A stretch of DNA of 64,000 bases from Candidatus Micrarchaeia archaeon. GTDB taxonomy: Archaea; Micrarchaeota; Micrarchaeia; Norongarragalinales; Norongarragalinaceae. The stretch spans positions 30,528-94,527 of the forward strand of contig JBAZPG010000002.1 in assembly GCA_041648335.1 (NCBI GenBank), written 5' to 3'. The translations under genes were made by a program, and so were the position numbers. The first letter of the stretch is position 1; each line of letters begins with the position of its first letter. This document shows positions 1 through 64,000 of this stretch, one piece after another. The notes beneath the pieces were generated by a model. It was not told the origin of the DNA, made no database searches, and saw nothing but the letters and a program-made list of their open reading frames with translations.

Positions 1-455
1 TGAGGAAGACCGCGCTGCAGTCCGTTTTCGTTGCCACGCTCGTGTTCGTGGCGTTCGCGGTGTTCGGGGACTCCGTGCTCAGCGTCTTGGGCGTTAACCT
101 CGAGAGCTTCCGCGCAGCCGGCGGAATCATATTGATACTCATGGGAATCCAGCTTTCGCTGGGCATCTCGTTCCCGAAGGAGAAGGAGGAGCCCGAGGAC
201 ATTGCGGTGGTCATCGGTACCCCGCTGATAAGCGGGCCCGCCACGATTACGACTACGATTATACTCGTGAAGGACTTCGGGTTGCACACCACCCTGCTCG
301 CGGGCGGCGCGTCCCTGCTCGTGGTGCTCGCGTCGCTGTTGCTCGCCGGGAACATCCGGAAGCTGATCGGGCGCGCGGGCTTGCGGGTGCTCTCCACCAT
401 GATGGGCATCGTGACGATGGCGTGGGGAATGCAGTTCCTGCTCGCGTCGTTCTAG
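1..455 (+). CDS. MarC-family (UPF0056) integral membrane protein, C-terminal part (5' end outside window)
   Basis: ORF runs to the window edge; multi-pass hydrophobic protein with a GIxLSLG..PLISGPATIT motif typical of the MarC family. Confidence 0.55.
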   Translation, partial: RKTALQSVFVATLVFVAFAVFGDSVLSVLGVNLESFRAAGGIILILMGIQLSLGISFPKEKEEPEDIAVVIGTPLISGPATITTTIILVKDFGLHTTLLAGGASLLVVLASLLLAGNIRKLIGRAGLRVLSTMMGIVTMAWGMQFLLASF

Positions 456-479
456 AGCGTTGCTAAAAAAAAGGTTGAG

Positions 480-550
480 CGCCTTAGTCGGGAGTTGAAC
501 CCGAGCCGCGGCCTCGACAGGGCCGAATGCTACCGTTACACTACCAAGGC
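480..550 (-). tRNA. tRNA-Asp (anticodon GTC)
   Basis: Reverse complement folds as a cloverleaf: acceptor GCCTTGG/CTAAGGC, anticodon stem GGCC/GGCC with loop CTGTCGA, T-arm TCGGG-TTCAACT-CCCGA; AT-rich TATA-like tract (ttatatatttt, 586-596) upstream. Confidence 0.7.
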
Positions 551-790
551 TTGTTGGGACGCGTAATGTTTACGCTGCCGCGCGGTTATATATTTTGGGG
601 GGGCGCGTTGAGTCCCGCAGGCCAGATTTGAACTGGCAACCCTCTGATTTCGGCTAAGCAACTGTTTCTTTTTTCCGCGAACGGAAAAAACGCCTGACTA
701 CAGTCAGATGCTCTGCCAAGTTGAGCTACTGCGGGGCGTCTGCGCATACCCCCCAAACACTTATAATGCCTCAAAGTTTTATTAAGCGTT

Positions 791-2347
791 ATGCAAGCCC
801 GCCCAAGCCTTTGTTTGACTATAATTCTGTTCGCCTGCCTGGCGTTCGCGAACACCGCGATGGAAGAAGGACGCCTGTACGCGGACGGCTTGGAGGAAGT
901 TTCCCTCGCCAGCGTGTCGGTTGGCGGGAACGACTACCACATCCTACTCTTCGACAACGTGGAGAGCGTTGTCCTGGACGCCGACTCGCTCGAGGCGGTC
1001 ACGGATTCCGCGAAAATCGAGGCTGTCGCCGTAGAATACCAGAAGGCGCAACTGCCGTTGCTGGACCCGGATTCCAAGTATGCGGCGGTCAACGCGTCGT
1101 TCGCGCCCGTGGACTCGGTTGCCGGCGACTGCGTTGAAGGTTTGCAGTTCTTCTTCTCGCGCCCGGGAAGCCAGCTCATAGTTTACACGCGGGGCGCACC
1201 GAATCAGTACCCGCGTTCGCACGACGTGCTCGAGGAGCCGGACAGCGAGTTCATCAACGTTTCATCGTTCAACGACACCTCCCAGCTGGGCGACGCGCAC
1301 TCGGACTTGTGGGACGCGTTCAATGCGATGCAGTCCTCGGTCGCGACCCTCGAGGCGGCGCGCGATTCGGACAGCATAGACGACGCGGTCACCGCGCTCC
1401 ACACCATCGTGGAGAACACGGATGCGCTCCTTTTGGCGTACAACGCCTCGTGGTTTTACATCAACGAGATTGAGGCGGAGTGGAACCAGAACTTCATGTA
1501 TATGTGGATTAACGGCCAGGAGAGGAACTGCGAAGCGTATACCGAGCTGGCGTCGGGCATTTCCGCGCTCGAGTCCGCGGCTAGCGCACCCGAGTTCGAG
1601 ACCACGGATGAATTGATTTCACGGATAATCAGCGAGACCGCCGAACGCGCCCCGATGGCAGCCCAACTCAAGGTGGTGGACGAGAAGCGCGACGCGTTGT
1701 CCGAGTTCAGCGTTCAAGCCAACGCGATAATCAGCGGGTTCGCGGCTTACAACGCGGGTTCCGCGTTCTTCGCCGGGGAATACGCGGCGTTGAACGCGTC
1801 GTTTGACGCCATGGCCGCGGAAGGCGCCGAGGACTCCCTTGAAGCGAACGCAGCCGCGTTCGACGCGAAATTCGCGGAGGTTAAGGCGCTCGCGGACTCG
1901 TATTCGCTCGCCTTGCAGGAGTATTCCGGGGCTAGGGACGTGCTCGCGAACGCTTCCACGCACCTCGCTGCCGCAGCCGAGAAGTACGGCGGCACGGACG
2001 AGCGCATCGTTTCCCTCCAGGCGACCGTCCAGCAGTTGAACTCGCGGCTCACCGTCGAGGAGCAGTTGCTCTCGAGCGGTGCCTACAACGGTTCGACCGC
2101 CGAGTTGGATTTGATTTACGTGAACGCAACGAGCGTGAACGCGGCGGCGTTCGGGATGCAGCCCCGCGAGAACGAACTGGATTGGGTAATGATAGGCGGG
2201 ATAATCGTGCTCTTGCTCACCCTCGTGGGCGGTTTCATTTACCTCAAGAAGTACAAGGACGAAGGCGGGTTCGGCGGAGGCCCGAGCGGACCCAAGTTCC
2301 ACGAGGAAGGCACTTCAAGTTCGCCCGGCACCATAGTCGAACGCTGA
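791..2347 (+). CDS. Ala-rich cell-surface protein with N-terminal signal peptide and C-terminal transmembrane anchor
   Basis: N-terminal hydrophobic signal (LCLTIILFACLAFA); C-terminal TM helix (IGGIIVLLLTLVGGFIY) followed by short Gly-rich tail; long helical Ala/Glu-rich body. Confidence 0.6.
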   Translation: MQARPSLCLTIILFACLAFANTAMEEGRLYADGLEEVSLASVSVGGNDYHILLFDNVESVVLDADSLEAVTDSAKIEAVAVEYQKAQLPLLDPDSKYAAVNASFAPVDSVAGDCVEGLQFFFSRPGSQLIVYTRGAPNQYPRSHDVLEEPDSEFINVSSFNDTSQLGDAHSDLWDAFNAMQSSVATLEAARDSDSIDDAVTALHTIVENTDALLLAYNASWFYINEIEAEWNQNFMYMWINGQERNCEAYTELASGISALESAASAPEFETTDELISRIISETAERAPMAAQLKVVDEKRDALSEFSVQANAIISGFAAYNAGSAFFAGEYAALNASFDAMAAEGAEDSLEANAAAFDAKFAEVKALADSYSLALQEYSGARDVLANASTHLAAAAEKYGGTDERIVSLQATVQQLNSRLTVEEQLLSSGAYNGSTAELDLIYVNATSVNAAAFGMQPRENELDWVMIGGIIVLLLTLVGGFIYLKKYKDEGGFGGGPSGPKFHEEGTSSSPGTIVER

Positions 2348-2475
2348 ACCGTGTTTCAGAACGAACCTTTTTCAAAAAAAGGTTCATCAAAAACCTGCTT
2401 ATGGGGGAACCGTGATTCAGAACGAACCTTTTCTTTACGAAAGAAAAGGTTCATCAAAAGAAAACTGGACGGCTT
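2347..2475. repeat. Two tandem partial copies of the tRNA-Pro 3' end, each followed by a perfect hairpin (gaacctttttcaaaaaaaggttc; gaaccttttctttacgaaagaaaaggttc)
   Basis: The motif (t)atgggggaaccgtgattcagaacgaacc at about 2348 and 2401 mirrors the 3' acceptor/T-arm of the adjacent tRNA-Pro (2476-2500); hairpins carry T/A runs. Confidence 0.55.
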
Positions 2476-2548
2476 ATGGGGGAACCGTGATTCGAACACG
2501 GGTCTCCAGCTCCCAAAGCTGGCAGGATGCCAAGCTACCCCATTCCCC
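2476..2548 (-). tRNA. tRNA-Pro (anticodon TGG)
   Basis: Reverse complement: acceptor GGGGGAA/TTCCCCC, D-arm, anticodon stem CCAGC/GCTGG with loop TTTGGGA, T-arm CCGTG-TTCGAAT-CACGG, discriminator A. Confidence 0.75.
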
Positions 2549-2579
2549 CTCTTACTTATTTTTACACCCACACGCGGTT

Positions 2580-2855
2580 TTAAGCAATGGGGAAACCCGC
2601 GAGCGAGGCGAGTATCAGCAAACCGACGCCCGCCAAGCCCAGGAGCCCGCACAACGCGACGGTTAAAAAGTTCACGGCCACGTTCACGCCGTAAGCAGCA
2701 CCCAGGTAGTTCACCGCGAACAACGCGATTACGCCGAGTGCAGCGTTCACTATGAACTTCTTCAACAGGAACACGATGACGAGCCCGGCGATTATCAACA
2801 CGACCGCGGCGATTGCGAACGGAATCAAGCTCAAGGCGAACCACTCGAAAATCAT
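2580..2855 (-). CDS. Small hydrophobic membrane protein (3 predicted TM helices), unknown function
   Basis: 91-aa ORF, almost entirely hydrophobic; lies immediately downstream of rad50 on the same strand. Confidence 0.45.
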   Translation of the reverse strand: MIFEWFALSLIPFAIAAVVLIIAGLVIVFLLKKFIVNAALGVIALFAVNYLGAAYGVNVAVNFLTVALCGLLGLAGVGLLILASLAGFPIA

Positions 2856-2886
2856 TCTTCCACCCTTTTCACTTGGTGCGTCCGGC

Positions 2887-4884
2887 TTATTTCTTCGTTA
2901 CGGTGGACGCCCCGCCCTTCTTCGAGACGAGCTGCACGTTGTCTGCGAACGCCTCGAGTTCGGGTTCGTGCGACACTAGTATCACCTGCCCCTCCTTCAG
3001 TTCGTCGAAGACTAGACGCATCCTCTCCAACTGCTCGCGGCTGAACCCATCCGTTGGCTCGTCCAAGATGAGCAGGTTCTCCTTCATAGCCGCGCACTCG
3101 CGCTTCACCAGCTCGTTCAACGCCAGGCGGTACGCCAATGCAACTGCGGTCTTCTCTCCGCCGCTCAACGCGTTCACATCCTGTTCATAACCATTCTGGG
3201 TGACGGTGGGCGCGAACGACTCGTCCAGCGATGCCTCCAAGTCCCCGCCCTCCAGCAGGGCTGCGGTCCACTTCGAGAAAAGCGAGTTGAACTCGCGGTT
3301 CAGGTAACGGAGCACGTGCTCTTCAATCGAATCAAGCGCAGGCGCGAAATACTCCTCGAGCCACGCCTTCTTCCCCGAGAGCGCGGTTGCCTCGGCTTCG
3401 AAGACGCGCGCCTCCTCTTCCCCGCGGCGCGCCTCGGCTAGGCTGCGTTCGTCGCGCTCCAGCGAGGCGTGCGCAGCTGCTGCGGCTTTTTCCGTGTTCC
3501 CGGATTCGAGGCGCAGCGAACGCACTCCCTTTTCCTTTTCCAAGCAGGCGGCCAGCGCGTCCTTCGCTTCCTCCAGGCGCTCCTTCTTCCCCTTGAGTTC
3601 GGCTTCCTCGCTGGCAATGTTTTTTTCCGTAACCGTAATTTTCACGGAGAGCGCTTTCGCGCGTTCCTCTGCGGCAGCGGCTTCGGCTTTCCGCTTCTCG
3701 GCTTCATTCCAAGCCGCCTCGGCTTTGATTGCCGCGTCTTTTTCCCTGCCCAACTCCTCGCAGCGCGCGTGCGCCCCTGCCGCTTGGCAGGCGAGCTTCC
3801 CTTCCTTCTCGTCGTTGTCCTCGATTTTCTTTTTGAAACCCTCGGCTGAGGTTTCCTGTCCGCAAGTCGGGCACGCGCCCTTCTCGACCAGGCGCGCCAA
3901 GTCCTCGCTCCTCGCCTGGAGGCGCGCCTTCTCCGACTCGAGGGTGCGCGCCTTCGCTTCGGCGTCACGCAGTTCCCCTGCGAGCGCAGCCGAGGATTTT
4001 GCGGGTTTCACAGCCGCGGTCATCTCAAATGTTTTTTTCGCGAGGCGTCCGGCTTCCGCGGCGTACTCGGCGAGCGCGGCGCGCGCCAATGCAACCGAGC
4101 GTTCGAGGCGGGGCACCTCGGCTGCGAGCGCGGCTGCCGCTGCCTTGCTTTTCCCGAGCGCTTCGAATTCGGCTTCCGCTGTTTCGAGCGCGGCGCGCTT
4201 GAGTCCGGCTTGCGTTTCGAGTTCAATTGTTTTCGCGCGCTCCTCCTCCACCGCCTCGGCGAGCGAAGCGATGCTCTCGCGCAACGCGGGCAAACCCCGC
4301 AACGCGCCCTCGAGGAAATTGGCGCGCAGGCGCATCGCCTGTAGCGCCGAGCGCGCGTTGTCCTTCGCGTTCTTGTATTCCTCTACCCCGAACGCCTTGC
4401 GGAGCGTCTGCAACCGCTCGTCGGGCTTCTGGGCGAGTATGAGCTTCATTTCCTCCTGGGGGGTGAAAACCGCGTAACGGTAGATCACGCTCGTGCTCTT
4501 CGCGTCCGGCGGCTCGTTGAACCCGAGTATCTTGAGCACCGCGGGCTTGATTTCCGAAGGCGCGAGCGTGCGGCGCACGCCGTCCGACTCGAGCCAGCCC
4601 TCCCCCTGCGTCACCGCCTTCCTGCGCTCGAGGGTGCGTTCGACCGCGTACCTGACGCCGTTCGCTTCGAAGTCCAGGCGCACCCTGCCGTTCTTGGCGC
4701 CGTGCCTCAACAAGTGGCTCGCCTTGATTTCACCGAGTCCGAACAACGCGAATTCCACAGCGTACAAGAGCGTGCTCTTTCCCGAACCGATGTCGCCCTC
4801 GAATAGCGTGACTCCATTCGCGAAGTCCACGACCGCGCTGGAGTAAGAGCGCACGTTCTCGAGTTCGAGGCGCAACAGTTTCAC
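2887..4884 (-). CDS. rad50: DNA double-strand break repair ATPase Rad50 (SbcC family), short coiled-coil variant
   Basis: Walker A GDIGSGKST near the N-terminus, zinc-hook CPTCG in the middle of the coiled coil, ABC signature LSGGEKTAVALAYRLAL, Walker B LLILDEPT, H-loop VILVSHE. Confidence 0.9.
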   Translation of the reverse strand: MKLLRLELENVRSYSSAVVDFANGVTLFEGDIGSGKSTLLYAVEFALFGLGEIKASHLLRHGAKNGRVRLDFEANGVRYAVERTLERRKAVTQGEGWLESDGVRRTLAPSEIKPAVLKILGFNEPPDAKSTSVIYRYAVFTPQEEMKLILAQKPDERLQTLRKAFGVEEYKNAKDNARSALQAMRLRANFLEGALRGLPALRESIASLAEAVEEERAKTIELETQAGLKRAALETAEAEFEALGKSKAAAAALAAEVPRLERSVALARAALAEYAAEAGRLAKKTFEMTAAVKPAKSSAALAGELRDAEAKARTLESEKARLQARSEDLARLVEKGACPTCGQETSAEGFKKKIEDNDEKEGKLACQAAGAHARCEELGREKDAAIKAEAAWNEAEKRKAEAAAAEERAKALSVKITVTEKNIASEEAELKGKKERLEEAKDALAACLEKEKGVRSLRLESGNTEKAAAAAHASLERDERSLAEARRGEEEARVFEAEATALSGKKAWLEEYFAPALDSIEEHVLRYLNREFNSLFSKWTAALLEGGDLEASLDESFAPTVTQNGYEQDVNALSGGEKTAVALAYRLALNELVKRECAAMKENLLILDEPTDGFSREQLERMRLVFDELKEGQVILVSHEPELEAFADNVQLVSKKGGASTVTKK

Positions 4885-6090
4885 TCAAAGCGCCTCCAAT
4901 GCCTTCGCCGCCTTTGCCGTAACACGCGCCTCGAAGTCAGTGCGCGTCTCCCCCTCGGGTTTCGCCTCTTTGAGCGCGTCAAGCAGGGGCAGGGCGGGTG
5001 CCGTGTTCCACTTCCCGCAAGAGAGTTCTTCGAACAGCTTCTCCTCGACTTCCCGCTTGTTCTCCCCTTCGACTTTGAACGCTGCTGATTCGGGCGACGA
5101 CAAGCCCGCGCGGTTCACTTTCACCGCCAGCGCACCAGTGAACGCCGCGGCAATTGAGTTGAACTCGATTTCCCCGGGATTCCCGGACGCGAGCGTCCCG
5201 TGCACCTTGAGCAGGACTATTTTGCCCGCGCACTTGCATGCACGCGCCTTTTCCAACAAGGCTTCGCGCACTTGCGCCGGACTCTTTTCGTTGGCGTCCG
5301 CCTCGACCGCAATTGCCTGCGCCGCGTTAACGGGTTTGAATTCAGTTGTTGTTTTTCCGTTGTTCACGCGCACCAGGTAGAACCCGTGCTCTTTTTTTGA
5401 GAGGTCCTCCAAGTCACGGTAATCCGCGGCGAACAACGGCCCCGGAAACACGATTTTTCCATAGTTTTTCTCGGTTGTTTCGATGCGTTCGTGCACGTGC
5501 CCGCCCGCGTAATAGTCGAAGCCCTTCGGGAACAGCGAGAGCGGCACGCCGTCCACTCCCTTCAGGAAGTCCGGCTTGTGTTCCTCTACCCCCGAGTGGA
5601 AAACGAATATCTTGTAACCAACACCCGCCTCGAGGGAAGCGCGGTCGAGCGCCTCGAAGTGCTCGCGTTCGATGCCGCGCTTTCGGGCATCCAAGCCCGT
5701 GAGGCGCGCCCCGGTTTCCTTGTCCTCGGCGAACGAGAGCTTCAAGCGTTCCCCCTCGTAATCTCCGAGGGACACCTTGGACAGGAGCCCCGCGCTCTCG
5801 AGCACGTCGATTAAGTTTTTCTCGGCGGGAGAATAGTCGTGCGAGCCGTACACCGCGTACACGCGCTTGCCTTGGTCGCGGAGGCGGCGGAGCGCGCGCA
5901 CCGCGCGGTTTGCCACCCCTAAGTCGGGTAACGGGGAGTCGAACAAGTCGCCCGCGATGATTACGAAGTCCGCTTCGCCGCACCCATCCAAGGCGAGCTC
6001 GAAGGCACGGCAGTTCAACTCGCGTAACTCGGGTTCCCGGAAAGCCCCGAGGTGGACGTCGCTGATGTGCGCGAAGCAGAAGTCCTTCAT
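4885..6090 (-). CDS. mre11: DNA double-strand break repair nuclease Mre11 (calcineurin-like phosphoesterase)
   Basis: N-terminal HISDVHLG and GDLFD phosphoesterase motifs; abuts rad50 (stop/start adjacent) in the canonical mre11-rad50 order. Confidence 0.9.
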   Translation of the reverse strand: MKDFCFAHISDVHLGAFREPELRELNCRAFELALDGCGEADFVIIAGDLFDSPLPDLGVANRAVRALRRLRDQGKRVYAVYGSHDYSPAEKNLIDVLESAGLLSKVSLGDYEGERLKLSFAEDKETGARLTGLDARKRGIEREHFEALDRASLEAGVGYKIFVFHSGVEEHKPDFLKGVDGVPLSLFPKGFDYYAGGHVHERIETTEKNYGKIVFPGPLFAADYRDLEDLSKKEHGFYLVRVNNGKTTTEFKPVNAAQAIAVEADANEKSPAQVREALLEKARACKCAGKIVLLKVHGTLASGNPGEIEFNSIAAAFTGALAVKVNRAGLSSPESAAFKVEGENKREVEEKLFEELSCGKWNTAPALPLLDALKEAKPEGETRTDFEARVTAKAAKALEAL

Positions 6091-6115
6091 AGCAGTTTTT
6101 TGGTCGCCAGCGAAT

Positions 6116-6412
6116 TTAAACGAAGCGAGGGGTGACTGCCGGTGTTAATTGCCCTTTATACCATCGCTCGTATTCCTTGTGGTTGCCCACGAAGACGACG
6201 CGCTTTTGTTTGAGGTCCGCACGCGTCTTGAACACGATTCTGTAACCGCCGACTTCCTCCACGAACACGGGCAAGCCGCGCCTCAAGTGCCTGGATTCGG
6301 CGTCCTCGCGCTCCAGCCACGCCAGCTTTTTGGCTATCTTGTCGCGCGCCGTCTTGTCCAACCGCGACAACTGCCTCGCGGCTTCCTCCTCGAGCGCTAC
6401 TTGAAACGCCAA
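6116..6412 (-). CDS. parE: Type II toxin, RelE/ParE family
   Basis: 98-aa protein with YRIVF...RVVFVGNHKEYERWYK C-terminal motif typical of RelE/ParE toxins; 4 nt downstream of an RHH antitoxin gene. Confidence 0.65.
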   Translation of the reverse strand: MAFQVALEEEAARQLSRLDKTARDKIAKKLAWLEREDAESRHLRRGLPVFVEEVGGYRIVFKTRADLKQKRVVFVGNHKEYERWYKGQLTPAVTPRFV

Positions 6413-6416
6413 TGAA

Positions 6417-6689
6417 TCACTTCCGCGCGTTCGCGCGCTTTACCGCCTCGCGCCAGGGCACGAGCTTGCGCTTGCCGGCGTCAATCTCGGCGTCAATCCG
6501 CTCGGTTTTGCGCGCCACGAGTTCAACCTCGATTTCCTTTGGGTCCATCAAGCAATACTCCCTGCCGAGTTCGAGCACGCCCGCGCGAATGGCTTCCGAA
6601 CGGGTTTGAAAATAACCCCGTTCAACGAGCTTATCCAGCACCACGGAAACCGCGCCCTCCAACCTAACCACTGCTTCCAAGCAAACCAC
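6417..6689 (-). CDS. parD: Type II antitoxin, ParD-like ribbon-helix-helix protein (GTG start)
   Basis: LDKLVERGYFQTRSEAIRAGVLEL matches the ParD/RHH consensus (sGrYasrSEvIRaaLR); operon partner of the ParE-like ORF. Confidence 0.65.
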   Translation of the reverse strand: MVCLEAVVRLEGAVSVVLDKLVERGYFQTRSEAIRAGVLELGREYCLMDPKEIEVELVARKTERIDAEIDAGKRKLVPWREAVKRANARK

Positions 6690-6790
6690 CTATAGAACAT
6701 ATACAAAACACCTATTATTATAGGTATTCTGTATTTTGCGGCGGGTTGCCCGGTAGCTGTTCCGCGGCCGGGTTAAAAAACGATTTCCAA
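6690..6790. promoter_or_regulatory. AT-rich divergent intergenic region with near-palindrome acctat-tatt-ataggt (6710-6725) and TATA-like tracts; candidate parDE promoter/operator
   Basis: Palindrome sits about 20-36 nt upstream of the parD start; GC drops sharply relative to flanks. Confidence 0.35.
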
Positions 6791-6887
6791 CCCGTGCCTG
6801 CCGGTGGAGATGCCTCGTTTTTGTTTCGAGTCCGCGCGTTTTGAGTGCCAGCCGAGGTTATAAGGCGGGCTTGCCAGTAATGTTTTT

Positions 6888-7556
6888 ATGCCTAGGCCTA
6901 TGCTTGAGAAGCCGGCGTTTAATCGTCGGGATTTGTCCCGGTTATCCGGAGAAGAGCGCAAAAACTATCTCGCTAACCTGCTTAGGTTGGTGCCAAGCCC
7001 GATCCATTCTAACACTAAACCCATAATCGCCGCGTTTATGAAAAATAGGTCACTTAATACTGCCGCGAAAGTGTTGAATGATACCGGCGTTGTTGTCAAC
7101 AAAATAGCACAAATATTTAGGGCGCACGGCGCTGATCACCGCGGAATTACTAATGGTTTGAATGCTGCGGGTTTTGGTAATGAGGATATTGCTCGTGGTT
7201 TGAAGTCTGCTGGTTTTGATTACGAGGATATTACTAGTGGTTTGAAGTCTGCTGGTTTTGGTCATGAGGATATTGCTCGTGGTTTGATTTCTGCGGGTTT
7301 TGGTGAGGATACTATTGCTAGTGGTTTGAAGTTTGCTGGTTTTGGTAATGAGGATATTGCGGTTGGTTTGTTTGCTGCTGGTTTTAGTCATGTGGGCGTT
7401 GCGAGTGGTTTGAAGGCTGTAGGGTATAATCATGTGGACGTTGCTCGCGGTTTGATTGCTGCTGGTTATGGTCCTAAGGATGTTGCCCGTGGTCTGATTG
7501 ATGCGGGGTTTAGTCCTGAGCGCGTTGTTCTTGGTTTGAAGTTTGCGGGGGTATAA
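6888..7556 (+). CDS. Tandem-repeat protein, N-terminal segment (18-residue GL(K/N)(S/A)AGF..EDIA repeats); terminated by a frameshift in a G5 run
   Basis: Non-repetitive N-terminal 75 aa, then 8 or more repeats of ..EDIARGLKSAGFGH..; stop created at the homopolymer gcggggg (7547-7551). Confidence 0.55.
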   Translation: MPRPMLEKPAFNRRDLSRLSGEERKNYLANLLRLVPSPIHSNTKPIIAAFMKNRSLNTAAKVLNDTGVVVNKIAQIFRAHGADHRGITNGLNAAGFGNEDIARGLKSAGFDYEDITSGLKSAGFGHEDIARGLISAGFGEDTIASGLKFAGFGNEDIAVGLFAAGFSHVGVASGLKAVGYNHVDVARGLIAAGYGPKDVARGLIDAGFSPERVVLGLKFAGV

Positions 7557-7870
7557 CCCTATGGCTGTTGCGATTGGTTTGAATGCTGCTGGTTTTAATC
7601 ATAAGGCTATTACCCGCGGTTTGAATGTTGCTGGTTTTGATCATAAGGCTATTGCCCGTGGTTTGAATGCTGCGGGTTTTGATTATGTGGATATTGTGGC
7701 TGGTTTGAAGTATGCGGGTTTTGGTCACGAGGATATTGCGGTTGGTTTGAAGTCTGCTGGGTATAGTCCGGCGGATGTTGCTCAGTGTTTGAAAGCGGTT
7801 GGTTCTAGGGATTACAACGAACTTGCTCGTGCTTTGAAAGCCGCTGGTTTTGATAACCTAGACATTGCCC
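7130..7870 (+). repeat. About 54-bp coding tandem repeats (ggtttgaa..gctggttttg..gaggatattgc..) underlying the repeat protein
   Basis: Direct repeats visible at nucleotide level; produce low-complexity shadow ORFs on the opposite strand. Confidence 0.6.
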
Positions 7871-7962
7871 GCTTTTTGAAGGCTTCCGGTTTGAGTACTG
7901 CCCGTTACCCCTATAATCCTGGACCTAGTCGGGCGGTTCTTAAAAAAGTTATAAAAAAATAG
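7543..7962 (+). CDS. Tandem-repeat protein, C-terminal segment (same repeat family, +1 frame relative to 6888-7556)
   Basis: Continues the identical repeat (GLNAAGFNHKAITRGLNVAGFDHKAIARGL...) and ends in a non-repetitive tail; removing one G at 7547-7551 fuses both ORFs into one ~357-aa protein. Confidence 0.55.
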   Translation: MRGYNPMAVAIGLNAAGFNHKAITRGLNVAGFDHKAIARGLNAAGFDYVDIVAGLKYAGFGHEDIAVGLKSAGYSPADVAQCLKAVGSRDYNELARALKAAGFDNLDIARFLKASGLSTARYPYNPGPSRAVLKKVIKK

Positions 7963-7980
7963 GTGCCGGCGGGTGTTGGT

Positions 7981-8397
7981 TCAGCGGAGTGATACGTGGT
8001 GGTGGCGGAAGCGCTGCCACACGCTCGGCTCCTTATTCGTGAGCGTCACCGTGCGGTCGTCGTGGATGCGCGCGTGCGCGTGCTTTGCGTGCAAGCCGTG
8101 TGCACGGAATGCCTCGCGCAAGGCGGCGCGTTCGCGTTCGACTATGCTGCGGCTGTAATACATTCCCGCGAGGATTACGAGCGCGAAGAACAGGGGCGCG
8201 TTCGACAGGACGAATTCCGTTAGCGGGTGGATTGCCGTGCGAAGTATTATGGGGTGTGCGGCGAGCGCGCTCAACGCCAGCGCGGTTAAGCCCAGGGCTT
8301 CGGCAGCGTAGTAACGCGCGCGTAACGCCACGAAGCGCGAGACGCGCGCGCGCAACGCCGCGGGTAACTCGGCGTGCGCGTAGTGCCGGTCCTTCAC
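7981..8397 (-). CDS. Hypothetical membrane protein, translationally coupled (ATGA overlap) to the herA stop
   Basis: 138-aa ORF with 2-3 hydrophobic helices; start overlaps herA stop by 4 nt. Confidence 0.45.
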
Positions 8398-9836
8398 GGG
8401 TAACTCCTCTTCGCCGCCTGGCTGGGGCGGATGTGTTCTTCGAACAACGGCACTGCCACGGGCAGGGCGAAGCGGGTGAAAACGCTCGTGACTATAGCCT
8501 CGCCCTTGTCGAGCGCGGCAATCGCCTTATCATCCGTGGACAAATCCTGGGAGGCGCTTGCTATGAGCGCGTCGCGCTCCTGTTTCATCTCGTTTCCGAG
8601 TATGATTTTCGTGTTCAGGTTCGCGAGCACCTCGCGGGGAATCAAGCTCGCGAGCTGGGTGACTGCTATCAAGCCGACGCCGAACTTGCGTCCCTCGCGC
8701 GCGATGCTCGAAAACACGTTCGCGCCCGCGGCTTCGCCGAGCACGCGGGGCGCCTCCTCGAGCACCACGCTAACTACGGGTTTGTTCTCTTGTGCTGCCT
8801 TGCGTTTGTTGAAGAGCGCGTTCGCGAAAACGCTCGCGACTAGGAGTTCGGCTTCGCTCGAGAGGCGCGAGGTATCCACGAGCACCTTGCGGGAGGCGAG
8901 CAGGTGGCTGGTGACATCGTCCACTATTGTCTTGCCGCCTTCCGCGGTGAAAACGCGTTCGTCGAGCACGATTCCGAGCTTGCGTTGGAGCACGTTGAGC
9001 GTAATGTCCTGGACTTTGTCGCCCAAGGTTTCGCCGGCGAGGAGTTTGGGCACCCACTCGTGGTCCCAGCTCTTGAACGCCAGGTGCATGGTTTGCTGTT
9101 GCGCTTCGGTGAACGGCATCACGCCGTTGAAGTGCCACGGCTTGAGCGACGCGTAGTTGATGCGGAGCGAGACCTGTCCGTTCTCGGGGTTCGGGGAATA
9201 CGATTTCAGCCACTCGCCCGCGTGCGGGTGGCTGCGTAGGGCGCGGTGGTACTCGTTGTGCGGGTCCATCACAAGACAGCCGCAGTAACCCTTGTCAAGC
9301 AAATCGTAGAGCATGACTTTCACGAGGTTGCTCTTGCCGCGTCCGGTGGTTGCGGGTATGAGGATGTGGTGGCTCAACACTTTCTCGCCGTCGAGCTCGA
9401 TGCGCTTGCCGGTTGTCTTGCTCCCGTTCCGTAAGTTACCAATGTACAACGGTTTCTCGGGTTTCTCGAGGAACGCCAAGTCCGAGTCGTTGATGCGTCG
9501 CAAACCCTTGAAGAAAGCGGGGAGGCGCTTCGTCGCGACTGCTTTCCCGTTCCGCAAGGTAACCAAGCCCTTGACCTTGGCTAGCACGTAGTTGCGTAAT
9601 TCTTCCTCGAAGAAAACCGATTTCTCCGCCTTGCCTTCGAGTTTGAGTCCGCTCATCAACTCGATTTGCTCGGGCGCGGTCTGGCTCCCGTACTCCAAAT
9701 CGTACACCTGGAGGAGCTGCGTGGAGTCGCCTTCCTCGCACGCGAGCAACTCGCCGATTTCGAGCGCTTCGCCGCTCTTCTGGCGCACGGCGATTTCCCC
9801 GAAAGCGCCCGAGACAATCTGGCTTACTATCTCCAT
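8394..9836 (-). CDS. herA: HerA-family DNA repair helicase (FtsK/HerA ATPase)
   Basis: Walker [17 protein letters not shown], FtsK-like ATPase core; preferred start is the internal ATG (MEIVSQ...) 10 nt after the nurA stop rather than the longer track ORF (to 9992). Confidence 0.8.
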
Positions 9837-9846
9837 TTGAAGCACC

Positions 9847-10833
9847 TCAAATCCTATCCAAGTAATCGTGAGCGTCCACGGTTGCGGAGTCGCGTTCGAT
9901 TTCCCGCCACGCTTCCACGCCGAGTTCCGCCGCGGCAACCGTGCGCAACTGCCTTGCCTCCTCGAAGGACACGCGGGCGCGCTTGTCTGCATCCACCAAG
10001 CCGTACGGGTAACCGAGGAACGCCAAGTCCGCGGACTGGAACGCGAGCGCAGGAAGAACGCTGAACGGGTCGCACCCGCGCTTGACTTCGAAGCGGAAGC
10101 AGTGCGTCGCGTTCTCGTGGAGTTTGGCGACGAACAAGTCCGCGTCGTGGTCGGGCTCCGCGTTCACGCAAAGCGGACCGTACACCCAGGGCGCCTTGCG
10201 GGCGCCGGCGAGGCGTGCGACCGCGGACACGAGCGGCAGTCCCGTTGTAGTGTAAAGCGAACTCGTCTTGGCGAGCGCCGAGAACACGCCTTTCGCTTGC
10301 GCGTACGCGCTTTTCGCGTAAGCCGCTTCGTTCGTCACGCTCGACTGGAGCGTGCCGTCCCGCACTGGGTTCTCGCACGCACCCGCCAGGATCCATTCGG
10401 CGTAACGCCGCGCAACGGCACCCAGGGCGCTCGGGGGTGCCTTGAACCCGCCTTGCGCGAGCGAAGGGTCAACCCAATCCAATGCAACGATGTCGTCGAG
10501 TAGCTTTTCGCCGCTCAACTGCAGCGTTTTTGCAGTCAAGAGCATCTTGCCGCCCGACGGTTCGACGCGCGTGATTACGAGGAACTCGGATTCGCGCGAG
10601 CCCGTGCGCGCGGCGCCGTCGAAAGTGTTCGCGTAAATGCGCACGAGCTGGATTGAGAGGTTCGGCGTGTTCACCACGCTCGCGTTGCCTCCGTCCACGC
10701 ACGACAGCAAGCCGGGTTCGGCGTCGAACGAGCGGAAGCGCGCCTCGTCGAACGCGAGCGAGCGGTAGCGCGGGTCCGTGAACAGCGGTTCGCCCAGCTC
10801 GGTTGCGTGCGGCTTCAAGTCAAGGGAGAACAT
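9847..10833 (-). CDS. nurA: NurA-family 5'-3' nuclease
   Basis: About 330 aa with N-terminal VDGGNASV (NurA D-G-S-type motif) directly upstream of herA, the canonical nurA-herA pairing. Confidence 0.65.
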
Positions 10834-10988
10834 GTTAACGACTCTTTGTTTTTCGATTCTTATTTAGGCTTTCGCGTTCGAAGCCGCGCGGGCGGACGGC
10901 GGGTTTTGCGTTTGGACTGCGGTTACCCGGTTTTTCGCGTGCAATCCGCTATCGAAAATGTTTTTAACGCAGCCATGGTGCGGCTTGC

Positions 10989-11627
10989 GTGGCGGAGCTT
11001 CTCAAGGAAATCGTGCAGCACAAGGGTCTCGCAATCGGCGGTTTCCTGCTTTTGCTGTTCGGATTTTTCCTCGCCGCCGCAGTCGACAACATAAGCCACG
11101 ACCTTGCGGCGAATGAACGGGTGCAACTGGAGAAAGGGATGCAGGATGCGGTGAGCCGGCACCAAGAGGACCGGTTGCAACAGCAAATCCAGTTTGATTC
11201 CAACAAGAAGGTGGAGCTCCAGAAGACCGTGGCGCAGTTCACGATGGCGCTGAATTACGATGTAGCCCAAATCGAAGCCTCCATCTCCGAATACGGTCCG
11301 GAGGACGTTTCGGACCTCAACCTAGCCAACAAGTCCGCCGCAGCCGAAAAATTCGCCTTGCAGGCAAACGAGCTTTTCTCGCATCTCGACGGTTTCATGG
11401 TTTTCATCAGCGACAACGAGGCGGAGTTCGAAAGGCTCGGGGACAACGACTTGAACCTGACCGAGGGTATAGAAAGCTTCTCCGCAGCCAAGACGGGTAT
11501 AATGGAATTGAAAAGCCAGATGGCTCTTGAACTGGAAACATTCGCGAAATCGAATACTTACAAGGAAAGCGAGCGAATGCGGGTCATCGGGGACGCGCTC
11601 GCGCTTCTCAGGAGTGAATCCCAATGA
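10989..11627 (+). CDS. Membrane-anchored protein (N-terminal TM, helical extracytoplasmic domain), paralogous to the next gene
   Basis: Single N-terminal TM (GGFLLLLFGFFLAAA); C-terminal region resembles that of 11624-12247 (LNLTEG..ELETFAKSN..ERM vs LNASLTQ..ELEEFAGSNPERM). Confidence 0.45.
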   Translation: MAELLKEIVQHKGLAIGGFLLLLFGFFLAAAVDNISHDLAANERVQLEKGMQDAVSRHQEDRLQQQIQFDSNKKVELQKTVAQFTMALNYDVAQIEASISEYGPEDVSDLNLANKSAAAEKFALQANELFSHLDGFMVFISDNEAEFERLGDNDLNLTEGIESFSAAKTGIMELKSQMALELETFAKSNTYKESERMRVIGDALALLRSESQ

Positions 11628-12247
11628 AATACTGTCCGGCATGCGGAAAGGCGCTCCCCCAGCCGAACCCGAAGCACTGCCCGGAATGCGGCGAGGCAAC
11701 GAGCGCGCGGTTTGCCGCAAAAGCCGTGGAGAAGAAGCCGAAGATGAGTATTGTCGGACGCCTGCGGGTACTCGGCATTGCAGCTCTCGTGTTGATTTTC
11801 CTTTTCGCGGCTGCAATGTGCGCGGCTGCGCCTTGGCAACGCGCGGCTGCGGCGGGAAACCAGTATTACGAATACCTGACAATGTTCAACAACGACTTGA
11901 ACGACCTCCAGCAACTCAACGAACAATACGACGAACTGCCGCTCGACGATTCGGCGTTCAATCGGAAGTCCGCGATTGCGGGCAGTTACGCCCTGCAGGC
12001 AAGCCAGGCGGTAACCACCTGGAGGTACTTCGATTCCTTCATAACCAAAAACCAGGCGTCGCTGGCGCGGTGGGATTTGAACGCCAGCCTGACGCAGGCG
12101 CGGATAACGGATAGTCGGGCGGTCGTACGGAACACCGCGAATAAAATGGCTTCGGAACTCGAGGAATTCGCGGGCTCGAACCCGGAGAGAATGGCTTCGA
12201 TTTCAAGGATGCTCGAAAAACTCAAGGAACTGGGGAACTTGCAATGA
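11624..12247 (+). CDS. Zinc-ribbon (CPACG..CPECG) membrane-anchored protein, paralog of the previous gene
   Basis: N-terminal C-P-x-C-G x2 zinc ribbon, one TM helix, helical extracytoplasmic domain; ATGA overlaps with both neighbours. Confidence 0.45.
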   Translation: MKYCPACGKALPQPNPKHCPECGEATSARFAAKAVEKKPKMSIVGRLRVLGIAALVLIFLFAAAMCAAAPWQRAAAAGNQYYEYLTMFNNDLNDLQQLNEQYDELPLDDSAFNRKSAIAGSYALQASQAVTTWRYFDSFITKNQASLARWDLNASLTQARITDSRAVVRNTANKMASELEEFAGSNPERMASISRMLEKLKELGNLQ

Positions 12248-13998
12248 AACTGATTGCCAACGGATACGGGTTGACTGCGCTGTTGCTTGCGGCGTTGTTG
12301 TTGGCTGCGCCCCTTGCAAGCGCTCAGGAGGAAGAAATGATTTCCGTGCCGTTCGTTTTCCAATTCTATTTCCTTTATGGAACGAGCGTAGGCGAATGCG
12401 ATGCCAATTGCGTGGGCTCGTGCATGTCCCCGTGCTATGCCGCTGCGGCAGCTGCAGGCGGGTTAAGTGGCACCTCCAACTGCGGTTCCGTGTGCCCGTC
12501 CAGGTGCGCCAGCGAATGCGCCGCGGTATTTTCAAACGCGTACCAGGCGGACGACGGGCTTCCCTCGACCCCATTCGAACCGGAATGCAGTTACGGCTCC
12601 TACACCGCTTGCGAAGTACCGCAACAATCCGTGTCGGAGATAGAACCGTCCTGGCCCGTTATTTCCGAGGGAACGCCCTCGCTCGATGGACCCGGGATGC
12701 TTGGCGGAGGCACGGAGAGCGACGGGGAATACGATGGTGGCGCGGGCATAACCGTCGAGCCGCAAACCTGTGCCGCAACAGCACCCGACGGCCACCCGCT
12801 GCGGTGGGACCAGATTTGGGGTTGCTATGACATTTTCTGGAAGAACGATTACTGCGCTGTCGCAACCGGCTGCAACACCGGCGTGCCGTGCACCGGAAGG
12901 CAGGGTTGCATATGGAATGGTGCCTCCTGCGTGCCGTGCAATGCGCCGACCTGCATATACTCGTGTCCTGGAACTGGTGGCGGACCCGCTGCGCCAGCCG
13001 ACCGGGTGACTGCGGTTCAAAATGAAATTCCCGCGCCCACTGCTGCACCGACGCGCCAGGCGGGCGGAACACCGACTCCCGTGCCAAGCGCAGCGCCAGC
13101 ACAGCCCACCCCAACAGCCATCCCTACTGCAACGCCCGCCCCGGTATGCGGCGCCTACGGGAACTGCAAGGCGTGCGTGAACGCGGCGAAAGAGGAGGGT
13201 GAAAGCGTTTGCGGGTGGTCCGAATTCCTAAACATTTGCATGGACGGCGACACCTGGCGCGCGGTGAACGCGAGCGGGCTCAAGGCCGGCTGGGCGGATG
13301 AGGAAAAGTACTGTCCGGTCCAAGCCGAGGTTTACTGTTTTGAATTCACCGACTGCTTTTCCTGTGCTGGCAATGCCGGCGTCAAACGCGAGTGCCTGTG
13401 GTCAACCACCCAGGAAAAATGCGAGCCCTACGACGCGTTCGGGGATTTCAAAACCGAGGACAACCCGAAGGGCAAGGACGTGATTCTTCCAACAATGTGC
13501 TCGGAGCGCGACTGCTCGGCGTATTCCGGGTGCGCGGAATGCGAGGGTAACGCCGCGTGCATTTGGCCGGAGGGCGGCGATGAGTGCTCGACGTTCAAAG
13601 GCGACGGCGAGGGCGCATACTTCTTCCCGAGCGCGTGCCCTGATGCAACAATTGAAGCGGTTGTGGCTGCGCCGACGTCCGTCCCCTGTCCGGCGGGCTG
13701 CAAGTGCAACTCGCAGGCGAAACCGGTTTCGTGCGGCGGCAAGAGCATTGATTCCGCGAGCCTGGTTTCAGTTGACCGCGCGGTTGTAAACGCGGGCGCT
13801 TCTCTCCAGCGGGTGAACGAGGTGGAGTTCAACCAGGCTGCTGCCGGCGGGAACGCATCCTACGCCGTGCGCGGTTCCCGGAGTGGAGTGGTATTCTTCG
13901 TGTTGCCCGTGAGCTTTGACGTTACCGCGGTTGTGAACGCGGAGACCGGCGAAGTCGAATCAGTCGAGCAGCCCTGGTGGAGCGTCCTAGTCGGCTGA
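12244..13998 (+). CDS. Secreted Cys-rich protein with repeated PSI-like (C..C..C..W..C) modules and a Pro/Thr/Ala-rich linker
   Basis: Signal peptide (LLAALLLAAPLASA); over 40 Cys in recurring CxxC..CxW..C patterns; PTAAPTRQAGGTPTPVPSAAPAQPTPTAIPTATPAP linker. Confidence 0.5.
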   Translation: MKLIANGYGLTALLLAALLLAAPLASAQEEEMISVPFVFQFYFLYGTSVGECDANCVGSCMSPCYAAAAAAGGLSGTSNCGSVCPSRCASECAAVFSNAYQADDGLPSTPFEPECSYGSYTACEVPQQSVSEIEPSWPVISEGTPSLDGPGMLGGGTESDGEYDGGAGITVEPQTCAATAPDGHPLRWDQIWGCYDIFWKNDYCAVATGCNTGVPCTGRQGCIWNGASCVPCNAPTCIYSCPGTGGGPAAPADRVTAVQNEIPAPTAAPTRQAGGTPTPVPSAAPAQPTPTAIPTATPAPVCGAYGNCKACVNAAKEEGESVCGWSEFLNICMDGDTWRAVNASGLKAGWADEEKYCPVQAEVYCFEFTDCFSCAGNAGVKRECLWSTTQEKCEPYDAFGDFKTEDNPKGKDVILPTMCSERDCSAYSGCAECEGNAACIWPEGGDECSTFKGDGEGAYFFPSACPDATIEAVVAAPTSVPCPAGCKCNSQAKPVSCGGKSIDSASLVSVDRAVVNAGASLQRVNEVEFNQAAAGGNASYAVRGSRSGVVFFVLPVSFDVTAVVNAETGEVESVEQPWWSVLVG

Positions 13999-14020
13999 AA
14001 GCAAGTTTTTTTAACCCATT

Positions 14021-14503
14021 TTGATTGACCAATTTATGAAAGACCGACAAGTCGGGTTGATGCTCGTCGCAGTGGCTGCGCTAGTTGGCTTCCTCATATG
14101 GTCGTACGACGGCGCGCTCACCACGATAGTGAACGCCACCTGTTCGCACGGGCCCACCTGCTCAATGTACGCCACGATTGATGCGCAGCGCAATGTGGCG
14201 TATGCGTTTGCAACGCTCGTCGCCTTGGCGGGTGTGTATTTTGTTTTCTTCAAGAAGGACGAGCCGCCCGTTGAGGGGAATAAACGCAATGCAGCGTCTG
14301 CGGACTTGTTGAAATTGGAGGGCGACGAGAAAACCGTTGCTTCCTACGTTCAAGAAGCTGGCGGCTCCCTCTATCAAAGCGACCTTGTTTCCAAAACTGG
14401 ATTCTCCAAAGTCCGCGTGACGCGCATTTTGGATAAGCTGGAGAACGACGGCGTGATAGAACGCAAGCGCCGCGGCATGACTAACATAGTCGTCCTCCGT
14501 TGA
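14021..14503 (+). CDS. Membrane-tethered winged-helix (MarR/TrmB-like) transcription regulator
   Basis: N-terminal TM helix plus second hydrophobic segment, C-terminal wHTH (SDLVSKTGFSKVRVTRILDKLENDGVIERKRRG). Confidence 0.5.
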   Translation: MIDQFMKDRQVGLMLVAVAALVGFLIWSYDGALTTIVNATCSHGPTCSMYATIDAQRNVAYAFATLVALAGVYFVFFKKDEPPVEGNKRNAASADLLKLEGDEKTVASYVQEAGGSLYQSDLVSKTGFSKVRVTRILDKLENDGVIERKRRGMTNIVVLR

Positions 14504-14518
14504 ACGCATGGAACCTTC

Positions 14519-14560
14519 CCTGAAACCAGTCTTAGACGGCGCCTGAAACCAGTTTCATCA
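14519..14560. promoter_or_regulatory. Direct repeat tgaaaccagt x2 with inverted half-site (tgaaac-ca-gtttca) between the regulator and the metal-transport genes; candidate operator
   Basis: Repeats at about 14521 and 14545 in the 90-nt intergenic region upstream of the HMA-like/CopA operon. Confidence 0.3.
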
Positions 14561-14595
14561 GCAGTAATACTAGCTGTTTCAAGCCAGTAAACTGC

Positions 14596-15297
14596 ATGAA
14601 AAATTTAATCGAGGCGCCCGCATCCTGTTGTGAGGTGCCAAAGGACAATGACGGACTGAAACGGAGCGTGCTTTACGGCTTGTTGCCGCACGCGGGCTGC
14701 ATCGCATTCATCGCCGCTTCCGTTCTGGGGGTCACCCTTCTGGCAGACCTTTTCAAGCCGCTATTGATGAGCCGGTACTTCTTTTACGGGCTGATAGCGC
14801 TCTCGCTCGGGTTGGCGGCGGTTTCCTCTGCGCTATACTTGAAGCGCAACGGCCAGCTTTCGGCTTGTGGCGCGCGCAAGCGGTGGAAGTACCTCACAGT
14901 CATGTTCGGCTCGACCATCGGCGTGAACCTGTTGTTCTTTTTCGTGCTGTTTCCCATGCTCGCCAACTTCACCGCAGCCCAGCCCGTTGCACTGGCAAAC
15001 GAGTCGTGTCCGTTTGGCAGTTCCGGACAAGCGGACTGCGCGCTTGCGGGTTTCAGCATCGTGCGGCAAGCTTTGCCGCAAACGGCTTCGCTGCAGCTAT
15101 CTGTTGACATCCCCTGTTCGGGGCACGCGGCGCTCATTTCCGGCGAGCTTAAGAAAGTCGACGGCGTGACTGCCGTGCGGTTCGACTCACCCAACCTGTT
15201 CGCGGTTTCCTACGATGCGTTGCGCACGAGCCCGCAGGGCATACTGTCGCTTGCGGTTTTCAAGGAGTATCCCGCAACGATTATCAACGGGACTTAA
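14596..15297 (+). CDS. Polytopic membrane protein with N-terminal Cys-Cys motif and a C-terminal HMA-like (ferredoxin-fold) domain carrying CxxH instead of CxxC
   Basis: ASCCEV and LPHAGC in or near the first TM; C-terminal LQLSVDIPCSGHAALISGELKKVDGVTAVRFD aligns to the heavy-metal-associated fold; immediately upstream of copA. Confidence 0.45.
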   Translation: MKNLIEAPASCCEVPKDNDGLKRSVLYGLLPHAGCIAFIAASVLGVTLLADLFKPLLMSRYFFYGLIALSLGLAAVSSALYLKRNGQLSACGARKRWKYLTVMFGSTIGVNLLFFFVLFPMLANFTAAQPVALANESCPFGSSGQADCALAGFSIVRQALPQTASLQLSVDIPCSGHAALISGELKKVDGVTAVRFDSPNLFAVSYDALRTSPQGILSLAVFKEYPATIINGT

Positions 15298-15319
15298 GTG
15301 ATTGCAGGAGGGCTGGCTG

Positions 15320-17446
15320 ATGAACAAGACAACGTTGCGTGTCACGGGAATGCACTGCGCTTCGTGCGCCGTCAACCTTGAGAAGGCGCTCAAGAAGACG
15401 CCGGGCGTTACCGGCGCGTCCGTCAATTTTGCCACGCAAAAGGCGACGGTGGAGCACGCCGAGCACGTGCATTCCGCGGAACTGGTGGCTGCGGTAAGCA
15501 AGGCGGGTTATACCGCGTTCGAGCAGGGAATCGCGCATGTGCCGGTCGAGGAGTCAACGGAAGTCAAGAATGATTTGCTCGTTGCCGTGCCGCTCGCTTT
15601 CCTCGTTTTCGTGCTTTCGTTCGTCGAAAGCGTTCCTTCGCTGCTCTTGTTTTTCCTTGCGCTGCCCGTGCAGTTCTGGGCGGGCCGCAGCTTTTACGCC
15701 CGCACGCTTGCAGCGTTGCGCCGCGGAAGCGCGGACATGGACGTACTCGTGGCAATCGGCACGAGCGCCGCGTTCTTCTACAGTGCGGCGGTAACTTTCG
15801 GCTTCCTCCAGGGTTCTCTGTACTACGACGGCGCGGCGGTCATAATCGCGTTCATCCTCCTCGGGCGCTACCTTGAGGCGCGTTCGCGCTCGCTTACCGG
15901 CGAAGCCGTGCGCAAGCTCATGGATTTGCAGCCAAAAAAAGCGCGCGTCCTGCGCAACGGACGCCTAGTCGAAGTGCCCGTTGAACTGTTGAAAGCCGGC
16001 GATGTTTTCCTCGTTAAGCCCGGCGAGCGCGTGGCAACTGACGGCATCGTGGTTTTTGGGGACTCGGCGGTGGACGAGTCCATGGTAACGGGCGAGTCCA
16101 TGCCCGTTGAAAAAAGAAAAGGCGACGCGGTGGTCGGCGGCACGGTTAACGGAAGCGGGGCGCTTCGCGTGCGCGCCACGCGCGTCGGTTCCGAGACGAT
16201 GCTCGCGCAGATAGTCAAGCTGGTCGAGGACGCACAGGCAACCAAGGCGCCCGTGCAGCTCCTCGCGGATCGTGTCGCAGCCGTGTTCGTGCCCGTGGTG
16301 ATAGTGATTGCCTTTGCAGCCGCAGGATACTGGTTGCTTCTCGCTCACGCGTCGTTCGACTTCGCGCTAACGGTTTTCGTTTCCGTGCTCATAGTCGCGT
16401 GCCCGTGCGCGCTGGGCTTGGCGATGCCCGTAGCCGTGCTCGTTGGAACGGGGAAGGGCGCGGAACAGGGCATACTAATCAAGGGCGGCGACGCGCTGGA
16501 AGCCGCGGGAAAAATAAATACTGTTGTTTTCGACAAGACGGGCACGCTCACCAACGGCAAGCCGAGTGTTACGGACGTGGTCGCGTTCGGGAAGGTTGAC
16601 GCGCTGCGCTTTGCCGCAATCGCGGAAAAGAATTCCGAACACCCGCTCGCGAAGGCGATTCTCGCCAAGGCGGGTCGCGTGCCGAACCCGACTGCATTCA
16701 AAAGCGTCACCGGCAAGGGCGTGAAGGCGCGCTATGCTGGGAAGGAAATCGCGGTTGGCAGCAGGAAGCTGGTGAAGTGCGGTGCGAAGGAGGATTCGGC
16801 TGCGAAAAAGCTGGAGGCGCAAGGTAAGACGGTCGTTTTCGTTGGTTTGGACGGCAAGTGCGTGGGCGTGATAGCGATTGCGGACACCATCAAGCCGCAC
16901 GCCGCCGAGGCGGTTGCCGCACTCAAGCGCAAGGGCTTCAACGTGGCGATGATTACGGGCGACAACGAGAGCACTGCGCGCGCGATTGCCACCGAAGCGG
17001 GCATTGACGAAGTGATAGCCGAAGTGCTTCCCGTGGAAAAGGAACGCGAAGTCGCGCGCATGCAAAAAGCCGGTCGCAGGGTTGCCTTCGTTGGCGACGG
17101 GGTGAACGACGCACCCGCCCTCGCCCGCGCTGAGCTGGGCATCGCGTTGGGCAGTGGTACGGATGTGGCTATGGAAACCGGTGGCATCGTTCTCGTGCGT
17201 AACGACTTGCGCGACGTCGCCGCGGCAATCGACTTGAGCTGTTACACGCTGCGCAAAATCAGGGAGAACCTGTTCTGGGCGTTCGCCTACAACGTCGCCG
17301 CGATTCCAGTCGCCGCGGGCGCGCTGTATTCGTACGGCGTGATGCTTGACCCCATGCTGGCAGGTGCTGCGATGGCGTTCTCAAGCGTTTCCGTGGTTGG
17401 CAACGCGTTGCTAATGCGCGGCTGGAAGCCGGAAGATCACGGGTAG
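15320..17446 (+). CDS. copA: Copper-translocating P1B-type ATPase
   Basis: N-terminal HMA GMHCASC, TM CPC motif (ACPCALG), DKTGTLT phosphorylation site, [10 protein letters not shown] hinge; ATG at 15320 with GGAGGG upstream is preferred over the TTG at 15302. Confidence 0.9.
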
Positions 17447-18714
17447 GCGCGGTTGATTACGCGCGGGAACGGCACCGCGTCCCGGATGTGCTCGAGGTTC
17501 AAGAGCCACTTCACGAGGCGCTCGATTCCCAACCCGAACCCGCTGTGTGGCACCGAGCCGTAACGCCGCAAGTCCAGGTACCACTCGTACTCCTTCAAGT
17601 CGAGCCCCTGCGCGCGCATCTTGTTCACGAGCGCGTCGTAATTCCACTCGCGCTGGGAGCCCCCGATTATTTCGCCGTGCCCCTCGGGTGCGAGGACGTC
17701 CGCGTTCAACGCGTACTTGCCGTCCGGCGTTGTCGCCATGTAGAACGGCTTGATTTCCGCCGGGAAGCGCGTCACGAACAACGGCTTCTCGAGGCCCTCG
17801 GTGAGCTTCTCTTCCTGGGGGACGCCGAAGTCGTCGCCCCACTCGATTCCGCACGTTTCCACTGCCTCGTCGTAAGTCATGTGGTGGAACGGCGGCTCGA
17901 TTGCGAACAACTCTTCCGTCTTGCGGTTGAAGTGCCTCAAAAACGGAGCGTCGTTTTCGGCGAGCTTGCGCGCCACGTACGAAACGAGTTCCTCCTGGAG
18001 GCGCATGTTGTCCTCGTTGTCGTAGTGCGCGGCTTCCTCCTCGAGGTGCCAGTACTCGGTCAAGTGCTTTACCGTCCGGCTTTTTTCGGCGCGGAACGAC
18101 GGCGCGAGAATGAATACTTTCTCGAGGGAGGTGATGAACGCCTCGTTGTAGAGCTGCCCGCTCTGGGACAGGTATGCCTTTTCGCCGAAGTAGTCGAGCT
18201 CGAATAGCGTGGAGCCGCCCTCGCACCCGCTCTTCGTGATTATCGGGGGTGAAACCTCCCAGAAGCCCTGCTGCTGGAAGTACTCGCGGAGATAACGCAC
18301 GATGTGGTCGCGCGCCTTCATGGCGTTCGTTAGCTTTTGCGAGCGCAACCACAAGTGCCTCTTGTCCAACAAGAGCTCGGGGCTCTGGTGCTCGGTAATC
18401 GGGAACGCCTCGCCGTGGTGCGTCAAACGGAACATTGTCGCACGGAGCTCCCACCCGCCCGGGGCGCGCTCGTCCCTGTGCACGGTGCCGCTAACCTCGG
18501 CTGCGGACTCGATGAAAACCTTGCGCGCATCCTCGAAGTCGTTCTCCGGCACGGAGTCCTTCTTGACTGCGCACTGGATCGTGCCCGTGGAGTCGCGCAT
18601 CACCACGAAAGCCAGGTTATTGCTCGCGCGCGCCCGGTGAACCCATCCGCGAAGCGAAACGCTTTCGCCTTCGGCAGCCTTCCCATCCAGGACGAACCCG
18701 ATTGGCGTGAACAT
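17437..18714 (-). CDS. asnS: Class IIb aminoacyl-tRNA synthetase, most likely asparaginyl-tRNA synthetase (AspRS not excluded)
   Basis: N-terminal OB anticodon-binding domain; motif 2 [21 protein letters not shown] resembles AsnRS ([21 protein letters not shown]) more than archaeal AspRS; motif 3 GFGLGIERL. Confidence 0.7.
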
Positions 18715-18800
18715 GGTTAAACCATTGTGCGCGAACCAATAAAAACATGGCTTTACGGCGCGGGCGAAAAGCAGTTATTAACGCGCGCAGTTCGCTCGTC

Positions 18801-19151
18801 ATGTTCAAGCAAGCCATAATCCTGCGTTCGGATTTGGGCATGGGAAAAGGCAAACTCGTGGCGCAAGGAGCACACTCCTCATTAGAAGCGTTCCACGAGG
18901 CGCAGAGGAACAACGCGCTCGCGGCAATCGCTTGGCGGCAGGGCGGCGCGAAGAAAATCACGTTAAAAGTGGATAGCGAAGCCGCGCTCCTCGAGTTGCA
19001 CGCGCAAGCGAAGCGGGCGAAGCTCCCGTGCGCCTTAATTCGGGACGCGGGGCACACCCAAGTCGAGGCGGGCACGATTACCGCGCTCGCCATCGGGCCC
19101 GCTTCGGACGGGGCAGTGGACAAGCTCACGGGCGACTTGAAGCTACTCTGA
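18801..19151 (+). CDS. pth2: Peptidyl-tRNA hydrolase, archaeal PTH2 type
   Basis: MFKQAIILRSDLGMGKGKLVAQGAHSS matches the PTH2 N-terminus; about 116 aa from the internal ATG at 18801. Confidence 0.8.
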   Translation: MFKQAIILRSDLGMGKGKLVAQGAHSSLEAFHEAQRNNALAAIAWRQGGAKKITLKVDSEAALLELHAQAKRAKLPCALIRDAGHTQVEAGTITALAIGPASDGAVDKLTGDLKLL

Positions 19152-20100
19152 TTGCTTTGCCTGAAACCGCTTTTTTCAAGAATTCTTTTGCACCTGGCGG
19201 AAGTGTTATGTTACGTATGCTGCGCGCTATCACCGCCCTGCGAGCTTTCTTCGTGCCCATTCCGGACACGAGGTTGCGTAAGTATTCGACTCCCCCGTTG
19301 GGCATATGTTCCTCCATTTGGTATGCTTCCCGTCCCAAAAACGTGCCCAGCCAGTATGCGTTTGATTTCTCGTTTTTTTCTACGTCTTCTTTTTCTTTTG
19401 GCTCCTCGGCAGCCATAATCTCTTCGTGAGTGTATTCCGGTTGGCTTTTCGCAGTCACAACTATTTTTGTGCCTGCAGGGTAATTGGTAACCATTGCGGT
19501 GTATTTTCCGATTGCATTCACTATTGCGTGTGGCAGTTCCAAGGCGTGCCCGGTTTCATGGGACATTACCTGCGCAACAAAGATTTCCGCGGACTTTGGA
19601 ATCCTTTGTTCTGTATATTTTTTGATTGGACCCACAGTTATTAATCGTAATCCATCTATTCTACCACATCCAGCGGATTCTTCTTCAAAGCGGGTTCCAG
19701 CCAATATAATCCGAGCTTTAAGGTTCGGTCTTTTTGCTTTTGCTACCCTGAGGGTGGTGAATATTCCCCGTATTGCCGCATTTTTTTGCGATGGTGTGAG
19801 CTGGTTCCAACGGCTTTCATTAGGCCAATCGTATTCTTCAGCAAGTTCTCTGGCGCGTTCCAGACTCTTTTCGGCGAGTTTCCTCAAACCTTTTTCAGCT
19901 TCACTCTTCAACAACGCTTCTTTCTCTTCCGGTGTTAGACTAAAACAATATCTTAAATCGTTTAAGATTTCCCGCGCTCTTTCTGGTTGATTGTGAATGG
20001 CGTCGGCTGCTTCGTGCAAGTTGTCTGCATTATCTATTTCCCGAGATAAGTGCAAACCCCGGCAGTTCATTTGCGATTCGGAGAATTTCTCTTCAGGCAT
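19126..20100 (-). CDS. HExxH zincin-like metallopeptidase of unknown family, in a low-GC (about 47%) segment
   Basis: HETGHALELPH motif; Lys/Glu-rich; GC clearly below flanks (eye estimate from AT-rich runs). Confidence 0.5.
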   Translation of the reverse strand: MPEEKFSESQMNCRGLHLSREIDNADNLHEAADAIHNQPERAREILNDLRYCFSLTPEEKEALLKSEAEKGLRKLAEKSLERARELAEEYDWPNESRWNQLTPSQKNAAIRGIFTTLRVAKAKRPNLKARIILAGTRFEEESAGCGRIDGLRLITVGPIKKYTEQRIPKSAEIFVAQVMSHETGHALELPHAIVNAIGKYTAMVTNYPAGTKIVVTAKSQPEYTHEEIMAAEEPKEKEDVEKNEKSNAYWLGTFLGREAYQMEEHMPNGGVEYLRNLVSGMGTKKARRAVIARSIRNITLPPGAKEFLKKAVSGKAIRVASSRP

Positions 20101-20472
20101 TCAAGCGACCTCCTCGAACGAGAGCCCCGAACTTGTTTCGCGCTTGTTGAGCGAGTGCCCCGCGGGCGTCTCGTTAAAGCATGCGAGCGGGAAGAAACGC
20201 CAGCCCTTCCGGCACTGCCTCCACGCCACGAACACGGGCACGCCCGTGGCACGCTCCCAGTCGCACATGATAGCAAACTTCCGTTTCTCGATGTAAAGGC
20301 TGTTCGCCCAGTACTTGCACTCTATCGCGAGACGCTTGGTTGTTTTCAACGCGAGCAAATCAGGGCTCGTGCCGTCCGCGCCGCTCCCGCCCGAGCGCAC
20401 CACGCGGTAACCGCGCGCTTCAAGGAGCTTCTTGAGTTCGCGTTCGGCAGCGGAACCCTTGTTGTAAGCCAT
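20101..20472 (-). CDS. hjc: Holliday junction resolvase Hjc
   Basis: KGSAAERELKKLLEARGYRVVRSGGSG...DLLALK...LAIECK with downstream GVPVFVAWR..GWRF matches the Hjc fold/catalytic motifs (E..D..ExK). Confidence 0.75.
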   Translation of the reverse strand: MAYNKGSAAERELKKLLEARGYRVVRSGGSGADGTSPDLLALKTTKRLAIECKYWANSLYIEKRKFAIMCDWERATGVPVFVAWRQCRKGWRFFPLACFNETPAGHSLNKRETSSGLSFEEVA

Positions 20473-20504
20473 TTAGAATAATTAGATTGTTTTCGGGCGT
20501 TTAA

Positions 20505-21209
20505 TTATGCGAGCTTGACGCGCTTCACTCCACCCCAGTTCTTGAGCGCGCTGATGACTTGACTCGCGTCGCCTTCAACCGCTTCAACTACCGGGTTGCG
20601 CCATCTAGAGAAGGTTATCCGCACCTTGTTTTGCCCGCGTTGGTTGCTTGGCGAAGTGTAGGTAACCGCGTTGCCGTTGATTTCAACCGCGTGGTATTTC
20701 CCGAAGTGCGCTTCCAGTATCTGCTTCGTGCGCTGGGCGCGTTCTTTCGGTCCGAACAAGCGGGACAGCCTGATTTTTGCCCGAGGCAAGTCATACAGCG
20801 AGTAGGTTTGGGGCATTGTCTCGTGAAACACGGGTTTTATGGCGCCGTCCTTGTAACCCGCGGTTTCCTCGAGTTTGCTCGCAAAATCTCTTACCGCCTG
20901 CATTCTCAAATAATTCCCGCTCGCGTGTATTACCGGCGTTTCTTCTCCCCTTTTGACTATCACAATGCCGTTCAGCCGGGTTGTCGGGGTAAGGCGGTAT
21001 ACTTGGGTGTGGACTCCGTCGCTTCCAGCCAGCAGTACGACTTGGTCCGCGGGCGGCAGGCTTACTTTCGACAACAGGGTTTTTCGTTTTTGCAGCTTTT
21101 CCAGCGCTTCACCAATCCGAGGGTGCAGGTACGCCTCGTTTTCGGGCGTTGATTCGAGCATCAACGTGCGTTTCATCCTCGCTTCGGGTGTTCGAACCAT
21201 TTCAATCAA
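20505..21209 (-). CDS. Hypothetical protein (234 aa)
   Basis: Long ORF with normal composition; no motif recognised by eye. Confidence 0.4.
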   Translation of the reverse strand: MIEMVRTPEARMKRTLMLESTPENEAYLHPRIGEALEKLQKRKTLLSKVSLPPADQVVLLAGSDGVHTQVYRLTPTTRLNGIVIVKRGEETPVIHASGNYLRMQAVRDFASKLEETAGYKDGAIKPVFHETMPQTYSLYDLPRAKIRLSRLFGPKERAQRTKQILEAHFGKYHAVEINGNAVTYTSPSNQRGQNKVRITFSRWRNPVVEAVEGDASQVISALKNWGGVKRVKLA

Positions 21210-21318
21210 GTTAACTCAGCAGGGGGATGCTTTTATTCGTTTTTACGCCCCCCAAGAATGTTCGCCGATTGCCGTATTCAAGTAGGTATTTAAAGTCGGA
21301 TTCAGAGTTTATTAGTGA

Positions 21319-21741
21319 ATGGAGACAGGAGTCAAGGTCGGAGATTGCATGACTACGACCCTCGTCACCGTCAGGGAAAGCGCATCCGTCGTTGAGGCGG
21401 CGCGCTTGATGAAGAAGTCACGAATTGGCAGTTTGCTGGTAACAGATGACGATGGAAAAATTTACGGGATTTTGACCGCTGATGACATCGTTGGAAAAGC
21501 AGTAGCATTCGAGAAGACGAACGAGCCCGTCAAGGCTTTCGCGAGCAAGCCGTTGTTGTGCGTCCCGATGGACGCGGACTTGAGCGAAGCCGCAGAGTTG
21601 ATGGGCAAGAAGAACGTGAAGCGCCTTATTGTGACGGGTCCTGGCGGACGGATTTCCGGGTTGATCTCGGATAGGGACATAGTCAAGATTTCTCCTTCTT
21701 TGTACGACCTGATAGCCGAAAGGGAACGGCTGAAGGCGTGA
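21319..21741 (+). CDS. CBS-domain pair protein
   Basis: Two CBS repeats (..CMTTTLVTVRESASVVEAARLM..IGSLLVTDDDGKIYGILT.. and ..LSEAAELMGKKNVKRLIVTG..GLISDRDIV). Confidence 0.8.
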   Translation: METGVKVGDCMTTTLVTVRESASVVEAARLMKKSRIGSLLVTDDDGKIYGILTADDIVGKAVAFEKTNEPVKAFASKPLLCVPMDADLSEAAELMGKKNVKRLIVTGPGGRISGLISDRDIVKISPSLYDLIAERERLKA

Positions 21742-21860
21742 AGTTTCCCGCGCGGACGCACTGCGCGTAGGATGGCTCCCGCACTCCCCCCGCCAAAAGC
21801 GGAAGGGGGCATGACCGGGCAGTTCAACATGCGCGCGCAAACGCGCCGGGAAACCCAAGG

Positions 21861-22280
21861 GTGAATGCGTTGGACGAACGGCTTGAAAGGCGTTTGGCTG
21901 CGCTAGACCGCGTTTTCAGTATTCTCGAAAAACGGGTGGTCCTCGTGGAAGGCAAGCGGGATGAAGCGGCGTTGCGCGCCATAGGCGCGTCGCCCGCACG
22001 CGTGCTCGAAGCGAATGGAAAACCCGAGGGAGTGGTCGCGCGCGCCTTGCAGGCGTGCGGTGCGAACCAACGCATTGCGTTGCTGTTCGACTGGGACACG
22101 GAAGGCGTTCGGAAAACGAGGTTTTTCGAGGAACGCTTCCGTGCGGAAGGCGCCTACGGGCTCCTGGACCGCGCCACCCCCAAGCGCTTGAAGGCGCTGC
22201 TCGGCTATTGCTTCGTCGAGGAAGCCTTGACAAAGCACTCCGAATTGTTAGATGGATTAAAGGTGAAGGAAAATGGGTAA
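21861..22280 (+). CDS. Small Toprim-domain protein
   Basis: VVLVEGKRDEAALRAIG (Toprim E motif) and LLFDWDTEG (DxD); overlaps the dnaG start by 8 nt. Confidence 0.55.
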   Translation: MNALDERLERRLAALDRVFSILEKRVVLVEGKRDEAALRAIGASPARVLEANGKPEGVVARALQACGANQRIALLFDWDTEGVRKTRFFEERFRAEGAYGLLDRATPKRLKALLGYCFVEEALTKHSELLDGLKVKENG

Positions 22281-23655
22281 AACGTATATTGACACGGTCA
22301 AGTACATGGTTCGCGCTAGCTTCGAAGTCGACGGTTTGGTTGAAAAGCCGGACATCGTGGGCGCGCTCTTCGGGCAGACCGAGGGGCTCCTAGGCGACGA
22401 ACTCGACTTGCGCGAGTTACAGAAGAACGGGCGCGTGGGACGCATCGAGGTTACCTCGAGCGCCCGCGGAGGCAAGAGTTACGGCACGATATTGCTGCCC
22501 TCGAGCCTGGACATGGTGGAGACGAGCATACTCGCGGCAGCCATCGAGATAGTGGACCGCGTGGGCCCGTGCGAGGCGCGCATCAACGTCGAGAAAATCG
22601 AGGACACGCGGAGCCTCAAGCGCAAGCAGGTGTTGAGCCGCGCCAAGCAACTCTTGAAGGCACTGTTAACCGAGGAGATTCCCGAAAGCAAGGAACTCAG
22701 CGAAATGGTGCGCGAGGACGCCAAGATAAGCGACGTCGAGTCCTACGGACCCGACCAACTGCCCGCGGGACCCGAGATGGCTTCGAGCGACTCCATAATC
22801 ATGGTGGAGGGACGCGCGGACGTCATCAACCTCTTGCGTAACGGCATCAAGAACGCCGTTGCAATCGGAGGGGCGAACGTGGGCGAGACAATCGCTAAGC
22901 TCGGCCGCGAGAAGGAAGTCACCGCGTTCCTGGACGGGGACCGCGGCGGGGACATCATCCTCAAGGAACTCATGGACGCCACCGACGTGGATTACGTCGC
23001 GCGCGCGCCCACGGGCAAGGAAGTCGAGGAGTTGACTCGCAAGGAGCTCATCCAAGCGCTCCGCCGCCGCGTCCCACTGGACCAAGGTGCGGGCGACCGC
23101 GGGCGCGGACGCCGCGACTTCCAGTCGCGCCGCGAACCCGAACCCCGCCGCGAGCCAACCGAACGCCGCGAACCCGAGCCCCGCCGCGAGGAAGGCGGCG
23201 AGGCGCAGCGGAGGGACGAGTTCAAGCGCGAGGAGTTCGTGCGCCGCGAGCCAACCGAACGCCGTGAAGAGGTAGTTGGCGAGGCGCCGCGCAGGGACGC
23301 GTTCAGGCGCGAGGAGTTCGTGCGCCGCGAACCCGAAGCGCCGGTTGCCGACATCATGACTCCCGAAGAGCTCGTGAAGGTCACCGAAGCCAAGCGCGTG
23401 CTAAAGGAACTCGAGGGCTCGCTCAAGGCGCGCCTCCTGTCCCAGGACAGCACCACGCTCTCCGAGGTGCCCATCCGCGAGATAATGAAGGTGCTCTCGG
23501 AAACCAAGGGCGTGGAAGCCGCGGTGCTCGACGGCATCGTGACCCAGCGCCTGGTTGACTTAGCCGAACAGAAGGGCGTGAAGTTCCTCGTGGGCATACG
23601 CTCGGGTAACCTCACCCGCAAGCCGCCCGGGCTCAAGATAATCCTGGGCAAGTAA
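22273..23655 (+). CDS. dnaG: Archaeal DnaG-type primase (exosome-associated), with an internal Arg/Glu/Pro-rich tandem-repeat insertion
   Basis: Conserved archaeal DnaG N-terminus (MGKTYIDTVKYMVRASFEVDG..), Toprim IMVEGRADVINL / FLDGDRGGD; RREPEPRREPTERREPEPRRE low-complexity segment. Confidence 0.85.
   Translation: MGKTYIDTVKYMVRASFEVDGLVEKPDIVGALFGQTEGLLGDELDLRELQKNGRVGRIEVTSSARGGKSYGTILLPSSLDMVETSILAAAIEIVDRVGPCEARINVEKIEDTRSLKRKQVLSRAKQLLKALLTEEIPESKELSEMVREDAKISDVESYGPDQLPAGPEMASSDSIIMVEGRADVINLLRNGIKNAVAIGGANVGETIAKLGREKEVTAFLDGDRGGDIILKELMDATDVDYVARAPTGKEVEELTRKELIQALRRRVPLDQGAGDRGRGRRDFQSRREPEPRREPTERREPEPRREEGGEAQRRDEFKREEFVRREPTERREEVVGEAPRRDAFRREEFVRREPEAPVADIMTPEELVKVTEAKRVLKELEGSLKARLLSQDSTTLSEVPIREIMKVLSETKGVEAAVLDGIVTQRLVDLAEQKGVKFLVGIRSGNLTRKPPGLKIILGK
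23190..23345 (+). repeat. In-frame tandem duplication (two approx. 75-90-bp units) inside dnaG
   Basis: Units encode GEAQRRDEFKREEFVRREPTERRE and GEAPRRDAFRREEFVRREPEAP. Confidence 0.55.
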
Positions 23656-23666
23656 GCGCTCGAACG

Positions 23667-23705
23667 GGGGTTAAACCCCCTAAACCTTTTTTTAATTTTT
23701 TTTCC
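23667..23705 (+). terminator. Hairpin gggggttaaaccccc followed by T7/T8 runs downstream of dnaG
   Basis: Perfect 5-bp GC stem plus oligo-T tracts, the usual archaeal termination signal. Confidence 0.5.
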
Positions 23706-23774
23706 CGTGCCACGACCGGAGGGCAATGCGTTTTTATTCACGGCAGCGTCCTTTTCTCGGAGGGGTTTTTCCAA

Positions 23775-24062
23775 ATGCACTCGATTGTCAAGCGCCTGAA
23801 GTCCAAAGTCCTCCAGGCGAAAGTCACGCCCGAAGGCGTTGGGATAATACAATTGCACCGCAAGGTGACCGAAGCCGAATTCGCGAAGGCGGCGAAAGCC
23901 GCGGGGCTCTCGACGGGTTTCCAGAAGTCCAAGAAGTACCTGGAGGCGCGCAGCGGGGAAAAACTCGTCGTGGTGCTCGTGGACCACAACCACCTCGTGA
24001 TTCCCAAGGACGCGCCCAAGCAAACCGCGCTCGAGTTCGCGGAAACCTTGTTGGGGCGTTGA
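23775..24062 (+). CDS. Hypothetical small protein (95 aa)
   Basis: ORF with plausible start directly upstream of the Lon-like ATPase gene; no recognisable motif. Confidence 0.35.
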   Translation: MHSIVKRLKSKVLQAKVTPEGVGIIQLHRKVTEAEFAKAAKAAGLSTGFQKSKKYLEARSGEKLVVVLVDHNHLVIPKDAPKQTALEFAETLLGR

Positions 24063-24063
24063 A

Positions 24064-25476
24064 TTGTTGAAGTCCACCGCGGAAGTGCGCGTGCCCAAGG
24101 ACCCGCTCGAGCAGGTCATCGGACAGGAGCACGCCGTGGAAATCGCGAAGGTCGCCGCCCGCCAGCGCCGCCACCTCCTCTTGGTTGCCGCGCCCGGCAC
24201 CGGGAAGTCCATGCTCGCCCAAGCCATTGCCTTCCACTTGCCCGAGCCCACCGAAGAGATATCCGTGCTCCACAATCCCGCGAACCCCGAACGCCCCACG
24301 GTCGAGGTACGCTCGCGCCAGCAAGCGTCGCGTGAAGAGAAGGCGCGCGAGAGCGTGAAGGGGCGCCTCGTGGATCCCGCGGACGTGCCCTCGTTCGTTG
24401 CCGAACGCCTGGGCTTCAGGTGCCCGCGCTGCGGACAGCTCGGACGCGCCTCCGAGGAGGCGTGCGCGAACTGCGGTGCTGACAAGTCGTTCTCGGTGAA
24501 CCCGTTTTCGAGCATCTACTTGGACAAGCGCGAGCGCCCGAACCAGGTATCAACAACGCGCCTCAAGGAGGACAACTCCGAGGAGGTAATCGTTTACGAG
24601 CGCCAAGGCGAACGCGTGCGCGTGCTCGACCAGAGCGCCCTGGAAAAGCTGGAGGAGCTCAGCAAGCGCCAGCCCCGCAAGATTATCGTGCCCTTCAACC
24701 GGAACGCGTTCGTTGTTGCAACGGGCGCCTCGGAAACCGAGCTCCTCGGGGACGTGAAGCACGACCCGTACGGCGGGCACCAGCAGATTGGGACGCTCGC
24801 TTATTTGCGCGTTGTCCCTGGAGCGGTGCACGAAGCCCACCAAGGCGTATTGTTCATTGACGAGTTGAGCGCGCTCGCGAGCGTCCAGCGCTTCCTGTTC
24901 ACCGCAATGCAAGAGAAGAAATACCCAATCGTGGGGCGCAACCCCCAGAGCGCGGGGGCGAGCGTGAAAGTCGAGGGCGTGCCCTGCGATTTCGTGCTCG
25001 TCGCGGCATCCAACATAAAGGACTTGCCGTCAATCCTGCCCCCGTTGCGGAGCCGCATAATCGGGAACGGTTACGAAGTGCTCCTAGATACCGTGATGCC
25101 GGACACCGCTGGAAACCGCGCCAAAATGTGGCAGTTCACCGCACAGGAGATACGCAAAGACGGGAAAATCCCACACGCCTCCCCCGAGGCTGTGGAGGAA
25201 ATAATCAATGTGTCGTGCGGGAAGGCGCGCGAGTACGACGACGCCGACGACTCCCTCACTTTGCGTTTCCGCGAGTTGAGCGGCATCGTGCGCATCGCCG
25301 GGGACTTGGCGGTTTCGCGCGGAGTTGACTTGATTGACGCGGAATGCGTGCGCGGCGCACTCAAGCTGGGAGCGCGCATCGAGCGCCAGATAGAGGACAA
25401 GTACGATTCGGTGTGGAAGGCGGAAGCCGCGGACTCCCTGCGTCCGGCGGCAAAACCGGACAAGTCGAACGCCTAA
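24064..25476 (+). CDS. LonB-like AAA+ ATPase lacking TM insert and protease domain, with a Zn-ribbon insert
   Basis: LonB-type N-terminus (DPLEQVIGQEHAVEIAKVAARQRRHLLLVAAPGTGKSML), CPRCG..CANCG insert, Walker B GVLFIDEL, sensor/arginine-finger region; ends about 120 aa after the AAA module without a Ser-Lys protease domain. Confidence 0.6.
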   Translation: MLKSTAEVRVPKDPLEQVIGQEHAVEIAKVAARQRRHLLLVAAPGTGKSMLAQAIAFHLPEPTEEISVLHNPANPERPTVEVRSRQQASREEKARESVKGRLVDPADVPSFVAERLGFRCPRCGQLGRASEEACANCGADKSFSVNPFSSIYLDKRERPNQVSTTRLKEDNSEEVIVYERQGERVRVLDQSALEKLEELSKRQPRKIIVPFNRNAFVVATGASETELLGDVKHDPYGGHQQIGTLAYLRVVPGAVHEAHQGVLFIDELSALASVQRFLFTAMQEKKYPIVGRNPQSAGASVKVEGVPCDFVLVAASNIKDLPSILPPLRSRIIGNGYEVLLDTVMPDTAGNRAKMWQFTAQEIRKDGKIPHASPEAVEEIINVSCGKAREYDDADDSLTLRFRELSGIVRIAGDLAVSRGVDLIDAECVRGALKLGARIERQIEDKYDSVWKAEAADSLRPAAKPDKSNA

Positions 25477-25958
25477 CCCGCGAGCGCCATGTTCACGAGC
25501 CCGCGCACCACCATGGACGCGTTGTACATGAACTCGGGCGAGCCCTCGATTACCATTGTCCCGCCGGTGAGCTGGAGGCAGTCGCATTCGCCCGGGCGGA
25601 TTATCACGCGGGGGTTCGCGCACAGCGTGGCGTTTTCACAGCCGATGAGCGTGCCGTCGTCCACCACCGCGTACACGAACGTTTCCCTCCCCGAGGTGGC
25701 GAGTGCGTAAACGATTTCCGTGCCCATCATCGCGATTCCGCTGTTCTGGGTGCTGTTCTCGGCGGTAACGCGTTCCTCCAGGACTACCGGGTTGCCGGAG
25801 AGCGCGTCGCGGATTCCCTGTTGGACGTCGCCGTCCGAGAGGATGCGCACCCCGTCCAGGTAAACCTCGCGTTGGGCGAGCGCCTGTGTTGCGAAATAAA
25901 ACGCGCCCGCCAGGAACGCGAGCGCCACGATTGCAAGAGCCAAAGAGTCCTTTTTCAA
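25473..25958 (-). CDS. Hypothetical membrane-anchored protein (N-terminal TM, Cys-containing extracytoplasmic domain)
   Basis: 161-aa ORF; N-terminal LALAIVALAFLAGAFYF helix. Confidence 0.4.
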   Translation of the reverse strand: MKKDSLALAIVALAFLAGAFYFATQALAQREVYLDGVRILSDGDVQQGIRDALSGNPVVLEERVTAENSTQNSGIAMMGTEIVYALATSGRETFVYAVVDDGTLIGCENATLCANPRVIIRPGECDCLQLTGGTMVIEGSPEFMYNASMVVRGLVNMALAG

Positions 25959-25976
25959 TTTAATTTCACCTTTTTT

Positions 25977-26864
25977 TCAAACTGCGAGCGTCACGCCCTC
26001 TTCCACCGCGAGCGAGTCCTTGAAGATGCGGCGCGCCTCCTCGAGGAGGGGCGCGCGGTTCTCGTAACGGTTGCTGAAGTGGGTTAACGCGAGCTTCTTC
26101 ACCTTCGCCTTGCACGCGAGTTCAGCGGCATCCGACGCCGTCGCATGCTTCTTCTCTTTTGCAAGCGCGGCATCCGCGCGCGAGAAGCACGAGTCGTGCA
26201 CGAGGAGGTCCGCGCCTTCCGCTGCTTTCGAGAGCGCGGGGCACGGTGCGGTATCCCCGCTGTAAACGATTTTCTTGCCCGCCTGCCGGTAGGTCACGTC
26301 CGCGAGCTTTATCGTCTTGTTCTTGACTTTCAACTTGCCTTTCTCGGTTATCTCGGCGAACATCCTGCCCTGGAGCCCGAGCTTCTTGGCTTTCTCCTCG
26401 TGGAACCGCGTCTTCTCCGGCTCCTCGATTGCATAGCCGAGTGCAGGGCAGCCGTGCTCGACCGGGAAACAGCGTACTGCGAACAATTCGGTGCGCAGGC
26501 ATTCGCCTTCCTCGCAGTCCCGCACCTCCACTGGAAAAGAAGCGCGCAAGTGCGGTAACGTGAGTAAGTCGTTCACGAACTTGCGGGTGCCTTTCGGGCC
26601 GAATACGAGGAGCGGCTCGGTGCGTGCGGCCATGTTAAGCGTTTGCACGAGTCCGGGCAAGCCGAGGAAGTGGTCGGCGTGCAAATGCGAGAGGAAAACG
26701 GCTTTGAGGCTCCCGTAGCCCGCGCCGTATTTCATCATCTGGCGTTGGATGCCCTCGCACGCGTCGAACAGGTAGACGCCCCCGCAGGTTACTGCGAAAC
26801 AGCTGGGGTGGTGCCTAGGCGAGGGTAGAGACGCGCTGGAACCCAGGAAAGTTACTTTGAACAT
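25977..26864 (-). CDS. rnz: Ribonuclease Z (tRNA 3' endonuclease, metallo-beta-lactamase fold)
   Basis: HLHADH zinc motif, N-terminal FLGSSAS..P and C-terminal H residues characteristic of the short-form RNase Z. Confidence 0.85.
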   Translation of the reverse strand: MFKVTFLGSSASLPSPRHHPSCFAVTCGGVYLFDACEGIQRQMMKYGAGYGSLKAVFLSHLHADHFLGLPGLVQTLNMAARTEPLLVFGPKGTRKFVNDLLTLPHLRASFPVEVRDCEEGECLRTELFAVRCFPVEHGCPALGYAIEEPEKTRFHEEKAKKLGLQGRMFAEITEKGKLKVKNKTIKLADVTYRQAGKKIVYSGDTAPCPALSKAAEGADLLVHDSCFSRADAALAKEKKHATASDAAELACKAKVKKLALTHFSNRYENRAPLLEEARRIFKDSLAVEEGVTLAV

Positions 26865-26921
26865 ACCAAGACATAGTTGGCTTCCAAAGCCCTTTTATTA
26901 CTTGCCTGAAAAACTCTTTTC

Positions 26922-27182
26922 ATGCCTCCCCTGTCGATTCGCCCGGGAATGCGCCCGAAGGAGCTGAAGGAGGAATTGAGCCGCCAAGGTTTCGGTTTCT
27001 CGAACGAAGCCAAGGGCGGACACGTTGCGTTGACTTGGGAGGGCGAACTGTTGCGCTCCGAAAGCGGGCGTCCGGTGGTAATACCCGTTCATGGCAGCAA
27101 AAACGCGTTGAGTTCGGGTGTTGCCTCGCAGTTGAGGCGTCAAGTAGCGCCTTATTTGGAGCAAATAAGAAAGAGAGCGTGA
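26922..27182 (+). CDS. HicA/YcfA-like small protein (candidate toxin); its stop overlaps a GTG start of the LonB fragment
   Basis: KGGHVAL...RPVVIPVHGSK.ALSSGVASQLRRQ resembles HicA (G-S/G-H ... vPvH ... ilrQag). Confidence 0.4.
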   Translation: MPPLSIRPGMRPKELKEELSRQGFGFSNEAKGGHVALTWEGELLRSESGRPVVIPVHGSKNALSSGVASQLRRQVAPYLEQIRKRA

Positions 27183-28198
27183 AGCAATTTTTGAAAAAGA
27201 AAAAGGAAAAGAAGAAGGAACTGTTGTTGCCCGAGTCCATCACTTCTACCAAGGAGCTGGCAGTGCCCAAGCGCCTCGTGGACCAGGTCATCGGGCAGGA
27301 GTCCAGCGTCGAGGTAATCAAGAAGGCGGCTTCCCAGAAGCGGAATGTCCTGCTCGTGGGCACGCCGGGCACCGGGAAGTCCATGCTCGCCCAAGCCATG
27401 GCTGAGCTGATGCCCATTGGAAAGCTAGAGGACGTGCTCGCTTACCCGAACCCCGAGAACGAGAACGCGCCAATAATCAAAGTCGTTCCCGCGGGTGAAG
27501 CCAAGAAAATCGTTGAAAAGGAGCGCGCGAAAGCAACGGTTCCCGGCGGAAGCCCGAACCTCGTGGTAATGCTCGTCATGCTCCTCTTCTCGTTCCTCCT
27601 ACTCACGTTCTGGCGCGAGAGCCTGGGCGACGTGATAACCGCCGCGCTCCTCCTCTGCCTGTTCTTCACCGCGGGCTTGTTCGCTCTCGGTTCCCAACTC
27701 GGACGCGGCGCCCGTTTGTTCGAGCCCGGCGAAACCGCCAAGATACTCGTGGACAACTCAACGCACACCCGCGCCCCGTTCATCGACGCCACGGGCGCGC
27801 GCGCCGGCGCCCTCCTCGGGGATTGCCGCCACGACCCGTTCCAGTCGTTCGAAGCCGGGCAGCGCCTTGAAGTCGATTACAACGGAAAGAAGACCGTGGT
27901 GTCGTTCGAAGATTTGTGGACGCGCGCCGCAACGGATTACCCCGAATCAATCGAACGCAACGAGGACGGGTACGAGGCGCTCGCCTTGCCCGCGGAATTG
28001 AAAGCGTACACCGTGGGTTTCAAGGACAACAAAAAAACACGGACGCGCATCCTCTCGTTGAACCGCCGCCCGTACGACGGCGAACTCGTGAGCGTGGAAG
28101 GCGTGACGGTGACGCCCGAGCACGAGTTGTTCCTAACGGACGGCTCCCGCAAGCCCGCCTCGAAAATCACGAAAAGCGACCGCCTAGTCGTTGAGTGA
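27179..28198 (+). pseudogene. lonB: Membrane LonB protease gene truncated after the AAA+ N-terminal half, ending in an intein N-terminal splicing region (blocks A and B) without intein C-terminus or downstream extein
   Basis: LonB signature VIGQESSVEVIKKAASQKRNVLLVGTPGTGKSML, two-helix TM insert, GDCRHDPFQS, then SFEAGQRLEVDYNGKKTVVSFEDLW (intein block A, Ser1) and GVTVTPEHELFL (block B TxxH); stop at 28198, no Walker B or protease domain follows. Confidence 0.5.
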
Positions 28199-28256
28199 AG
28201 TGCGTGGCATCCGCCGCCTGAAAACCTATTAAAACCCGCGCCCGTTAACTGCGTTC

Positions 28257-29339
28257 ATGAAACTCGACGACGTGCTGGTAAAGGGGAAGAAGAACGTAAT
28301 CCAAGTCGCGCCCGCGGTGCGCGTCACGCTCGGCGAACTCTACGGTTTGCCTGCGGGCACGCCGGCGACCGGGAAAGTCGTGGGCTGCCTCAAGGCGTTG
28401 GGTTTTGACTTCGTATTCGACACGAGCTTCGGCGCCGACGTCGTGGTGGCCGAGGAGAGCGCGGAGCTCGCCAAGCGCCTCAAGGACGGCGGTCCGTTCC
28501 CGATATTCAACTCGTGCTGTCCCGGTTCGGTGCTCTTCCTCGAACACGCCTACCCCGAGCTCGTGCCCAGCATAGTCACGGTGAAGAGCCCCATGGAAGT
28601 CACCGGCTCGCTAATCAAGTCGTATTTCGCGGAGAAGAAGAAAATCGCGCCCTCGAAAATAAATTCCGTGGCGTTGATGCCGTGCATGATAAAGAAAACC
28701 GAAGCCAGGAAGCCGGAGTTCGACTTCGAAGGCATCCGTCCCGTGGACTGCGTAATCACCACGGTCGAACTCGCCGCCCTGCTCGAAGAGGCGGGTGTGG
28801 ACTTCAAGAAGGTTAAGGAATGCGCGTTCGACGACTTGCTTGGTGTCGCGTCGGGTGCGGGACAGATTTTCGGTTCGAGCGGGGGCGTAAGCGAGGCATC
28901 GATACGCAACTACGCTTTCCTCAAGGGGTTGCCCCTCGAGAAGCTGGACTCGAAGCCGCTCCGCGGTTCGGAGGGCTTGCGCGAGGAAACGTTCGACTTG
29001 GGCGGCGAACGCGTGAGCGTCCTGGTAATCAACTGTTTGAAGAACGCGCCGGCTGCGCTCTCGGACAAGAAGCGCCTTGCGAAATACAATTTCGTGGAAA
29101 TGATGGCGTGCCTGGGCGGCTGCGTGGGCGGCGCCGGACAGCCGCCCTCGACGCTCGAGACGCTCGAGGCGCGCCGCAAGGGGCTTTACGGAATCGACGC
29201 CGGCGCGCGCGTTAAGGTCGCCGCCCAGAACCCCCAGATTAAGGCGCTTTACGATTCCTACCTCGGGGAACCGAGGAGCGAGAAGGCGATGCGTATCCTG
29301 CACACCCAGCACGACAAGGTGTGCCAGCACTGCGCTTGA
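28257..29339 (+). CDS. [FeFe]-hydrogenase catalytic H-cluster domain protein (HydA-like, no accessory FeS domain)
   Basis: L1 FNSCCPGS..YPELVPSIVTVKSPMEVTGSLIKSY, L2 VALMPCMIKKTEARKPE, L3 VEMMACLGGCVGGAGQP; N-terminus KGKKNVIQVAPAVRVTLGE..LGFDFVFDTSFGAD matches the start of the CpI H-domain. Confidence 0.8.
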   Translation: MKLDDVLVKGKKNVIQVAPAVRVTLGELYGLPAGTPATGKVVGCLKALGFDFVFDTSFGADVVVAEESAELAKRLKDGGPFPIFNSCCPGSVLFLEHAYPELVPSIVTVKSPMEVTGSLIKSYFAEKKKIAPSKINSVALMPCMIKKTEARKPEFDFEGIRPVDCVITTVELAALLEEAGVDFKKVKECAFDDLLGVASGAGQIFGSSGGVSEASIRNYAFLKGLPLEKLDSKPLRGSEGLREETFDLGGERVSVLVINCLKNAPAALSDKKRLAKYNFVEMMACLGGCVGGAGQPPSTLETLEARRKGLYGIDAGARVKVAAQNPQIKALYDSYLGEPRSEKAMRILHTQHDKVCQHCA

Positions 29340-29351
29340 AGGAGTTTTTGA

Positions 29352-30590
29352 ATGTCGAAACGGATTTTGAGCATATCGCGCGCCCCCGGGCAGTTGGCTT
29401 CCGCTAGGGCGGCGGGTTTCAACCGCGTCGAACTTTTTACCAAGGGCATTTCATCCGAGAACATGGAAGCGAAAATAGCTGAGGCGCAACGCCTGCTGAA
29501 AGAGCACTCGCTCTCTGTGGGTTCGGTGGTTATACCCAAATCATCCACGCTCGCGGATTTCAAAGAGAACGCGCGCCTCACGATTGCTTTTGCCTCGGGT
29601 GTTGGCGCGAAAATCGTGGTCGCCGACTACCCCGCTTTCCGCGGCGGCGAGTACCGCAAGAAAGAGCGCGAGGGCGCGGACATTGTTTCCCCCGCGGCGC
29701 TTGGCAACGTGCGCGGCTTGCTCAAGAGCGTGCCGCACCCGTTCGAAGTCGCCGAAGCGTTGTCCGAGTTGAAGAAGGACGCGGCGAGCAGTAAAGTCAA
29801 GATTTTGATTGAGTCGACGGGTGGTTCTGCTTTGCTTTACAAGCCGCTCGGCTTCAAGGCGTTCGAGCGCGTGGCGCGCGCCTCGCACGGACTCGTGCTT
29901 GATTTGGAGCACGTGGCGCAGGCAATGATAGCCCAGCCCGTGGAAGAGGTTTACAACCCCGCAACGCGTTTCCTATCCAACCGCGGCTCCGAGGAGGACG
30001 CGGTTCTGGTGCGCTCTTTCTATCAGGATTACGGCAATCACATGGATGCGCGTTCGAAGCGGGCGTTCCAGGACTTCCTGGAGGCGCACGGCAAACCGGG
30101 CGAAGAGGCGCGCTTCAGGAGTGCCTGCACGCGGTTGCTGGCGTTGACGAAACCCGGGTTACGCGGCTTCGGGAAAGAAGGCGCAACGCCAAAGGACTTG
30201 CAAGTCAAGCCGTCGAAATGGGTGTACGGGTTGTTCGTCAAGGCGTGGGGCTCGCTCCCGATAAAACACGTGCACCTGACCGGCGGGCACCTCGGGGAAC
30301 GCCTCGCGCCAAGCGAAACCGTGCGCACCTCGTTCGGTACCTCGGACTTGGCATTCGAGCACGCTTACGAAATCGAAACCCCGCGCGGCGAGCCGATAAT
30401 CTTGGGTTCGAAGCCCGGGCAATCGCTTTACGAATACCTGCACGCGAAAATGGGCGGCAGGCTTTACGCGAACAAGCCCTGGCACGAGTTCGCGCGCGAC
30501 TTGCTGGACGGCCGCAAGGCAACTGTGAATTTCGAGATAGAACCGAAACTCGTGCGCCCCGCGGACTTGAAGAACGCACGAAATTTGTGA
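29352..30590 (+). CDS. Hypothetical protein, possibly a xylose-isomerase-like TIM-barrel (sugar-phosphate isomerase/epimerase) fold
   Basis: N-terminal pattern AAGFNRVELF resembles this fold; otherwise unassigned; 12 nt downstream of the hydrogenase-like gene. Confidence 0.35.
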   Translation: MSKRILSISRAPGQLASARAAGFNRVELFTKGISSENMEAKIAEAQRLLKEHSLSVGSVVIPKSSTLADFKENARLTIAFASGVGAKIVVADYPAFRGGEYRKKEREGADIVSPAALGNVRGLLKSVPHPFEVAEALSELKKDAASSKVKILIESTGGSALLYKPLGFKAFERVARASHGLVLDLEHVAQAMIAQPVEEVYNPATRFLSNRGSEEDAVLVRSFYQDYGNHMDARSKRAFQDFLEAHGKPGEEARFRSACTRLLALTKPGLRGFGKEGATPKDLQVKPSKWVYGLFVKAWGSLPIKHVHLTGGHLGERLAPSETVRTSFGTSDLAFEHAYEIETPRGEPIILGSKPGQSLYEYLHAKMGGRLYANKPWHEFARDLLDGRKATVNFEIEPKLVRPADLKNARNL

Positions 30591-30663
30591 CGCGCACTTA
30601 TTTTATCGGGTTTTGAAGAATTAATGTAGTTTTAAAAACACGCAAACAAGTTGTTTCGGCGTT

Positions 30664-30903
30664 TTAAACGGGCATTGCAACCTGTAATGTGGTTACAAAT
30701 TTAGTTCCCTGTCGGTTCATAATTTCTTTCTTTTCGTTTGGGGTTAAACATTCTATGTGTAATTCTATTGCTTCCCGTAAATTAGCGGTTGCAGTAGGTA
30801 TGTCCTTACCTTGCGAGGCTACATCTAAATCTGGACACCAGGCGGTGTAGGTTGCACCATCTTTATAGGTTACTGCTGAAAAGCCCAAAACATTCGTTTT
30901 CAT
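30664..30903 (-). CDS. hicB: HicB-like antitoxin N-terminal domain (UPF0150 fold)
   Basis: TYTAWCPDLDVASQGKDIPTATANLREAIELHIECL matches HicB; the real start is the internal ATG at 30903, and the longer track ORF (to 31125) has an implausible N-terminus. Confidence 0.55.
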   Translation of the reverse strand: MKTNVLGFSAVTYKDGATYTAWCPDLDVASQGKDIPTATANLREAIELHIECLTPNEKKEIMNRQGTKFVTTLQVAMPV

Positions 30904-30976
30904 GTAATCTCTTTCGATGCGAGGGTATATAAATAGAGTTAAACAAAAACCATAACTGTAACTTAAGTGATGTTTT

Positions 30977-31636
30977 GTGAGTTTTGTTGAAACATTGACG
31001 GATGATGTTGATCCTCTTGACAGCCTATTTGTAAAGGGCGAATCTCTGAATCGTGAATTACTTAGGGACTTATTGTTTGATTTTATAAGATTAGACGAAA
31101 GCGGACGAATTTTTCCGCTTACCAATTTTTATTCAGAAACTAATCGTAATAAAGTTTTATTATTACTTCTTGCTAGTAAAGCTCTTTCATTGAAAACGAA
31201 CATTGTTGATGATGTTTCGCCAAAAGAGCTAGAAAAAACATCAGATATTCCTGCGGGGTCCATACGTCCAACTCTACGTCAACTTGCCGAAGAACGTTTA
31301 GTTGAGGAAAATGATGGACGGTATAAGATATTATCTGGTGCGTTACCCCGCTGTTCTCAAATTCTAAAATCTGGCAACCGAACCAGACGTGCTGTTTCTT
31401 TTTCTGGAATTTCAACTGAAAAAACTCAAAAGAGCATGGCGTCCGTTTTGAAAGATTTAGTTTCGGAGGGCGAATTAGATTCGGGTCAGGCTGCGTCTGA
31501 AGTTTTTTCTTTGGTTAATCAACGTCGACCTAACACGAAATATAATGCCCTTTACAAAGTGCTTAAGGATTTAGTTCATGATCGAATATTAGCCCGAGAA
31601 ATGAAGGGAGACGTTTGGAATTATAGGCGAATTTAA
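30977..31636 (+). CDS. Hypothetical protein with a central winged-helix-like segment
   Basis: 219-aa ORF in the low-GC island; SIRPTLRQLAEERLVEENDGRYKI looks wHTH-like; stop overlaps the hicA start (TAATG). Confidence 0.4.
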   Translation: MSFVETLTDDVDPLDSLFVKGESLNRELLRDLLFDFIRLDESGRIFPLTNFYSETNRNKVLLLLLASKALSLKTNIVDDVSPKELEKTSDIPAGSIRPTLRQLAEERLVEENDGRYKILSGALPRCSQILKSGNRTRRAVSFSGISTEKTQKSMASVLKDLVSEGELDSGQAASEVFSLVNQRRPNTKYNALYKVLKDLVHDRILAREMKGDVWNYRRI

Positions 31637-31854
31637 TGAAAACGCCGGTTGTAACTGGAAAAGAGGTTTTATCCGTTCTACAAAAAAACGGTTTTGCAGT
31701 AGTTAGGTGGAAAGGATCTCACGCGCATTTAACTAAGGGTAGCTTGCAGGTTACCGTGCCGGTACACAGTAATGATGAGATTAATCCGGGTGTTTTACGG
31801 TCTATTGCACGACAAGCAGGATTTGAACCAAATTCTTTCTTCAATTTGTTTTAG
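31636..31854 (+). CDS. hicA: HicA-family mRNA interferase toxin
   Basis: VLQKNGFAVVRWKGSHAHLTKGSLQVTVPVHSNDEINPGVLRSIARQAGF is a near-consensus HicA. Confidence 0.75.
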   Translation: MKTPVVTGKEVLSVLQKNGFAVVRWKGSHAHLTKGSLQVTVPVHSNDEINPGVLRSIARQAGFEPNSFFNLF

Positions 31855-31876
31855 TAATAATATGCGGATCCGCGCG

Positions 31877-32272
31877 TTAATTTCGCTTCTCGAACTCGTC
31901 GACCGCACCGTGGAAGTATTTGCTCAACTTTTTCCTGCACGTTTCGAGGGGAACCCACTCGCATTGCGAGTGTTCGCCGCCGCACGCCAGCACCCCGCCT
32001 TCCAGCGAGCAGGCGAAGACAATCATGGTTATGGACTGCCCGTCGTCGCGCGTGAAGTGGTGGACCTGCAGGGGCGCGCCCACGCGGGTTTCGAGTCCGG
32101 TTTCCTCGCGCACCTCGCGCTTCAAGCCGTCGAACGGGTTCTCTCCTTCTTCGAGTCGTCCGCCAGGTATCTCCCACAAGCCAGGGCAGTGCTCGTCGTC
32201 CTGGTTCCGCTTAATCAGTAGCACCCGGTTCGAGTCGACTATGAACGCCTTGACGGCGATTGCGTGCTTCAT
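31877..32272 (-). CDS. NUDIX hydrolase
   Basis: Nudix box GGRLEEGENPFDGLKREVREETGL. Confidence 0.8.
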   Translation of the reverse strand: MKHAIAVKAFIVDSNRVLLIKRNQDDEHCPGLWEIPGGRLEEGENPFDGLKREVREETGLETRVGAPLQVHHFTRDDGQSITMIVFACSLEGGVLACGGEHSQCEWVPLETCRKKLSKYFHGAVDEFEKRN

Positions 32273-32499
32273 TTTTTTAGTGCAGGGGAAGGGATTTTCA
32301 TCAAGCCTTTCTTTTCATCGAAGTTTTCTTTCGCGAAAGAAAAGTTCGTTTTTGAACCCTTGAACCCCTAAGGGATTGGCTCCTAAAGCCAACGCGTTTG
32401 ACCAGGCTCCGCCACCCCTGCACAATAATATTTTCGGGCGGCGGGTTAAAAACCGCTTGCGCAAGCAATTAAAAATCCGCGGCGCTTGTTTTCGTTCAG

Positions 32500-33435
32500 G
32501 TGATTCTCGGCATGGGCAAGGGTTCGGGTTACGGGAAAGTAATTTTGTTCGGCGAGCACTTCGTGGTCTACGGCTTGCCCGGCATCGCCTCCGCGGTCGG
32601 CTTGTCCACTGACGCGATTGTCAAGAAGGCGGGAGCGTTGACGGTGTGCGACGAACGCGCGGGAACCGAGGGTTATTCTGCCGCGAAGAAGGAACACCAG
32701 CGCGAGTCCTTCGAACGCATGTTCGACATGATGAACCTAGAGGAAAAAGGGTTCGACATTTGGCTCGGGGGCGCGCTCCCGGTGATGAGCGGGATAGGCG
32801 CGAGCGCCGCCTCGAGCGTTGCAATAGCGCGCGCGGTATCCGACGAGCTGGGTTTGGGTTACGACGACGCGAGAATCAATTCAACTGCCTACGAGATGGA
32901 GAAGGCGTTCGCCGGAAATCCGTCGGGGATAGACAACACCGTGGCGACTTACGGCGGGCTCATCTGGTTCAAGAAGAACATGGCGGGCGGCGCGAACGAC
33001 CTGGAGCCCATCAAAATTCCGCGTCCCGTGGAGATAGTCATGGGCAACTCGGGCGTCGTGGCTGACACCAAGGCAATGGTCGCGGGTGTCGCGGAGCGGA
33101 GGGCGCACGAACCCGAAAAATACGACGCGCTGTTCAAAGCGTACGCCGCGTTGGTTGTGAAGGCGCGCGCCGCGCTTGAAGCCGGGGACTTGTGTGCGGT
33201 CGGCGCGTTCATGGACGAGAACCACGCGTTGCTCCAGAAAGTCGGGACGTCCGGGGTAAAGCTCGACGAACTCGTTGCGCTCGCGAGGGCGAACGGTGCG
33301 TTCGGGGCGAAAGTCACGGGCGGCGGAGGCGGGGGTTGCATGGTCGCGCTCACGCCGGGCAAAGATTTACAGGAGCGCGTGGCGGATGCAATGGAGGCGA
33401 AAGGCTTCCGAGTGCTCCGCACGACTATCGGCTAG
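32500..33435 (+). CDS. mvk: Mevalonate kinase (GHMP kinase family)
   Basis: N-terminal GKVILFGEHFVVYG, GHMP ATP-binding loop PVMSGIGASAASSVA. Confidence 0.85.
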   Translation: MILGMGKGSGYGKVILFGEHFVVYGLPGIASAVGLSTDAIVKKAGALTVCDERAGTEGYSAAKKEHQRESFERMFDMMNLEEKGFDIWLGGALPVMSGIGASAASSVAIARAVSDELGLGYDDARINSTAYEMEKAFAGNPSGIDNTVATYGGLIWFKKNMAGGANDLEPIKIPRPVEIVMGNSGVVADTKAMVAGVAERRAHEPEKYDALFKAYAALVVKARAALEAGDLCAVGAFMDENHALLQKVGTSGVKLDELVALARANGAFGAKVTGGGGGGCMVALTPGKDLQERVADAMEAKGFRVLRTTIG

Positions 33436-33441
33436 CGCGCG

Positions 33442-34167
33442 TTACGAGTACATCGGGTTGGATTCGAGCTTCTTGTAGTCCGCGTGCAGGGCCTGCATCT
33501 TGTTCATTGCGCCCTTCATCTGGTATTCTATCTTCTTGCCTTCGCTGCGGAGTTCGCGCGTGTCCGCCGGGATGCCGGTAACCTGCGAGAGTTTCTCGAG
33601 GAGCGTCGCGGCAGCCGCGGGGTCCATCGCCTTGTTCGTCTCCGACAGGAGGTTCGCGGCGGGGAAGCCCTCGCTCGCGCACTCGGCGATGAGCAAGCCG
33701 CTCACGCCCTGGGTCGCGCCCTCCTTGATGAGTTCCACGCCGTTCTTCTTGAGCAGCTCGGCGATTGCGGGCGTGCTCGCTATCCCGCGTATCTTGCCGC
33801 CGGGAGTGGGCGAAGCGATGCCCGCCAACGAGTAGACAGCGCGCGCCTTCTTCTTTTTCGCGTAACCGTGGATCGCCTCGGCGAGGTGGTAGACCGCGTC
33901 CGCGGGGATGACGAACTCCGAGAAGAGGATTATCACGTCGTGCTTCTCGGACGCGTACACGCGCGCCGGGGAAACGGGCTTGTAATCGTGAATCGCCGAA
34001 ATGGGCGGGAAGCGAGGCGAGGCGATGTAACCCACGAGCTTGGCATCCAGCTTCTGGGCGAGGTAAGACGCGGAAATCGTGCCTATCATCCCGATTCCGG
34101 GGAAGCCCTCGATTATCACGGGCCTCTTGGTCTTTGCCTTGGCGGTCTCGATTATTTCGACTTTCAT
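33442..34167 (-). CDS. PAC2-family protein (proteasome assembly chaperone-like)
   Basis: KRPVIIEGFPGIGMIGTISASYL N-terminal motif typical of archaeal PAC2/COG1938 proteins. Confidence 0.65.
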   Translation of the reverse strand: MKVEIIETAKAKTKRPVIIEGFPGIGMIGTISASYLAQKLDAKLVGYIASPRFPPISAIHDYKPVSPARVYASEKHDVIILFSEFVIPADAVYHLAEAIHGYAKKKKARAVYSLAGIASPTPGGKIRGIASTPAIAELLKKNGVELIKEGATQGVSGLLIAECASEGFPAANLLSETNKAMDPAAAATLLEKLSQVTGIPADTRELRSEGKKIEYQMKGAMNKMQALHADYKKLESNPMYS

Positions 34168-34193
34168 GAATCCGGTTAACGCGCGCGGGTTTT

Positions 34194-35030
34194 TTAGAGT
34201 ATGCCCGCGGTCGAGAGGAACTCGAAAACGAGGAGGGCGAGCGGCACCGCGAGCGCAGCATAAACCACGGTCTTCTTCGGGTTTCCATCCACCGACGCCG
34301 CGTAATACGACGAAAGCAGGGCGAACAACGCCAGGTAAACCCGGCTGCCCAGCGCCACGGCGTCAACGAGGCGCGCCCGCTCCACCGCGGATAGAGAGGA
34401 GAACGAGCTCAAACCGTCCGTCAGCCCGGAGTTCAATTCGGCCGTGATGTTCAACAACAACGCGAGTATCACGGGCACGAGGAACGCCGAGGCGGCGAGC
34501 ACGGTGTACTTCTGCATCGCGAGCCCGGCCGCGGTCTCGCGCTCGAGCAACTGCATTTCCAGCAGGTCCTCCGCGGTTTCCTTGAACGCGTCGCGCTGGT
34601 CCCCGCCCGTCTCGCTCGCGTTCGCGAGCATCCCCGCCGCGCGCGAGAACAACACCGAACCGTTTTCAACCGCGGTTTTCTCGAGCGCCCGCGCGATTGG
34701 CGAACCGGCGCGCACCCGCCTTGCGGCGCGGTCGAACTCCTCGCTCAACGCGCCGTAACCGCTCCCGGCTATGGACTCCATCACGTCTTCCACGCCGTGG
34801 CTGCGCGGCTGCGAGGCGGCCTGGAGCAGGGCGTCGGGGAGTGCGTCCTCGATTTCGCGGATGCGCGCCGAAGCGCGGTAGTCCCAGTAGGCATAGGCGA
34901 GCGCGGACGGAACGAAGAGAGTGGCAAGGAACGCGAGCGCGCCAGCCGCGAGCGGCAAGTCGAGGAAGGCGAGCTCGAGCAAGGCGAGCGCGGTGGAGGC
35001 GGCGGCAACGCGCGCGAGTTTTTCACGCAT
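34194..35030 (-). CDS. Type IV pilus/Tad-system inner-membrane platform protein (T2SSF-domain, TadC/FlaJ-like)
   Basis: TM helices flanking a cytoplasmic T2SSF-like helical domain (LPDALLQAAS...GSGYGALSEEFDRAARRVRAGSPIARALE). Confidence 0.6.
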   Translation of the reverse strand: MREKLARVAAASTALALLELAFLDLPLAAGALAFLATLFVPSALAYAYWDYRASARIREIEDALPDALLQAASQPRSHGVEDVMESIAGSGYGALSEEFDRAARRVRAGSPIARALEKTAVENGSVLFSRAAGMLANASETGGDQRDAFKETAEDLLEMQLLERETAAGLAMQKYTVLAASAFLVPVILALLLNITAELNSGLTDGLSSFSSLSAVERARLVDAVALGSRVYLALFALLSSYYAASVDGNPKKTVVYAALAVPLALLVFEFLSTAGIL

Positions 35031-35829
35031 TCCCTTTCACCTTCGGGCTCGACTTCTTCAGGTAATAGAGTATCGCGGCATCCGCGAGCGGGAACACGGC
35101 GAAGTAAGCAAGGAGTATCTGTTCGGGGGTGAACGCCGCCTCGAGGAACGCGGAGCCGATTACCGCGTACGCCCCGAAGAACGCCGGGACTATGCCGCCC
35201 ACGGTGACGAACACCAGCCCGAGCACGCTTTGCTTGGCCGCGTGCTTCCTCATTTTTTCGCGTTGAAGGGAAGTCAACTGGTCCGCAAGGCGGCGGAGCC
35301 CCTCGGTTTTCCCGCGCTCGAAGGCGAACGACAGGTGCGCCGCAGCGCGCCGCACGTGCACCGAGTCGATTCGTTCGCCCATCGAGGCCAGGGCGCGCGG
35401 AAACGAATGCCCGCGCTTGACGTCCGCGAGCACGCGCGAGAATTCGCGTCCCGCCTCACCGTAACCCGCCGCGCTCTCGAGGGCGCGCTCGAAAGGCGCG
35501 TTCAACGAGAGCTCGGTCGCGAGGGTGCGCAACGCAAAAGGCAAGTCGGCTTCCACGAGTTCGGCGCGCTTGCGTGCCTTTCGGGCGGGATAGGTTGATA
35601 GGCGGGCGAATGCAAGCGCGAACGAAGCTGCTGCCGCTGCAGCTGACAAAGCGATGCCCGCGTTCAGCGCCAACGCCGTTGCGAGCGCCGCGAGCGCGCA
35701 GGCAACCGAGGCAACGAGTGAGAAGCCGAGCCATTCGCCCGCACCAGTTTTCATCCCCGCCTTGCGTAGCGCCTCCGCGGTAGTGCGGTTGGCGCGCCCG
35801 TCGAAGAGTTTGCCCGCGTCGAATTCCAT
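35023..35829 (-). CDS. Type IV pilus/Tad-system inner-membrane platform protein (T2SSF-domain, TadB/FlaJ-like)
   Basis: LPFALRTLATELSLNAPFERALESAAGYGEAGREFSRVLADVKRGHSFPRALASMGE T2SSF pattern; overlaps the next gene by 8 nt. Confidence 0.6.
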   Translation of the reverse strand: MEFDAGKLFDGRANRTTAEALRKAGMKTGAGEWLGFSLVASVACALAALATALALNAGIALSAAAAAASFALAFARLSTYPARKARKRAELVEADLPFALRTLATELSLNAPFERALESAAGYGEAGREFSRVLADVKRGHSFPRALASMGERIDSVHVRRAAAHLSFAFERGKTEGLRRLADQLTSLQREKMRKHAAKQSVLGLVFVTVGGIVPAFFGAYAVIGSAFLEAAFTPEQILLAYFAVFPLADAAILYYLKKSSPKVKGNA

Positions 35830-35859
35830 CCTGCGTGCGGTTTGGTCTAGCGTTCGATT

Positions 35860-37290
35860 TCACCCGTACAAGTAGTCGTTCACCGCTTGCGTGAACCCGG
35901 CGTTATCCTTCCAATTGTTTTTCGAGAGGAGGACGGCGCGTTTGGCGTGCTCGGCTTGAAAGCCGCGGCGGTCGAAACCATAATTCTTCGAGAGTTCAGC
36001 GAACACCGCGTTGCTGGAGTAGTTCGCGGTGCGTTCGAGCGAATCCGTTTCCGGAACGTAAGCATACAGGGGCCGCGCCTTCCCGCATTTGACTTCAGAT
36101 ATTTCGGTGACGCGGCGTTTCTCGCTTTGGGTGCGCGTCGCCTTGTCATAGGATAGGAAGCGGCGTTGGACGAGCACGAGGTCGATTGCGTTCACTTCGT
36201 CCTCGCGTCCGCCGAGGGTCTTGAGGCGGGCGAGTGCCTCGTCCCCGGTGGAAGCGTGCATTGTCGCGTAAGAGCCGCGCGCCTGCCCCGAGAGCAGGGA
36301 GTCGAACAACGCGGCGGCCTCGGGCGCGTCGCGTATTTCCCCGATGATTACGCGGTCGGGGCGCATGCGCAGCGAATCCTTCACCAAATCCTTGAGCCCG
36401 ATGCCCAACTCCTCGTTCGCCACCAGGCACACCTTGTGCTTGTGCGGCACGTTTATCTCGGGGGTCTCCTCGGTGATTACCACGCGGTCGTTGAGCGGGA
36501 CGAACGAGAAGAGCGCGTTTAACGTCGTGGTTTTCCCGGAGCCGGTGGAGCCGGCGACCACGAGGCTCGTCTCGCCGTAGAGTGCGAGCCAGAGGAAGGC
36601 AGCGGCATCCGCGGAAAGCGTGCGGTTCTCCACGAGTTCGGGAACCGTGAACGGCTTCTCCCGAAACTTGCGGATGGTTAGTTCCACGCCGTTCAAGGCG
36701 AGCGGCTTTATGGTGGCGTGGAGGCGCGAACCGTTCGGGAGCACCGCATTCAAGCGCGGGCTCTGGAGGGTGAGCCGCCTGCCCAGCGAGCGCGCCATCC
36801 TGTTCGCGGCGTTCACGCAATAATCCCTGCTTGTAATCGTGCAATTCGTCTCGAGCCAGCCGCGCGAGCGGTGGAACACGCGCACGGGTTCGTTCACGCC
36901 CGTCACCGCGATTTCCTCGAGTTCGTCGTCCGCCAGCATTTCCCCGAACGGGCCGTAACCCGCGCTTTCCGTTGCGGCGCGGAGCACGCGTTCCGCGGAT
37001 TCTTTCCCGAGCAGTAGGCTGTGGCGGGCGCACATCTTCTTGAGGAGGGCGCGCAACGCGCCTTCGTCCGGCTCTTGCTCTTCCTCGAAAGCGTCCAGCA
37101 GCGCAACGAGCAGGCGCTCTTCCTCGGGGTTCAAGTCGAGTTCGGGGAGCGCGTACTCTGCCTTGCCCGCGATTTTCCAACCCAGCGAGTCGGCTTTCAC
37201 CATGAGAGTTCGTCGCCCGCTTTCACGCCGTTGGACGAGGGCGCTTCGATTAAGTAACGCGCGTTCGGGCAGGAAACCCAAATGCGCCAC
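35860..37290 (-). CDS. Secretion/pilus assembly ATPase of the VirB11/CpaF/TadA (FlaI-like) family
   Basis: Walker A AGSTGSGKTTTLNAL, Asp box, Walker B VIIGEIRD, His box GSYATMHAS. Confidence 0.8.
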   Translation of the reverse strand: MAHLGFLPERALLNRSALVQRRESGRRTLMVKADSLGWKIAGKAEYALPELDLNPEEERLLVALLDAFEEEQEPDEGALRALLKKMCARHSLLLGKESAERVLRAATESAGYGPFGEMLADDELEEIAVTGVNEPVRVFHRSRGWLETNCTITSRDYCVNAANRMARSLGRRLTLQSPRLNAVLPNGSRLHATIKPLALNGVELTIRKFREKPFTVPELVENRTLSADAAAFLWLALYGETSLVVAGSTGSGKTTTLNALFSFVPLNDRVVITEETPEINVPHKHKVCLVANEELGIGLKDLVKDSLRMRPDRVIIGEIRDAPEAAALFDSLLSGQARGSYATMHASTGDEALARLKTLGGREDEVNAIDLVLVQRRFLSYDKATRTQSEKRRVTEISEVKCGKARPLYAYVPETDSLERTANYSSNAVFAELSKNYGFDRRGFQAEHAKRAVLLSKNNWKDNAGFTQAVNDYLYG

Positions 37291-37556
37291 GGCGCGACGC
37301 GGTCCACGCGGAGCACGCGCTTTCGGTTGTCAAGCCATACGGCGGTGAATGGGGGACAGAAGAAAGAGTGGATTGCGTTCGGGCGTGCCCCGAAGTCGAA
37401 CAGGAGCGGCTTGAATTGCGGGGAAGAAAGCATTATACCCTTGAATTTTAGCCAATGCGAACCAGCGGTTCGGCAGTCGAACGCGGGACGCTTGCGCTTG
37501 TAGACCTTCACGGAACGCATTACTGCGGGAGGTATTAAAAGCCGTTCGCGGCGTAA

Positions 37557-38243
37557 TTGTTGCTTATGCGTTCACTCGACTGCCTTGCCGTGATTCCGGA
37601 CGGCAACCGGCGTTACGCCAAAAAACGCGGGCTCCCGTACCCGGAGGCTTACGCGTGCGGGTTCGCGAAGTCCGCGGAAGTCCTCGAGTGGTGCCGCGAA
37701 GCGGGTGTGAAGGACGTGATTTTCTGGGCGTTGAGCCTGGACAATTATTCCAAGCGCGAGCAAACCGAGCTCGCGTTGATTTACTCACTCTTCAAGAGCA
37801 AGCTCGAGGAGGCGCTTTCGGACGGCAGGCTCGGGGAGGCGCGCGTGCGCTTCTTCGGACGCCTCGAGCTCCTCCCGAAGGATTTGCAGGATTTGATGAA
37901 GCGCATCGAAGAACGCACCCGCAACAACAAGGGAATCGGGGTGCACTTCGCAGTCGCGTACAGCGGGCGTGACGAGATACTCGAAGCGTGCAGGCGTTAC
38001 GCTGCCGAAGGCAAGGCAGGCAAACTCGACGAGTCGGCTTTCAGGAAATACCTTTACTCCCCGCTTTACCCGGACCTAGTCATCCGCACGGGCTCCACCC
38101 ACCGTTTGAGCGGATTCATGCCCTGGCAATCCGATTACTCCGAAATATTCGTTTCCGACGCGTTGTGGCCCGAGTTCTCCCGCGGTGACTTCGACGCCGC
38201 AGTCGCATTTTTCAAGGAAACCGAAGCGCGCCGCGGACGCTAA
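37557..38243 (+). CDS. uppS: Undecaprenyl-diphosphate synthase (cis-prenyltransferase)
   Basis: LAVIPDGNRRYAKKRGLP..GF and RTGSTHRLSGFMPWQSDYSE motifs. Confidence 0.85.
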   Translation: MLLMRSLDCLAVIPDGNRRYAKKRGLPYPEAYACGFAKSAEVLEWCREAGVKDVIFWALSLDNYSKREQTELALIYSLFKSKLEEALSDGRLGEARVRFFGRLELLPKDLQDLMKRIEERTRNNKGIGVHFAVAYSGRDEILEACRRYAAEGKAGKLDESAFRKYLYSPLYPDLVIRTGSTHRLSGFMPWQSDYSEIFVSDALWPEFSRGDFDAAVAFFKETEARRGR

Positions 38244-38878
38244 CGCAGCTCGCGCAACAGCGCCGCCCTTTTTACCGGGTTTTTTTCCGCGTCCACCACG
38301 AACAATAGCAAGTCGAGTATGCCCGGCTCGAGCCCAAGGCGCGACGCGATTTTCACCACTTCCCTTTCGAGACGCAAATACTCCTTATTCGTAATCGTTT
38401 TCGGAACGCGGCACCCCTGCGCGCCGAGGACGTGAATCACGTGGCGGTCGATTATCGCAACGTCCAGGCGCCCCGTGTTCCGCAGGAAGTGCGACGCCTC
38501 CTTGTAACCGATTCCCTTGATGTTCGCAACGAGCCACTCGCGCTTCGCGTGCGAGCCCTTGATGCGCGCGAGCGCGCGGGCGTCGAATTTTTTCCGGGCT
38601 TCAAAAAGCCAGCGCGCCTTGTTGTTGTGGAACCGCGTCCTCCCGCGCAGGCAACGCGATATTTCCTTGGTGCCGCCGCGCGCGAGCAACCCCTCCTTTT
38701 CTAGCGCGCGCACCGCGTCCTTGCACTTCTTCATGCTGGACTGCGGCGTGAGCAGGCAAAAAACAAGTTCCCGCAGGGACGGCGGGGTGCGGCGGAACGC
38801 GCGTTTTTTCGCCGCGAGTACGGAAGCGTTGTCGCGCGCCAGCCTGCGGAGTTCCGCGAGTTTCAAACCTTGTCCCAC
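38240..38878 (-). CDS. ogg: 8-oxoguanine DNA glycosylase/AP lyase, archaeal Ogg2 (HhH-GPD) type
   Basis: IKGIGYKEASHFLRNTGRLDVAIIDRHVIHVL helix-hairpin-helix/GPD motif with catalytic K and D; about 210 aa as in Ogg2. Confidence 0.7.
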   Translation of the reverse strand: MGQGLKLAELRRLARDNASVLAAKKRAFRRTPPSLRELVFCLLTPQSSMKKCKDAVRALEKEGLLARGGTKEISRCLRGRTRFHNNKARWLFEARKKFDARALARIKGSHAKREWLVANIKGIGYKEASHFLRNTGRLDVAIIDRHVIHVLGAQGCRVPKTITNKEYLRLEREVVKIASRLGLEPGILDLLLFVVDAEKNPVKRAALLRELR

Positions 38879-39306
38879 ACGGTTTTCTTCTCGGTTTTCT
38901 TGTCTTCGATTGCGTTCAACAGGTCGGTTACGAGCTCCCCGCGGAGTTCGGCGTCAGGGTGGTGGAACAAAAGTTCGCACGCTATCTTGAGTGCCTTGAC
39001 TTCGTTCTGCTTGTTCGCCCCGCCGTTGTTGAATTCGAAGAGCTTCTCGCAGCCCTCGCCAGCGAACTTGAAGCTGTAAGTGTTCGTCTCCGCGCCCGAG
39101 TCCACGCTCAGGTTGAACACCTTCTCGCGGCCGGACTCTTTCTCGTACAGGAAGACTTCGCCGTGCTCGACGCCGTTGTAAGGCCCCTTCTTGAACAGGC
39201 GGTGCCCCAAGTCAAGGCTCCACCACGCCACGCCCTCGTTAGCGTTCGACTTCCAGATGGACGGCTCGAGTTCCACGTTTATGAATGGTGTCTTGGGTTT
39301 CTCCAT
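38863..39306 (-). CDS. Hypothetical protein (147 aa)
   Basis: ORF overlaps the ogg start by 16 nt; no motif recognised. Confidence 0.4.
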   Translation of the reverse strand: MEKPKTPFINVELEPSIWKSNANEGVAWWSLDLGHRLFKKGPYNGVEHGEVFLYEKESGREKVFNLSVDSGAETNTYSFKFAGEGCEKLFEFNNGGANKQNEVKALKIACELLFHHPDAELRGELVTDLLNAIEDKKTEKKTVWDKV

Positions 39307-39360
39307 GTTTTAGCACTGCAAACGAGTTAAGCGGAATTAAAAGGAAAGCGCAACTGGTTT

Positions 39361-40440
39361 TTATCTTTTGCTGAAAACGTAATCCATGTCCCCGAAGCGC
39401 GCGAGCAGCCCAGCGAGTCCGAGGTGTCCGCCCGCTGCAAGTAGGAACTCGGTTTCCTTCGGGCTCAAGAGGTCCAATGCGAAACGCAACGACGAGTGAA
39501 TCTTGAGCGCGCCGGCCTCGCGCCGCCACGCATTTTCGTATTCGCGCGGTTCGCCCCGCGCGACGCACGCGGCGAGAACGCGCGCGCACTTCGCGCCGAA
39601 CACCACGCCCCCGCCCGTAGTCGCTTTCACCTGTCCCGCCGCGTCCCCCACGAGCAAGGCGTTTCCTTTCACGGTGGCGGCGCGGGCGGACAGCGGAATG
39701 AGGGCGTTGAACTCGCGTTCGAGCTTGGCACCCGCCAGGATTTTTTTCACGCGCCCGTTGGAGAGGAACGCGCGCTTGCTCTTGTTTAACGAGGAGTGCT
39801 CGGTGGTGCCGAAACCCACGCGCACCCGGCTCGCGGAAACCGGCACCGCCCAACCGAAGAAGCCCTTGAACAACGAGGGCTCGAGGAACACGCCCGCGAG
39901 CCCGACGTCCGGGACTCGTGCGCGCGAGTACTCCGCCTGCCAGGCGAGCGCGTGGCTGGCTGCGGGAATCGCGGGGAATCCGAGCGAACGCGCGGTGAAC
40001 GACGCGGCCCCGTCCGCGCCCACCAGGTAATCTGCGTTGAATGCGCGCCGCCCCGCAAACACTTTCGTTCCCTTGAATCGCTCGGCGCGCGTCTTGTAGT
40101 AGAACTCGGCGGCGTGCGCCTCGCGACAGCACTCCTCGTCGAATTTTTGGCGGTCGAGCACGAACGCCACGCAGCGCCCGGAGTCCACGGTCATCTCCGC
40201 GTCCCCCGAAAAGATGCTGCAGCCGCGCACCTCGTTTAACACGCTTCCCGAATAATCAACTCTTGTTTCGTCGAGCCCGCGCTTGGAAATTATTCCAGTG
40301 CACCGGTTTTTTTTTCCGGGGTTCGCGTCCTCTTCGAGCACGGCTACCGAGAGTCCGCGTTCGCAGCACTCTCGCGCCGCAATGCAGCCGATTGCCCCGC
40401 CGCCCACCACCACCACGTCCCGTGAAGCCATGCGAAGCAT
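39361..40440 (-). CDS. Geranylgeranyl reductase family FAD-dependent oxidoreductase
   Basis: N-terminal dinucleotide fold VVVVGGGAIGCIAARE..GLSVAVLEE, CTGIIS motif. Confidence 0.8.
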   Translation of the reverse strand: MLRMASRDVVVVGGGAIGCIAARECCERGLSVAVLEEDANPGKKNRCTGIISKRGLDETRVDYSGSVLNEVRGCSIFSGDAEMTVDSGRCVAFVLDRQKFDEECCREAHAAEFYYKTRAERFKGTKVFAGRRAFNADYLVGADGAASFTARSLGFPAIPAASHALAWQAEYSRARVPDVGLAGVFLEPSLFKGFFGWAVPVSASRVRVGFGTTEHSSLNKSKRAFLSNGRVKKILAGAKLEREFNALIPLSARAATVKGNALLVGDAAGQVKATTGGGVVFGAKCARVLAACVARGEPREYENAWRREAGALKIHSSLRFALDLLSPKETEFLLAAGGHLGLAGLLARFGDMDYVFSKR

Positions 40441-40468
40441 TTAATCCGCTTTTACTTTAACCCTTTTC

Positions 40469-40738
40469 ATGTTGCAGGCGTTGTTGGGTGCGGCGTTCTT
40501 CCTATTCGCGGGTTACGTGGCGTCCCTCGCGTTCTTCCGGGATGCGGACGGGGTAGAGCGCGTTGCGTACTCGCTTTTCCTGGCGTTCACTGTGCCGGCT
40601 TTCGTTCTCGTTGCGTTGAACCTGTTCGCGGGCGTGAAACTCGACGCGTTCGTAGTTTACGCGGTGCTCTTTGTTTTCTCGGTTGCCTGCCTCGCGTACT
40701 CAAAGACGCGCGAGGCGAAGATGCACAAGCGCGCTTAG
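40469..40738 (+). CDS. Small membrane protein (3 TM helices)
   Basis: 89-aa hydrophobic ORF; convergent with and overlapping the 3' end of the GT2 gene. Confidence 0.35.
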   Translation: MLQALLGAAFFLFAGYVASLAFFRDADGVERVAYSLFLAFTVPAFVLVALNLFAGVKLDAFVVYAVLFVFSVACLAYSKTREAKMHKRA

Positions 40739-41398
40739 CATCCGCCAAGCCGTGCGCGCCACGCCCGCCGCTCCACCGGACGCAACCGGCCCGCCCGCCA
40801 CGTGCTTCCAACGCACGGGCACCTGGACAACCCGCAAACCCTTTTTCTTGGCGAGCCAGAGGAATTCCACATCCCACACCAAGTGTTTTTCGATGAATTT
40901 GTCGAGGAGGGGCAGGATTTTCGCGCGCTTGGCTGCCTTGAACCCGCACTGCGTGTCCTTGAACGGCAGGAGGAATAGCAGGCGCACCGCGAGGTTGAAT
41001 GCTTTTCCGATGATGCGGCGCACTCCCGGCATTTCGGCTCGCGAGCCCGCACAGTAACGGCAGCCTATCGCGACGTCCGCGCTTTCGAGCGCCTTCAAGA
41101 GCTTCGGAATCTCCGAGGGGGGCGTCGCAGCGTCCGCGTCATACATTAAAACCGCCGGCGCGCGCGCCTTGCGGATTCCCTCCATTACCGCGCCGCCTTT
41201 ACCCAAACGCTTCGGGTGGTGGAAAACGCGCACCCCCGGGAACCGTCGCGCCTTCGCAGCCGTGGAGTCGCGTCCGTCGTCCACCACGATGATTTCCCAA
41301 TCGCCCCGCTTCGCCTCGGGGCGCGCCGAGAGCTTCGCCAGCGTGGACGCGATGCGCTTACCCTCGTCGTGGGTGGGAATGATTATGGATAGTTTCAC
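40700..41398 (-). CDS. Family 2 glycosyltransferase (dolichyl/polyprenyl-phosphate sugar synthase-like)
   Basis: LSIIIPTHDEGKRIASTL..IIVVDDGRDST..MYDADAATP DxD-type GT-A motifs. Confidence 0.8.
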   Translation of the reverse strand: MKLSIIIPTHDEGKRIASTLAKLSARPEAKRGDWEIIVVDDGRDSTAAKARRFPGVRVFHHPKRLGKGGAVMEGIRKARAPAVLMYDADAATPPSEIPKLLKALESADVAIGCRYCAGSRAEMPGVRRIIGKAFNLAVRLLFLLPFKDTQCGFKAAKRAKILPLLDKFIEKHLVWDVEFLWLAKKKGLRVVQVPVRWKHVAGGPVASGGAAGVARTAWRMLSALVHLRLARL

Positions 41399-41940
41399 GG
41401 TTTTTTTCCCGCCAGTTTACGCAATTGTTCGAGTGTGGGCGTACTGCCGAAAAAGTATGTCGTGAATAACCCGGGGTCGATTAGGTAGGTTTTGGTTCCG
41501 TCCGAGCGAAAATTGCGTCCAACATCATATTTGGCGCCAATAGTGATGTCCCCTATTAGCTCCGGAAGCCCGTGTTTTTTTACAAATGATTCCAAGGTTT
41601 GCCTTATTTTTTCCGTTTGCGCTTGTTCCGGCGCTTCGTTCAAACGAGGGGTAATCATGGCTAGCGCGATATTCTGCCCTTTGGCGTAAACCGCGAAGCG
41701 GGTTTCCGGATGGAACACGCCGGCTTCCTTGAGTCGCGCGTACATTTTCGCGGTCAACAATGCGCGCTCCTTCGCGTGTTCCCCGACAAAGCTTAACTCC
41801 CTTTCGTGTGTACCCTCCATTCCTAAGTGCACGAAAAAATCTTGGTTGCTTCGTATGTGGGGTTTGCCCGCCTGCCCTTGCAGGCCCTCATTGAACGGTT
41901 CTCCGTAGCCCGCTTCTCTTTTTGACCTGATTTTTGGCAT
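41395..41940 (-). CDS. Hypothetical protein (181 aa)
   Basis: Translationally coupled (ATGA) upstream of the GT2 gene. Confidence 0.4.
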   Translation of the reverse strand: MPKIRSKREAGYGEPFNEGLQGQAGKPHIRSNQDFFVHLGMEGTHERELSFVGEHAKERALLTAKMYARLKEAGVFHPETRFAVYAKGQNIALAMITPRLNEAPEQAQTEKIRQTLESFVKKHGLPELIGDITIGAKYDVGRNFRSDGTKTYLIDPGLFTTYFFGSTPTLEQLRKLAGKKP

Positions 41941-42047
41941 GATTTAACCCAGTATCGGTTTGCGCGGCGGGCTTTATTGGTTTTTCCCAGCGGCAAGGGT
42001 TTTATACTTGTTCATACAAGTTCATACTTCGTGGGAAGTGGTATGAT

Positions 42048-42779
42048 TTGTCTCTCGAACGCGTAACGGTAACGCTGGACAAGCCGCTCTTGTCGCGCAT
42101 CGACGCGCGCGTGGACGGCTTGCGCCTCAAGAACCGCTCGCATGCGGTGAACCATTTGTTGCGGAGGGCGTTGAGTGCGGAGGACCTGTCAAAGGCGCTC
42201 GTGCTCGCGGGGAGCGCGCCGAACCTGAAGAGCTTGGAGCTCGTGCTCTTGCGCCTCAAGGCATTCGGGATTTTCGAGGTCTACCTCGCGTTGTCCAAGG
42301 GCGGGGAAGCCGCGGTTTCGCGTTTCCACGACGGCGCGGCATTGGGAATGGAACTCAACTACCTGTGGGACGAGGGGAAAGGGAGCGCGCTGGCGTTGAG
42401 GAACGCGGCGCACCTGTTCCGCGAGGAGTTCGTGTTGAGTTATGCGGACGTGCTTTACCCGGGGCTCGACTTGGAGGATTTGCACCGCTTCCACGAATTG
42501 CACGGGGGCGCGTGCACCCTCGCGCTGGCGAGCGTGAGCGACCCGCACAATTACGGTGTTGCGAAGCTCTCGGGCTCGCGCATAATCGACTTCCAAGAGA
42601 AGCCCAAGCGCACGTCGAGTTATTTGATAAACGCGGGCATTGCGGTGTGTGACCCGCGTGTCTTCTCGTTTATTTCCCCGGGAATGAAGCGCCTCGAGGA
42701 GGACTTGCTGCCCGTGCTCGCTTCACGCGGGGAACTTTACGGTTACGCGTACTCGGGCGAATGGAAGCATTTGGGTTGA
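42048..42779 (+). CDS. Ribbon-helix-helix (CopG-like) domain fused to a sugar-phosphate nucleotidyltransferase-like domain
   Basis: N-terminal RVTVTLDKPLLSRIDARV (RHH beta-strand/helix); C-terminal NTP_transferase-like core ending GEWKHLG. Confidence 0.5.
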   Translation: MSLERVTVTLDKPLLSRIDARVDGLRLKNRSHAVNHLLRRALSAEDLSKALVLAGSAPNLKSLELVLLRLKAFGIFEVYLALSKGGEAAVSRFHDGAALGMELNYLWDEGKGSALALRNAAHLFREEFVLSYADVLYPGLDLEDLHRFHELHGGACTLALASVSDPHNYGVAKLSGSRIIDFQEKPKRTSSYLINAGIAVCDPRVFSFISPGMKRLEEDLLPVLASRGELYGYAYSGEWKHLG

Positions 42780-42788
42780 TTTGACACT

Positions 42789-43745
42789 ATGGATTTCAAT
42801 CTCGCGTTGGAATTGGTTCGGGCGACCGAGGCGGGCGCGCTAGGGAGCGCGCGCCTCATGGGGCGCGGGGACAAGCACGCGGCGGACGCGGCTGCAGTGG
42901 ACTTGATGCGGAAGGCGTTGAACTCCATCGAATTCGCGGGAACCGTGGTGATAGGCGAGGGCGAGCGCGACGAGGCGCCCATGCTCTACATCGGCGAGAA
43001 GGTGGGCACCGGACGCGGATTTGAAACCGATTTGGCAATCGACCCGCTCGAGTGCACGAACAGCGTTGCGAAGGGCTGGTCGAACGCCCTGTCCGTGCTC
43101 GCTGCTGGACCCAAGGGTTCGCTGTTCGGGGCGCCCGACACTTACATGGACAAGATTGCGGTGGGTCCCGAGGTGGGCAACCGGGTGAGCTTGGACGCGT
43201 CCGTGAAGGACAACATCCACGCGGTTGCGGACGCGCTCGACAAGGACCCCTCGGACGTTACCGTAGTAATACTCGAGCGCCCGCGCCACGACAAGCTCGT
43301 GGAGGAAGTGCGCAAGGTGGGCGCGCGCATCCAGCTCATAACGGACGGCGACGTTTCCGGCGCGATAGCAACGTGCATGAACGATTCGGGAATCGACTTG
43401 CTGTTAGGGGTTGGCGCCGCGCCCGAAGGAGTGATTTCCTCTGCCGCGGTGAAGTGCCTCGGGGGCTTCATGCAGGGCAGACTCTCGTTCCGCAACGAGT
43501 CCGAGAAGGAGCGCGCGCTTGGGATGGGCGTGACTGACCCGGAGGCGCTCTTGAATATCGAGGATTTAGCCAAGGGGGATAATGTAATGTTCGCTGCCAC
43601 GGGGGTCACGGACGGCTCCTGGCTCGAGGGCGTGCGTTTCACGAGCCGGGGCGCGGAGACGCACTCGGTAGTTATGCGCTGCAGCAGCGGCACCATCAGG
43701 TTCATCAAGGCGTTACACAAGTTCGACAAGGCGCCGAAATATTAA
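42789..43745 (+). CDS. glpX: Fructose-1,6-bisphosphatase class II (GlpX type)
   Basis: N-terminal LVRATEAGALGSARLMGRGDKHAADAAAVDLM and GEGERDEAPMLYIGE..GTG..D.AIDPLE GlpX motifs. Confidence 0.85.
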   Translation: MDFNLALELVRATEAGALGSARLMGRGDKHAADAAAVDLMRKALNSIEFAGTVVIGEGERDEAPMLYIGEKVGTGRGFETDLAIDPLECTNSVAKGWSNALSVLAAGPKGSLFGAPDTYMDKIAVGPEVGNRVSLDASVKDNIHAVADALDKDPSDVTVVILERPRHDKLVEEVRKVGARIQLITDGDVSGAIATCMNDSGIDLLLGVGAAPEGVISSAAVKCLGGFMQGRLSFRNESEKERALGMGVTDPEALLNIEDLAKGDNVMFAATGVTDGSWLEGVRFTSRGAETHSVVMRCSSGTIRFIKALHKFDKAPKY

Positions 43746-43753
43746 CGGAGGGG

Positions 43754-44899
43754 ATGAGGGTTATGGAAGCTTTGGGCGGAGCGCACATGTTCAACGCGTT
43801 GAACCAGGAGAATTGCATCATACTCGCGGCGAACGTCAGGATAGTGCCCGGCGTTTTGAAGGGGATGCTGCGGGCGGCGAAGGACGCGGATTCCGCGGTC
43901 ATCTTCGAGCTCGCGAAGTCCGAGTGCAACCTCGAGGGCGGTTACACCGGGATGACTCCCGCTTCGTTCGCCTCCCAGGTGAAGCGCGTTGCGGGCGAAG
44001 TCGGGTTCAGGGAGTGGGTGCTCCACGCGGACCACTTGACCGTGAAGAAGGGTACTGCCGACGAGCTCAAGGGAGTTAAGGAATTGATTGACGCGCAGGT
44101 GGACGCGGGTTTTTCCTCGTTCGCCATCGACGCCTCGTTCCTTTTCGATTCGAGCAAGGACGATTTGAAGGAGGCGCTCGCGCCCAACGCCGCCGCAACC
44201 GTTGAATTGTTCGAGCACATCGAGAGCAGCGCGCCGCGCGGCTTCGGGCTTGAAGTGGAAGTCGGGGAAATCGGGAAGAAGAACGCCGAGGGGCTCGTGC
44301 TCACCTCGCCCGAAGAGGCGACTGCCTATCTCGAGATGCTGCGTGGACGCGGCGTCTACCCGCACCTGCTCGCGATTGCGAACGGCTCGAGCCACGGGGA
44401 CACTTACGTGGACGGCAAGCGCGTGGACCAGGTTAGCATTGACATTCCGCTCACCAAGCGCGTGGCTGCGGCGTTGCGCGCGGACGGTTTCGGCACCCGG
44501 CTCGCCCAGCACGGAATCACGGGCACGCCCATTCATCTGATTGCCGAGCACTTCCCGAAGGGCGACATACTCAAAGGGAACGTGGGCACGCACTGGATGA
44601 CCCTCACTTGGGACGTGCTCCGCGAAACCGAACCCGCACTCTACAAGCGCATTTGGGATTGGACGCTCGCAAAATACAAGGCGGACGCGCCAGCGCGCGG
44701 GGAGAAGAGCGACGAGGAGATTTTTGGGAAGCACTCCAAGCAGGGCATCGGGTTCTTCAAGAAGGACTTGGACGCGTTGCCCGCGAAGTCGCTCGCGCTC
44801 GTCGAGGAGAAGGCGTACGCCACTGCGACGGATTACTTCAAGGCGTTCAACTCGTTCGGCACGGCAGCCAAGGTGCGCGGCGGGGGTGCCCGTTCGTGA
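43754..44899 (+). CDS. fba: Class II (metal-dependent) fructose-bisphosphate aldolase family protein
   Basis: Class II aldolase pattern incl. HADH and LLAIANGSSHG metal ligands, TIM-barrel length. Confidence 0.75.
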   Translation: MRVMEALGGAHMFNALNQENCIILAANVRIVPGVLKGMLRAAKDADSAVIFELAKSECNLEGGYTGMTPASFASQVKRVAGEVGFREWVLHADHLTVKKGTADELKGVKELIDAQVDAGFSSFAIDASFLFDSSKDDLKEALAPNAAATVELFEHIESSAPRGFGLEVEVGEIGKKNAEGLVLTSPEEATAYLEMLRGRGVYPHLLAIANGSSHGDTYVDGKRVDQVSIDIPLTKRVAAALRADGFGTRLAQHGITGTPIHLIAEHFPKGDILKGNVGTHWMTLTWDVLRETEPALYKRIWDWTLAKYKADAPARGEKSDEEIFGKHSKQGIGFFKKDLDALPAKSLALVEEKAYATATDYFKAFNSFGTAAKVRGGGARS

Positions 44900-46053
44900 A
44901 GGCAATCGTGCTTGCGGGCGGCTACGCGACGCGCCTCCAGCCGTTGAGTTCGCGCGTCCCCAAGCTCCTCCTGCCCGTTGCGGGGAAACCAGTGGTACAC
45001 CACCTCGCCGAGATGTTCAAGGCGGCGGGCGTAACCGAAATCGTGTTCTCGCTGAACGAGACCCAGCGCGCAATCGAGCGCGAACTCGGAAGCGAGTTGA
45101 TGGGCATGCGCCTGTCCTATATCTTCGAAGGAACGCGGAGCGAGGAAGAGAAGCTGGGCGCGGTGGGCGCGATACAATACGTTGCCGAACGCACGCGCAT
45201 CGACTCGGACTGCCTAGTGGTGGGAAGCGACAACTTCGTGCACGGGCTCGACTTGCGGAGGATGGTTCGCGAGCACTCCGAACGCGCGCCTTACGCGACC
45301 ATCGCGTTGTTCGACTTGGAGGACCCGCGGGACGTGGAACACTTCGGCGTCGCGTTACTCGACGAACGGAGGATAACGCGCTTCCAAGAAAAGCCGCGCC
45401 AGGCGGAGGCGGTGAGCAAGCTTGCGAGCACTGCGATTTACCACGTTTCCCCCGCATTCTTCGAACGCATCCCCTTTTTCGTGAAGGAGAAGAAGGCCGC
45501 GGGGCTCAAGGCGGACAAGCCCGGCGATTACTGGGAGCACCTTGTTTCCGCGGGCGAGCAAATCGAGGGTTTCGTGTTCAACGGCGCGTGGGGCGACATC
45601 GGCAACCCGGAAACTTACGTGGAGACGAACAAGCGCGCGCTCGCGTTGCCCGAATTCAAGGCGGGACGCGTTTCGCCAAGCGCCCGCGTCGAAGCGGGAG
45701 CCGTGGTGCGCGGAGCGTGCGTGATAGACGAAGGCGTTGTGATAGAATCGGGTGCCGTAGTCGGTCCGTTCGTGCACTTGATGGCGGGCTGCCGCGTGGG
45801 CGCCGGGGCGTGTGTGGAATCGTCCATCCTGTTCGAGGGCTGCGTTGTCGAGGCGAAGGCGAGCGTGCTCGACTCGGTAATCGACCGCAACTGCGTGCTC
45901 GGCGAATCGTCGAGCGTGGAAGGTTACTCGCTCTTGGGCGAGGAGTGCGTAATCGGAGAAGGCGCGCGTGTGTTCGGGAAGTCGAGGGTGTGGCCGCGCA
46001 TGGAATTGGACGCGAAGGCAACGCTCGCCGGTTCGGTGCGCACCCGCTCTTAA
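44896..46053 (+). CDS. Bifunctional-type sugar-1-phosphate nucleotidyltransferase with C-terminal left-handed beta-helix domain
   Basis: GTG start overlapping the fba stop (GTGA); KAIVLAGGYATRLQPLSSRVPKLLLPVAGKP NTP-transferase motif; C-terminal hexapeptide repeats. Confidence 0.75.
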   Translation: MKAIVLAGGYATRLQPLSSRVPKLLLPVAGKPVVHHLAEMFKAAGVTEIVFSLNETQRAIERELGSELMGMRLSYIFEGTRSEEEKLGAVGAIQYVAERTRIDSDCLVVGSDNFVHGLDLRRMVREHSERAPYATIALFDLEDPRDVEHFGVALLDERRITRFQEKPRQAEAVSKLASTAIYHVSPAFFERIPFFVKEKKAAGLKADKPGDYWEHLVSAGEQIEGFVFNGAWGDIGNPETYVETNKRALALPEFKAGRVSPSARVEAGAVVRGACVIDEGVVIESGAVVGPFVHLMAGCRVGAGACVESSILFEGCVVEAKASVLDSVIDRNCVLGESSSVEGYSLLGEECVIGEGARVFGKSRVWPRMELDAKATLAGSVRTRS

Positions 46054-46056
46054 ATT

Positions 46057-48828
46057 TCACTCGAACTGCAACGCGGGCTTCAACGGCAACGCCCGGCTGG
46101 CTTTCGCGTTCCCGCTTTCCTCTTCTTTTTCGAGCGCCACTGCGACGTTGAGTTCGCGCTCCAGGAACGCCTTCGCCTGGGCGAGGACAAGCGCCTCGTC
46201 GGGATAGTGCTTGCGTTCCTTGAAAGCGTAAAAGTTCTTCGCCGCGTACTCCCCGAGAGCGCCCTCCAGGTGCGTTTCCTCGGGTTTCGCGGCGCGAGAA
46301 AGGCCTTGCTTGAATTCCTCGGTTTTCTTCTTGGACGCGGTTATTATGATAAGCTTCTTGGGCTTTGCCTTCAGGCGCTTGGCTATGGTGCGCGCGTCCT
46401 CGAGCACGCCCGACAGGTAGTCCTCGCCCGCCTCGGCTTCGGGGTTTATGCGCGACTCGTCGGCTTCAGGCCAGGGGGCGTTGCTCGCGAAGCCCTTGCC
46501 CCCGAGCGTCTCCCAGAGTTCCTCGCAGGCATGCGGGGTAACGGGCGTCATCAAACGCACCCACTTCTCGGCGACGCGGTGCCCCACGAACGCCACCTCT
46601 TCGGGAGAGGCGCGGCGTTTGAGGTGCTCGAACAGGTTGAGCGTCTTGTAGACCGCGGTTTGGGCGTAGTCGCGCACGCGCAGCCCCTCCAGGGCGGCGC
46701 CCGCGTCGCGTACGCTGGACTCGAACTTGCTTAACGCCCAGCGTGCGAGCGGCGAGTCCCTCTCGGCGTGCGGCGAGGCGAACTCCTCGCACAACGCGGT
46801 TATCTTCTCGAGCGTCTTGCGCGAGGCGAGCAGTTCCTTCCTGCGGAAGTCGAGGGTGCTCCCGAAGTCGGCTGCCCCCGCGATGTAGAGGCGGAACAGG
46901 TCGGCGCCGTACTCGCGGCTCACGTCGCTCAACAGCACCACGTTGCCTTTGCTCTTGCTCATCTTGGTGCCCTCGCTGATGAGCATCTCGTTGAGTGAGA
47001 TGCCGCGCGGCCAGTGGCGCTCCTCGAAGATTGCGGTGTGCGCGAAGATGTAGAAACTCAAGTGGTTCGTGACGTGGGCGACGCCCGTGTGCCTCAAGTC
47101 GTTCGGGTACCAGTAGAGGAACTCGCGGCGGCACGATTTCGCGGATTCGTTGCCCGCACCCAGCCCCAGGAAAACGAAGTCGAAGAATTCCTCAGTCAAG
47201 TCCTGCGGCTTCAAGCCGAGCTCGCGGATTTTCTTGATTACGGTGTAGAACGCCATGTACGCGGTGGAGTCGCTGAGGGACTCGATTATCCAGTCGCGGT
47301 TGAACGGCAGCGGCGTGCCCAGTCCGCGGCGGCGGGCGCACGGGCGCTTGTCCAGCCACTCGAACACGTCCTCGAACTGCTTGCGGTAAGCCTCGGGGTA
47401 GATGAGCATGGAGTCAAGGCAGCGGCGCGCGTCGTCCTTCCAGCCCGGCGAGTTGAAGTCGATGAACCACTGGTCGCCCATCACGGCCCCCACTATCTTC
47501 CCGCCGCACCTGCATTGCGCGTGTCTGTTCGTCTCGTAGAATGGCGTTGCCTTGCCTTGCGCCTTGAGCCACGCACCCACCGCCGTCTTCGCTTCCGCGA
47601 CCTTGAGTCCCGCGAATTCGGGGACCACGGGCTTCATCACGCCCCCGTAATACTCCGCCTTGTAGAGCTCGTTCGTGGCTTTCTCGAGTTTGCCGTGCTC
47701 CTTGAGGTTCGCTATCTTCATGCGTTCGCTGACTTCCTTTGCCGGGAACTCGCCGTAACCCTCGAGCGAGATTAAGCTCACCATTTTGATGGCTTCGACT
47801 GCGGCGCGCCACTCGTCCTTCTTACGGAGCTCTTCGAGCGCAACATAATCGTAAGGCGCGTGCGCGGGCACCGAGTGCACGAAACCAGTCGCGTTGTCCG
47901 CGTCCACGAAAGCAGCGGGGAAAATCAATATCTCGCGCCCGAGCGGCGTGACGCACTTCTTGCCCGCGAAGAAAACCCCTTTTTGTTTTTCCTCCACAAC
48001 GTGCTTCCTGCCCTGTAAAGCGATTTTCTCAGCCGCCTCGCGGGAAACCCACCATTTCTCGCCGTCGTCGAAGCGTATCTTGACGTAGTCCGCGTCCGGG
48101 TTAACGAACTCGTTGGTAATCCCGAACACGGTCTCGGGGCGCAGGGTGCACGACACGATGAACGCGTCCCCGAAAGGAAACTTCACGGCGGTGAACTCCA
48201 TCAATTCCACGGGGTCGGTGTCGCCGTCGCGTATGTCGTCCTCGCCCGCAGCGTTCCTGCATTGCGTGCAATACAATAGCGGGTAATCCGCCTGGCGCAG
48301 GTATCCCCGTTCGCGGTATTTCCTGAACTGCCAGTCCACGAACGCGTTGTATTCCGGGTCGCCCGTGGTGAAGCGTCGCGTGTAGTCGAGCGAGAAACCT
48401 ATTGACTTGAAGTCCTGGATGAGCTTGCCCGCGAAATAATTTACAAGGTTCCAGGGCTCCTTGAACGACGCGACTATTTTTTCAATTGCCTGCGCGTCCG
48501 CCTCGTAGTGCGAGACGTACTCGGTGTAAAGCGCGAGCGTCTCAGGGTCGCCAGCCGCAACCTTCGCGCTCACCGCGAGCACGGGTGTCCCGGTGATGTG
48601 GAACGCCATGGGCCACAACACGTTGTAGCCCTTCATGCGCTTGTAACGCGCGATTGCGTCCCCGCTCACGTACGTCCTCCCGTGTCCCACGTGAAGGCAA
48701 CCCGAAACGTACGGGTAGGGAACCGTGAAGAACCACTTCTCGCGTGACTCGTCCGCGCGCGGCTCGAAGGCGCGCTCGTGCTCCCAGGCAGCCTGCCACT
48801 TTTTCTCGACTACGCTGAAGTCCTGCAC
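46057..48828 (-). CDS. leuS: Leucyl-tRNA synthetase (archaeal/eukaryal type)
   Basis: HIGH motif HVGHGRTY, KMSKS motif KMSKSKGN, CP1 editing domain; start placed at in-frame GTG 48828 because the longer track ORF (to 48876) runs into the tRNA-Ser gene. Confidence 0.9.
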   Translation of the reverse strand: MQDFSVVEKKWQAAWEHERAFEPRADESREKWFFTVPYPYVSGCLHVGHGRTYVSGDAIARYKRMKGYNVLWPMAFHITGTPVLAVSAKVAAGDPETLALYTEYVSHYEADAQAIEKIVASFKEPWNLVNYFAGKLIQDFKSIGFSLDYTRRFTTGDPEYNAFVDWQFRKYRERGYLRQADYPLLYCTQCRNAAGEDDIRDGDTDPVELMEFTAVKFPFGDAFIVSCTLRPETVFGITNEFVNPDADYVKIRFDDGEKWWVSREAAEKIALQGRKHVVEEKQKGVFFAGKKCVTPLGREILIFPAAFVDADNATGFVHSVPAHAPYDYVALEELRKKDEWRAAVEAIKMVSLISLEGYGEFPAKEVSERMKIANLKEHGKLEKATNELYKAEYYGGVMKPVVPEFAGLKVAEAKTAVGAWLKAQGKATPFYETNRHAQCRCGGKIVGAVMGDQWFIDFNSPGWKDDARRCLDSMLIYPEAYRKQFEDVFEWLDKRPCARRRGLGTPLPFNRDWIIESLSDSTAYMAFYTVIKKIRELGLKPQDLTEEFFDFVFLGLGAGNESAKSCRREFLYWYPNDLRHTGVAHVTNHLSFYIFAHTAIFEERHWPRGISLNEMLISEGTKMSKSKGNVVLLSDVSREYGADLFRLYIAGAADFGSTLDFRRKELLASRKTLEKITALCEEFASPHAERDSPLARWALSKFESSVRDAGAALEGLRVRDYAQTAVYKTLNLFEHLKRRASPEEVAFVGHRVAEKWVRLMTPVTPHACEELWETLGGKGFASNAPWPEADESRINPEAEAGEDYLSGVLEDARTIAKRLKAKPKKLIIITASKKKTEEFKQGLSRAAKPEETHLEGALGEYAAKNFYAFKERKHYPDEALVLAQAKAFLERELNVAVALEKEEESGNAKASRALPLKPALQFE

Positions 48829-48849
48829 TAGCTTTTCGCCTTTTTGGAA

Positions 48850-48954
48850 CGCCGAGGACGAGATTCGAACTCGCACAGGTCAAAGACCCACCAGATTCCT
48901 CGCCCTTTCTCGGGGCTTCGAGTCTGGCGCGTTACCGGGTTCCGCCACCTCGGC
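48850..48954 (-). tRNA. tRNA-Ser (anticodon CGA) with long variable arm and a putative approx. 20-nt intron after position 37
   Basis: Reverse complement: acceptor GCCGAGG/CCTCGGC, discriminator G; anticodon stem CCAGA/TCTGG enclosing CTCGAA + intron (gccccgagaaagggcgagg; intron CGAG can pair with anticodon CTCG as in BHB motifs); variable arm GGGTC-TTT-GACC; T-arm GCGAG-TTCGAAT-CTCGT. Confidence 0.55.
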
Positions 48955-48991
48955 TTTAACAATAGCTAATTAGGGTTCCAAGCGCGTTTTA

Positions 48992-49621
48992 TTAGTTTCG
49001 CCCGCGCCCGCCCCTGCGGTCGCGGAAGCCGCCGCGGCGTTCCCCGCCCCTTCCACCCTCGAAGCGCCTTCCTTCGTCGCGCTCCTGGTTTTCCTCGCGG
49101 CGTCCCGCCCACTTCACGCGGTGCCTGCGCCCGCACTTCGGGCACACTCCGTCGGGGGAGAGTTCGCTCCGGTCGCGCGAACAGAACGCCTTGATTACCC
49201 CGAGTTCCTCGTCCACGATTGTCAGGTAGATTCCGGTTTCCTTCACGAGCTTCACGCGCGCCTTTATCACGTCGCCCACGCGGAGGTAGTCGCGGAAGTC
49301 GCGGGCGTAACCCCGGCTCAACTCGGAAATGCGGATGTAACAGAAGGTGCGGCTCGCCCCGATGCGCGGGTTCACGAGTTGGAAGCGCACGAGCGCCATC
49401 TGGTCGTAAATCGTGTCGATTATCCCGTACACGGGATCGCCTTCCCTGACGTAGTGGGCGACGCGCGGGTTCCGCACGCCCACACTGTGCTTTTCCCCGT
49501 TCTTCTCCACGACTCCCATTGTGACTGCGCACACTGCGTCGCCGTCCTCGATGGTGTTCGCGTCGCCAGCGGTTTCCTCTATGAACGCGAGGGTTTCCCC
49601 GGGATAAGCGATTTCAACCAT
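48992..49621 (-). CDS. csl4: Exosome cap subunit Csl4 (S1 + Zn-ribbon) with an Arg/Gly-rich C-terminal tail
   Basis: S1 domain followed by CPKCG Zn ribbon; tail GRREENQERDEGRRFEGGRGGERRGGFRDRRGGRGRN. Confidence 0.7.
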   Translation of the reverse strand: MVEIAYPGETLAFIEETAGDANTIEDGDAVCAVTMGVVEKNGEKHSVGVRNPRVAHYVREGDPVYGIIDTIYDQMALVRFQLVNPRIGASRTFCYIRISELSRGYARDFRDYLRVGDVIKARVKLVKETGIYLTIVDEELGVIKAFCSRDRSELSPDGVCPKCGRRHRVKWAGRREENQERDEGRRFEGGRGGERRGGFRDRRGGRGRN

Positions 49622-49742
49622 TATTCAATAACACCTTTTTCTCGCGGGGCGCGCGAAAAGCGCCCGCAACAACAAAACCGTTTTTTTCCTTGTTTTGTTT
49701 TGCGCGGACGGGTTTTTATTAGGTTTCCCCCAAAAATTGTTC

Positions 49743-50594
49743 ATGGTACTCGAGTCCCTGCTTGACCCGGAGAGTGCGCGCAGGAGCCCGTTGAAGATAA
49801 CGGTTTTGAGTTTCGTTTTCGTGTCGCTCGCCGTATTCGCCACCCTCTTCCTTGCGAGCAGGGAGTCCAGCTTCCTCCTCGTGCTCTTCGTTGTAGTCCC
49901 GTCAATTCCGTTCGTGCTTAACCTGTTCAGCCTCGAGGAATCCAGGTTCTACAAGCCTAACCCGCCGCGCGTGGTCGGGAGCCGCACCCTAGCCCACCAC
50001 CTGCCCACCATAGTCGTCCTCTTGGCGTACTTCGCGGGAATCACCGCGGGTTTCACGTTCTGGTTCCTCGTGCTCCCGTCCGGCGACTCCGCGAGCCTGT
50101 TCTCGCTCCAGGTGACCGAGCTGGAGAGCGTGCGCTCGGTTTTCCAGGGCAAGTTCGTGGACGAGCCGCTCTTTTTCAACCTCGCGGCGTTCGAGCTGAT
50201 TTTCACCCACAACCTCCAGGTCCTCGCCCTCGTGGTGGCGCTCTCGCTCCTGTACGGTGCCGGGGCGGTGTTCGTGCTCGTGTGGAACTCCTCGGTGATA
50301 TCCGTTTTCCTGGGGTTGATTGCAGCCGCGGCGTTGAAGCTCGACCCCGCGAACGGGCTTTTGTCCGGGCTGGGTTACGGCGTGTTCGGGATACTCCCGC
50401 ACGGTGTTTTTGAGTTGCTCGCTTACCTGTCCACCGCGTTGGCGTGCGGGATACTCAGCCAGGCGCTGGTGCGCAGGGAGTACTCGAAGCCCGCGTTCGT
50501 GCAAGTCGCGTACGATTCCGTCAAGCTCCTCGCCTGGGCTATTCTGTTCTTGGCGCTCGGCGCGCTCATAGAGTGCACTGGCGTGCCAGCTTGA
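49743..50594 (+). CDS. DUF95/SpoIIM-like polytopic membrane protein
   Basis: 6 TM helices with ILPHGVFELLAY motif; ATG at 49743 preferred over the longer track ORF. Confidence 0.45.
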   Translation: MVLESLLDPESARRSPLKITVLSFVFVSLAVFATLFLASRESSFLLVLFVVVPSIPFVLNLFSLEESRFYKPNPPRVVGSRTLAHHLPTIVVLLAYFAGITAGFTFWFLVLPSGDSASLFSLQVTELESVRSVFQGKFVDEPLFFNLAAFELIFTHNLQVLALVVALSLLYGAGAVFVLVWNSSVISVFLGLIAAAALKLDPANGLLSGLGYGVFGILPHGVFELLAYLSTALACGILSQALVRREYSKPAFVQVAYDSVKLLAWAILFLALGALIECTGVPA

Positions 50595-50752
50595 ATTGCG
50601 TCAGACGCTATCAGTCGTCGTCACAGCGCGAAGCGCTCGGAGGTTGTTCAACATCATCAACCGCGTTAACCCTTGTGAAGCACCCTCATTTTAACCCATT
50701 CGCGCGGGTTTTCACAACAATAATAACCGCACGGGGCGCAATTTCTTTGCGA

Positions 50753-50829
50753 GGGCCCGTAGCTCAGCTTGGATTCAGAGCGATTGCCTCCTAAGCAATA
50801 GGTCATGGGTTCAAATCCCATCGGGCCCG
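50753..50829 (+). tRNA. tRNA-Arg (anticodon CCT)
   Basis: GGGCCCG acceptor / CGGGCCC, D-arm GCTC..GAGC, anticodon stem ATTGC/GCAAT with loop CTCCTAA, T-arm ATGGG-TTCAAAT-CCCAT, discriminator G. Confidence 0.8.
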
Positions 50830-50836
50830 CTCAATC

Positions 50837-51259
50837 ATGAAAAAGGCGCAGGTTAGCGTGGAGTTCTTCCTATTGCTTACTCTCATGCTCGCGCTCGCGG
50901 TGCTCTTGTACGCTGGCACGGGCGCCGAACAGGGCCGCGCCCGTTCGCTCGACCGCGCCGCCGAGACGCGCGCCTTCCTCGAGCGCGCCTCGCTCGCGTT
51001 GCGCGAGTCGTGGTTCGAGGGGAACGCCTCGACGCGCGTGTTCTCCGCGTTCGTGCCCGGGGAAACGAACTGCTTCTACTGGAACGCGACTTCTTCGGCG
51101 TTGTATTGCGCGTCGATTGCTGACGGAGCTTTCGTTGCAGCCGCAGCGCCCGGCTTGCCCGAGCCCCAGACGAATTGCACGCTCCCGCTTGCCGCGGGCT
51201 GGCGCGAGTTCAAGGCGTGGCGGGACAACGCCGCGTCGCGCCTGGACTGCCTCGGCTGA
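50837..51259 (+). CDS. Class III signal-peptide (type IV pilin-like) secreted protein
   Basis: MKKAQVSVEF followed by a hydrophobic helix; starts 8 nt after tRNA-Arg; heads the pilus gene cluster. Confidence 0.5.
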   Translation: MKKAQVSVEFFLLLTLMLALAVLLYAGTGAEQGRARSLDRAAETRAFLERASLALRESWFEGNASTRVFSAFVPGETNCFYWNATSSALYCASIADGAFVAAAAPGLPEPQTNCTLPLAAGWREFKAWRDNAASRLDCLG

Positions 51260-51271
51260 CTGGGTTTTTTA

Positions 51272-52597
51272 ATGCCCGACGGATTACTAAGATGCTATAT
51301 GAACAAGCGCATTTTCGCGTTGCTGTTTTTGTGCCAGTTCGCGGCTGCCGGCGGCTCGCCCTTGATTTGCACTAATTACGATGTCACTACCGAGCTTACC
51401 TTGTCGGGCGCGGTTAGTGCTTGCTACCTGTACGTCCACCCGGGCGCTAGCCTGACTATACGCGATGCGGCAGTCAATGTTTTCGAGGACGGCAACATCA
51501 CGGTTGATGCGGGCGGCTCGTTCGCGGCGCGCAACTCCAGCTTCGCCGGCGGAACGCAGACGTTCGCGTTGTTTTCGCCGGGCTCCGCGGTGCTCTTGGA
51601 GTCCGTGGACGCGCACGGTTTCGGGGTGCCCGCCGCGGGCAAGACCGGCTGGACGATTGCCACTGGAACCGCGCAATTGGATAACTTCAGCGTCCACCAC
51701 GGCTTGGACGGGCTCGTGCTCGAACACGCTTCCGGCGCCTCGGTGCGGGGCGGCTCGTTTTACTCGAACTCGCAGTCCGGCTTGCTCGTCTCGATTTCCG
51801 ACGGCGTTTCGTTTTCCCAGGTGAACTCGTCGTACAACCCGTCGCGGTTGGAGTATTCGCGGGTGCGTTGGCTGGACGGCTTCTTCGAGGAAATGGTTTT
51901 CGCGGACGAGGTCTCGCGCCTCGAGCGCGCGTGGAGCGTGCGCTTCGAGTTCAGCGAGGGCGGCGAGCCGGCTGAGGCTATGCTGTCCGTGAGCGATTAT
52001 TTTGGCGATGTTGTTTATTCGTCCTCCGCACCGGAAGAGTACGCGGAGTTCGAGGCGGTTCAGGCGGTTTACGGGCAGGGCTTTTCGGGCGTCCCGTTGA
52101 ACCTCGGGGACGAGTGGACCGAAGGCGCGCGCACCCCCCATTCTTATTCCGCAGTTTCGCCCGGAGGCGTGGTGGTGAGCGGCAAGTTCGAGGCGGGTGC
52201 TGGCGAAGTCGGCGTGTCATTCGCCCAGGAAACCGCGCCGTCTGCTTACCCCGGCTCGCTGTTCACGATACAGGCGCCCTCGAACATCATCGTGAACCCC
52301 CAGGTGACTATTTACGTTGACCTCGTGTTGAACGGCAAGGGTGCCTGCGGGGCCGCGTTGTCCGTGGGCGCCGCATTAATTGCTTTGGAATCCTGCGATT
52401 CCACGACCGGCAGACACGCGTTCCTGCTCTCGCTCACCGAACCCGGAACCTATGAGTTGATTGCGTCTTACGCGGGGCAGACTGCCAAAGCAACGCTGAA
52501 CGTGGTGGGGCAGCCGCCCCTCGCGTTGCCCGACCACTCGGTTTGGAGTGTTTTGTTTTTGTTAGCCGTCGCGCTGTTCGCTTTGAGGAAGAATTGA
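51272..52597 (+). CDS. Secreted surface protein (Ser/Gly/Ala-rich, possible beta-helix) with C-terminal TM anchor
   Basis: Signal peptide IFALLFLCQFAAAG; C-terminal WSVLFLLAVALFAL helix. Confidence 0.45.
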   Translation: MPDGLLRCYMNKRIFALLFLCQFAAAGGSPLICTNYDVTTELTLSGAVSACYLYVHPGASLTIRDAAVNVFEDGNITVDAGGSFAARNSSFAGGTQTFALFSPGSAVLLESVDAHGFGVPAAGKTGWTIATGTAQLDNFSVHHGLDGLVLEHASGASVRGGSFYSNSQSGLLVSISDGVSFSQVNSSYNPSRLEYSRVRWLDGFFEEMVFADEVSRLERAWSVRFEFSEGGEPAEAMLSVSDYFGDVVYSSSAPEEYAEFEAVQAVYGQGFSGVPLNLGDEWTEGARTPHSYSAVSPGGVVVSGKFEAGAGEVGVSFAQETAPSAYPGSLFTIQAPSNIIVNPQVTIYVDLVLNGKGACGAALSVGAALIALESCDSTTGRHAFLLSLTEPGTYELIASYAGQTAKATLNVVGQPPLALPDHSVWSVLFLLAVALFALRKN

Positions 52598-52598
52598 A

Positions 52599-53696
52599 AT
52601 GTCCCGTAATTTGGCTTTACTCAAGAAAGCCGTGACCGCCCACGACGAGCGCGCCGAACTCGAAGTCATCGTGCGCCGACTCAAGGGCGGCGCGGATGAG
52701 CGCGTCAAGCACGAGCCCAGCTCCCGCGTGGCTGCGATAGCCCGCAACTTCCGCGGCGACTCCGAAATCCACGCCGAGTCCCCGGACTTGGAGAAGGCGG
52801 ACGTGCGCGCCATCAAGACCGGACCGCTCTCGCTTCCCGCCGCGTTTTACCGTGCGTTTGCCTCGCCGTTGAACGCGTTCGCCCGCGTCCTTGCCGGCAC
52901 GCCGTGGTTCCAGGACGCGCGCGTCAACTTGGATTGCGCGGGCGTGGTGCTTTCCGTCGAGGCTTACCTGGCGTTGTCGGCGTCGGCTGCCGTGCTTTTG
53001 GGACTCACTGTTTTTGCGTTGTTCGCAGTCCTCGGCTTCGCGCTCGGCGACTTGACGCTCGTGGCGTTCGCGCCCGTCCTCGGTTTGCTCGGGCTGGGGA
53101 GCGCGGTGGCGTTCGCTGCGGTTTACCCTTCCAGCAAGGCGGAGGGCAGGGCGCGCGAAGTCGACCGCGTGCTCCCGTTCGCGTTGCGCCAGCTCGCCAC
53201 CCAAATCAAGGCGGGCGTTAGTTTTTACAGCGCGCTCCGTTCGGTCGCCCAGACGGATTACGGCGTGCTCAGCGACGAGTTCAAGCGCGTGCTCAGCGAT
53301 ATGGCTAACGGGGTGAGCACGGACGAGGCGCTCGCGCGCCTCCTCAAGCGCACGCGTTCGAAGGGGCTGCGCACCGCGCTCACGCAAGTCATCCGCGCGC
53401 TCAAGACGGGCGGCAGTCTGTCCCAGATAATCACGGATATAGCGGACGACGTGTCGTTCGAGTCCCGCATGCGCATCCGCGATTTCACCGAGCGCCTGAA
53501 TTTCATCAACATAATCTACATCATGGTTGCGGTAGTCGCCCCCGTCGGGGCGGCGATCCTGTCGGCGGTGATGCAGATACCAATGTTCTCGGGCGGGCTG
53601 CCGCCGTTCTTCGTTTACTTCGCGTTCGCGGGCGTGACCGTGGCGATGCTGTTGATACTCTACATAACAAAACGCTTGGAGCCGGTGGCATGGTGA
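52599..53696 (+). CDS. Tad/type IV pilus platform protein (T2SSF domain), TadB-like
   Basis: LPFALRQLATQIKAGVSFYSALRSVAQTDYGVLSDEFKRVLSDMANGVSTDEAL. Confidence 0.6.
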   Translation: MSRNLALLKKAVTAHDERAELEVIVRRLKGGADERVKHEPSSRVAAIARNFRGDSEIHAESPDLEKADVRAIKTGPLSLPAAFYRAFASPLNAFARVLAGTPWFQDARVNLDCAGVVLSVEAYLALSASAAVLLGLTVFALFAVLGFALGDLTLVAFAPVLGLLGLGSAVAFAAVYPSSKAEGRAREVDRVLPFALRQLATQIKAGVSFYSALRSVAQTDYGVLSDEFKRVLSDMANGVSTDEALARLLKRTRSKGLRTALTQVIRALKTGGSLSQIITDIADDVSFESRMRIRDFTERLNFINIIYIMVAVVAPVGAAILSAVMQIPMFSGGLPPFFVYFAFAGVTVAMLLILYITKRLEPVAW

Positions 53697-54607
53697 GCTT
53701 TTTAGAATCGCTTTCCACGCGTTACCGCCTCTTGCGCAGGTATTACGCCGCGAGCGGCTTCAAGTATTCCTTCGAATTGTTCGCGCTCGGCTTCGTGCTC
53801 ATTGCATTAACCGTGGCGCTCGCGTTGAACGCGCTCAAGGTGGGCCCCGCGGTTTCTGTGGTTGCCTTCGCTGCGGTCTCGAGCCTCATAATCGCGCTCC
53901 CAATCAGCTCGCGTAACGCGCGCATCGCGGAAATCGAGAAGAACCTGCCGGACGCGTTGAAGCACATGTCGCTCGTGCTCAAGGCTGGCGGCACGGTCGA
54001 GGGTGCGTTACAGGAAGCCGCGGGCGGGGATTACGGTCCGTTGAGCGCCGAATTCGCGCGCGCACTCAGGCAGCTCAAGGAAGGCAAGAGCTTCGAGGAA
54101 GTACTTGTCGGGGCGGCGCGGGACAGCGGTTCGCTCCTGTTCGTGCGCACCGCAACCATAATCGTGGACGCCAAGCGCGCGGGCGCGGGGATGGCGGGCG
54201 TAATCGCGGAGATAGCCGAGGACGCGCGCGATGTTCTCCGCATCAAGCGCGAACGCTACTCGCGCACCACGATGCACGTGCTCTTCCTGGGCGTATCCGC
54301 GATACTGTTGTCGCCGTTCATCTTCGGGTTCACGATAACCATAGTGAATTACATCAGCGTCGGGATTACGAGCGCGATGCCCGGCTCGAAGAGCGGGGTG
54401 GCGTTGTGCGACTTGAACCTCCTGCTCACGGTGTTCATCGCAGTCGAATCCGTCATCTCGGCGTTCGCGATAGGCATAATCCGCGAGGGAAAGATAGCAA
54501 AGTATATATTATACGCGCCGTTCATGATCTTGTTCGCCCTCATCGTCTTCGAACTCGGGAAGTACGCGAGCTCGCTGATCGTCGGGGGCGCGCCGATGGT
54601 GTGTTGA
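53690..54607 (+). CDS. Tad/type IV pilus platform protein (T2SSF domain), TadC-like
   Basis: LPDALKHMSLVLKAGGTVEGALQEAAGGDYGPLSAEFARALRQLKEGKSFEEVL; overlaps neighbours by a few nt. Confidence 0.6.
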   Translation: MVSFLESLSTRYRLLRRYYAASGFKYSFELFALGFVLIALTVALALNALKVGPAVSVVAFAAVSSLIIALPISSRNARIAEIEKNLPDALKHMSLVLKAGGTVEGALQEAAGGDYGPLSAEFARALRQLKEGKSFEEVLVGAARDSGSLLFVRTATIIVDAKRAGAGMAGVIAEIAEDARDVLRIKRERYSRTTMHVLFLGVSAILLSPFIFGFTITIVNYISVGITSAMPGSKSGVALCDLNLLLTVFIAVESVISAFAIGIIREGKIAKYILYAPFMILFALIVFELGKYASSLIVGGAPMVC

Positions 54608-54708
54608 ATGAAGGGGCAATCTAGCGTTGAATACGCTCTGCTGGTTGGCGGTGCGGTCGTTTTCGTGACCGTCATAGCCTATGTCATCAAATCGAACATT
54701 ATTTCGTG
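54607..54708 (+). CDS. Flp-type/class III pilin (33 aa; not in ORF track because shorter than 60 aa)
   Basis: MKGQSSVEYALLVGGAVVFVTVIAYVI: G-x4-EY Flp motif followed by a single hydrophobic helix. Confidence 0.5.
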
Positions 54709-54722
54709 AGGCGGCTGCAGCA

Positions 54723-54914
54723 ATGAAAGCGCAGTCGTCCATGGAATTTTTGATGATGGTAGTCGGCATCATACTGTTCGTCTCGCTCGTTTTCCTCCTT
54801 GTCAACGGCACCCTTTTGCCGCAGGCTGAGGGGCAGATAATCGACCAGAGCGAAATCCTCGCCTCCCTCAAGGCGGGTTTGTTTGCCACGCCGTCGCCTT
54901 CCCCGACTCCGTGA
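54723..54914 (+). CDS. Second Flp-type/class III pilin, with Ser/Pro/Thr tail
   Basis: MKAQSSMEFLMMVVGIILFVSLVFLLV from the internal ATG at 54723. Confidence 0.5.
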   Translation: MKAQSSMEFLMMVVGIILFVSLVFLLVNGTLLPQAEGQIIDQSEILASLKAGLFATPSPSPTP

Positions 54915-54956
54915 ACGCCTGCGTTTTTATTCCCCGCGCGCTTTAGCGTTTTAATC

Positions 54957-56183
54957 ATGACGCGTGCAATCATTTTGTTCGCCCTTTTGTCCGCCTGCCT
55001 GGCGTACGCGGAGGTGTCGAGCACCGAGGCGGCGCAAGCCGCTTCCACCTACGCTTCGCTCGATTCACTCAAGTCGCTCTCGCGTCCCCTCGAGGCGGGT
55101 TCGGACGCGTACTGGGTGTATTATACTCCGTTGACCTCGTCGAACAAGCTCGTGCTCGCCGTGGGGCAGTTCTATGGTTCCGTGCTCGAGGACGAGGAGG
55201 AACTCGCGCGGGTTGCGGGTGCGGTTTACGATTACGAAACGGCTTACACCACGATTACGGGGGAGGGTTATTCTTTCGACGCGCTCGCCCCCGCGTTTGG
55301 CGCGATTGCGACTGCGTTGCAACGGAACGAGGCGAACCTCTACGACCTCGAAGCGGTGACGCAGTCGAAGTACCCGTTCCTCGACTACTCGGGAATACAG
55401 GAGAACATCTCGCTCTTGCTGGTGGCGTCCGACGACTTGAACGTCGCGTTCCAGGAGGGCGCGACCCAACAGCGTATTTTCGAGGAGGAATACTCGGGTT
55501 CCTCGCTCGCAGTCCTAATCAACTATTATGACTCGGGTTTCGAGGGGCTCGCGGGCTTCCTCGCGGTTTACGAGGACTACCTCGACGCCGTAGCCACGAT
55601 GCAGTCCCAGGTGTACAAGTCGAGCATTCCCTCGAATGACCGCACGAGCATTTACGACAGCCTCGAGAACCTCAAGGAAATCGGCGTTTCCGACATATAC
55701 TCGCAGTTCATCGCCTCGAACCCCCAGGCGCTCCTGGCGACGAAGCGCGCGCTCCGCGATTCGTGGGTCAACGACTCCGTCTCCTCGTTCTCTTACTTGA
55801 AGACGCGCACGAACGCCCTAGCGGCGTACGCCCAACAGAAGCCGCGCTTCGATTACGTTTCCTCTGGTAAAGCGGCGCTCGAAAACTGCGGTTTGGGGGA
55901 CGAAGCCGCCAAGTCGGACGGCTATTACGCGGAACTCGAATACTACAAGAACAAGGGCACCGCCGCATCGTACGCCGAGATGATTACCATACTCGACGAG
56001 GCGGTTCCACTGTTGAACGGGATTTACGCGGATTACTCGAACTGCGTCGCGGCGCCCACCGCCCCGGCGTCGCCCGCTAAGGCGCAGGACAACTCGTGGG
56101 CGCTCTACGCCGCCCTCGCCTTGCTCGCCGCTGCTGGCGCGTACACGTGGTGGAAGAAGAAGCAGGAAGAACAGAACGAGTAG
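54957..56183 (+). CDS. Secreted surface protein with signal peptide and C-terminal TM anchor plus KKKQEEQNE tail
   Basis: IILFALLSACLAYA signal; WALYAALALLAAAGAYTWW anchor. Confidence 0.45.
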   Translation: MTRAIILFALLSACLAYAEVSSTEAAQAASTYASLDSLKSLSRPLEAGSDAYWVYYTPLTSSNKLVLAVGQFYGSVLEDEEELARVAGAVYDYETAYTTITGEGYSFDALAPAFGAIATALQRNEANLYDLEAVTQSKYPFLDYSGIQENISLLLVASDDLNVAFQEGATQQRIFEEEYSGSSLAVLINYYDSGFEGLAGFLAVYEDYLDAVATMQSQVYKSSIPSNDRTSIYDSLENLKEIGVSDIYSQFIASNPQALLATKRALRDSWVNDSVSSFSYLKTRTNALAAYAQQKPRFDYVSSGKAALENCGLGDEAAKSDGYYAELEYYKNKGTAASYAEMITILDEAVPLLNGIYADYSNCVAAPTAPASPAKAQDNSWALYAALALLAAAGAYTWWKKKQEEQNE

Positions 56184-56188
56184 AAAGA

Positions 56189-56935
56189 TTACAAGCCGGT
56201 TGGCGCGTCCAGGAAAACGGTTTCAACCCCGAACTTCTTCTCGAGCGCGCGTCCCAGCGCCTTGACGCCCAACGCTTCGGTGGCGTAGTGCCCGCCCGCG
56301 AGCACGCTCACCCCAGCCTCTTTTGCGTAATGGTAGTTACCGTGGTTGAACTCGCCCGTTAGCAGAACGTCGATGCCTTCGGACCCCGCGGCGAACCCGC
56401 CGCCTCCCGAGCAAACGCCTATCCTGCGCACGCGTTCGGGACCGAAATCGAAAACGCGGACTTTGCTTCCGAGGAATTTTCCGTAATCCGAAGCCAATTG
56501 TTTTATTGTCGTGTTCTTGCTTCCAATGCAGCCGATTTTCACGCCGCGGTACTCAAGGCCTCGGCGCACCTTTTTCAAACCCATTCCGCGCGCGATTTCC
56601 GCGTTGTTCCCGTAAACGGAATGCGTGTCGAGCGGGAGGTGCGACGCATACAAGTTCAAGTCGGAATCGAAGCACTCCTTCAAGCGGGCGCGCCAAGCGC
56701 GGTTCACGCGCGCCGGGAGCTTGTCGCGCCAGAACAAGCCGTGGTGCACGAGCAACAACTGGCACATTTTCCTGCCCGCCATCGAGAACGACTCGAGCGA
56801 GGCATCCACTGCGAGCCCGATGCGGCTCACGCGTTCCGCGCCCTCCACCTGCAACCCGTTGCAAGAGGAGTCCTCGCCCGCGTAGGCGAGCGTGGAATCC
56901 AGCCAATCCACTATTTCACGCCTTGACCGCATCAT
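56189..56935 (-). CDS. Nif3/YqfO-family dinuclear-metal protein
   Basis: MMRSRREIVDWLDSTLAYAGEDSSCNGLQVEG..HHGLFW and C-terminal GHYATE motifs; the Arg-rich extension of the track ORF (to 57076) is rejected. Confidence 0.65.
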   Translation of the reverse strand: MMRSRREIVDWLDSTLAYAGEDSSCNGLQVEGAERVSRIGLAVDASLESFSMAGRKMCQLLLVHHGLFWRDKLPARVNRAWRARLKECFDSDLNLYASHLPLDTHSVYGNNAEIARGMGLKKVRRGLEYRGVKIGCIGSKNTTIKQLASDYGKFLGSKVRVFDFGPERVRRIGVCSGGGGFAAGSEGIDVLLTGEFNHGNYHYAKEAGVSVLAGGHYATEALGVKALGRALEKKFGVETVFLDAPTGL

Positions 56936-57440
56936 AACAGGCACGCAGCGCTTTCGCGTTCTTCTCAGCCATTCCCGCCTTGTGCGAGAACTGCTGTTCA
57001 ACCGCCTTCTCGAGGGACTCGATGGACACGATGCCCGTGACTTTCGCGAACGCCCCGAGCACCGGAATGTTGACAAGCGGGCGACCCAGCTCGCGTTTCG
57101 CTATCTCAACCGCGTCCACCACGAACGCGCCTTCAACCGGCTTGTTCGAGGCGACGATTAGTTTCCCGTTCTTCTTCAAGCCCTTGCGTACGTCCACCTG
57201 CGCGAGGAGCGAGTCGTCGAGTACGACAACATAGTCCGGCTCGTAAACCTGCTGGTGTAACTTGATTTTCTTGTCGCTTATCCTGCAGTAAGCCTCGAGG
57301 GGCGCGCCCGTGCGTTCGACCCCGAAGAACGGGAACGCCTGCGCCTCCTTGCCGTCGTGGAACGCCGCGGTGGCGAGCACGCTCGCCGCCGTGACAACCC
57401 CCTGCCCTCCCCGTCCGTGGAACCTTATTTCAACCAACAT
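56916..57440 (-). CDS. 2-oxoacid:ferredoxin oxidoreductase gamma-type subunit
   Basis: LVEIRFHGRGGQGVVTAASVLATAAFHDGKEAQAFPFFGVERTGAP is the PorG/KorC signature. Confidence 0.65.
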   Translation of the reverse strand: MLVEIRFHGRGGQGVVTAASVLATAAFHDGKEAQAFPFFGVERTGAPLEAYCRISDKKIKLHQQVYEPDYVVVLDDSLLAQVDVRKGLKKNGKLIVASNKPVEGAFVVDAVEIAKRELGRPLVNIPVLGAFAKVTGIVSIESLEKAVEQQFSHKAGMAEKNAKALRACYDAVKA

Positions 57441-57443
57441 TTT

Positions 57444-58964
57444 TCAAACCACATCGATTACGACGCGTTCCACGCTCACGATTTCCTCCGCGATTTTCGC
57501 GGCGCGAGCGAGCTTCGCCTTGTCGTTAGCGTAAACTTCGAGCAACGGCTCCCCCGCGTTTACCCTGTCGCCCTTGAGCACTGCGAGCACGAGTCCGGCC
57601 GCCTTATCCTCGGGAGCCCCGGCCGCGCGGCACGCCCGCGAAATCGCGCGGTTGTCCACGTGCCCGATGCGCCCGCCTTTCGCGCTTGCCACCGACTGCT
57701 TGTACTTCCCGAGCTTGAAGTCCCCGGGCGCCACGCGCGGGTTACCGCCCTGCGCCTTCACTATCTCGAGGAACTTCTGCAACGCCTTCCCGGATTGGAG
57801 TTGCTGGCGCGCGAGGCGCGTCCCCTCGTCCTGGCTCACCCCACGGAGCATGGCGAGCATTATCCCACTCATCACGCACGCCTTATCACGCAACTCACTA
57901 CTCCCCCCACCGCGCAATGTCTCCAGTACTGTGCGCGCCTCGAGGTTCGGCCCGATCGTCTTGAGGAGCGGTTCGCTGCCGTCCGTGATGCTGCACTGCA
58001 CGCGCATGCCGAGCATCCTGCCGAGCGCCTCGAAGTCCTTAGCCAGGTCGCGCGCCTGTTCGAGGTTCTCAAGCTTGGCACCCAAACCAATGGGCAAATC
58101 GAGTAAAACGTATTCCGCGCCCTCCGCCTTCTTCTTCGCGAGTATGCTCGTGAGCAAGAGCGCCTTGGGGTCAAGGCACAACGGTTTCCTTATGTGTATT
58201 AGCTTGTCGTCGGCAGCCGCGAGGTTCACCGCGCCCCCCCAGATTATGAACGCGTTCACGTCGTCCACCACGCGCTGCGCCTGCTTGATGTCCAACGCAA
58301 CCGGGCAGAACGCCTCCATCACGTCCGCGGTGCCGGCTGCGCTGCTTATGGCGCGGCTGCATGTTTTTGGAATGCAGATGCCGAGCGAGGCGATTATCGG
58401 CACAAGTAACATCGCGGTGCGGTCACCTGCAACGCCGCCGATGCTGTGCTCGCTGACGACTATCTTCGCGTGCGGCTTGAGGGTGCCGCCGGAAGCGTAC
58501 ATAGCCTTGGTCAACGCAACCGTTTCGTCCGAAGACAACCCGCGGGTGTAAACGCCGCTCACGAATGCGGCGAGCTCGGCGGACGAGAGGCGTTCAGCCA
58601 TCAAGTCGTCTATTATCCCGTTTATTTCCGCTGCCGTGAGTATGTTGCCGTCCAGCTTCTTGCGTATCGCGTCCAAACTGTGCGGGCGTTCGGCCGGCTC
58701 GACGCGCACCTTCTGTCCTGTCTTTAGTTTGAGTTTTTCCGCGGCTTCCCCGAACAAGCCGATTTCGCCGTACTTGATGAACTTGTCCGAGTGGTCCGCA
58801 ATCGCGGTGACGCTCTTCCCGTTTGCAGTGAGTTGGATGCGGTCGAGTAACGCGATGTTCGCTTCGCGCGCCTGAGCGGAGTTCAGCACTGCCTCGTTCT
58901 GCCCTTGTTTCACGTCGAACAAGCGCGCCTTCAAGTCCATGAAAACAATTACCTGCCTTGTCAT
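57444..58964 (-). CDS. AMP/thymidine phosphorylase family (archaeal AMP phosphorylase-like)
   Basis: About 507 aa from the internal ATG (MTRQVIVF..); pyrimidine-nucleoside phosphorylase core (HSIGGVAGDRT, glycosyltransferase family 3 fold) with the extra N-terminal domain typical of AMP phosphorylase. Confidence 0.65.
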   Translation of the reverse strand: MTRQVIVFMDLKARLFDVKQGQNEAVLNSAQAREANIALLDRIQLTANGKSVTAIADHSDKFIKYGEIGLFGEAAEKLKLKTGQKVRVEPAERPHSLDAIRKKLDGNILTAAEINGIIDDLMAERLSSAELAAFVSGVYTRGLSSDETVALTKAMYASGGTLKPHAKIVVSEHSIGGVAGDRTAMLLVPIIASLGICIPKTCSRAISSAAGTADVMEAFCPVALDIKQAQRVVDDVNAFIIWGGAVNLAAADDKLIHIRKPLCLDPKALLLTSILAKKKAEGAEYVLLDLPIGLGAKLENLEQARDLAKDFEALGRMLGMRVQCSITDGSEPLLKTIGPNLEARTVLETLRGGGSSELRDKACVMSGIMLAMLRGVSQDEGTRLARQQLQSGKALQKFLEIVKAQGGNPRVAPGDFKLGKYKQSVASAKGGRIGHVDNRAISRACRAAGAPEDKAAGLVLAVLKGDRVNAGEPLLEVYANDKAKLARAAKIAEEIVSVERVVIDVV

Positions 58965-58965
58965 T

Positions 58966-59538
58966 TTAAAGCATTCCAACGACTTCCCGACGGCGCACGC
59001 TGGGCTCGAATCGTTCGCGTTCGTCGCGTCGCATGAGGACGCACTTGAATCCGAGTTTCCTCGCGGCTTCCAGGTTGCGCGCGTGGTCGTCCACGAACAG
59101 CACTTCCTCGGGCTTCGCGCCGGTAACGCGCAGCACTTCATCGAAAATGCGCTTTTCGGGTTTTGACGACTTCAGTGTGTCGCTTACCACCGAATAGTCA
59201 AGGTCTATTTTGAACCTGTTCAACAAATAATCCGCCCATCGCGTAAGGTGGTTGGTTAACACGCAAGTCGCGATTCCTTTTTCCCTTGCTGCGTCAACCA
59301 ACGCTTTCGCGTCAGGATCCAAGTCCACGGAATCGAGCGCCGCCCGTACGGCGTCTTCGTCCACGCCGAGGGCTTCAATCAATTCGCTTTCGCTGATAGT
59401 TCCTTTGCAGGCTGCGCGAAGTATGTTTATTTTTAGTTGCCTCCATTCTTCGTCAATCTTATCCGCACCTTGTTTTGGAAATGAAACATATTGCTGTACG
59501 GTTATTACGCCCATCAAGTCGAGTGCGAGCACTTTCAT
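58966..59538 (-). CDS. HAD-superfamily hydrolase
   Basis: Motif I LALDLMGVI, motif III/IV KPEKRIF..VDDHARN. Confidence 0.65.
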   Translation of the reverse strand: MKVLALDLMGVITVQQYVSFPKQGADKIDEEWRQLKINILRAACKGTISESELIEALGVDEDAVRAALDSVDLDPDAKALVDAAREKGIATCVLTNHLTRWADYLLNRFKIDLDYSVVSDTLKSSKPEKRIFDEVLRVTGAKPEEVLFVDDHARNLEAARKLGFKCVLMRRDERERFEPSVRRREVVGML

Positions 59539-59629
59539 TTCGAAACGGTTAATAATGCAGTCAATTAAGAATCTTTTGTTGTTTTACCCCCCTAGTCGCG
59601 GGATTAAGGGGGCGCGGTGGTTTCAAGAA

Positions 59630-60724
59630 ATGAGCGACCCTGAATTCGATAAGATGTTCGGTTCCAAACACGAGGTAATCTCCAATCCCGGCCAACCCCT
59701 CTCACCGGAGGACGCGGAGCTCGTCAAATTCCTCGAGGACAGCGCCCCCAAGATTTTCGTCATCGGAACCGGCGGTTCGGGTTGCAACACGATCAACCGC
59801 ATGTCGCAGGTGGGCATAACGGGCGCGACGCTCGTCGCGATGAACACGGACGCCCAGCACCTCCTCGGCGTGAAGGCTTACCGCAAACTCCTCCTAGGAA
59901 AGAAGAAAACCAAGGGGATGGGCGCGGGAAGCAACCCTGTGGTGGGCGAGGCAGCCGCGCAGGAGTCCGAACAGGAAATCAAGACGCTCCTCGCGGACGC
60001 GGACCTGGTTTTCGTGACGTGCGGGATGGGTGGAGGCACGGGCACGGGGAGCGCCCCGATAATCGCGAAGGCAGCGAAGGATTCCGGCGCGCTCGTCGTC
60101 GGCATAGTCACCATACCTTTCTCGTCCGAGGGCGCCAAGCGCATGCGGAACGCCATGGAGGGCGTCGAAAAGCTGAAGCGCGAGGCGGACACCACCATAG
60201 TCGTGCCCAACGACAAACTGTTGTATTTCGTAGCGGACTTGCCGATTGACGAGGCGTTCAAGGCGAGCGACTCCGTGCTCTCGAACGCCGTGAAAGGCAT
60301 CGCCGAACTGATTACGAAACCCGGGTTAATCAACCTGGATTTCGCGGACATGCGCACGATACTCCAGGAGAGCGGTACTGCCATGATAGGGCTCGGGGAA
60401 GCGAGCACAATCGACCAGCGGAACCGCGTCATCGAGGCAGCTGAGAAGGCGTTGACGTCGCCCCTGCTGGATTTGGATTTGTCGCAGGCGAACAAGGCGC
60501 TCATAAACATCACGGGCGGGCACGACATGACGCTCGGCGAGGCCGAGGCGGCTGTGCAGGCGGTGAGTTCGGCTATGGCGAAGGATTCGCATGTCATCTG
60601 GGGCGCCCGCATAGACGACACCCTTGAGAAGAGCAAGGTGCGCGTGCTCGCGGTGGTCACGGGACTCAAGGAGGCGCCCAAGAGCGAAACGGGTGCCGAG
60701 ATGGAATTGGATTTCATAAGTTGA
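59630..60724 (+). CDS. ftsZ: Cell division GTPase FtsZ
   Basis: GTGGSGCN (G-box), NTDAQHL, GMGGGTGTGSAPIIA tubulin/FtsZ signature; start at MSDPEF (alternative upstream ATG about 59555). Confidence 0.85.
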   Translation: MSDPEFDKMFGSKHEVISNPGQPLSPEDAELVKFLEDSAPKIFVIGTGGSGCNTINRMSQVGITGATLVAMNTDAQHLLGVKAYRKLLLGKKKTKGMGAGSNPVVGEAAAQESEQEIKTLLADADLVFVTCGMGGGTGTGSAPIIAKAAKDSGALVVGIVTIPFSSEGAKRMRNAMEGVEKLKREADTTIVVPNDKLLYFVADLPIDEAFKASDSVLSNAVKGIAELITKPGLINLDFADMRTILQESGTAMIGLGEASTIDQRNRVIEAAEKALTSPLLDLDLSQANKALINITGGHDMTLGEAEAAVQAVSSAMAKDSHVIWGARIDDTLEKSKVRVLAVVTGLKEAPKSETGAEMELDFIS

Positions 60725-60731
60725 TGCAAAA

Positions 60732-60910
60732 ATGAACATAATTGAAACACTAAAGGACTTCGTGAAGCAAAGCGAGCGCGTGCTCACCATAACCCACAAG
60801 CCGCGCGACTTCGAGTTCCGCCAAATGGCGTTGACTACCGGCGTGGGGATGGCTATCGTGGGACTCGTGGGCTTCGCCATCGCGATGGTAGCGTATTTCT
60901 TGAAAGGGTG
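60732..60910 (+). CDS. secE: Protein translocase subunit SecE/Sec61-gamma (59 aa)
   Basis: VLTITHKPRDFEFRQMALTTGVGMAIVGLVGFAIAMVAYF; conserved position between ftsZ and spt5. Confidence 0.6.
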
Positions 60911-60915
60911 AAAAA

Positions 60916-61350
60916 ATGTTATTCGCTTACCGCGTTACCGCGGGACAAGAGAGCATCGTGGCTGACTTGCTGCACGAGAAGGCCCGCAAGAAGAAAGTCC
61001 CAATAAACGCGTTCCTCATCTCGCCGCGCCTCAAGGGCTACCTCATCGTCGAGAGCACGAGCGAAGTCGAGGCGAAACAGCTGATTACGAACGTACCGCA
61101 CGTGAAGAGCGTTTTACCGCAGCCGATTCCTTTCGTGGAAATCAAGAGCTTGCTCGAATCCAAGCCCGCGGTGGTGAACTTCAACAAGGGCGATTTGGTC
61201 GAGGTGACGAACGGGCCGTTCAAGGGCGAGCGCGCGAAAGTAGTGCGCATCGACCCCGAGAAGGACGATGTTACGGTGGAACTCGTCGAGGTTGCGGTGC
61301 CGATTCCGGTCACCATCAAGACGGACGCGATAAAGCTCCTGCCGCAGTAA
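60916..61350 (+). CDS. spt5: Transcription elongation factor Spt5 (NGN + KOW)
   Basis: NGN domain N-terminus (FAYRVTAGQESIVADLL), KOW motif FNKGDLVEVTNGPFKGERAKVVRID. Confidence 0.85.
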   Translation: MLFAYRVTAGQESIVADLLHEKARKKKVPINAFLISPRLKGYLIVESTSEVEAKQLITNVPHVKSVLPQPIPFVEIKSLLESKPAVVNFNKGDLVEVTNGPFKGERAKVVRIDPEKDDVTVELVEVAVPIPVTIKTDAIKLLPQ

Positions 61351-61355
61351 CGCGT

Positions 61356-63683
61356 TCAACCGAGCCAGGAGCCGCCCGCATCAACGCACGCCTGCTTGTA
61401 AAACTCGAGAACCCTTTCCGGATAGCGCGCGCCCAAGCCTTCGCCCGTGTCTGGTACTCCATAGTGCGTCCCCGGGCGTCCACAGCAAGCGTTCTGGTCG
61501 TAATTCGAACAGTCGCTTCCACCCGAATAGTATGCCCTACACGCTTCGAGCATTGCGTCCTCGAACAACATGCCACCGTTAATTTTTTGTATTGCCAATT
61601 CCGCGGTGCCCATGCCGCGATTGTAACCAAAAAGCACCATTTGGAACTGCTCCGTCTTGCTTGTGCCAGGCAAATCCGCTTGGACATTATCTAAATCCGT
61701 TGCCAACTTTTCCGTACCGCGGTCTATGTTCTCTTCAACCTCGCAGCCGCCCTCGTTGCCGCAAGTGACTACCTGCATCAAACCCTGGTTGTTATCTTGT
61801 TCGTGGACGCACGAACTCTCAGTCATGATTAAAGCTTCCACCAAACCCAAGTCGAACCCCCGCGAATACAACCCGTTCCGGTACATCGCCGCCTCCAACT
61901 CGGTTTCGTATTTCGTGCAACCTGCGAACGCAGCCGGCGTTTCCGTGACGCTCTGCGAGCACCCGAAAGACGCGCGGTAGGCGCCCGAGTTTATGCGCGA
62001 GTAACCGTAATACTCTGCGATGCCGTCGAATATCGCCTTCGCTGCGGTTCCAGCGAAATCCGCTTGTTCGTAAGCCGGGTCGTCAATTCGCGTCACTTCC
62101 ACTAGAATCGAGGGCGCGCCCGAGTAGAGTACGCCTAACTTGTTGAGATATGACTCGGAGTCTGGAAACAAGCCCCGGTTATCCTCGACCAACGGTGCCA
62201 AGCGGGCGTTAACCGTGGCGGCAACGCGCTTGGATTCGCCGAGCACGCCCGCAGTTGCCTGAATCGGGTAGTAAACCATTCCTATACCTTCGTCACAGGA
62301 GTCGTGGTGAATGCTAACCATCAAATCCGCGTCCCAATCGCGCGCCTTGTTCGCGCGGTCCGTTACTGTCAAGTCTTTTTCGCAGTTTGCGTCAAACAAA
62401 TAAACCTCTGCGCCAGCCGATTTGAGCCAATCTGCAAGTTTTTCACCCACCGCCTTGTTGCGGGAGTATTCCTCGATTCCATTCGTACAAGCCGCGCCGA
62501 AGTCACAGGCTTGCGCATCTGGAAGAACTGCGTGATGTCCTATGTCAACGAATATTTTCTTTCCCGTGAGTGAGTCCGTTATCAATCCCGCACTTGGAAT
62601 TTCCTCGGGCTGTTCGGCTTCCTCTAATTCGGCTTCGAGTTCCTCGCTTTTTTCCAAGTCCGCTACGCGCGAGTGCTCGATCGTGACTTTCACAATTATT
62701 TCCTTTTCCAGTACGAGCGTCTTCAAGCCAATCGTGAGCTTGCCGTCGTAAGCGTCTTCCTTGAACAAGCCATCCGAATCCGTGGGCGCGTCCTCCAAGT
62801 CCACGCGCACGACTCCGTAATACGTTTCGCCGAGCTTCTCGAATTCCACGCTCGCGTACTCTGCGACTCCGCCCGTGAAACGCGTCAACGGCTCCTCATC
62901 CAGCGCGTAAGTAAACGAAAGTTCGCTGTTCGCGGAAGGCTCCAATTCGGATACCTTCAACTCGATTTCGTCAGGCAAGTCGTCAAGCGGGTTTGCAAAC
63001 GGCGTTGGTGTGGGTATTGACTTCACTAGCTCGAGCGCCTCAATCTCGTTTGCCACATCATAGTCCGGGTTGATTATCTTCGCAGTGCGCACCGCGCCCA
63101 CGAACTCGCGCGCGTCCTCCACGATTTCAGCCGACAGTTCTTCCTCGGGCGCGAGCGCCTCGTTCAGCTTCCCCTGTAGCGCAGCAGCCTCGTCCTCGCT
63201 CAAGTCCAGCGAAGCGATATCGCGGAGCAACCCATCGAACGCTACGGCTTGAGCCGCTGCGGCGCCCGGCTTGGTTACCAAATAAATGGGTGCGCTTCCC
63301 TCATCCGCGTATTCTATTGTCTTCTCCTGCGTTTGGTTGGGTGCCAGCGTCACGGACTCCCGCGTTGCAGTCTCGGTGACTTGTTCTTCCAACGGAATCG
63401 GCGGAGTATCCGTTTCTTCTTCCACCGCGCTCGACTCCGGGTTCACGGTGTACAGGTTGAATGAAACGGTTTCGTCGGACGGGTTGTTTATGCTGATGCC
63501 CGCCTTTGTCCCGGCGGCACCGTAGCTCAAGACGAGCGCGGGCTCCGCCAAATACTCGGTTTCCCCTAGAGCGGTCTCCACGCCCACTTGCTCGGCAGTC
63601 GGAGGCACGGGTTGCGAGAAGTAGAGCGCGGCTATGACTAGTAATAGGATGCCCGCGGCGATTGCGATTGTTTTGTCGTCCAT
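61356..63683 (-). CDS. Large exported peptidoglycan hydrolase: N-acetylmuramoyl-L-alanine amidase (Amidase_3) plus lysozyme-like lytic transglycosylase (SLT) domains
   Basis: N-terminal signal/anchor; Amidase_3 pattern IGHHAV..E..N..LVSIHHDS; SLT motif LIMTESSCVHEQDNNQGLMQV ... FGYNRG; Glu/Pro-rich linkers. Confidence 0.7.
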   Translation of the reverse strand: MDDKTIAIAAGILLLVIAALYFSQPVPPTAEQVGVETALGETEYLAEPALVLSYGAAGTKAGISINNPSDETVSFNLYTVNPESSAVEEETDTPPIPLEEQVTETATRESVTLAPNQTQEKTIEYADEGSAPIYLVTKPGAAAAQAVAFDGLLRDIASLDLSEDEAAALQGKLNEALAPEEELSAEIVEDAREFVGAVRTAKIINPDYDVANEIEALELVKSIPTPTPFANPLDDLPDEIELKVSELEPSANSELSFTYALDEEPLTRFTGGVAEYASVEFEKLGETYYGVVRVDLEDAPTDSDGLFKEDAYDGKLTIGLKTLVLEKEIIVKVTIEHSRVADLEKSEELEAELEEAEQPEEIPSAGLITDSLTGKKIFVDIGHHAVLPDAQACDFGAACTNGIEEYSRNKAVGEKLADWLKSAGAEVYLFDANCEKDLTVTDRANKARDWDADLMVSIHHDSCDEGIGMVYYPIQATAGVLGESKRVAATVNARLAPLVEDNRGLFPDSESYLNKLGVLYSGAPSILVEVTRIDDPAYEQADFAGTAAKAIFDGIAEYYGYSRINSGAYRASFGCSQSVTETPAAFAGCTKYETELEAAMYRNGLYSRGFDLGLVEALIMTESSCVHEQDNNQGLMQVVTCGNEGGCEVEENIDRGTEKLATDLDNVQADLPGTSKTEQFQMVLFGYNRGMGTAELAIQKINGGMLFEDAMLEACRAYYSGGSDCSNYDQNACCGRPGTHYGVPDTGEGLGARYPERVLEFYKQACVDAGGSWLG

Positions 63684-63801
63684 TTCGTCTAGTGTTGGTT
63701 AGCAAGGCGTTTTTAATTAGGTTTCTTGCGGGGGGTGCGGAAAGGGTTAAATATGTGCGGGAGGCATTCTCGTTCTTAGCCGTTTGTTATGGTGGGTTTT
63801 C

Positions 63802-64000
63802 ATGGTTGTATCGAAGAAGTTGAAGCCGGTTACGGATGCGTTGGAGTCCCTGATAGGGGACGCGAGCGTGCCCAGGAACGTGCGCACCTCGCTTTCGAAC
63901 GCGAAAGCCAAGCTCACGGACTCGGTTGACCCGGTAGCCGGGATGTCGAGCGCGATTTACGATTTGGATTCCGTGAGCAACGACATCAACCTCCCGATGC
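63802..64000 (+). CDS. UPF0147-family small archaeal protein (3' end outside window)
   Basis: SVPRNVRTSLSNAKAKL...IYDLDSVSNDINLPM matches the UPF0147 pattern (PRNIRR..L.DE.SNDPNLP). Confidence 0.55.
   Translation, partial: MVVSKKLKPVTDALESLIGDASVPRNVRTSLSNAKAKLTDSVDPVAGMSSAIYDLDSVSNDINLPM

Follow-up and report, generated by a model that had tools for sequence, protein, structure and literature searches.

The way in which archaeal tRNA genes came by their non-canonical introns, fragments and splits is a standing question. Proposals include the 'transposition' of introns and the disruption of genes by mobile elements, mostly on indirect evidence. The question arises at a tRNA-Pro gene in a 64,000-nucleotide stretch of DNA from a Candidatus Micrarchaeia archaeon (hereafter the window), the 3' end of which is followed by partial copies of itself interleaved with perfect hairpins. 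Is this array a native terminator, the scar of a decayed element, or something else? The reading we favour, and consider reasonably probable, is a recurrent, tRNA-targeted mini-insertion that duplicates its target and was expanded here in tandem. From its footprint one may learn how insertions and introns come into archaeal tRNA genes.

Overall architecture of the tRNA-Pro array

The tRNA-Pro(TGG) gene, with a T-arm of CCGTG-TTCGAAT-CACGG, lies on the minus strand according to ARAGORN and Rfam, so that its 3' side faces lower coordinates (Table 1). Two tandem units fill the ~130 bp that separate this 3' end from the stop codon at which the convergent 518-aa gene ends. Each unit consists of a copy of the tRNA 3' segment that begins in the T-loop, followed by a conserved hairpin module of 35-41 nt, here named X. 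Repeat search revealed that GCTTATGGGGGAACCGTGATTC occurs at 2397-2418 and 2472-2493 with 22 of 22 bases identical; of these, 5 lie in the trailer and 17 form the end of the tRNA, from T-loop G57 to A73. In addition, GAACCGTG(T/A)TTCAGAACGAACCTTTT occurs at 2346-2371 and 2407-2432 with 96% identity. The repeats of the array are separated by 53 and 39 nt. The longest direct repeat is 22 nt, compared to at most 13 nt in 500 shuffles of positions 2301-2600.

Table 1. Features of the tRNA-Pro array and of the interrupted tRNA-Leu gene in the window
Feature	Position	Strand	Evidence
Intact tRNA-Pro(UGG) gene, encoded CCA absent	2477..2549	-	ARAGORN; Rfam tRNA, 58.1 bits
22-nt repeat, proximal copy: tRNA-Pro positions 57-73 plus 5 nt of 3' trailer (TAAGC, tRNA sense)	2472..2493	-	Repeat search, 22/22
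12-nt spacer, CGTCCAGTTTTC in tRNA sense	2460..2471	-	Sequence; alignment
Hairpin module X2, tRNA sense TTTTGATGAACCTTTTCTTT-CGT-AAAGAAAAGGTTCGTTC-T	2419..2459	-	Repeat search; covariance model, 56.5 bits; folding
Unit B pseudo-3' end: exact 22-nt copy of tRNA-Pro from T-loop to 3' end plus trailer	2397..2418	-	Repeat search
4-nt spacer between unit B and X1, AGGT in tRNA sense	2393..2396	-	Sequence
Hairpin module X1, tRNA sense TTTTGATGAACCTTTTT-TTG-AAAAAGGTTCGTTC-T	2358..2392	-	Repeat search; covariance model, 59.3 bits; folding
Unit A truncated pseudo-3' end, GAAaCACGGTTC in tRNA sense, 11/12	2346..2357	-	Repeat search; sequence
Convergent gene of a 518-aa secreted/membrane protein, without Pfam match	791..2347	+	ORF; Pfam; comparison with relative
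tRNA-Leu(UAG) with a 56-nt insert at T-loop 59/60 that holds an X-type hairpin (32319-32348)	32281..32421	-	Covariance model; sequence; partial Rfam tRNA match; ARAGORN

Module X2 has a perfect 13-bp DNA stem (2424-2452), which G-U pairs extend to 16 bp in the tRNA-sense RNA, and X1 has a perfect 10-bp stem (2363-2385). The flanks of the two modules are identical; the interior of X1 is 6 nt shorter, with its pairing still complete. The repeats and hairpins that an earlier note on this DNA had described beside tRNA-Pro are thus real. Its statement that the tRNA end recurs twice holds for one full extra copy, unit B, whereas the distal unit A retains just 12 nt; the segment agaacgaacc, which it had derived from the tRNA, is part of module X.

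The spacer adjoining the tRNA shows no kinship to the spacers of other loci, except for its TTTC end. At the other side of the array, unit A overlaps and abuts the convergent stop codon, as its first two bases are the GA of TGA (2345-2347). This stop lies at the same position as that of the 502-aa orthologue in a relative (...VER* vs ...VKR*). The truncation of unit A at the stop codon counts against the favoured reading, as it calls for a further deletion or for another history.

The array is a derived insertion

The closest relatives of the source genome, L001-L006, have 63% Rad50 identity, so the tRNA-Pro locus itself lacks a filled/empty allele pair; this, and a sample of only ~280 kb of related DNA, count against the favoured reading. 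In L001-L006 the gene order is the same, running MarC, tRNA-Asp, the 502-aa gene, tRNA-Pro, BofA and Rad50, and the site of the array holds only a 26-nt spacer, with neither repeat nor hairpin. Because the closest syntenic relative has just this spacer, the array is a derived insertion at the locus. The repeats and hairpins are also absent from the 54%, 47% and 46% relatives. Identical conservation in distant relatives, which the earlier note had taken as the mark of a purely structural terminator, is therefore not what these genomes show.

The hairpin module recurs at other tRNA genes

A scan of GTDB genomes located X in two archaea, L017 and L018. Their copies have 29 identical bases in the flanks, only 24 of which belonged to the search pattern, and the exact pattern gave one match in each of the two genomes. 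L017 is a marine group II/III archaeon with X at tRNA-Ser(CGA). In its 101-nt insertion, 14 nt exactly repeat the tRNA 3' end and 87 nt are inserted DNA; the duplication lengthens to 24 nt at 88% when counted from the T-loop. In six related contigs (83-93% CDO identity) the site is empty, the stop codon plus AG standing directly against the tRNA. At this other tRNA, the module thus shows a clean filled versus empty polymorphism.

In L018, X lies upstream of ftsZ2 as an insert of ~40 nt without repeats, and is missing from relatives at 84-87% FtsZ2 identity. A role as ftsZ2 promoter was not supported, as the A-rich tail faces the opposite way and the native upstream sequence of the relatives (cggtaaccc...) is kept. 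This copy carries no tRNA fragment at all, which counts against the favoured reading.

Covariance model R1 revealed further members in L019, L001, L020 and L059. In L019, the tRNA-Asp 3' end is followed by X and then by an exact 19-nt copy of that end. L001, L020 and L059 each have a 24-nt copy of the tRNA-Ser(TGA) 5' end together with a diverged X. This 5' array has two identical 91-nt units in L020 and one in L059, so that the family includes, besides the clean filled/empty allele pair, a copy-number change between close relatives. L059 also has X and a degenerate copy of the tRNA-Asp 3' end, with ~73 nt from the tRNA to the pseudo-end. There, the spacer adjoining the tRNA is partly native trailer and the pseudo-end lies inside a 735-nt block with an HD-domain gene, and therefore this case is not a simple mini-insertion; not every case is, which likewise counts against the favoured reading.

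Overall, five further genomes carry the module, at four tRNA loci other than that of the array. The tRNA-Asp and tRNA-Ser copies of other Micrarchaeota follow the layout of tRNA end, spacer, X and a copy of the terminal 14-24 nt. Read away from the tRNA, the shared layout comprises the gene end, a 4-50 nt spacer, X, 0-6 nt, the copy of the terminal 14-24 nt and the native flank. The distance between repeats is 39-87 nt in five copies at four loci. The copied segment begins in or just after the T-loop in the 3' cases and corresponds to positions 1-24 in the 5' cases. The duplication is 14 nt in L017, 19 nt in L019, 22 and 12 nt in the window, and 24 nt at 5' ends. Terminal duplications are present in 5 of the 16 sampled tRNA genes, always with the hairpin.

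Within the window, long hairpins with A/T runs of the X type occur only at tRNA-Pro and inside tRNA-Leu. A dispersed MITE- or REP-like repeat, which would have many copies per genome and short target duplications right beside its inverted repeats, does not fit, as the three X copies in 64 kb are all at tRNA genes and each GTDB genome hit has a single exact match.

These copies bear on a purely local origin, in which a native bidirectional terminator hairpin and the tRNA end were duplicated in tandem by replication slippage, with no mobility. Oligo-T runs on both strands between convergent genes fit such an origin, tandem copy number does change by local duplication (L020 vs L059), and similar hairpins are terminators in unrelated phages. 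However, the site is free of hairpins in the closest syntenic relative, a near-identical module sits at different tRNAs, in different genomes and in another phylum, and the empty sites of L017 indicate that a whole hairpin block was imported into a 2-nt intergenic gap. Moreover, the arrays end in a copy of the tRNA end and not in a hairpin, which simple tandem duplication does not predict. The copies at other tRNAs and the L017 empty sites already largely refute local slippage, which we regard as most improbable.

Searches for an enzyme or a parent element

Pfam analysis of the 50 largest ORFs of the window revealed no integrase, Cas1, PolB or transposase, in agreement with the earlier note, which saw no integrase nearby. 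That neither an enzyme nor an autonomous parent element turned up counts against the favoured reading. Searches of the IMG/VR, phage and plasmid collections, which are poor in DPANN elements, gave no X or attP-like copies; viral scans with the 22-nt repeat and the strict X pattern gave no matches, and BLAST against plasmids and phages returned only noise. The tRNA was the sole Rfam match. A metagenome scan with the copy-X junction CCGTGWTTCAGAACGAACC gave nine matches, all by chance within unrelated coding DNA, and a looser hairpin pattern matched, among viruses, nothing but unrelated rho-independent terminators from low-GC phages. A mini-CRISPR was also rejected, as its 'spacers' would be mutually homologous and cas genes are absent.

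The earlier note had proposed an integration scar. In its full form, one or two full-size integrative elements (a virus or plasmid with a tyrosine integrase) would have used the T-loop-to-3'-end segment of tRNA-Pro as att site and then been almost wholly deleted, leaving X as an attP-adjacent arm. Direct repeats of this segment, here in tandem, are the classic geometry of tRNA att sites, and relatives have empty sites. The 5'-end fragments also match the Caldiarchaeum model, in which a 5' tRNA fragment and an intron at 24/25 followed integration of a mobile element (PMC3293823), and the 735-nt block with the HD-domain gene adjoins X in L059. By contrast, all X inserts are short and hold the same contiguous X, which random internal deletions would not yield; no integrase lies between or near the repeats, and searches of the viral, phage and plasmid collections gave no attP-like copy. 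What stands of the proposal is a derived insertion that duplicates the 3' part of the tRNA, as opposed to an ancestral structure; the decayed large element does not agree with the short distance between repeats and the conserved module, and we consider it unlikely.

Conserved pairing and putative terminator function

Folding gave a long stem for each of the 12 X copies, and a single stem-loop for 11, though their lengths and sequences differ. Among the orthologous Ser-5' copies there are two compensatory double changes, and 87% of cells are paired compared to 22-64% with slid partners; 38 of 500 shuffles attain the observed covariation score, a weak covariation signal.

Past tRNA-Pro, the minus strand reads GTTTTCTTTTG, followed by T4 and T3 and, further on, by T5 and T7, whereas the plus strand reads CCTTTTTC past the stop codon of the 518-aa gene. 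Oligo-T runs typical of archaeal terminators (~5 or more T soon after the gene end) are thus present on both strands. Judged from these runs, the X hairpins probably serve as a bidirectional oligo-T terminator, and with T4-T7 runs on both strands they could separate the convergent tRNA-Pro and 518-aa genes as bidirectional archaeal terminators or as insulators. Such termination, the alternative offered by the earlier note, is plausible; it is a likely function and gives no account of the origin of the array. In the 5' cases, the A-rich tail of X occupies the expected place of the TATA box of the tRNA. The window copies of X contain UGAUGA ... CUGA, which suggested a box C/D or K-turn RNA; this was rejected, as the D-box-like CUGA gives way to CGGA in L017 and CGGU in L018, and the motifs are too closely spaced.

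Relation of X to T-loop introns

ARAGORN finds the tRNA-Leu(tag) gene of the window only once its 56-nt insert is removed in silico; such inserts account for tRNA finders missing genes like this one. The tRNA-Tyr genes of L020 and L059 also carry diverged X hairpins as T-loop (59/60) introns. By inspection, UUCA/UGAA (or UGGA) is present in the inserts of tRNA-Leu and tRNA-Tyr, with a 3-nt bulge and a 4-bp helix, and the junction from X to the pseudo-end, GUUCU|GAAU, has no 4-bp helix with 3-nt bulge. ARAGORN and Rfam find tRNA-Pro contiguous, its mature tRNA uninterrupted, unlike the case of an intron of the BHB type. The same small sequence family thus takes three forms: extragenic inserts with duplicated tRNA ends, tandem arrays and T-loop introns. 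To our knowledge, no link between such introns and extragenic end-duplications has been described.

The array might be a relic at the RNA level: tRNA-Pro would once have had an X-type T-loop intron, and the array would be this intron with its 3' exon, stranded when a contiguous 3' end was regained by tandem duplication and intron loss, or by a cDNA event. The X-type introns of tRNA-Leu and tRNA-Tyr point this way, as does the start of the pseudo-ends in the T-loop; Micrarchaeum is intron-rich with a broad-specificity endonuclease (PMC3239211). However, the X-to-pseudo-end junction lacks the geometry of the Leu and Tyr introns, the tRNA-Pro of L001 is intron-less, and the L017 state would take three events compared to a single insertion. 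The 5 nt of trailer in the duplicated segment argue against cDNA of a mature tRNA; for this reason, and as the repeat lacks CCA, duplication mediated by cDNA was rejected. We give this relic little credence.

Putative mechanism of insertion

We propose that a small conserved hairpin module X was inserted at the tRNA-Pro gene and gave rise to the two-unit tandem array. Insertion could start from a break at the palindrome that codes for the T-loop and a second one near the gene end, in the staggered-cut geometry of a casposase or integrase; template switching mediated by microhomology would be an alternative route. Growth of the array may reflect a second insertion, on the side nearer the tRNA, or else unequal recombination of its repeats. 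The tRNA stays intact, with X and the displaced end outside it, because the duplication extends to the gene end; where the duplication is only ~3 nt (AAA), a hairpin of this kind comes to lie inside the gene as a T-loop (59/60) intron. A hairpin templated by the local T-arm was rejected, as the tRNA-Pro T-arm has TGTTCG and not the GGTTCG of X.

The varying duplication length (12, 14, 19, 22 and 24 nt) is unusual for a single transposase and counts against the favoured reading.

Integration of the Cas1 type, like that of casposases or CRISPR adaptation, would be a specific form of such an event, with the T-arm as 'leader', the duplicated segment as 'repeat' and units added tRNA-proximally. We know of no report of casposons in Micrarchaeota, a point against it. 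In its favour, the casposase of A. boonei is directed to the 3' end of tRNA-Pro via the T-loop region, duplicates 15 bp, accepts very short substrates, can insert in tandem with polarity and gave one off-target event with a 22-bp duplication (PMC5137440, PMC6614799). Solo-TIR remnants of casposons are also known (PMC4779613). In addition, the L017 duplication is 14 nt, and the distal unit of the window is the degenerate one. On the other side, repeat search and inspection show insert ends without terminal inverted repeats, the sole palindrome being internal; the window lacks cas1 and polB, duplication lengths range from 12 to 24 nt, and neither the 5'-end cases nor the T-loop introns are predicted. 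Altogether, a Cas1-type event seems very unlikely.

A broader reading, which we put forward tentatively, is that X is a mobile, DNA-level module for insertion into tRNA genes, common to Micrarchaeota and marine Thermoplasmatota, that would enter at the T-loop and at position 24/25. A long duplication would place it outside an intact gene, as in tRNA-Pro, and a short one would make it a spliceable non-canonical intron, as in tRNA-Leu. If so, X would be the long-sought agent of intron gain in archaeal tRNAs, caught with filled and empty alleles. [quoted passage not shown]

Comparison with known systems

The target-site duplication of casposons is fixed and element-specific, being 14-15 bp in family 2. 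Casposons (PMC5137440, PMC4779613, PMC6614799) resemble X inserts in that their target is a tRNA 3' end, with the T-loop palindrome immediately upstream of it. Further shared traits are duplications that measure 14-15 bp, or 22 bp off-target, new tandem units that are predicted to join on the side of the tRNA, and small remnants that persist at target sites. X inserts differ in having no terminal inverted repeats, and the window yielded neither Cas1 nor PolB. Moreover, the X duplication lies within the tRNA, from T-loop to end, whereas that of casposons is mostly downstream; its length varies, and 5'-end and intron cases exist.

Bacterial REP and Correia-type repeats are small palindromes that carry terminators. 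Like X, they are short intergenic hairpins and possible two-way terminators that vary between strains; however, X is low-copy, tied to tRNA genes and accompanied by long duplications of tRNA ends.

In the archaeal att duplications left by SSV-type and pNOB8-type integrases, and in the Caldiarchaeum tRNA-Thr fragment model (PMC3293823), a terminal tRNA direct repeat also bounds the insert, the tRNA gene is intact and relatives have empty sites; the 5' fragment of the Caldiarchaeum model likewise ends at 24/25. By contrast, the X repeats enclose only 39-87 nt with neither integrase nor cargo, and the insert is a conserved hairpin, common to different tRNAs, genomes and phyla, that also forms tandem arrays.

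In Micrarchaeum (ARMAN-2), T-loop introns at 59/60 and the endonuclease that cuts them are known (PMC3239211). The target copies differ from these in being extragenic, beside an uninterrupted tRNA and without bulge-helix-bulge geometry, whereas the diverged X hairpins at 59/60 in tRNA-Leu and tRNA-Tyr agree with them, by inspection also in the T-stem, 3-nt bulge and 4-bp helix. Finally, transposition of tRNA introns has been proposed (Fujishima et al. 2010, as cited in PMC4033280); in that proposal, as in the X family, related sequences reside in different tRNAs, implying movement.

Structure and origin of the tRNA-Pro array

The window (59% G+C) derives from a Micrarchaeota (DPANN) chromosome and encodes Rad50, Mre11, HerA and a NurA-like gene. 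Beside its tRNA-Pro(UGG), two tandem copies of the tRNA 3' segment (units A and B) are each accompanied by a conserved 35-41 nt hairpin module, termed X. The hairpin flanks are identical between the two units, which differ by a symmetric 6-nt indel within the stem and in their spacers. As the longest repeat in shuffled sequences was 13 nt, the 22-nt repeat lies far beyond chance, and the hairpin-bearing tRNA-Pro 3'-end repeats reported in the earlier note are real. Neither the repeat nor a strict X recurs elsewhere in the window.

Coordinates of tRNA genes, repeat units and hairpins
Feature	Contig	Position	Strand	Remark
tRNA-Pro(UGG)	window	2549..2477	minus	Rfam 58 bits
Stop codon TGA of convergent 518-aa gene	window	2345-2347	plus
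Unit A, GAACCGTGtTTC	window	2346-2357	read on plus
X1	window	2358-2392		hairpin 2363-2385; 4 nt before unit B
Unit B, GCTTATGGGGGAACCGTGATTC	window	2397-2418	read on plus
X2	window	2419-2459		hairpin 2424-2452; then 12 nt
Second occurrence of unit B's 22 nt	window	2472-2493		5-nt trailer first, then tRNA positions 73 to 57
tRNA-Leu(UAG)	window	32421..32281	minus	T-loop split at 59/60 by 56-nt insert with X-type hairpin
tRNA-Tyr with intron hairpin CGTTTTTTCCG-TTCG-CGGAAAAAAG	window	612-735	minus
tRNA-Asp with intron hairpin GAAACTTTT-AAAAAAAGTTTC	L019	14944-15052		hairpin, X model 21.7 bits
tRNA-Pro(UGG), inverted	L019; L020; L059	13017-13090; 13006-13079; 13026-13099
tRNA-Pro(UGG), opposite to L019/L020/L059	window; L001	2477-2549; 14820-14892

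The nearest Rad50 relatives are Micrarchaeota MAGs with an identity of 63% or less. Six contigs of a relative at 63% (L001-L006) keep the gene order MarC, tRNA-Asp, a 502-aa gene, tRNA-Pro, BofA ... Rad50, with tRNA-Pro oriented as in the window. In these contigs 26 nt, free of both repeat and hairpin, separate the tRNA-Pro end from the conserved stop codon (...VKR*, against ...VER* in the window); the array in the window is a derived state. It is also absent from the more distant relatives L019, L020 and L059, where tRNA-Pro sits inverted within the same gap, indicating a small inversion limited to the tRNA gene.

All relatives carry tRNA-Pro(UGG) in one and the same gap, flanked by BofA and the surface-protein gene. 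The relatives all have a Carb_kinase gene between Rad50 and BofA (L001 13733-14503), and some contigs additionally a Na/H exchanger gene; the window lacks the former, with BofA directly following Rad50 (2855-2887). Mre11 adjoins HerA in L001 and L020; in the window they are separated by ~2.3 kb (6091-8393), possibly an inserted cassette, with five small ORFs (98, 90, 222, 139 and 138 aa) that have no solid Pfam match. The 222- and 139-aa ORFs share weak sub-threshold matches to RepB_primase_C, DUF494 and DUF7626.

X at other loci

With a gapped pattern of 24 bases, a GTDB scan recovered X from two more archaeal MAGs, represented by contigs L017 and L018, both of which also match TTTTG, five bases outside the pattern. 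L017 is a marine group II/III member; its CDO-like gene matches a KM3 fosmid protein with 100% identity across the 88% that align. Here X separates tRNA-Ser(CGA) from a second, displaced 3' end of this gene (14 nt exact; 24 nt at 88% counted from the T-loop). In six related contigs (83-93% CDO identity), the CDO stop codon is followed by AG and then directly by the tRNA end, so that L017 holds a 101-nt insertion, including a 14-nt target duplication. In L018 (Micrarchaeota), X is located 30 nt upstream of ftsZ2; relatives at 84-87% identity lack it and retain the native cggtaacccaccggagg leader.

The 87-nt insert of L017 also holds (6026-6088) an inverted, diverged tRNA 3' end, GTTCGGAATCACTATCGGAGCGCCA, tail-to-tail with tRNA-Ser in an imperfect palindrome of 28-nt arms (79%); this end is possibly a fragment of an earlier target.

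Based on four copies of X, a covariance model detected additional members in the syntenic loci. In L019, an intron-containing tRNA-Asp is followed by a 30-nt spacer, then by X, then by 19 nt identical to the tRNA 3' end, starting in the T-loop. Upstream of tRNA-Ser(TGA), L001 and L020 repeat the first 24 nt of this tRNA (positions 1-24), and a diverged X comes next. In L020 this forms two 100% identical 91-nt units (18487-18660), each joining the 24-nt tRNA 5' end to the hairpin and a TATA-like tail, and L059, 91-93% identical to L020, has one (19241-19330); the doubled unit is a recent tandem duplication. L059 further possesses a 735-770-nt block (15937-16707), lacking in L020, in which X and a degenerate tRNA-Asp pseudo-3' end (14/19) accompany an HD-domain gene (16069-16701), the only case found of X linked to protein-coding cargo. 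Altogether, 5 of the 16 sampled tRNA genes have terminal duplications, each alongside a hairpin.

X-type hairpins within tRNA genes

A weak covariance-model match at 32309-32356 led to tRNA-Leu(UAG), which ARAGORN misses because of the T-loop insert and calls as tRNA-Leu once the insert is removed in silico. The tRNA-Tyr genes of L020 and L059 carry a similar insert, which is absent from those of the window and L019. By inspection, the Leu and Tyr inserts combine the T-stem with a 3-nt bulge (AA|U60) and a 4-bp helix of UUCA with UGAA or UGGA; it is this relaxed motif that the epsilon2 endonuclease of Micrarchaeum cleaves at 59/60 introns (PMC3239211). Unlike these inserts, the junction of X and pseudo-end at tRNA-Pro lacks the 4-bp helix. 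The array belongs to a family of tRNA-associated hairpin modules that is apparently undescribed so far and apparently also the source of T-loop introns.

T-run/A-run hairpins are also present in the canonical introns that tRNA-Tyr of the window and tRNA-Asp of L019 have in their anticodon loops. An intron-containing tRNA-Pro(CGG), predicted by ARAGORN solely in intron mode (48850-48954, minus), overlaps the annotated 5' end of a long LeuRS-like ORF (46057-48876), the start of which is thus probably over-extended.

Constraint and putative function of the hairpin

Despite differing lengths and sequences, all 12 X copies possess a long stem, and 11 fold into a single stem-loop; G-U pairs lengthen the stem in the tRNA-sense RNA. 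Among the orthologous Ser-5' copies, L001 (A-U to G-C) and L059 (C-G to U-A) each show one compensatory double change, with 87% paired cells in this set versus 22-64% after sliding the partners. The covariation score was matched by 38 of 500 shuffles, and the covariation is suggestive only, since the set is small and its sequences were hand-trimmed. Between tRNA-Pro and the convergent gene, the stems are bordered by T4-T7 runs and also contain them, on either strand, a pattern that fits a putative archaeal oligo-T terminator working both ways. Where X sits on the 5' side, its A-rich tail, ATTAAAAAG, stops 24 nt before the tRNA starts, the expected place of a TATA box.

Mechanism and comparison with known systems

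These loci demonstrate that a conserved hairpin module has been inserted at tRNA genes repeatedly and in a lineage-variable manner, each insertion coming with a duplicated tRNA terminal segment, and that copy number changed afterwards. The integration scar proposed in the earlier note is correct in kind, as an insertion with tRNA-end duplication, but not in scale. The 50 largest ORFs of the window include no integrase, Cas1 or transposase, and viral, phage and plasmid collections yielded no parent element of X. Template switching through microhomology is possible, because every junction shows one base more than GTTC or CGC. The geometry of the insertions most resembles casposase/integrase targeting of tRNA 3' ends (PMC5137440, PMC4779613, PMC3293823). 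They differ from it in lacking terminal inverted repeats and in the variable duplication length; they share the T-loop palindrome as a fixed inner boundary, an outer one at the gene end or just beyond, growth in tandem that leaves the degenerate unit distal, and the 14-nt duplication in L017.

Follow-up and report, generated by a model that had tools for sequence, protein, structure and literature searches.

The herA, mre11, rad50 and nurA genes form an operon in (hyper)thermophilic archaea, for which it is documented (PMC2288612, PMC2700283). The window analysed here, a 64,000-nt stretch of DNA from an uncultured Micrarchaeota (DPANN) archaeon, carries nurA, herA, mre11 and rad50 in that order on the minus strand, with further genes between herA and mre11. 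The question is whether a repair operon has been split and rearranged by the insertion of mobile or addiction functions, as the initial annotation proposed. All of the genes that it listed were found where it had placed them. Very probably, the cluster consists of housekeeping DNA-end-resection genes in lineage-typical order, with genes acquired at the junction between its two units. Insertion into the repair cluster is real but fairly ordinary.

The nurA orthologue (9847..10833, minus strand) encodes 328 aa. Its direct match to Pfam NurA reaches just E 0.002, under the cutoff; homologues at E 1e-31 to 1e-38 bear the NCBI name NurA, the majority with PF09376. The herA orthologue (8394..9836, minus strand, 480 aa) matches Pfam DUF87 (E 6e-24) and, under the cutoff, NCBIfam helicase_HerA (E 9e-25); of its 2669 homologues, those with a name that lie nearest belong to Micrarchaeota. 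Its start is most likely at 9836 and not at 9992, giving 480 aa as in all orthologues, and there is therefore no overlap with nurA. The mre11 orthologue (4885..6090, minus strand, 401 aa) has a stop codon that abuts the rad50 start. It matches Pfam Metallophos (E 3e-13) and, under the cutoff, NCBIfam Mre11_Pyroc (E 1e-23), and possesses the phosphoesterase motifs DVH, GDLFD, GSHD and GHVH. The rad50 orthologue (2887..4884, minus strand, 665 aa) has a short coiled coil, Walker A at residue 30, the zinc hook CPTC at 338, the signature motif SGGE at 574 and Walker B (LLILDEP) at 604. Matches are to Pfam AAA_23 and SMC_N and to NCBIfam PRK03918 (E 7e-45, far under the curated cutoff). Motifs and hook are kept in six orthologues. 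The zinc hook is thus retained as annotated, but the protein is not unusually short for its lineage, Micrarchaeota relatives having Rad50 of 659-670 aa. Stop-to-stop Rad50 frames of about 675-715 aa are present in loci of Bathyarchaeota, Nitrososphaeria, Methanobacteria, Odinarchaeota and Aenigmatarchaeota.

Neither the rearrangement nor a four-gene operon in most archaea, both presumed at first, is borne out. The operon is on record for (hyper)thermophiles, and the order nurA-herA-(x)-mre11-rad50 on one strand occurs in every Micrarchaeota relative examined. Outside Micrarchaeota, at least 24 distinct loci of other archaeal phyla keep the four genes in this order, so that nothing is rearranged in the window. 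In relatives nurA is invariably directly 5' of herA, and rad50 directly 3' of mre11. The thermophile operon (Sulfolobus, Pyrococcus, Thermococcus) groups the same four protein families, which there prepare DNA for homologous recombination by 5'-3' end resection (PMC2288612, PMC4351679); the same role is presumed for the window cluster. Differences from the thermophile operon are the order (there herA-mre11-rad50-nurA), the interruption of 2.3 kb, a Rad50 with shortened coiled coils and about 220 aa fewer, scores of all four proteins far under the NCBIfam equivalog cutoffs, and the host, an uncultured DPANN archaeon of metagenomes from groundwater and the like and not a thermophile. In Haloferax volcanii, mre11 is likewise followed directly by rad50 in a two-gene unit, whereas herA and nurA genes are not apparent there (PMC2700283); in the window they lie 2.3 kb upstream of mre11 on the same strand.

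The closest relative, Micrarchaeota CG_4_10_14_0_2_um_filter_60 (loci L013-L016), shares 75% identity in NurA, 81% in HerA, 72% in Mre11 and 63% in Rad50. Both flanks are syntenic, and its herA and mre11 are 61 bp apart; the intervening DNA of the window is therefore derived. In the Micrarchaeota locus L005 the spacer is 64 bp, and in L007 a homologue of the window's small gene plus 31 bp. The accessory DNA, a toxin-antitoxin pair and a repeat-protein gene, makes up about 1.9 kb of the 2.3-kb gap. By tblastn, the toxin, antitoxin and repeat proteins are absent from all 94 other herA loci fetched, and the small protein occurs in L007/L008 only. The cluster is split, as described initially, but this is not unusual: the herA-mre11 gap exceeds 150 bp in 35 of 59 archaeal loci (up to 150 bp in 24, 150-1000 bp in 18, above 1 kb in 17). 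Inserts at this junction are diverse among archaea. Five of the 35 longer gaps, the window's own included, hold a toxin-antitoxin module, which suggests that the junction is a permissive hotspot. The insert shows no integrase, transposase or other mobility machinery, and neither a target-site duplication nor terminal repeats were found. Of the insertion of mobile or addiction functions, then, the insertion stands, given the 61-bp spacer of the relative and the varied contexts of the cassette, but hallmarks of mobility are lacking; "mobile" is said solely because the cassette occurs in such contexts. Nothing found in this analysis links the inserted genes functionally to the repair cluster.

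The repeat-protein gene (6888..7962) lies on the plus strand, opposite to its neighbours, as had been noted, but is frameshifted. Owing to a +1 shift within a G5 run (7547-7551), it is divided between two ORFs, 6888-7556 (222 aa) and 7543-7962 (139 aa); removal of one G yields a single 357-aa ORF with the register restored. About 18 in-register units of 14 aa (GLKSAGFxxEDIAR) are encoded, and a 42-bp tandem array is present at 7154-7793 (TRF: period 42, 15.2 copies). The gene is compositionally foreign, with GC3 0.37 (0.36-0.38) against 0.71-0.81 in its neighbours; its GC is 0.46. The protein matches no Pfam family and has 362 relatives in the representative library.

The toxin-antitoxin pair was first described as ParD/ParE. 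A two-gene toxin-antitoxin unit is present, but its toxin is RelE-like and its antitoxin weakly ParD/RHH-like. The toxin gene (6116..6412, minus strand, 98 aa) encodes the predicted RelE-fold member of a type II pair. It matches the PHROG family "RelE-like toxin" (E 2.5e-6), and its profile matches E. coli RelE in the PDB over the full length (E 2.6e-4). The AF2 model has a pLDDT of 78.7; the best 14 PDB matches by Foldseek are all RelE, with a query-normalised TM of 0.52-0.71 (at least 0.60 in 13). Every curated Pfam cutoff is missed (HigB_toxin E 0.048), and no NCBIfam toxin model is matched. Toxin activity is predicted from sequence. Homologues number 5 by word-index search and 291 by metagenome pattern scan. 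The C-terminus extends about 10 residues beyond their ends, reading into the native upstream region of mre11. The RHH (ParD/CopG-like) antitoxin gene (6417..6689, minus strand) has a maximal ORF of 90 aa, with a probable start at 6680 or 6671 (87 or 84 aa). Residues of about 18-41 give weak but consistent RHH matches (CdrS E 1.5e-4, RHH_1 E 0.06, ParD TIGR02606 E 0.065). A 21-sequence profile matches ParD or CopG-type antitoxins in five of six PDB matches (best E 0.023). The antitoxin is probably RHH/ParD-like, though the E-values are marginal. As in RelBE/ParDE-type modules (E. coli RelBE, PDB 4FXE; archaeal RelBE, PDB 1WMI, 3BPQ), two small genes, overlapping or adjacent, are present with the antitoxin first and a palindrome upstream. 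The modelled toxin shares the RelE fold with them, and the antitoxin N-terminus resembles RHH/ParD. Basic residues are lacking at the positions aligned with K52 and K54 of E. coli RelE. Among 80 metagenome loci with toxin relatives, the cognate antitoxin is just upstream of the toxin in 61, and nurA, herA or mre11 adjoins in none. One more related pair (L012) has a CN-hydrolase gene on one side and the gene for ribosomal protein S10 on the other. The cassette therefore occurs in unrelated contexts. GC3 of the two genes is native-like (0.71-0.76); they may have been resident for long, or a related donor may have supplied them.

Transcription of the locus probably proceeds in two units, nurA-herA(-small) and mre11-rad50, with a TATA-like box before each; promoters, terminators, co-transcription and read-through are read here from nucleotide patterns. 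A putative mre11 promoter is the TATA-like box TTTAAAT (6114..6120, minus strand), which precedes the mre11 ATG by about 27 nt. This box is contained in a 13-nt block, CTTCGTTTAAATT, common to the window and the closest relative (L013 alignment); AT-rich boxes occur at a similar distance upstream of mre11 in five other Micrarchaeota. The toxin stop codon (6118-6116) falls inside the block and the box. Upstream of the antitoxin, the AT-rich palindromic region that was annotated at 6690-6790 indeed contains an imperfect palindrome of 34 nt (6701..6734; 15 pairs, 4-nt loop) with a TATA-like sequence, within a 198-bp divergent intergenic region of GC 0.49. RHH antitoxins autoregulate, and by this analogy the palindrome is likely the promoter and operator of the pair. 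Archaeal RNA polymerase terminates at oligo-T. Oligo-T tracts on the minus strand (7942..7959; T7 at 7959-7953, T6 at 7947-7942), 22-40 nt past the stop of the small gene, are a candidate terminator and likely end the nurA-herA-small transcript. The junction between the units, tolerant of added genes, has probably acquired in this lineage the foreign repeat gene, now frameshifted, on the opposite strand, and the type II cassette in the orientation of mre11. The cassette probably arrived so close to mre11 that its toxin frame extends into the former spacer between herA and mre11 by about 10 codons and ends in the conserved TATA-like box of mre11. The nurA-herA-small transcript probably ends at the tracts just beyond the small gene. 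Transcripts that start at the palindromic promoter of the toxin-antitoxin pair probably continue into mre11-rad50, since oligo-T is absent from the 25-nt spacer between toxin stop and mre11 ATG; mre11-rad50 would retain its own promoter as well.

The same layout admits a stronger reading, in which the toxin-antitoxin promoter drives or co-drives mre11-rad50 and stress-induced loss of antitoxin de-represses the operator; the cassette would then be co-opted as a stress switch raising expression of break-repair genes. The co-orientation with mre11, the short spacer free of oligo-T, the palindrome and the recurrence of such modules at other archaeal herA-mre11 junctions agree with it. It is nevertheless unlikely. 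The conserved TATA-like box of mre11 is kept, and none of the 80 loci of the same toxin-antitoxin family is near repair genes. Three of the four other junction modules (L021, L022, L087) run opposite to mre11, only the HepT/MNT module of L029 being co-oriented, so co-transcription is not general.

The small gene (7981..8397, minus strand, 138 aa) has a GTG start overlapping the herA stop by 4 nt (GTGA). Two hydrophobic segments peak at residues of about 34-52 and 58-81 (19-residue windows starting at 34 and 58-63), and the C-terminus is conserved and His-rich. Its description as a small membrane protein coupled to herA is thus upheld; as a component of the insert it is not, for its sole homologue, a 143-aa gene in a more distant Micrarchaeota lineage (L007/L008), occupies the same position with 39-45% identity and the identical overlap in L007. 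No family is matched in Pfam, NCBIfam or PADLOC; a single marginal PHROG match is to a function-unknown family (E 0.022). The patchy occurrence can be read as ancestry with loss or as independent gain. This coupled gene and its positional homologue fit an ancestral arrangement in which the genes between herA and mre11 encode conserved accessory subunits of the machinery for repair. That reading is very improbable, and for the toxin-antitoxin pair and the repeat gene it is largely refuted: the closest relative and L005 are without any intervening gene, the products of these three genes are found in no other herA locus of the 94, and the repeat gene is foreign and frameshifted. By synteny, the arrangement is not ancestral and the three are not conserved core genes.

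Scarcely credible is a defence island, in which HerA/NurA and the Rad50-/Mre11-like proteins would belong to an antiviral system (Lamassu-like LmuB, antiphage HerA), the toxin-antitoxin pair adding to the defence genes. Rad50 matches PADLOC LmuB over its full length at 120 bits and is similar in size (LmuB about 600-650 aa), HerA matches PADLOC HerA models, and two Micrarchaeota clusters contain HNH plus methyltransferase genes, restriction-modification-like (L009), or VapBC (L010). However, NCBIfam Rad50 models score higher (153 bits), the CxxC hook is conserved, and an Mre11 phosphoesterase is paired with Rad50, all unlike LmuB; an LmuA-type effector is absent. The four-gene order and housekeeping-type flanks are conserved across phyla, and RadA is near the cluster in several relatives. 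Joining of the repeat gene or the entire insert by metagenome mis-assembly might be suspected from the composition, sharply unlike the contig, the error-prone tandem repeats and the homopolymer frameshift, but is just as implausible, since the ENA and Logan assemblies (L001, L002) show 100% identity across 13.7 kb, though both may have been built from one set of reads, the toxin ORF continues in frame into native sequence upstream of mre11, and the contig spans 533 kb with synteny to relatives on both sides.

The locus combines two known kinds of element: a cluster of end-resection genes and a toxin-antitoxin cassette of the RelE/ParD type. The genes nurA, herA, mre11 and rad50 follow one another on the minus strand; the toxin-antitoxin pair and the repeat gene between herA and mre11 are termed the insert. 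The separation of herA from mre11 is real, and arrangements of this kind are common. The order nurA-herA-(variable)-mre11-rad50, on a single strand, occurs in every Micrarchaeota locus fetched. An HMM survey of 96 herA loci (GTDB species genomes and earlier look-ups) shows the four genes so ordered in no fewer than 24 distinct loci, among them loci of Bathyarchaeota, Nitrososphaeria, Thermoplasmata, Methanobacteria, Aenigmatarchaeota and Odinarchaeota. The initial annotation had described a rearranged cluster; given these loci, the order is no rearrangement of this genome. It is only the Sulfolobus/Pyrococcus order from which it differs. The four-gene cluster has been described for (hyper)thermophiles (PMC2288612), and Haloferax has a mre11-rad50 operon only, with herA and nurA not apparent (PMC2700283); a single operon in most archaea, as previously stated, exceeds this record. 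Rad50 is 659–670 aa long in all Micrarchaeota relatives, and stop-to-stop frames of ~675–715 aa are found in many other phyla of the HMM survey. The window's Rad50, earlier called unusually short, is ordinary in this company; the short coil belongs to the lineage and does not set this locus apart. This gene order and a Rad50 of ~670 aa are widespread in uncultured, often mesophilic archaea, while published descriptions of the four-gene cluster come mainly from thermophiles. Understanding of the repair pathway and its machinery is unchanged by this locus.

The closest relative is Micrarchaeota CG_4_10_14_0_2_um_filter_60 (loci L013–L016), with 75% identity in NurA, 81% in HerA, 72% in Mre11 and 63% in Rad50. 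Its flanks are syntenic with the window on both sides, upstream with genes for a P-type ATPase and MarR, downstream with those for BofA, a ~500-aa protein and MarC. Its herA-mre11 spacer is only 61 bp, against a gap of 2.25 kb in the window. Contents of this gap vary among the other relatives: no gene in 64 bp (L005), a 143-aa gene followed by 31 bp (L007), an unrelated 106-aa gene (L003), a HAD hydrolase gene (L006), genes for a 1383-aa protein and an opposite-strand 127-aa product (L010), and genes for 1169-aa and 453-aa proteins (L017). The giant genes lie at 10831–14982 in L010 and at 11509–15018 in L017, where the 453-aa gene is their neighbour. The L010 giant protein and the L017 453-aa protein each show a weak match to the class III (archaeal pilin-type) signal peptide and no other domains.

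For the toxin-antitoxin pair and the repeat gene, status as ancestral or core members of the cluster is rejected. By tblastn, the toxin, the antitoxin and the repeat proteins are absent from all 94 other herA loci. For the small gene next to herA (7981–8397, minus strand, 138 aa) an ancestral state is possible. Its GTG start overlaps the herA stop as GTGA. The protein has two hydrophobic segments, and its GC3 of 0.81 is the native composition. The sole detectable homologue is the 143-aa gene of L007/L008, in identical position, with the same overlap and 39–45% identity. The closer relative L013 lacks the gene, which means that it was either ancestral with a loss in L013 or gained in a patchy manner. 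No family was matched in Pfam, NCBIfam or PADLOC, and PHROGs gave one marginal match to a function-unknown family (E 0.022).

The locus lies on a 533-kb metagenome contig, and source-named HerA and NurA homologues belong to Candidatus Micrarchaeota/Micrarchaeia. The HerA-type ATPase (480 aa, minus strand, orthologue-supported start at 9836) matches DUF87 (PF01935; E 6e-24, 85.8 bits vs a cutoff of 23.2), carries the P-loop TGRGKSN, and reaches 87 bits against NCBIfam helicase_HerA (cutoff 970). The NurA-like ORF (9847–10833, minus strand, 328 aa) is 10 nt from herA. Its direct match to PF09376 is below threshold (E 0.002, 18.1 bits vs a cutoff of 21); its homologues (E 1e-31 to 1e-38) have the NCBI name NurA, and PF09376 is present in most of them. 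A seven-sequence NurA profile found no NurA among PDB sequences. Adjacency of nurA and herA is conserved in relatives; a complex with HerA and a 5'-3' nuclease activity of the window NurA are putative. The Mre11-like phosphoesterase (4885–6090, minus strand; Metallophos E 3e-13) has the calcineurin-like phosphoesterase motifs DVH, GDLFD, GSHD and GHVH and does not reach NCBIfam equivalog cutoffs (84 vs 600 bits). Its stop codon abuts the start of rad50.

The Rad50-like ATPase (2887–4884, minus strand, 665 aa) matches Pfam AAA_23 and SMC_N. NCBIfam PRK03918 is matched with E 7e-45 and 153 bits, short of the equivalog cutoff of 700. The alignment covers the head halves (1–336 and 380–663) and skips ~260 coiled-coil profile positions. 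Head motifs are GDIGSGKS (Walker A) at residue 30, SGGE at 574 and LLILDEP (Walker B) at 604. The central zinc hook CPTC stands at residue 338 of 665 and is kept in 6/6 orthologues. The protein reads as a divergent, short-coil form, and its orthology to Rad50 is supported by synteny with mre11. PADLOC Lamassu LmuB is also matched over the full length, at 120 bits, nearly equal to the Rad50 models; short-coil Rad50 and LmuB are hard to tell apart by sequence alone. This match would favour reading the cluster as a defence system, a reading outweighed by the higher Rad50 score, by the zinc hook and by a synteny that is conserved and of housekeeping character.

On the mre11 side, the insert holds a toxin gene (6116–6412, minus strand) and an antitoxin gene (6417–6689, minus strand) separated by 4 nt. 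The toxin matches the PHROG 'RelE-like toxin' (E 2.5e-6), and its six-sequence profile matches E. coli RelE over the full length (E 2.6e-4). Its AF2 model (pLDDT 78.7) has a predicted RelE-like alpha/beta fold of ~90 aa. The top 14 Foldseek matches are all RelE, with TM 0.52–0.71 normalised to the query and at least 0.60 in 13; ParE first appears at rank 27. The sole Pfam match, HigB_toxin, is below threshold (14.4 bits vs a cutoff of 27), and no NCBIfam toxin model was matched. Invariant residues of the family are R58 (= RelE R61) and the C-terminal H78-K79-x-Y81...Y85; equivalents of E. coli RelE K52/K54 are absent. Ribosome-dependent mRNA cleavage as by RelE, or gyrase poisoning as by ParE, is a putative mode of action. 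All weak matches of the antitoxin are to RHH families, at residues ~18–41 (CdrS E 1.5e-4, RHH_1 E 0.06, ParD TIGR02606 E 0.065, NikR E 0.16). Its 21-sequence profile gave six matches in PDB, five of them ParD or CopG-type antitoxins (best E 0.023). The earlier label ParD/ParE holds at superfamily level; the pair is best described as a RelE-fold toxin together with an RHH antitoxin of ParD-like type. Neutralisation by the antitoxin and operator autoregulation are putative, with a palindrome upstream at 6701–6734.

A word-index search returned only 5 toxin homologues, and a metagenome pattern scan 291 relatives. Among the homologues, P0121 (JGI) is 99% identical to the window toxin. This RelE-fold family, being without a curated family model, is a candidate for annotation resources. 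From the 291 relatives 80 loci were kept. The cognate antitoxin is directly upstream of the toxin in 61/80, and in none of the 80 is the toxin next to nurA, herA or mre11. A fully read pair, in L012, sits between a CN-hydrolase gene and a ribosomal protein S10 gene. The window pair thus belongs to a conserved two-gene cassette with the antitoxin upstream and with varied contexts, as is characteristic of type II modules. The cassette contexts, the tblastn absence and the synteny support lineage-specific acquisition of the insert. The proposed insertion of accessory or addiction functions into the repair cluster is thereby supported: the closest relative has a short spacer, and the cassette occurs elsewhere at unrelated loci. 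GC3 of the pair is 0.71–0.76, near-native, with a related archaeon as a possible donor. A viral origin was considered and rejected, as no relative of the pair was found in IMG/VR viral contigs. Neither an integrase nor target-site duplications or terminal repeats were found at the insert. No k-mer of at least 7 nt, direct or inverted, is shared between 6080–6200 and 7930–8010, and of 61 inverted pairs that flank the repeat gene the best (6709–6722/7952–7965, 12/14) is no better than chance.

The window toxin is ~10 residues longer than all homologues. Its extra codons, which end in TPAVTPRFV, run into a conserved block, and its stop codon lies inside TTTAAA of the conserved TATA-like box of mre11. 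This fusion scar (6114–6145, minus strand) places the right edge of the insert at ~6119–6145. Mis-assembly is an unlikely source of the insert, given the fusion of the toxin ORF with native upstream sequence and the identity of two assemblies (L001 and L002) here, though possibly from shared reads.

The conserved block, the 13-nt CTTCGTTTAAATT, lies ~21–33 nt upstream of the mre11 ATG in the window and in L013 alike. AT-rich boxes stand at similar distances from mre11, and also upstream of nurA, in five other Micrarchaeota. Archaeal promoters have a TATA box ~26 nt upstream of the start site, and leaderless mRNAs are frequent. The position of the AT-rich block fits this architecture and suggests that mre11-rad50 has its own promoter. 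Such a promoter would explain why the herA/mre11 junction tolerates insertions. There is no oligo-T between toxin and mre11, so that read-through of transcripts from the palindromic region 6701–6734 across the toxin gene into mre11 is plausible. The further proposal that the toxin-antitoxin promoter has captured mre11-rad50 is conceivable but unsupported. Other lineages have four such modules here; three of them lie on the strand opposite to mre11, and only that of L029 is co-oriented. At the other end, minus-strand T7 and T6 tracts at 7959–7942, downstream of the small gene, coincide with KKVIKK codons of the convergent repeat gene and are likely terminators of nurA-herA-small. One sequence, 7942–7959, may thus serve both as coding tail of the repeat gene and as terminator of the small gene. 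A scan for bacterial intrinsic terminators, not relevant to archaea, gave as many sites as expected from shuffles. Six sigma-70 promoter-like matches exceed the shuffle expectation, three of them in successive 42-bp repeat copies; this model too is bacterial and not relevant to archaea. The locus is an example of a conserved repair cluster in a reduced-genome DPANN archaeon that takes up selfish or accessory DNA at the seam of two transcription units.

Interruption of the herA/mre11 junction is common. In 59 distinct loci where mre11 comes after herA on the same strand, no more than 10 kb away, the gap is ≤150 bp in 24, 150–1000 bp in 18 and >1 kb in 17. Nine further loci lack mre11 over at least the 5 kb that follow herA. 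The cluster of the window is split, as was first noted, and with 35/59 gaps above 150 bp this is no distinction. When 75 gap ORFs were compared with Pfam, ParE_toxin was the most frequent family, with three matches: L021 (Thermoplasmata), L022 (Saliniplasma) and L087 (Woesearchaeota). RHH_1 was matched twice; in L029 a HepT/MNT pair is present. A toxin-antitoxin module is present in the gap of 5/59 loci, namely the window, L021 (4410–5088) and L022 (1930–3370), both of halophilic Thermoplasmatota, L087 (3072–3977) and L029 (2857–3866). A RelE/ParE-type toxin also directly follows herA on the incomplete contig L020 (11733–12011). In a local iterative search of 1.36 Mb, biased by seeds taken from gaps, the L020 toxin and only one elsewhere (L056) were found. 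The RelE/ParE-type toxins of the window, L020, L021, L022 and L087 are mutually 22–32% identical or undetectable, and their orientations differ, which suggests independent acquisitions.

As a control, 150 random ORFs of 70–115 aa were taken from 796 kb outside the clusters. Toxin-antitoxin-related Pfam matches among the best 25 of 35 families numbered 4/150 (MazE twice, HicA, VapB), with no ParE_toxin among them. Gap ORFs of this size gave 4/12 (Fisher p ~0.001, with small numbers and related taxa, and with the gap defined from the outset as the part of the locus that varies). That RelE/ParE-type and other type II modules repeatedly use the junction as a landing pad across distant phyla is a doubtful proposition at present, a lead and not a result. 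If true, it could reflect selfish persistence, a cassette between linked, important repair genes being hard to delete; a functional tie of toxin action with DNA-break repair would also be possible. Should a census confirm it, the junction would be a natural test case for addiction modules settling beside essential loci.

The nurA-herA junction is otherwise tight. In two other Micrarchaeota it is occupied, by a VapB/PIN (VapBC) pair and a 308-aa gene in L010 (7702–9324), and by genes for an HNH nuclease and an N6/N4 DNA methyltransferase in L009 (1655–3394). The 308-aa gene, upstream of herA, was rejected as NurA: identity is 20%, and NurA proper is encoded beyond VapBC, further upstream.

The repeat gene (6888–7962, plus strand) contains a 42-bp tandem array of 15.2 copies at 7154–7793. 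Its GC3 is 0.36–0.38, against 0.71–0.81 in every neighbour. As assembled, a +1 frameshift divides it into ORFs of 222 and 139 aa. Removal of one G from the G5 run at 7547–7551 restores a 357-aa ORF with ~18 in-register 14-residue units, GLKSAGFxxEDIAR. Both halves stay open, keep the repeat consensus and are split exactly in register. Recent pseudogenisation, phase variation and sequencing error could each account for the frameshift; with 100% identity over 13.7 kb, the two assemblies at hand are not an independent check. Entropies at the three codon positions across repeat units (0.61, 0.66, 0.55) are uninformative on the coding frame. An exhaustive search of a representative library found 362 proteins with such 14-residue repeats, up to 4482 aa. 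The plus-strand assignment is based on these homologues and a confident AF2 model. An opposite-strand 127-aa ORF from the source collection's gene caller is regarded as an artefact. The window repeat protein is without a Pfam family, and none of the eight top relatives scanned has a Pfam family covering the repeats. The single-sequence AF2 model (pLDDT 84 overall, >95 in repeats) predicts a solenoid with one 10-residue helix per unit. Against PDB, only designed helical repeats were matched (TM ≤0.36), without meaningful similarity. The 14-residue repeat may be an undescribed class, with the provision that AF2 can over-idealise repeats. This unannotated helical repeat and the possible junction hotspot are the only two leads deserving follow-up.

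Upstream of nurA, a plus-strand gene at 12244–13998 encodes a secreted protein of 584 aa that is rich in cysteine and has a Pro/Thr/Ala-rich linker. It is preceded by two small genes for putative membrane/zinc-ribbon proteins; the closest relative has other genes at this position. A 105-nt tRNA at 48850–48954 (minus strand) was found by Rfam and missed by ARAGORN. It probably contains an intron, consistent with archaeal origin.

Follow-up and report, generated by a model that had tools for sequence, protein, structure and literature searches.

Classical alpha-solenoid proteins (ARM, HEAT, PPR and the designed DHR proteins) stack tandem helical units into an elongated array, each unit having two to three helices and 30-42 residues. 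The protein considered here, encoded in a 64,000-nucleotide stretch of a Micrarchaeota genome (hereafter the window), would likewise be a stack of tandem helical units, but each unit would comprise 14 residues with a single helix. YadA-like heads also have a 14-residue period and a motif rich in Gly, Ala and Phe. These form a beta-roll in secreted, trimeric outer-membrane proteins of bacteria, whereas the repeat protein is predicted to be helical and carries no export or anchor signals. A motif in common was found in the LKxAGF/Y...IA arrays (P0002, P0010, P0041 and the Micrarchaeota protein P0006, MDP3741956.1; E 1e-25 to 1e-39), which are usually C-terminal appendages in bacterial and archaeal proteins of 600-2400 aa and are fused to lipase, SASA esterase, Ig-like/PKD, TrbI and C80 peptidase domains. 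At least one of these proteins (P0010) has a hydrophobic, signal-like N-terminus. The identity of the arrays to the repeat protein is 25-35%, and the likeness could partly be convergent.

In the homopolymer contingency loci of bacterial pathogens a G tract within the coding region sets the reading frame, as it does in the repeat gene. The known tracts of this kind (Neisseria, Haemophilus and Campylobacter loci) are usually about 7-8 nt or longer, whereas that of the repeat gene is 5 nt, and no length heterogeneity was seen in two assemblies. The literature gave nothing relevant on DUF7626, on 14-residue helical repeats or on repeat proteins of Micrarchaeota.

Organization of the Repeat Gene

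The first-pass annotation described a tandem repeat running across two consecutive plus-strand ORFs in different frames, and this arrangement was confirmed by TRF and by the ORF listing. The features of the gene are as follows.

6858-6863, plus strand: TTATAA, a possible archaeal TATA box recognized from the sequence only, about 25-30 nt upstream of ATG 6888
6888-7556, plus strand: ORF1, 222 aa (ORF listing)
7014-7154, plus strand: degenerate leading units, aa 43-89, seen as predicted 10-residue helices with 14-residue spacing
7050-7433, minus strand: antisense ORF, 127 aa, with ...TKTSRLQTTSNIL... repeats (ORF listing; called in both public assemblies)
7155-7911, plus strand: array of 14-residue (42-nt) units (TRF and protein-level alignment of the units)
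7540-7556, plus strand: sole possible frame-switch window, bounded by the last upstream frame +1 stop (7537-7539) and the frame 0 stop (7554-7556)
7547-7551, plus strand: G5 homopolymer, one G more than the in-frame G4, inside repeat unit 10 (GCG GGG [G] TAT)
7561-7962, plus strand: ORF2, in frame +1, with a basic C-terminal tail (...AVLKKVIKK) (ORF listing; mechanical start TTG 7543)

ORF1 consists of a basic N-terminal module (aa 1-42), three to four degenerate helix units (aa 43-89) and repeat units 1 to 9.5, and it ends in ...GLKFAGV and a stop immediately 3' of the G5 run; ORF2 contains units 10.5 to 18. The alternative start of ORF1 at ATG 6900 (M5) is a better fit to the beginning of the homologue P0130, described below. 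If the TTATAA at 6858-6863 acts as a promoter element, it would imply a leaderless or short-leader mRNA. The output of a scan for sigma-70 promoters and terminators carries no meaning in an archaeal host.

A 42-nt period was detected by TRF at 7154-7793 (15.2 copies, 73% matches, score 411). The unit had been given as 18 residues; the period is 14 residues, and the motif written out in the first-pass annotation itself has 14 positions. Counted from residue 90, 15 canonical units are followed by two to three degenerate ones at the end of the array, making about 17 clear units in all. Their consensus is G-L-K-(A/S)-A-G-F-(G/D/S/N)-x-x-D-(I/V)-A-x, in which G1, L2 and G6 are invariant, A5, F/Y7, I/V12 and A13 are almost invariant, and positions 3, 4, 8-10 and 14 are variable. 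At the DNA level units 1-15 are 52-90% identical to one another. The N-terminus had been regarded as basic and non-repetitive. It is indeed basic (pI 10.8 for residues 1-42), but non-repetitive sequence ends after about 42 residues, helices with 14-residue spacing being predicted from residue 43 onward. Basic character returns in the last 16 residues, after a repeat region that is close to neutral (pI 6.7). No hydrophobic signal or transmembrane segment was visible in the fused repeat protein.

The G Tract and the Change of Frame

Deletion of one G from the G5 tract at 7547-7551 fuses the two ORFs, as had been claimed, and yields a 357-aa ORF (...GLKFAGYNPMAVAIGLNAAGF...) in exact 14-residue register; across the repaired junction the product reads ...GLKFAGYNPMAVAI GLNAAGF.... 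The junction peptide FAGYNPMAVAIGLNAAGFNHK is obtainable only from G4 or by a +1 shift. Unit 9 has the in-frame form of the codons of unit 10 (GCG GGG TTT), and its G4 identifies the lesion in unit 10 as a 1-nt insertion (G4 to G5).

The distribution of stops supports the claim that one gene is split by a single extra G. Frame 0 is free of stops from 6888 to 7553 and has 13 stops thereafter, while frame +1 has 14 stops up to 7539 and none from there until 7960, so the switch of frame is confined to 7540-7556. Both halves are free of stops where the off-frames carry about one per repeat (42 nt), and the split-ORF pattern is more than chance.

The G5 sequence is identical in two public assemblies, ENA ERZ27249422 (contig k141_467856, 533 kb) and the Logan contig of SRR8449827. 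Over 13.7-16 kb both match the window at 100% identity, and they possibly derive from the same reads; the assemblers differ, the ENA contig being MEGAHIT-style. Both assemblies annotate the antisense 127-aa ORF and do not call the sense gene. Exact-sequence look-ups of the fused protein, ORF1, two versions of ORF2 and the antisense ORFs in the protein collection returned nothing; the sense products are missing because annotation chose the antisense strand. The DNA around the G tract had no match in viral contigs for either the G4 or the G5 allele, which makes that search non-discriminating.

Coding Strand

Since gene callers picked the antisense 127-aa ORF in both public contigs, the idea that it is the real gene was considered. 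It spans merely one third of the low-GC segment, and its frame is open merely through the periodicity of the sequence. The sense reading covers the entire compositionally distinct segment with one frame change, and its product has hundreds of relatives that depend on the order of the residues, an N-terminal module conserved in P0130 and a confidently predicted fold. On these grounds the sense strand is the coding strand, and a genuine antisense gene is hardly credible.

The Locus and Its Composition

The repeat gene lies on the strand opposite to, and between, Rad50-Mre11 and HerA-NurA. Mre11 of the window shares 72% identity with its counterpart in Candidatus Micrarchaeota archaeon CG_4_10_14_0_2_um_filter_60_11, and HerA and NurA are 81% and 75% identical, respectively (72-81% for the proteins overall). 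In that MAG (PFPF01000034) NurA-HerA-Mre11-Rad50 are contiguous, with a HerA-Mre11 spacer of 62 bp. The corresponding segment of the window is thus taken as an insertion, in agreement with the first-pass view that the gene interrupts a double-strand-break repair cluster from the opposite strand. It holds four elements, namely the repeat gene and the three ORFs given below.

6091-8393, no strand assigned: 2.3-kb segment between Mre11 and HerA, replaced by a 62-bp spacer in the one related MAG retrieved
6116-6412, minus strand: RelE-like toxin candidate, 98 aa (PHROG RelE-like, E 2.5e-6; Pfam HigB_toxin, E 0.048, below cutoff; GC3 0.76)
6417-6689, minus strand: antitoxin candidate, 90 aa, divergent from the repeat gene (weak ribbon-helix-helix match RHH_1, E 0.061, below cutoff)
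7981-8397, minus strand: ORF of 138 aa, its start overlapping the HerA stop, convergent with the repeat gene (GC3 0.81)

The sizes of the candidate toxin and antitoxin genes and the 4-nt gap between them fit a type II module (RelE/ParE with an RHH partner). The adjoining ParDE module of the first-pass annotation corresponds to this candidate pair of a RelE-like and a weakly RHH-like protein. Hydrophobic stretches were noticed by eye in the 138-aa ORF. A third assembly in the index has identical Mre11, HerA and NurA, but not the same calls inside the insertion.

The GC content of the repeat gene is about 45%, as against about 62% in the flanks, and its GC3 is 0.37 versus 0.77 for host genes. 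The toxin, antitoxin and 138-aa ORFs are host-like in this respect (GC3 0.71-0.81), and within 6091-8393 the foreign composition is limited to the repeat gene. Codon choice is a mirror image of that of the host: TTT makes up 100% of Phe codons (host 10%), GAT 90% of Asp codons (host 23%), and GGT stands at 78% against 14%. Together with the low GC content this points to a recent transfer of the repeat gene from a donor of lower GC; the genomes of the known relatives have 34-41% GC. Around the repeat gene no terminal repeats or target duplications turned up; the only pairs detected were short and probably due to chance.

Predicted Structure and Family Assignment

The fused 357-aa protein, for which the first-pass annotation had raised the idea of a solenoid, was modelled with AlphaFold2 from the single sequence, with no alignment. 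The model has a mean pLDDT of 83 and a pTM of 0.73, with pLDDT values of 92-98 in the repeat region, and the solenoid idea is borne out to the extent that periodic helices are predicted. Each unit is modelled as one 10-residue helix and a 4-residue turn, the helices recurring every 14 residues (H43-52, H56-65 ... H323-332), and I12, L2 and A5 are spaced (i, i+4, i+7) as the hydrophobic residues of an amphipathic helix would be. With 15-17 units of one predicted helix each, the protein would qualify as an alpha-helical tandem-repeat (solenoid) protein.

The 14-residue period could also be read as a YadA-type left-handed beta-roll, the fold of adhesin heads. Besides the common period, phmmer matched the heads of trimeric autotransporters (CbpF, E 5e-5; 9gh4), tblastn matched YadA-like genes on Burkholderia plasmids, and about 30 of the best 150 of the 388 database matches described below are SAAFG-type repeats. 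The predicted helices (pLDDT >90) and the amphipathic spacing of I12, L2 and A5 speak against such a roll, as do the lack of a signal peptide and C-terminal anchor, the lack of any Pfam match to YadA head, stalk or anchor even at E<=10, and an archaeal host without an outer membrane. Based on the helical prediction, the missing export and anchor features and the nature of the host, the beta-roll was rejected as very improbable.

Profile searches of Pfam and NCBIfam revealed no dedicated family for the repeat. They gave partial, summed matches to short helical motifs, among them RepB_primase_C, DUF7626, DUF494, UBA and RecX. The match to RepB_primase_C (PF22448) reached 34.6 bits against a cutoff of 26.1, but this total sums partial matches; its best stretch covers model positions 9-29 (21 of 54), and the primase domain is absent. 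Members of RecX score above the equivalog cutoff and are built of three three-helix repeats, about 50 aa each; the repeat protein has no such repeats and scored 25 bits against the NCBIfam equivalog cutoff of 189. RecX and the RepB' primase helix bundle (together PDB 3c1d and 3h20), as well as Ltp of phage TP-J34 (4eqq), align over 57-72 residues only and do not have the 14-residue periodicity of the repeat protein. This weak likeness is compatible with helical modules that bind DNA or protein and proves nothing. L..AGF...DIA, which we take to resemble half of a (HhH)2 motif, was also considered as a helix-hairpin-helix element, and no HhH family was matched even at E<=10. A Foldseek search of the PDB returned significant matches solely to designed helical repeat proteins, with TM-scores <=0.3, and no good match to the repeat protein was found among solved structures.

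Relatives of the Repeat Protein

Among 1.84 billion cluster representatives searched exhaustively with phmmer, 388 matched at E<=1e-3, five of them at E<=1e-30. The repeat had been described as one with no obvious assignment; this applies to curated families, but not to relatives. The best 150 of the 388 are mostly long bacterial proteins (median 915 aa) with C-terminal LKxAGF/Y...IA arrays, and in the relatives the array has a period of 14 residues or a 29-residue double unit. About one fifth of these best 150 are unrelated YadA-type SAAFG repeats, whose common features are only the 14-residue period and the content of Gly, Ala and Phe. The matches depend on the order of the residues, since reversed or unit-permuted queries lost 142-150 of the 150 (0-8 survived).

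The archaeal relative P0006 is from another Micrarchaeota MAG and is 26% identical to the repeat protein. It was considered as a link to DNA repair, its gene being 1 kb from a Mre11-like gene; gene order and orientation differ, and with the identity at 26% this proximity is regarded as a coincidence.

P0130, a metagenomic protein of 211 aa, is the sole protein with a common N-terminal module (KPxFxxRDLSxLSxEERxxYLA). Residues 8-50 of the query, KPAFNRRDLSRLSGEERKNYLA...NTKPIIAAF, align to KPSFENRDLSGLSKEERVAYLA...NTQPILKAF of P0130. Its head is followed by irregular and fewer units of the same kind of helix and then by a basic C-terminal tail. P0130 is predicted to be all-alpha (pLDDT 85) and is encoded by one ORF that is not split. 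It was located on four contigs (L007-L010) of about 34% GC, whose host lineage differs from the Micrarchaeota host. On two of them (L008, L010) the gene is divergent from a PemK-type toxin-antitoxin pair within an AbiEii/PIN/Fic island, and on L007 an IS transposase and a methyltransferase are encoded nearby. Sequence common to the contigs starts about 145 bp upstream of the P0130 gene.

A scan for orthologues in the GTDB species set and the JGI metagenome contigs gave none closer than P0130. The two metagenome matches (L004, L005) proved to be BlaR1-like membrane proteins with a different 29-residue repeat, having only MKAAGF-DNLDIA in common with the query. Word-indexed protein searches gave 0 matches for the fused protein and for the N-terminal alignment, and P0130 retrieved only itself; repetitive words probably swamp the candidates.

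A phage or viral origin was also considered and is without support: there was no tblastn match to the repeat protein in phage genomes and no significant fold match in BFVD, and neither the N-terminal motif nor P0130 was found in viral contigs. The PHROG matches to the repeat protein were short and weak, and PADLOC gave no match for it.

Cause of the Split

The reading favoured here, at slightly better than an even chance, is that a foreign gene for an alpha-solenoid binding scaffold has acquired a genuine recent 1-nt insertion, which leaves a pseudogene or a truncated 222-aa product. The insertion would be recent because the downstream frame does not contain a single stop, and ill-adapted foreign genes are typically prone to decay. 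The same features can be explained by a sequencing or assembly error, the real gene then having G4 and an intact 357-aa ORF: perfect register is regained by one base in a homopolymer, 139 downstream codons are free of stops where off-frames have about one per 42 nt, and the two assemblies, 100% identical over 13.7 kb, may share reads. Indels in 5-nt homopolymers are rare in consensus built from short-read data, and the k141_ name of the ENA contig suggests a short-read MEGAHIT assembly. The error that the first-pass annotation had allowed for is doubtful, since two different assemblers produced the same G5, though possibly from the same reads, and we consider it unlikely. That annotation had also called the tract a classic site of slipped-strand phase variation, by which a population would toggle between G4 (on) and G5 (off). 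A homopolymer within a coding repeat would indeed toggle the frame, and an intact downstream frame is compatible with reversible switching, but a tract of just 4-5 G is too short for this, and a G4 variant was absent from the protein collection and from both assemblies; phase variation at this site is accordingly very doubtful.

It is also rather improbable that the split gene is still expressed, either through reinitiation or coupling at ATG 7561, giving two shorter solenoids, or through a +1 slip on GGG-G, giving the full-length protein. For reinitiation, the ORF1 stop (7554-7556) is placed 4 nt before ATG 7561, and the GGGGGT 9 nt upstream of this ATG resembles the GGAGG-type motifs 5' of internal host genes. 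For a slip, a tRNA-Gly paired with GGG would find a perfect GGG again on moving into the +1 frame, and frame 0 continues with GUA, a codon little used by the host (7% of Val, 5.4 per 1000). Either route agrees with the intact downstream frame, and with arrays of such modular build the halves could fold independently. When compared with prfB and antizyme, the site has no stop codon in the A site, unlike classical +1 sites, the stop coming one codon after GUA; a stimulator was not identified, and conservation of the shift site was not found, there being no orthologue in genome or metagenome contigs. P0130, the sole homologue with the same N-terminal module, is unsplit. This speaks against expression of a split gene and argues against a conserved two-gene arrangement, for which the first-pass annotation had looked to homologues that are also split.

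Proposed Protein and Its Role

On the favoured reading of a decaying foreign gene, one gene, acquired horizontally by a Micrarchaeota (DPANN) genome, would have specified, when intact, a 357-aa alpha-solenoid, presumably cytoplasmic, with a short basic N-terminal module, about 20-21 consecutive short helices and a basic C-terminal tail. The predicted protein would be a soluble, elongated stack of helices, its core and turns being built by L2, A5, F/Y7, I/V12, A13 and the two glycines, while the variable positions 3, 4, 8-10 and 14 would line a long exposed surface. Given that surface, the most likely role is that of a scaffold binding a macromolecule, protein or nucleic acid, along its length, and its basic ends might strengthen binding to nucleic acid or to an acidic protein. 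The G4-to-G5 insertion in unit 10 splits the gene; if the extra G is present in the cells, function has probably been lost, and what remains would be a truncated 222-aa product and a 3' half that is untranslated or separately reinitiated.

The siting in two unrelated hosts beside toxin-antitoxin genes, here a candidate pair, fits cargo of variable, mobile islands and not a role in double-strand-break repair. A much more speculative proposal, to which we give little credence, is that the single-helix unit of 14 residues marks a family of alpha-solenoids not described before, whose members with the KPxFxxRDLSxLSxEERxxYLA module are mobile cargo beside toxin-antitoxin modules in DPANN and other uncultured archaea and have as their target either nucleic acid or a protein of the host or of a virus, the full-length form here being gated by G4/G5 slippage or a +1 ribosomal shift.

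The frameshift itself may simply mark a dying gene, and nothing at this locus addresses a long-standing open question. The locus does illustrate that gene callers can miss genes that are periodic and compositionally foreign, for both public assemblies annotate the antisense strand, and the repeat protein is absent from protein databases as a result. For DPANN archaea it adds an example of foreign cargo beside a candidate toxin-antitoxin pair, this time within a DNA-repair operon that is otherwise conserved. Should the prediction hold, the 14-residue unit with its one helix is exceptionally small for a helical repeat. No curated model describes it, although 388 database clusters match it at E<=1e-3, those of the helical type being fused to very different enzymes, and a Pfam-style family together with one solved structure would annotate all these clusters.

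Annotation and composition of the repeat gene

The extreme strand asymmetry of the repeat-gene coding strand at window 7150-7900 (GC skew reaching +0.53 and AT skew falling to -0.46) results from the near-exclusive use of the codons GGT, TTG, GCT, TTT and GTT. Across the repeat, the gene calls of both public assemblies (ENA and Logan) hold a single antisense ORF and no sense gene, which is why the real product is missing from protein collections.

7050-7433 (8658-9041 of public contig L001), minus strand in the window: antisense ORF, 127 aa

Edges of the insertion and neighboring genes

The 5' ends of Mre11 (6067-6089) and of the 138-aa ORF (8374-8396) have 17 of 23 nucleotides in common, the N-termini being MKDFCFAH and MKDRHYAH, respectively. 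This match may be a duplication left by insertion of the 2.3-kb segment, or may be due to chance. Within the segment, a long AT-rich palindrome lies between divergent genes, immediately upstream of the antitoxin-like gene, and could be an operator.

6701-6734: palindrome ATACAGAATACCTATAATAATAGGTGTTTTGTAT (minus-strand sequence), 15 pairs when G-T pairing is counted

The mechanically called HerA ORF (8394-9992, minus strand) encodes 532 aa; the public gene calls and alignment to the related MAG support a 480-aa form starting with MEIVSQ at 9836. Three genes are identical in a third assembly in the contig index (contig of 50-200 kb), which the index does not list for the window's ORF calls inside the insertion.

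4885-6090: Mre11
8394-9836: HerA
9847-10833: NurA

Elsewhere in the window, a tRNA matched by Rfam but absent from the ARAGORN output is probably an intron-containing archaeal tRNA.

48850-48954, minus strand: tRNA, 105 nt

Similar repeats and the P0130 loci

The motif of the window protein recurs in a 621-aa (partial) repeat protein of Micrarchaeota MAG GCA_030697615.1 (contig L006), 1 kb from an Mre11-like phosphoesterase which is 26% identical to the Mre11 of the window. This proximity is probably coincidental, since gene order and orientation differ from those of the window. Two metagenome contigs encode what appear, judged by eye from the translations, to be BlaR1/M56-like membrane proteins. 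These carry at their C-terminal end a 29-residue repeat, MKAAGYxDLSIDQLLQxRIxGVDAxYAKE, which shares the half-motif MKAAGF-DNLDIA with the window protein.

L006 1-1866 and 2831-4033: repeat protein and Mre11-like phosphoesterase
L004 1228-3498 and L005 818-3526: repeat proteins, apparently BlaR1/M56-like

The gene for P0130, the 211-aa metagenomic protein sharing the N-terminal module, is 99.5% identical, together with some 145 bp of upstream and no less than 780 bp of downstream sequence, across two distinct left-hand contexts: a toxin-antitoxin/Abi/Fic island in contigs L008 and L010, and an IS and methylase region in L007 (compared at L007 4444 versus L008 5916). This switch of context points to either a recombination breakpoint or a mobile cassette of small size.
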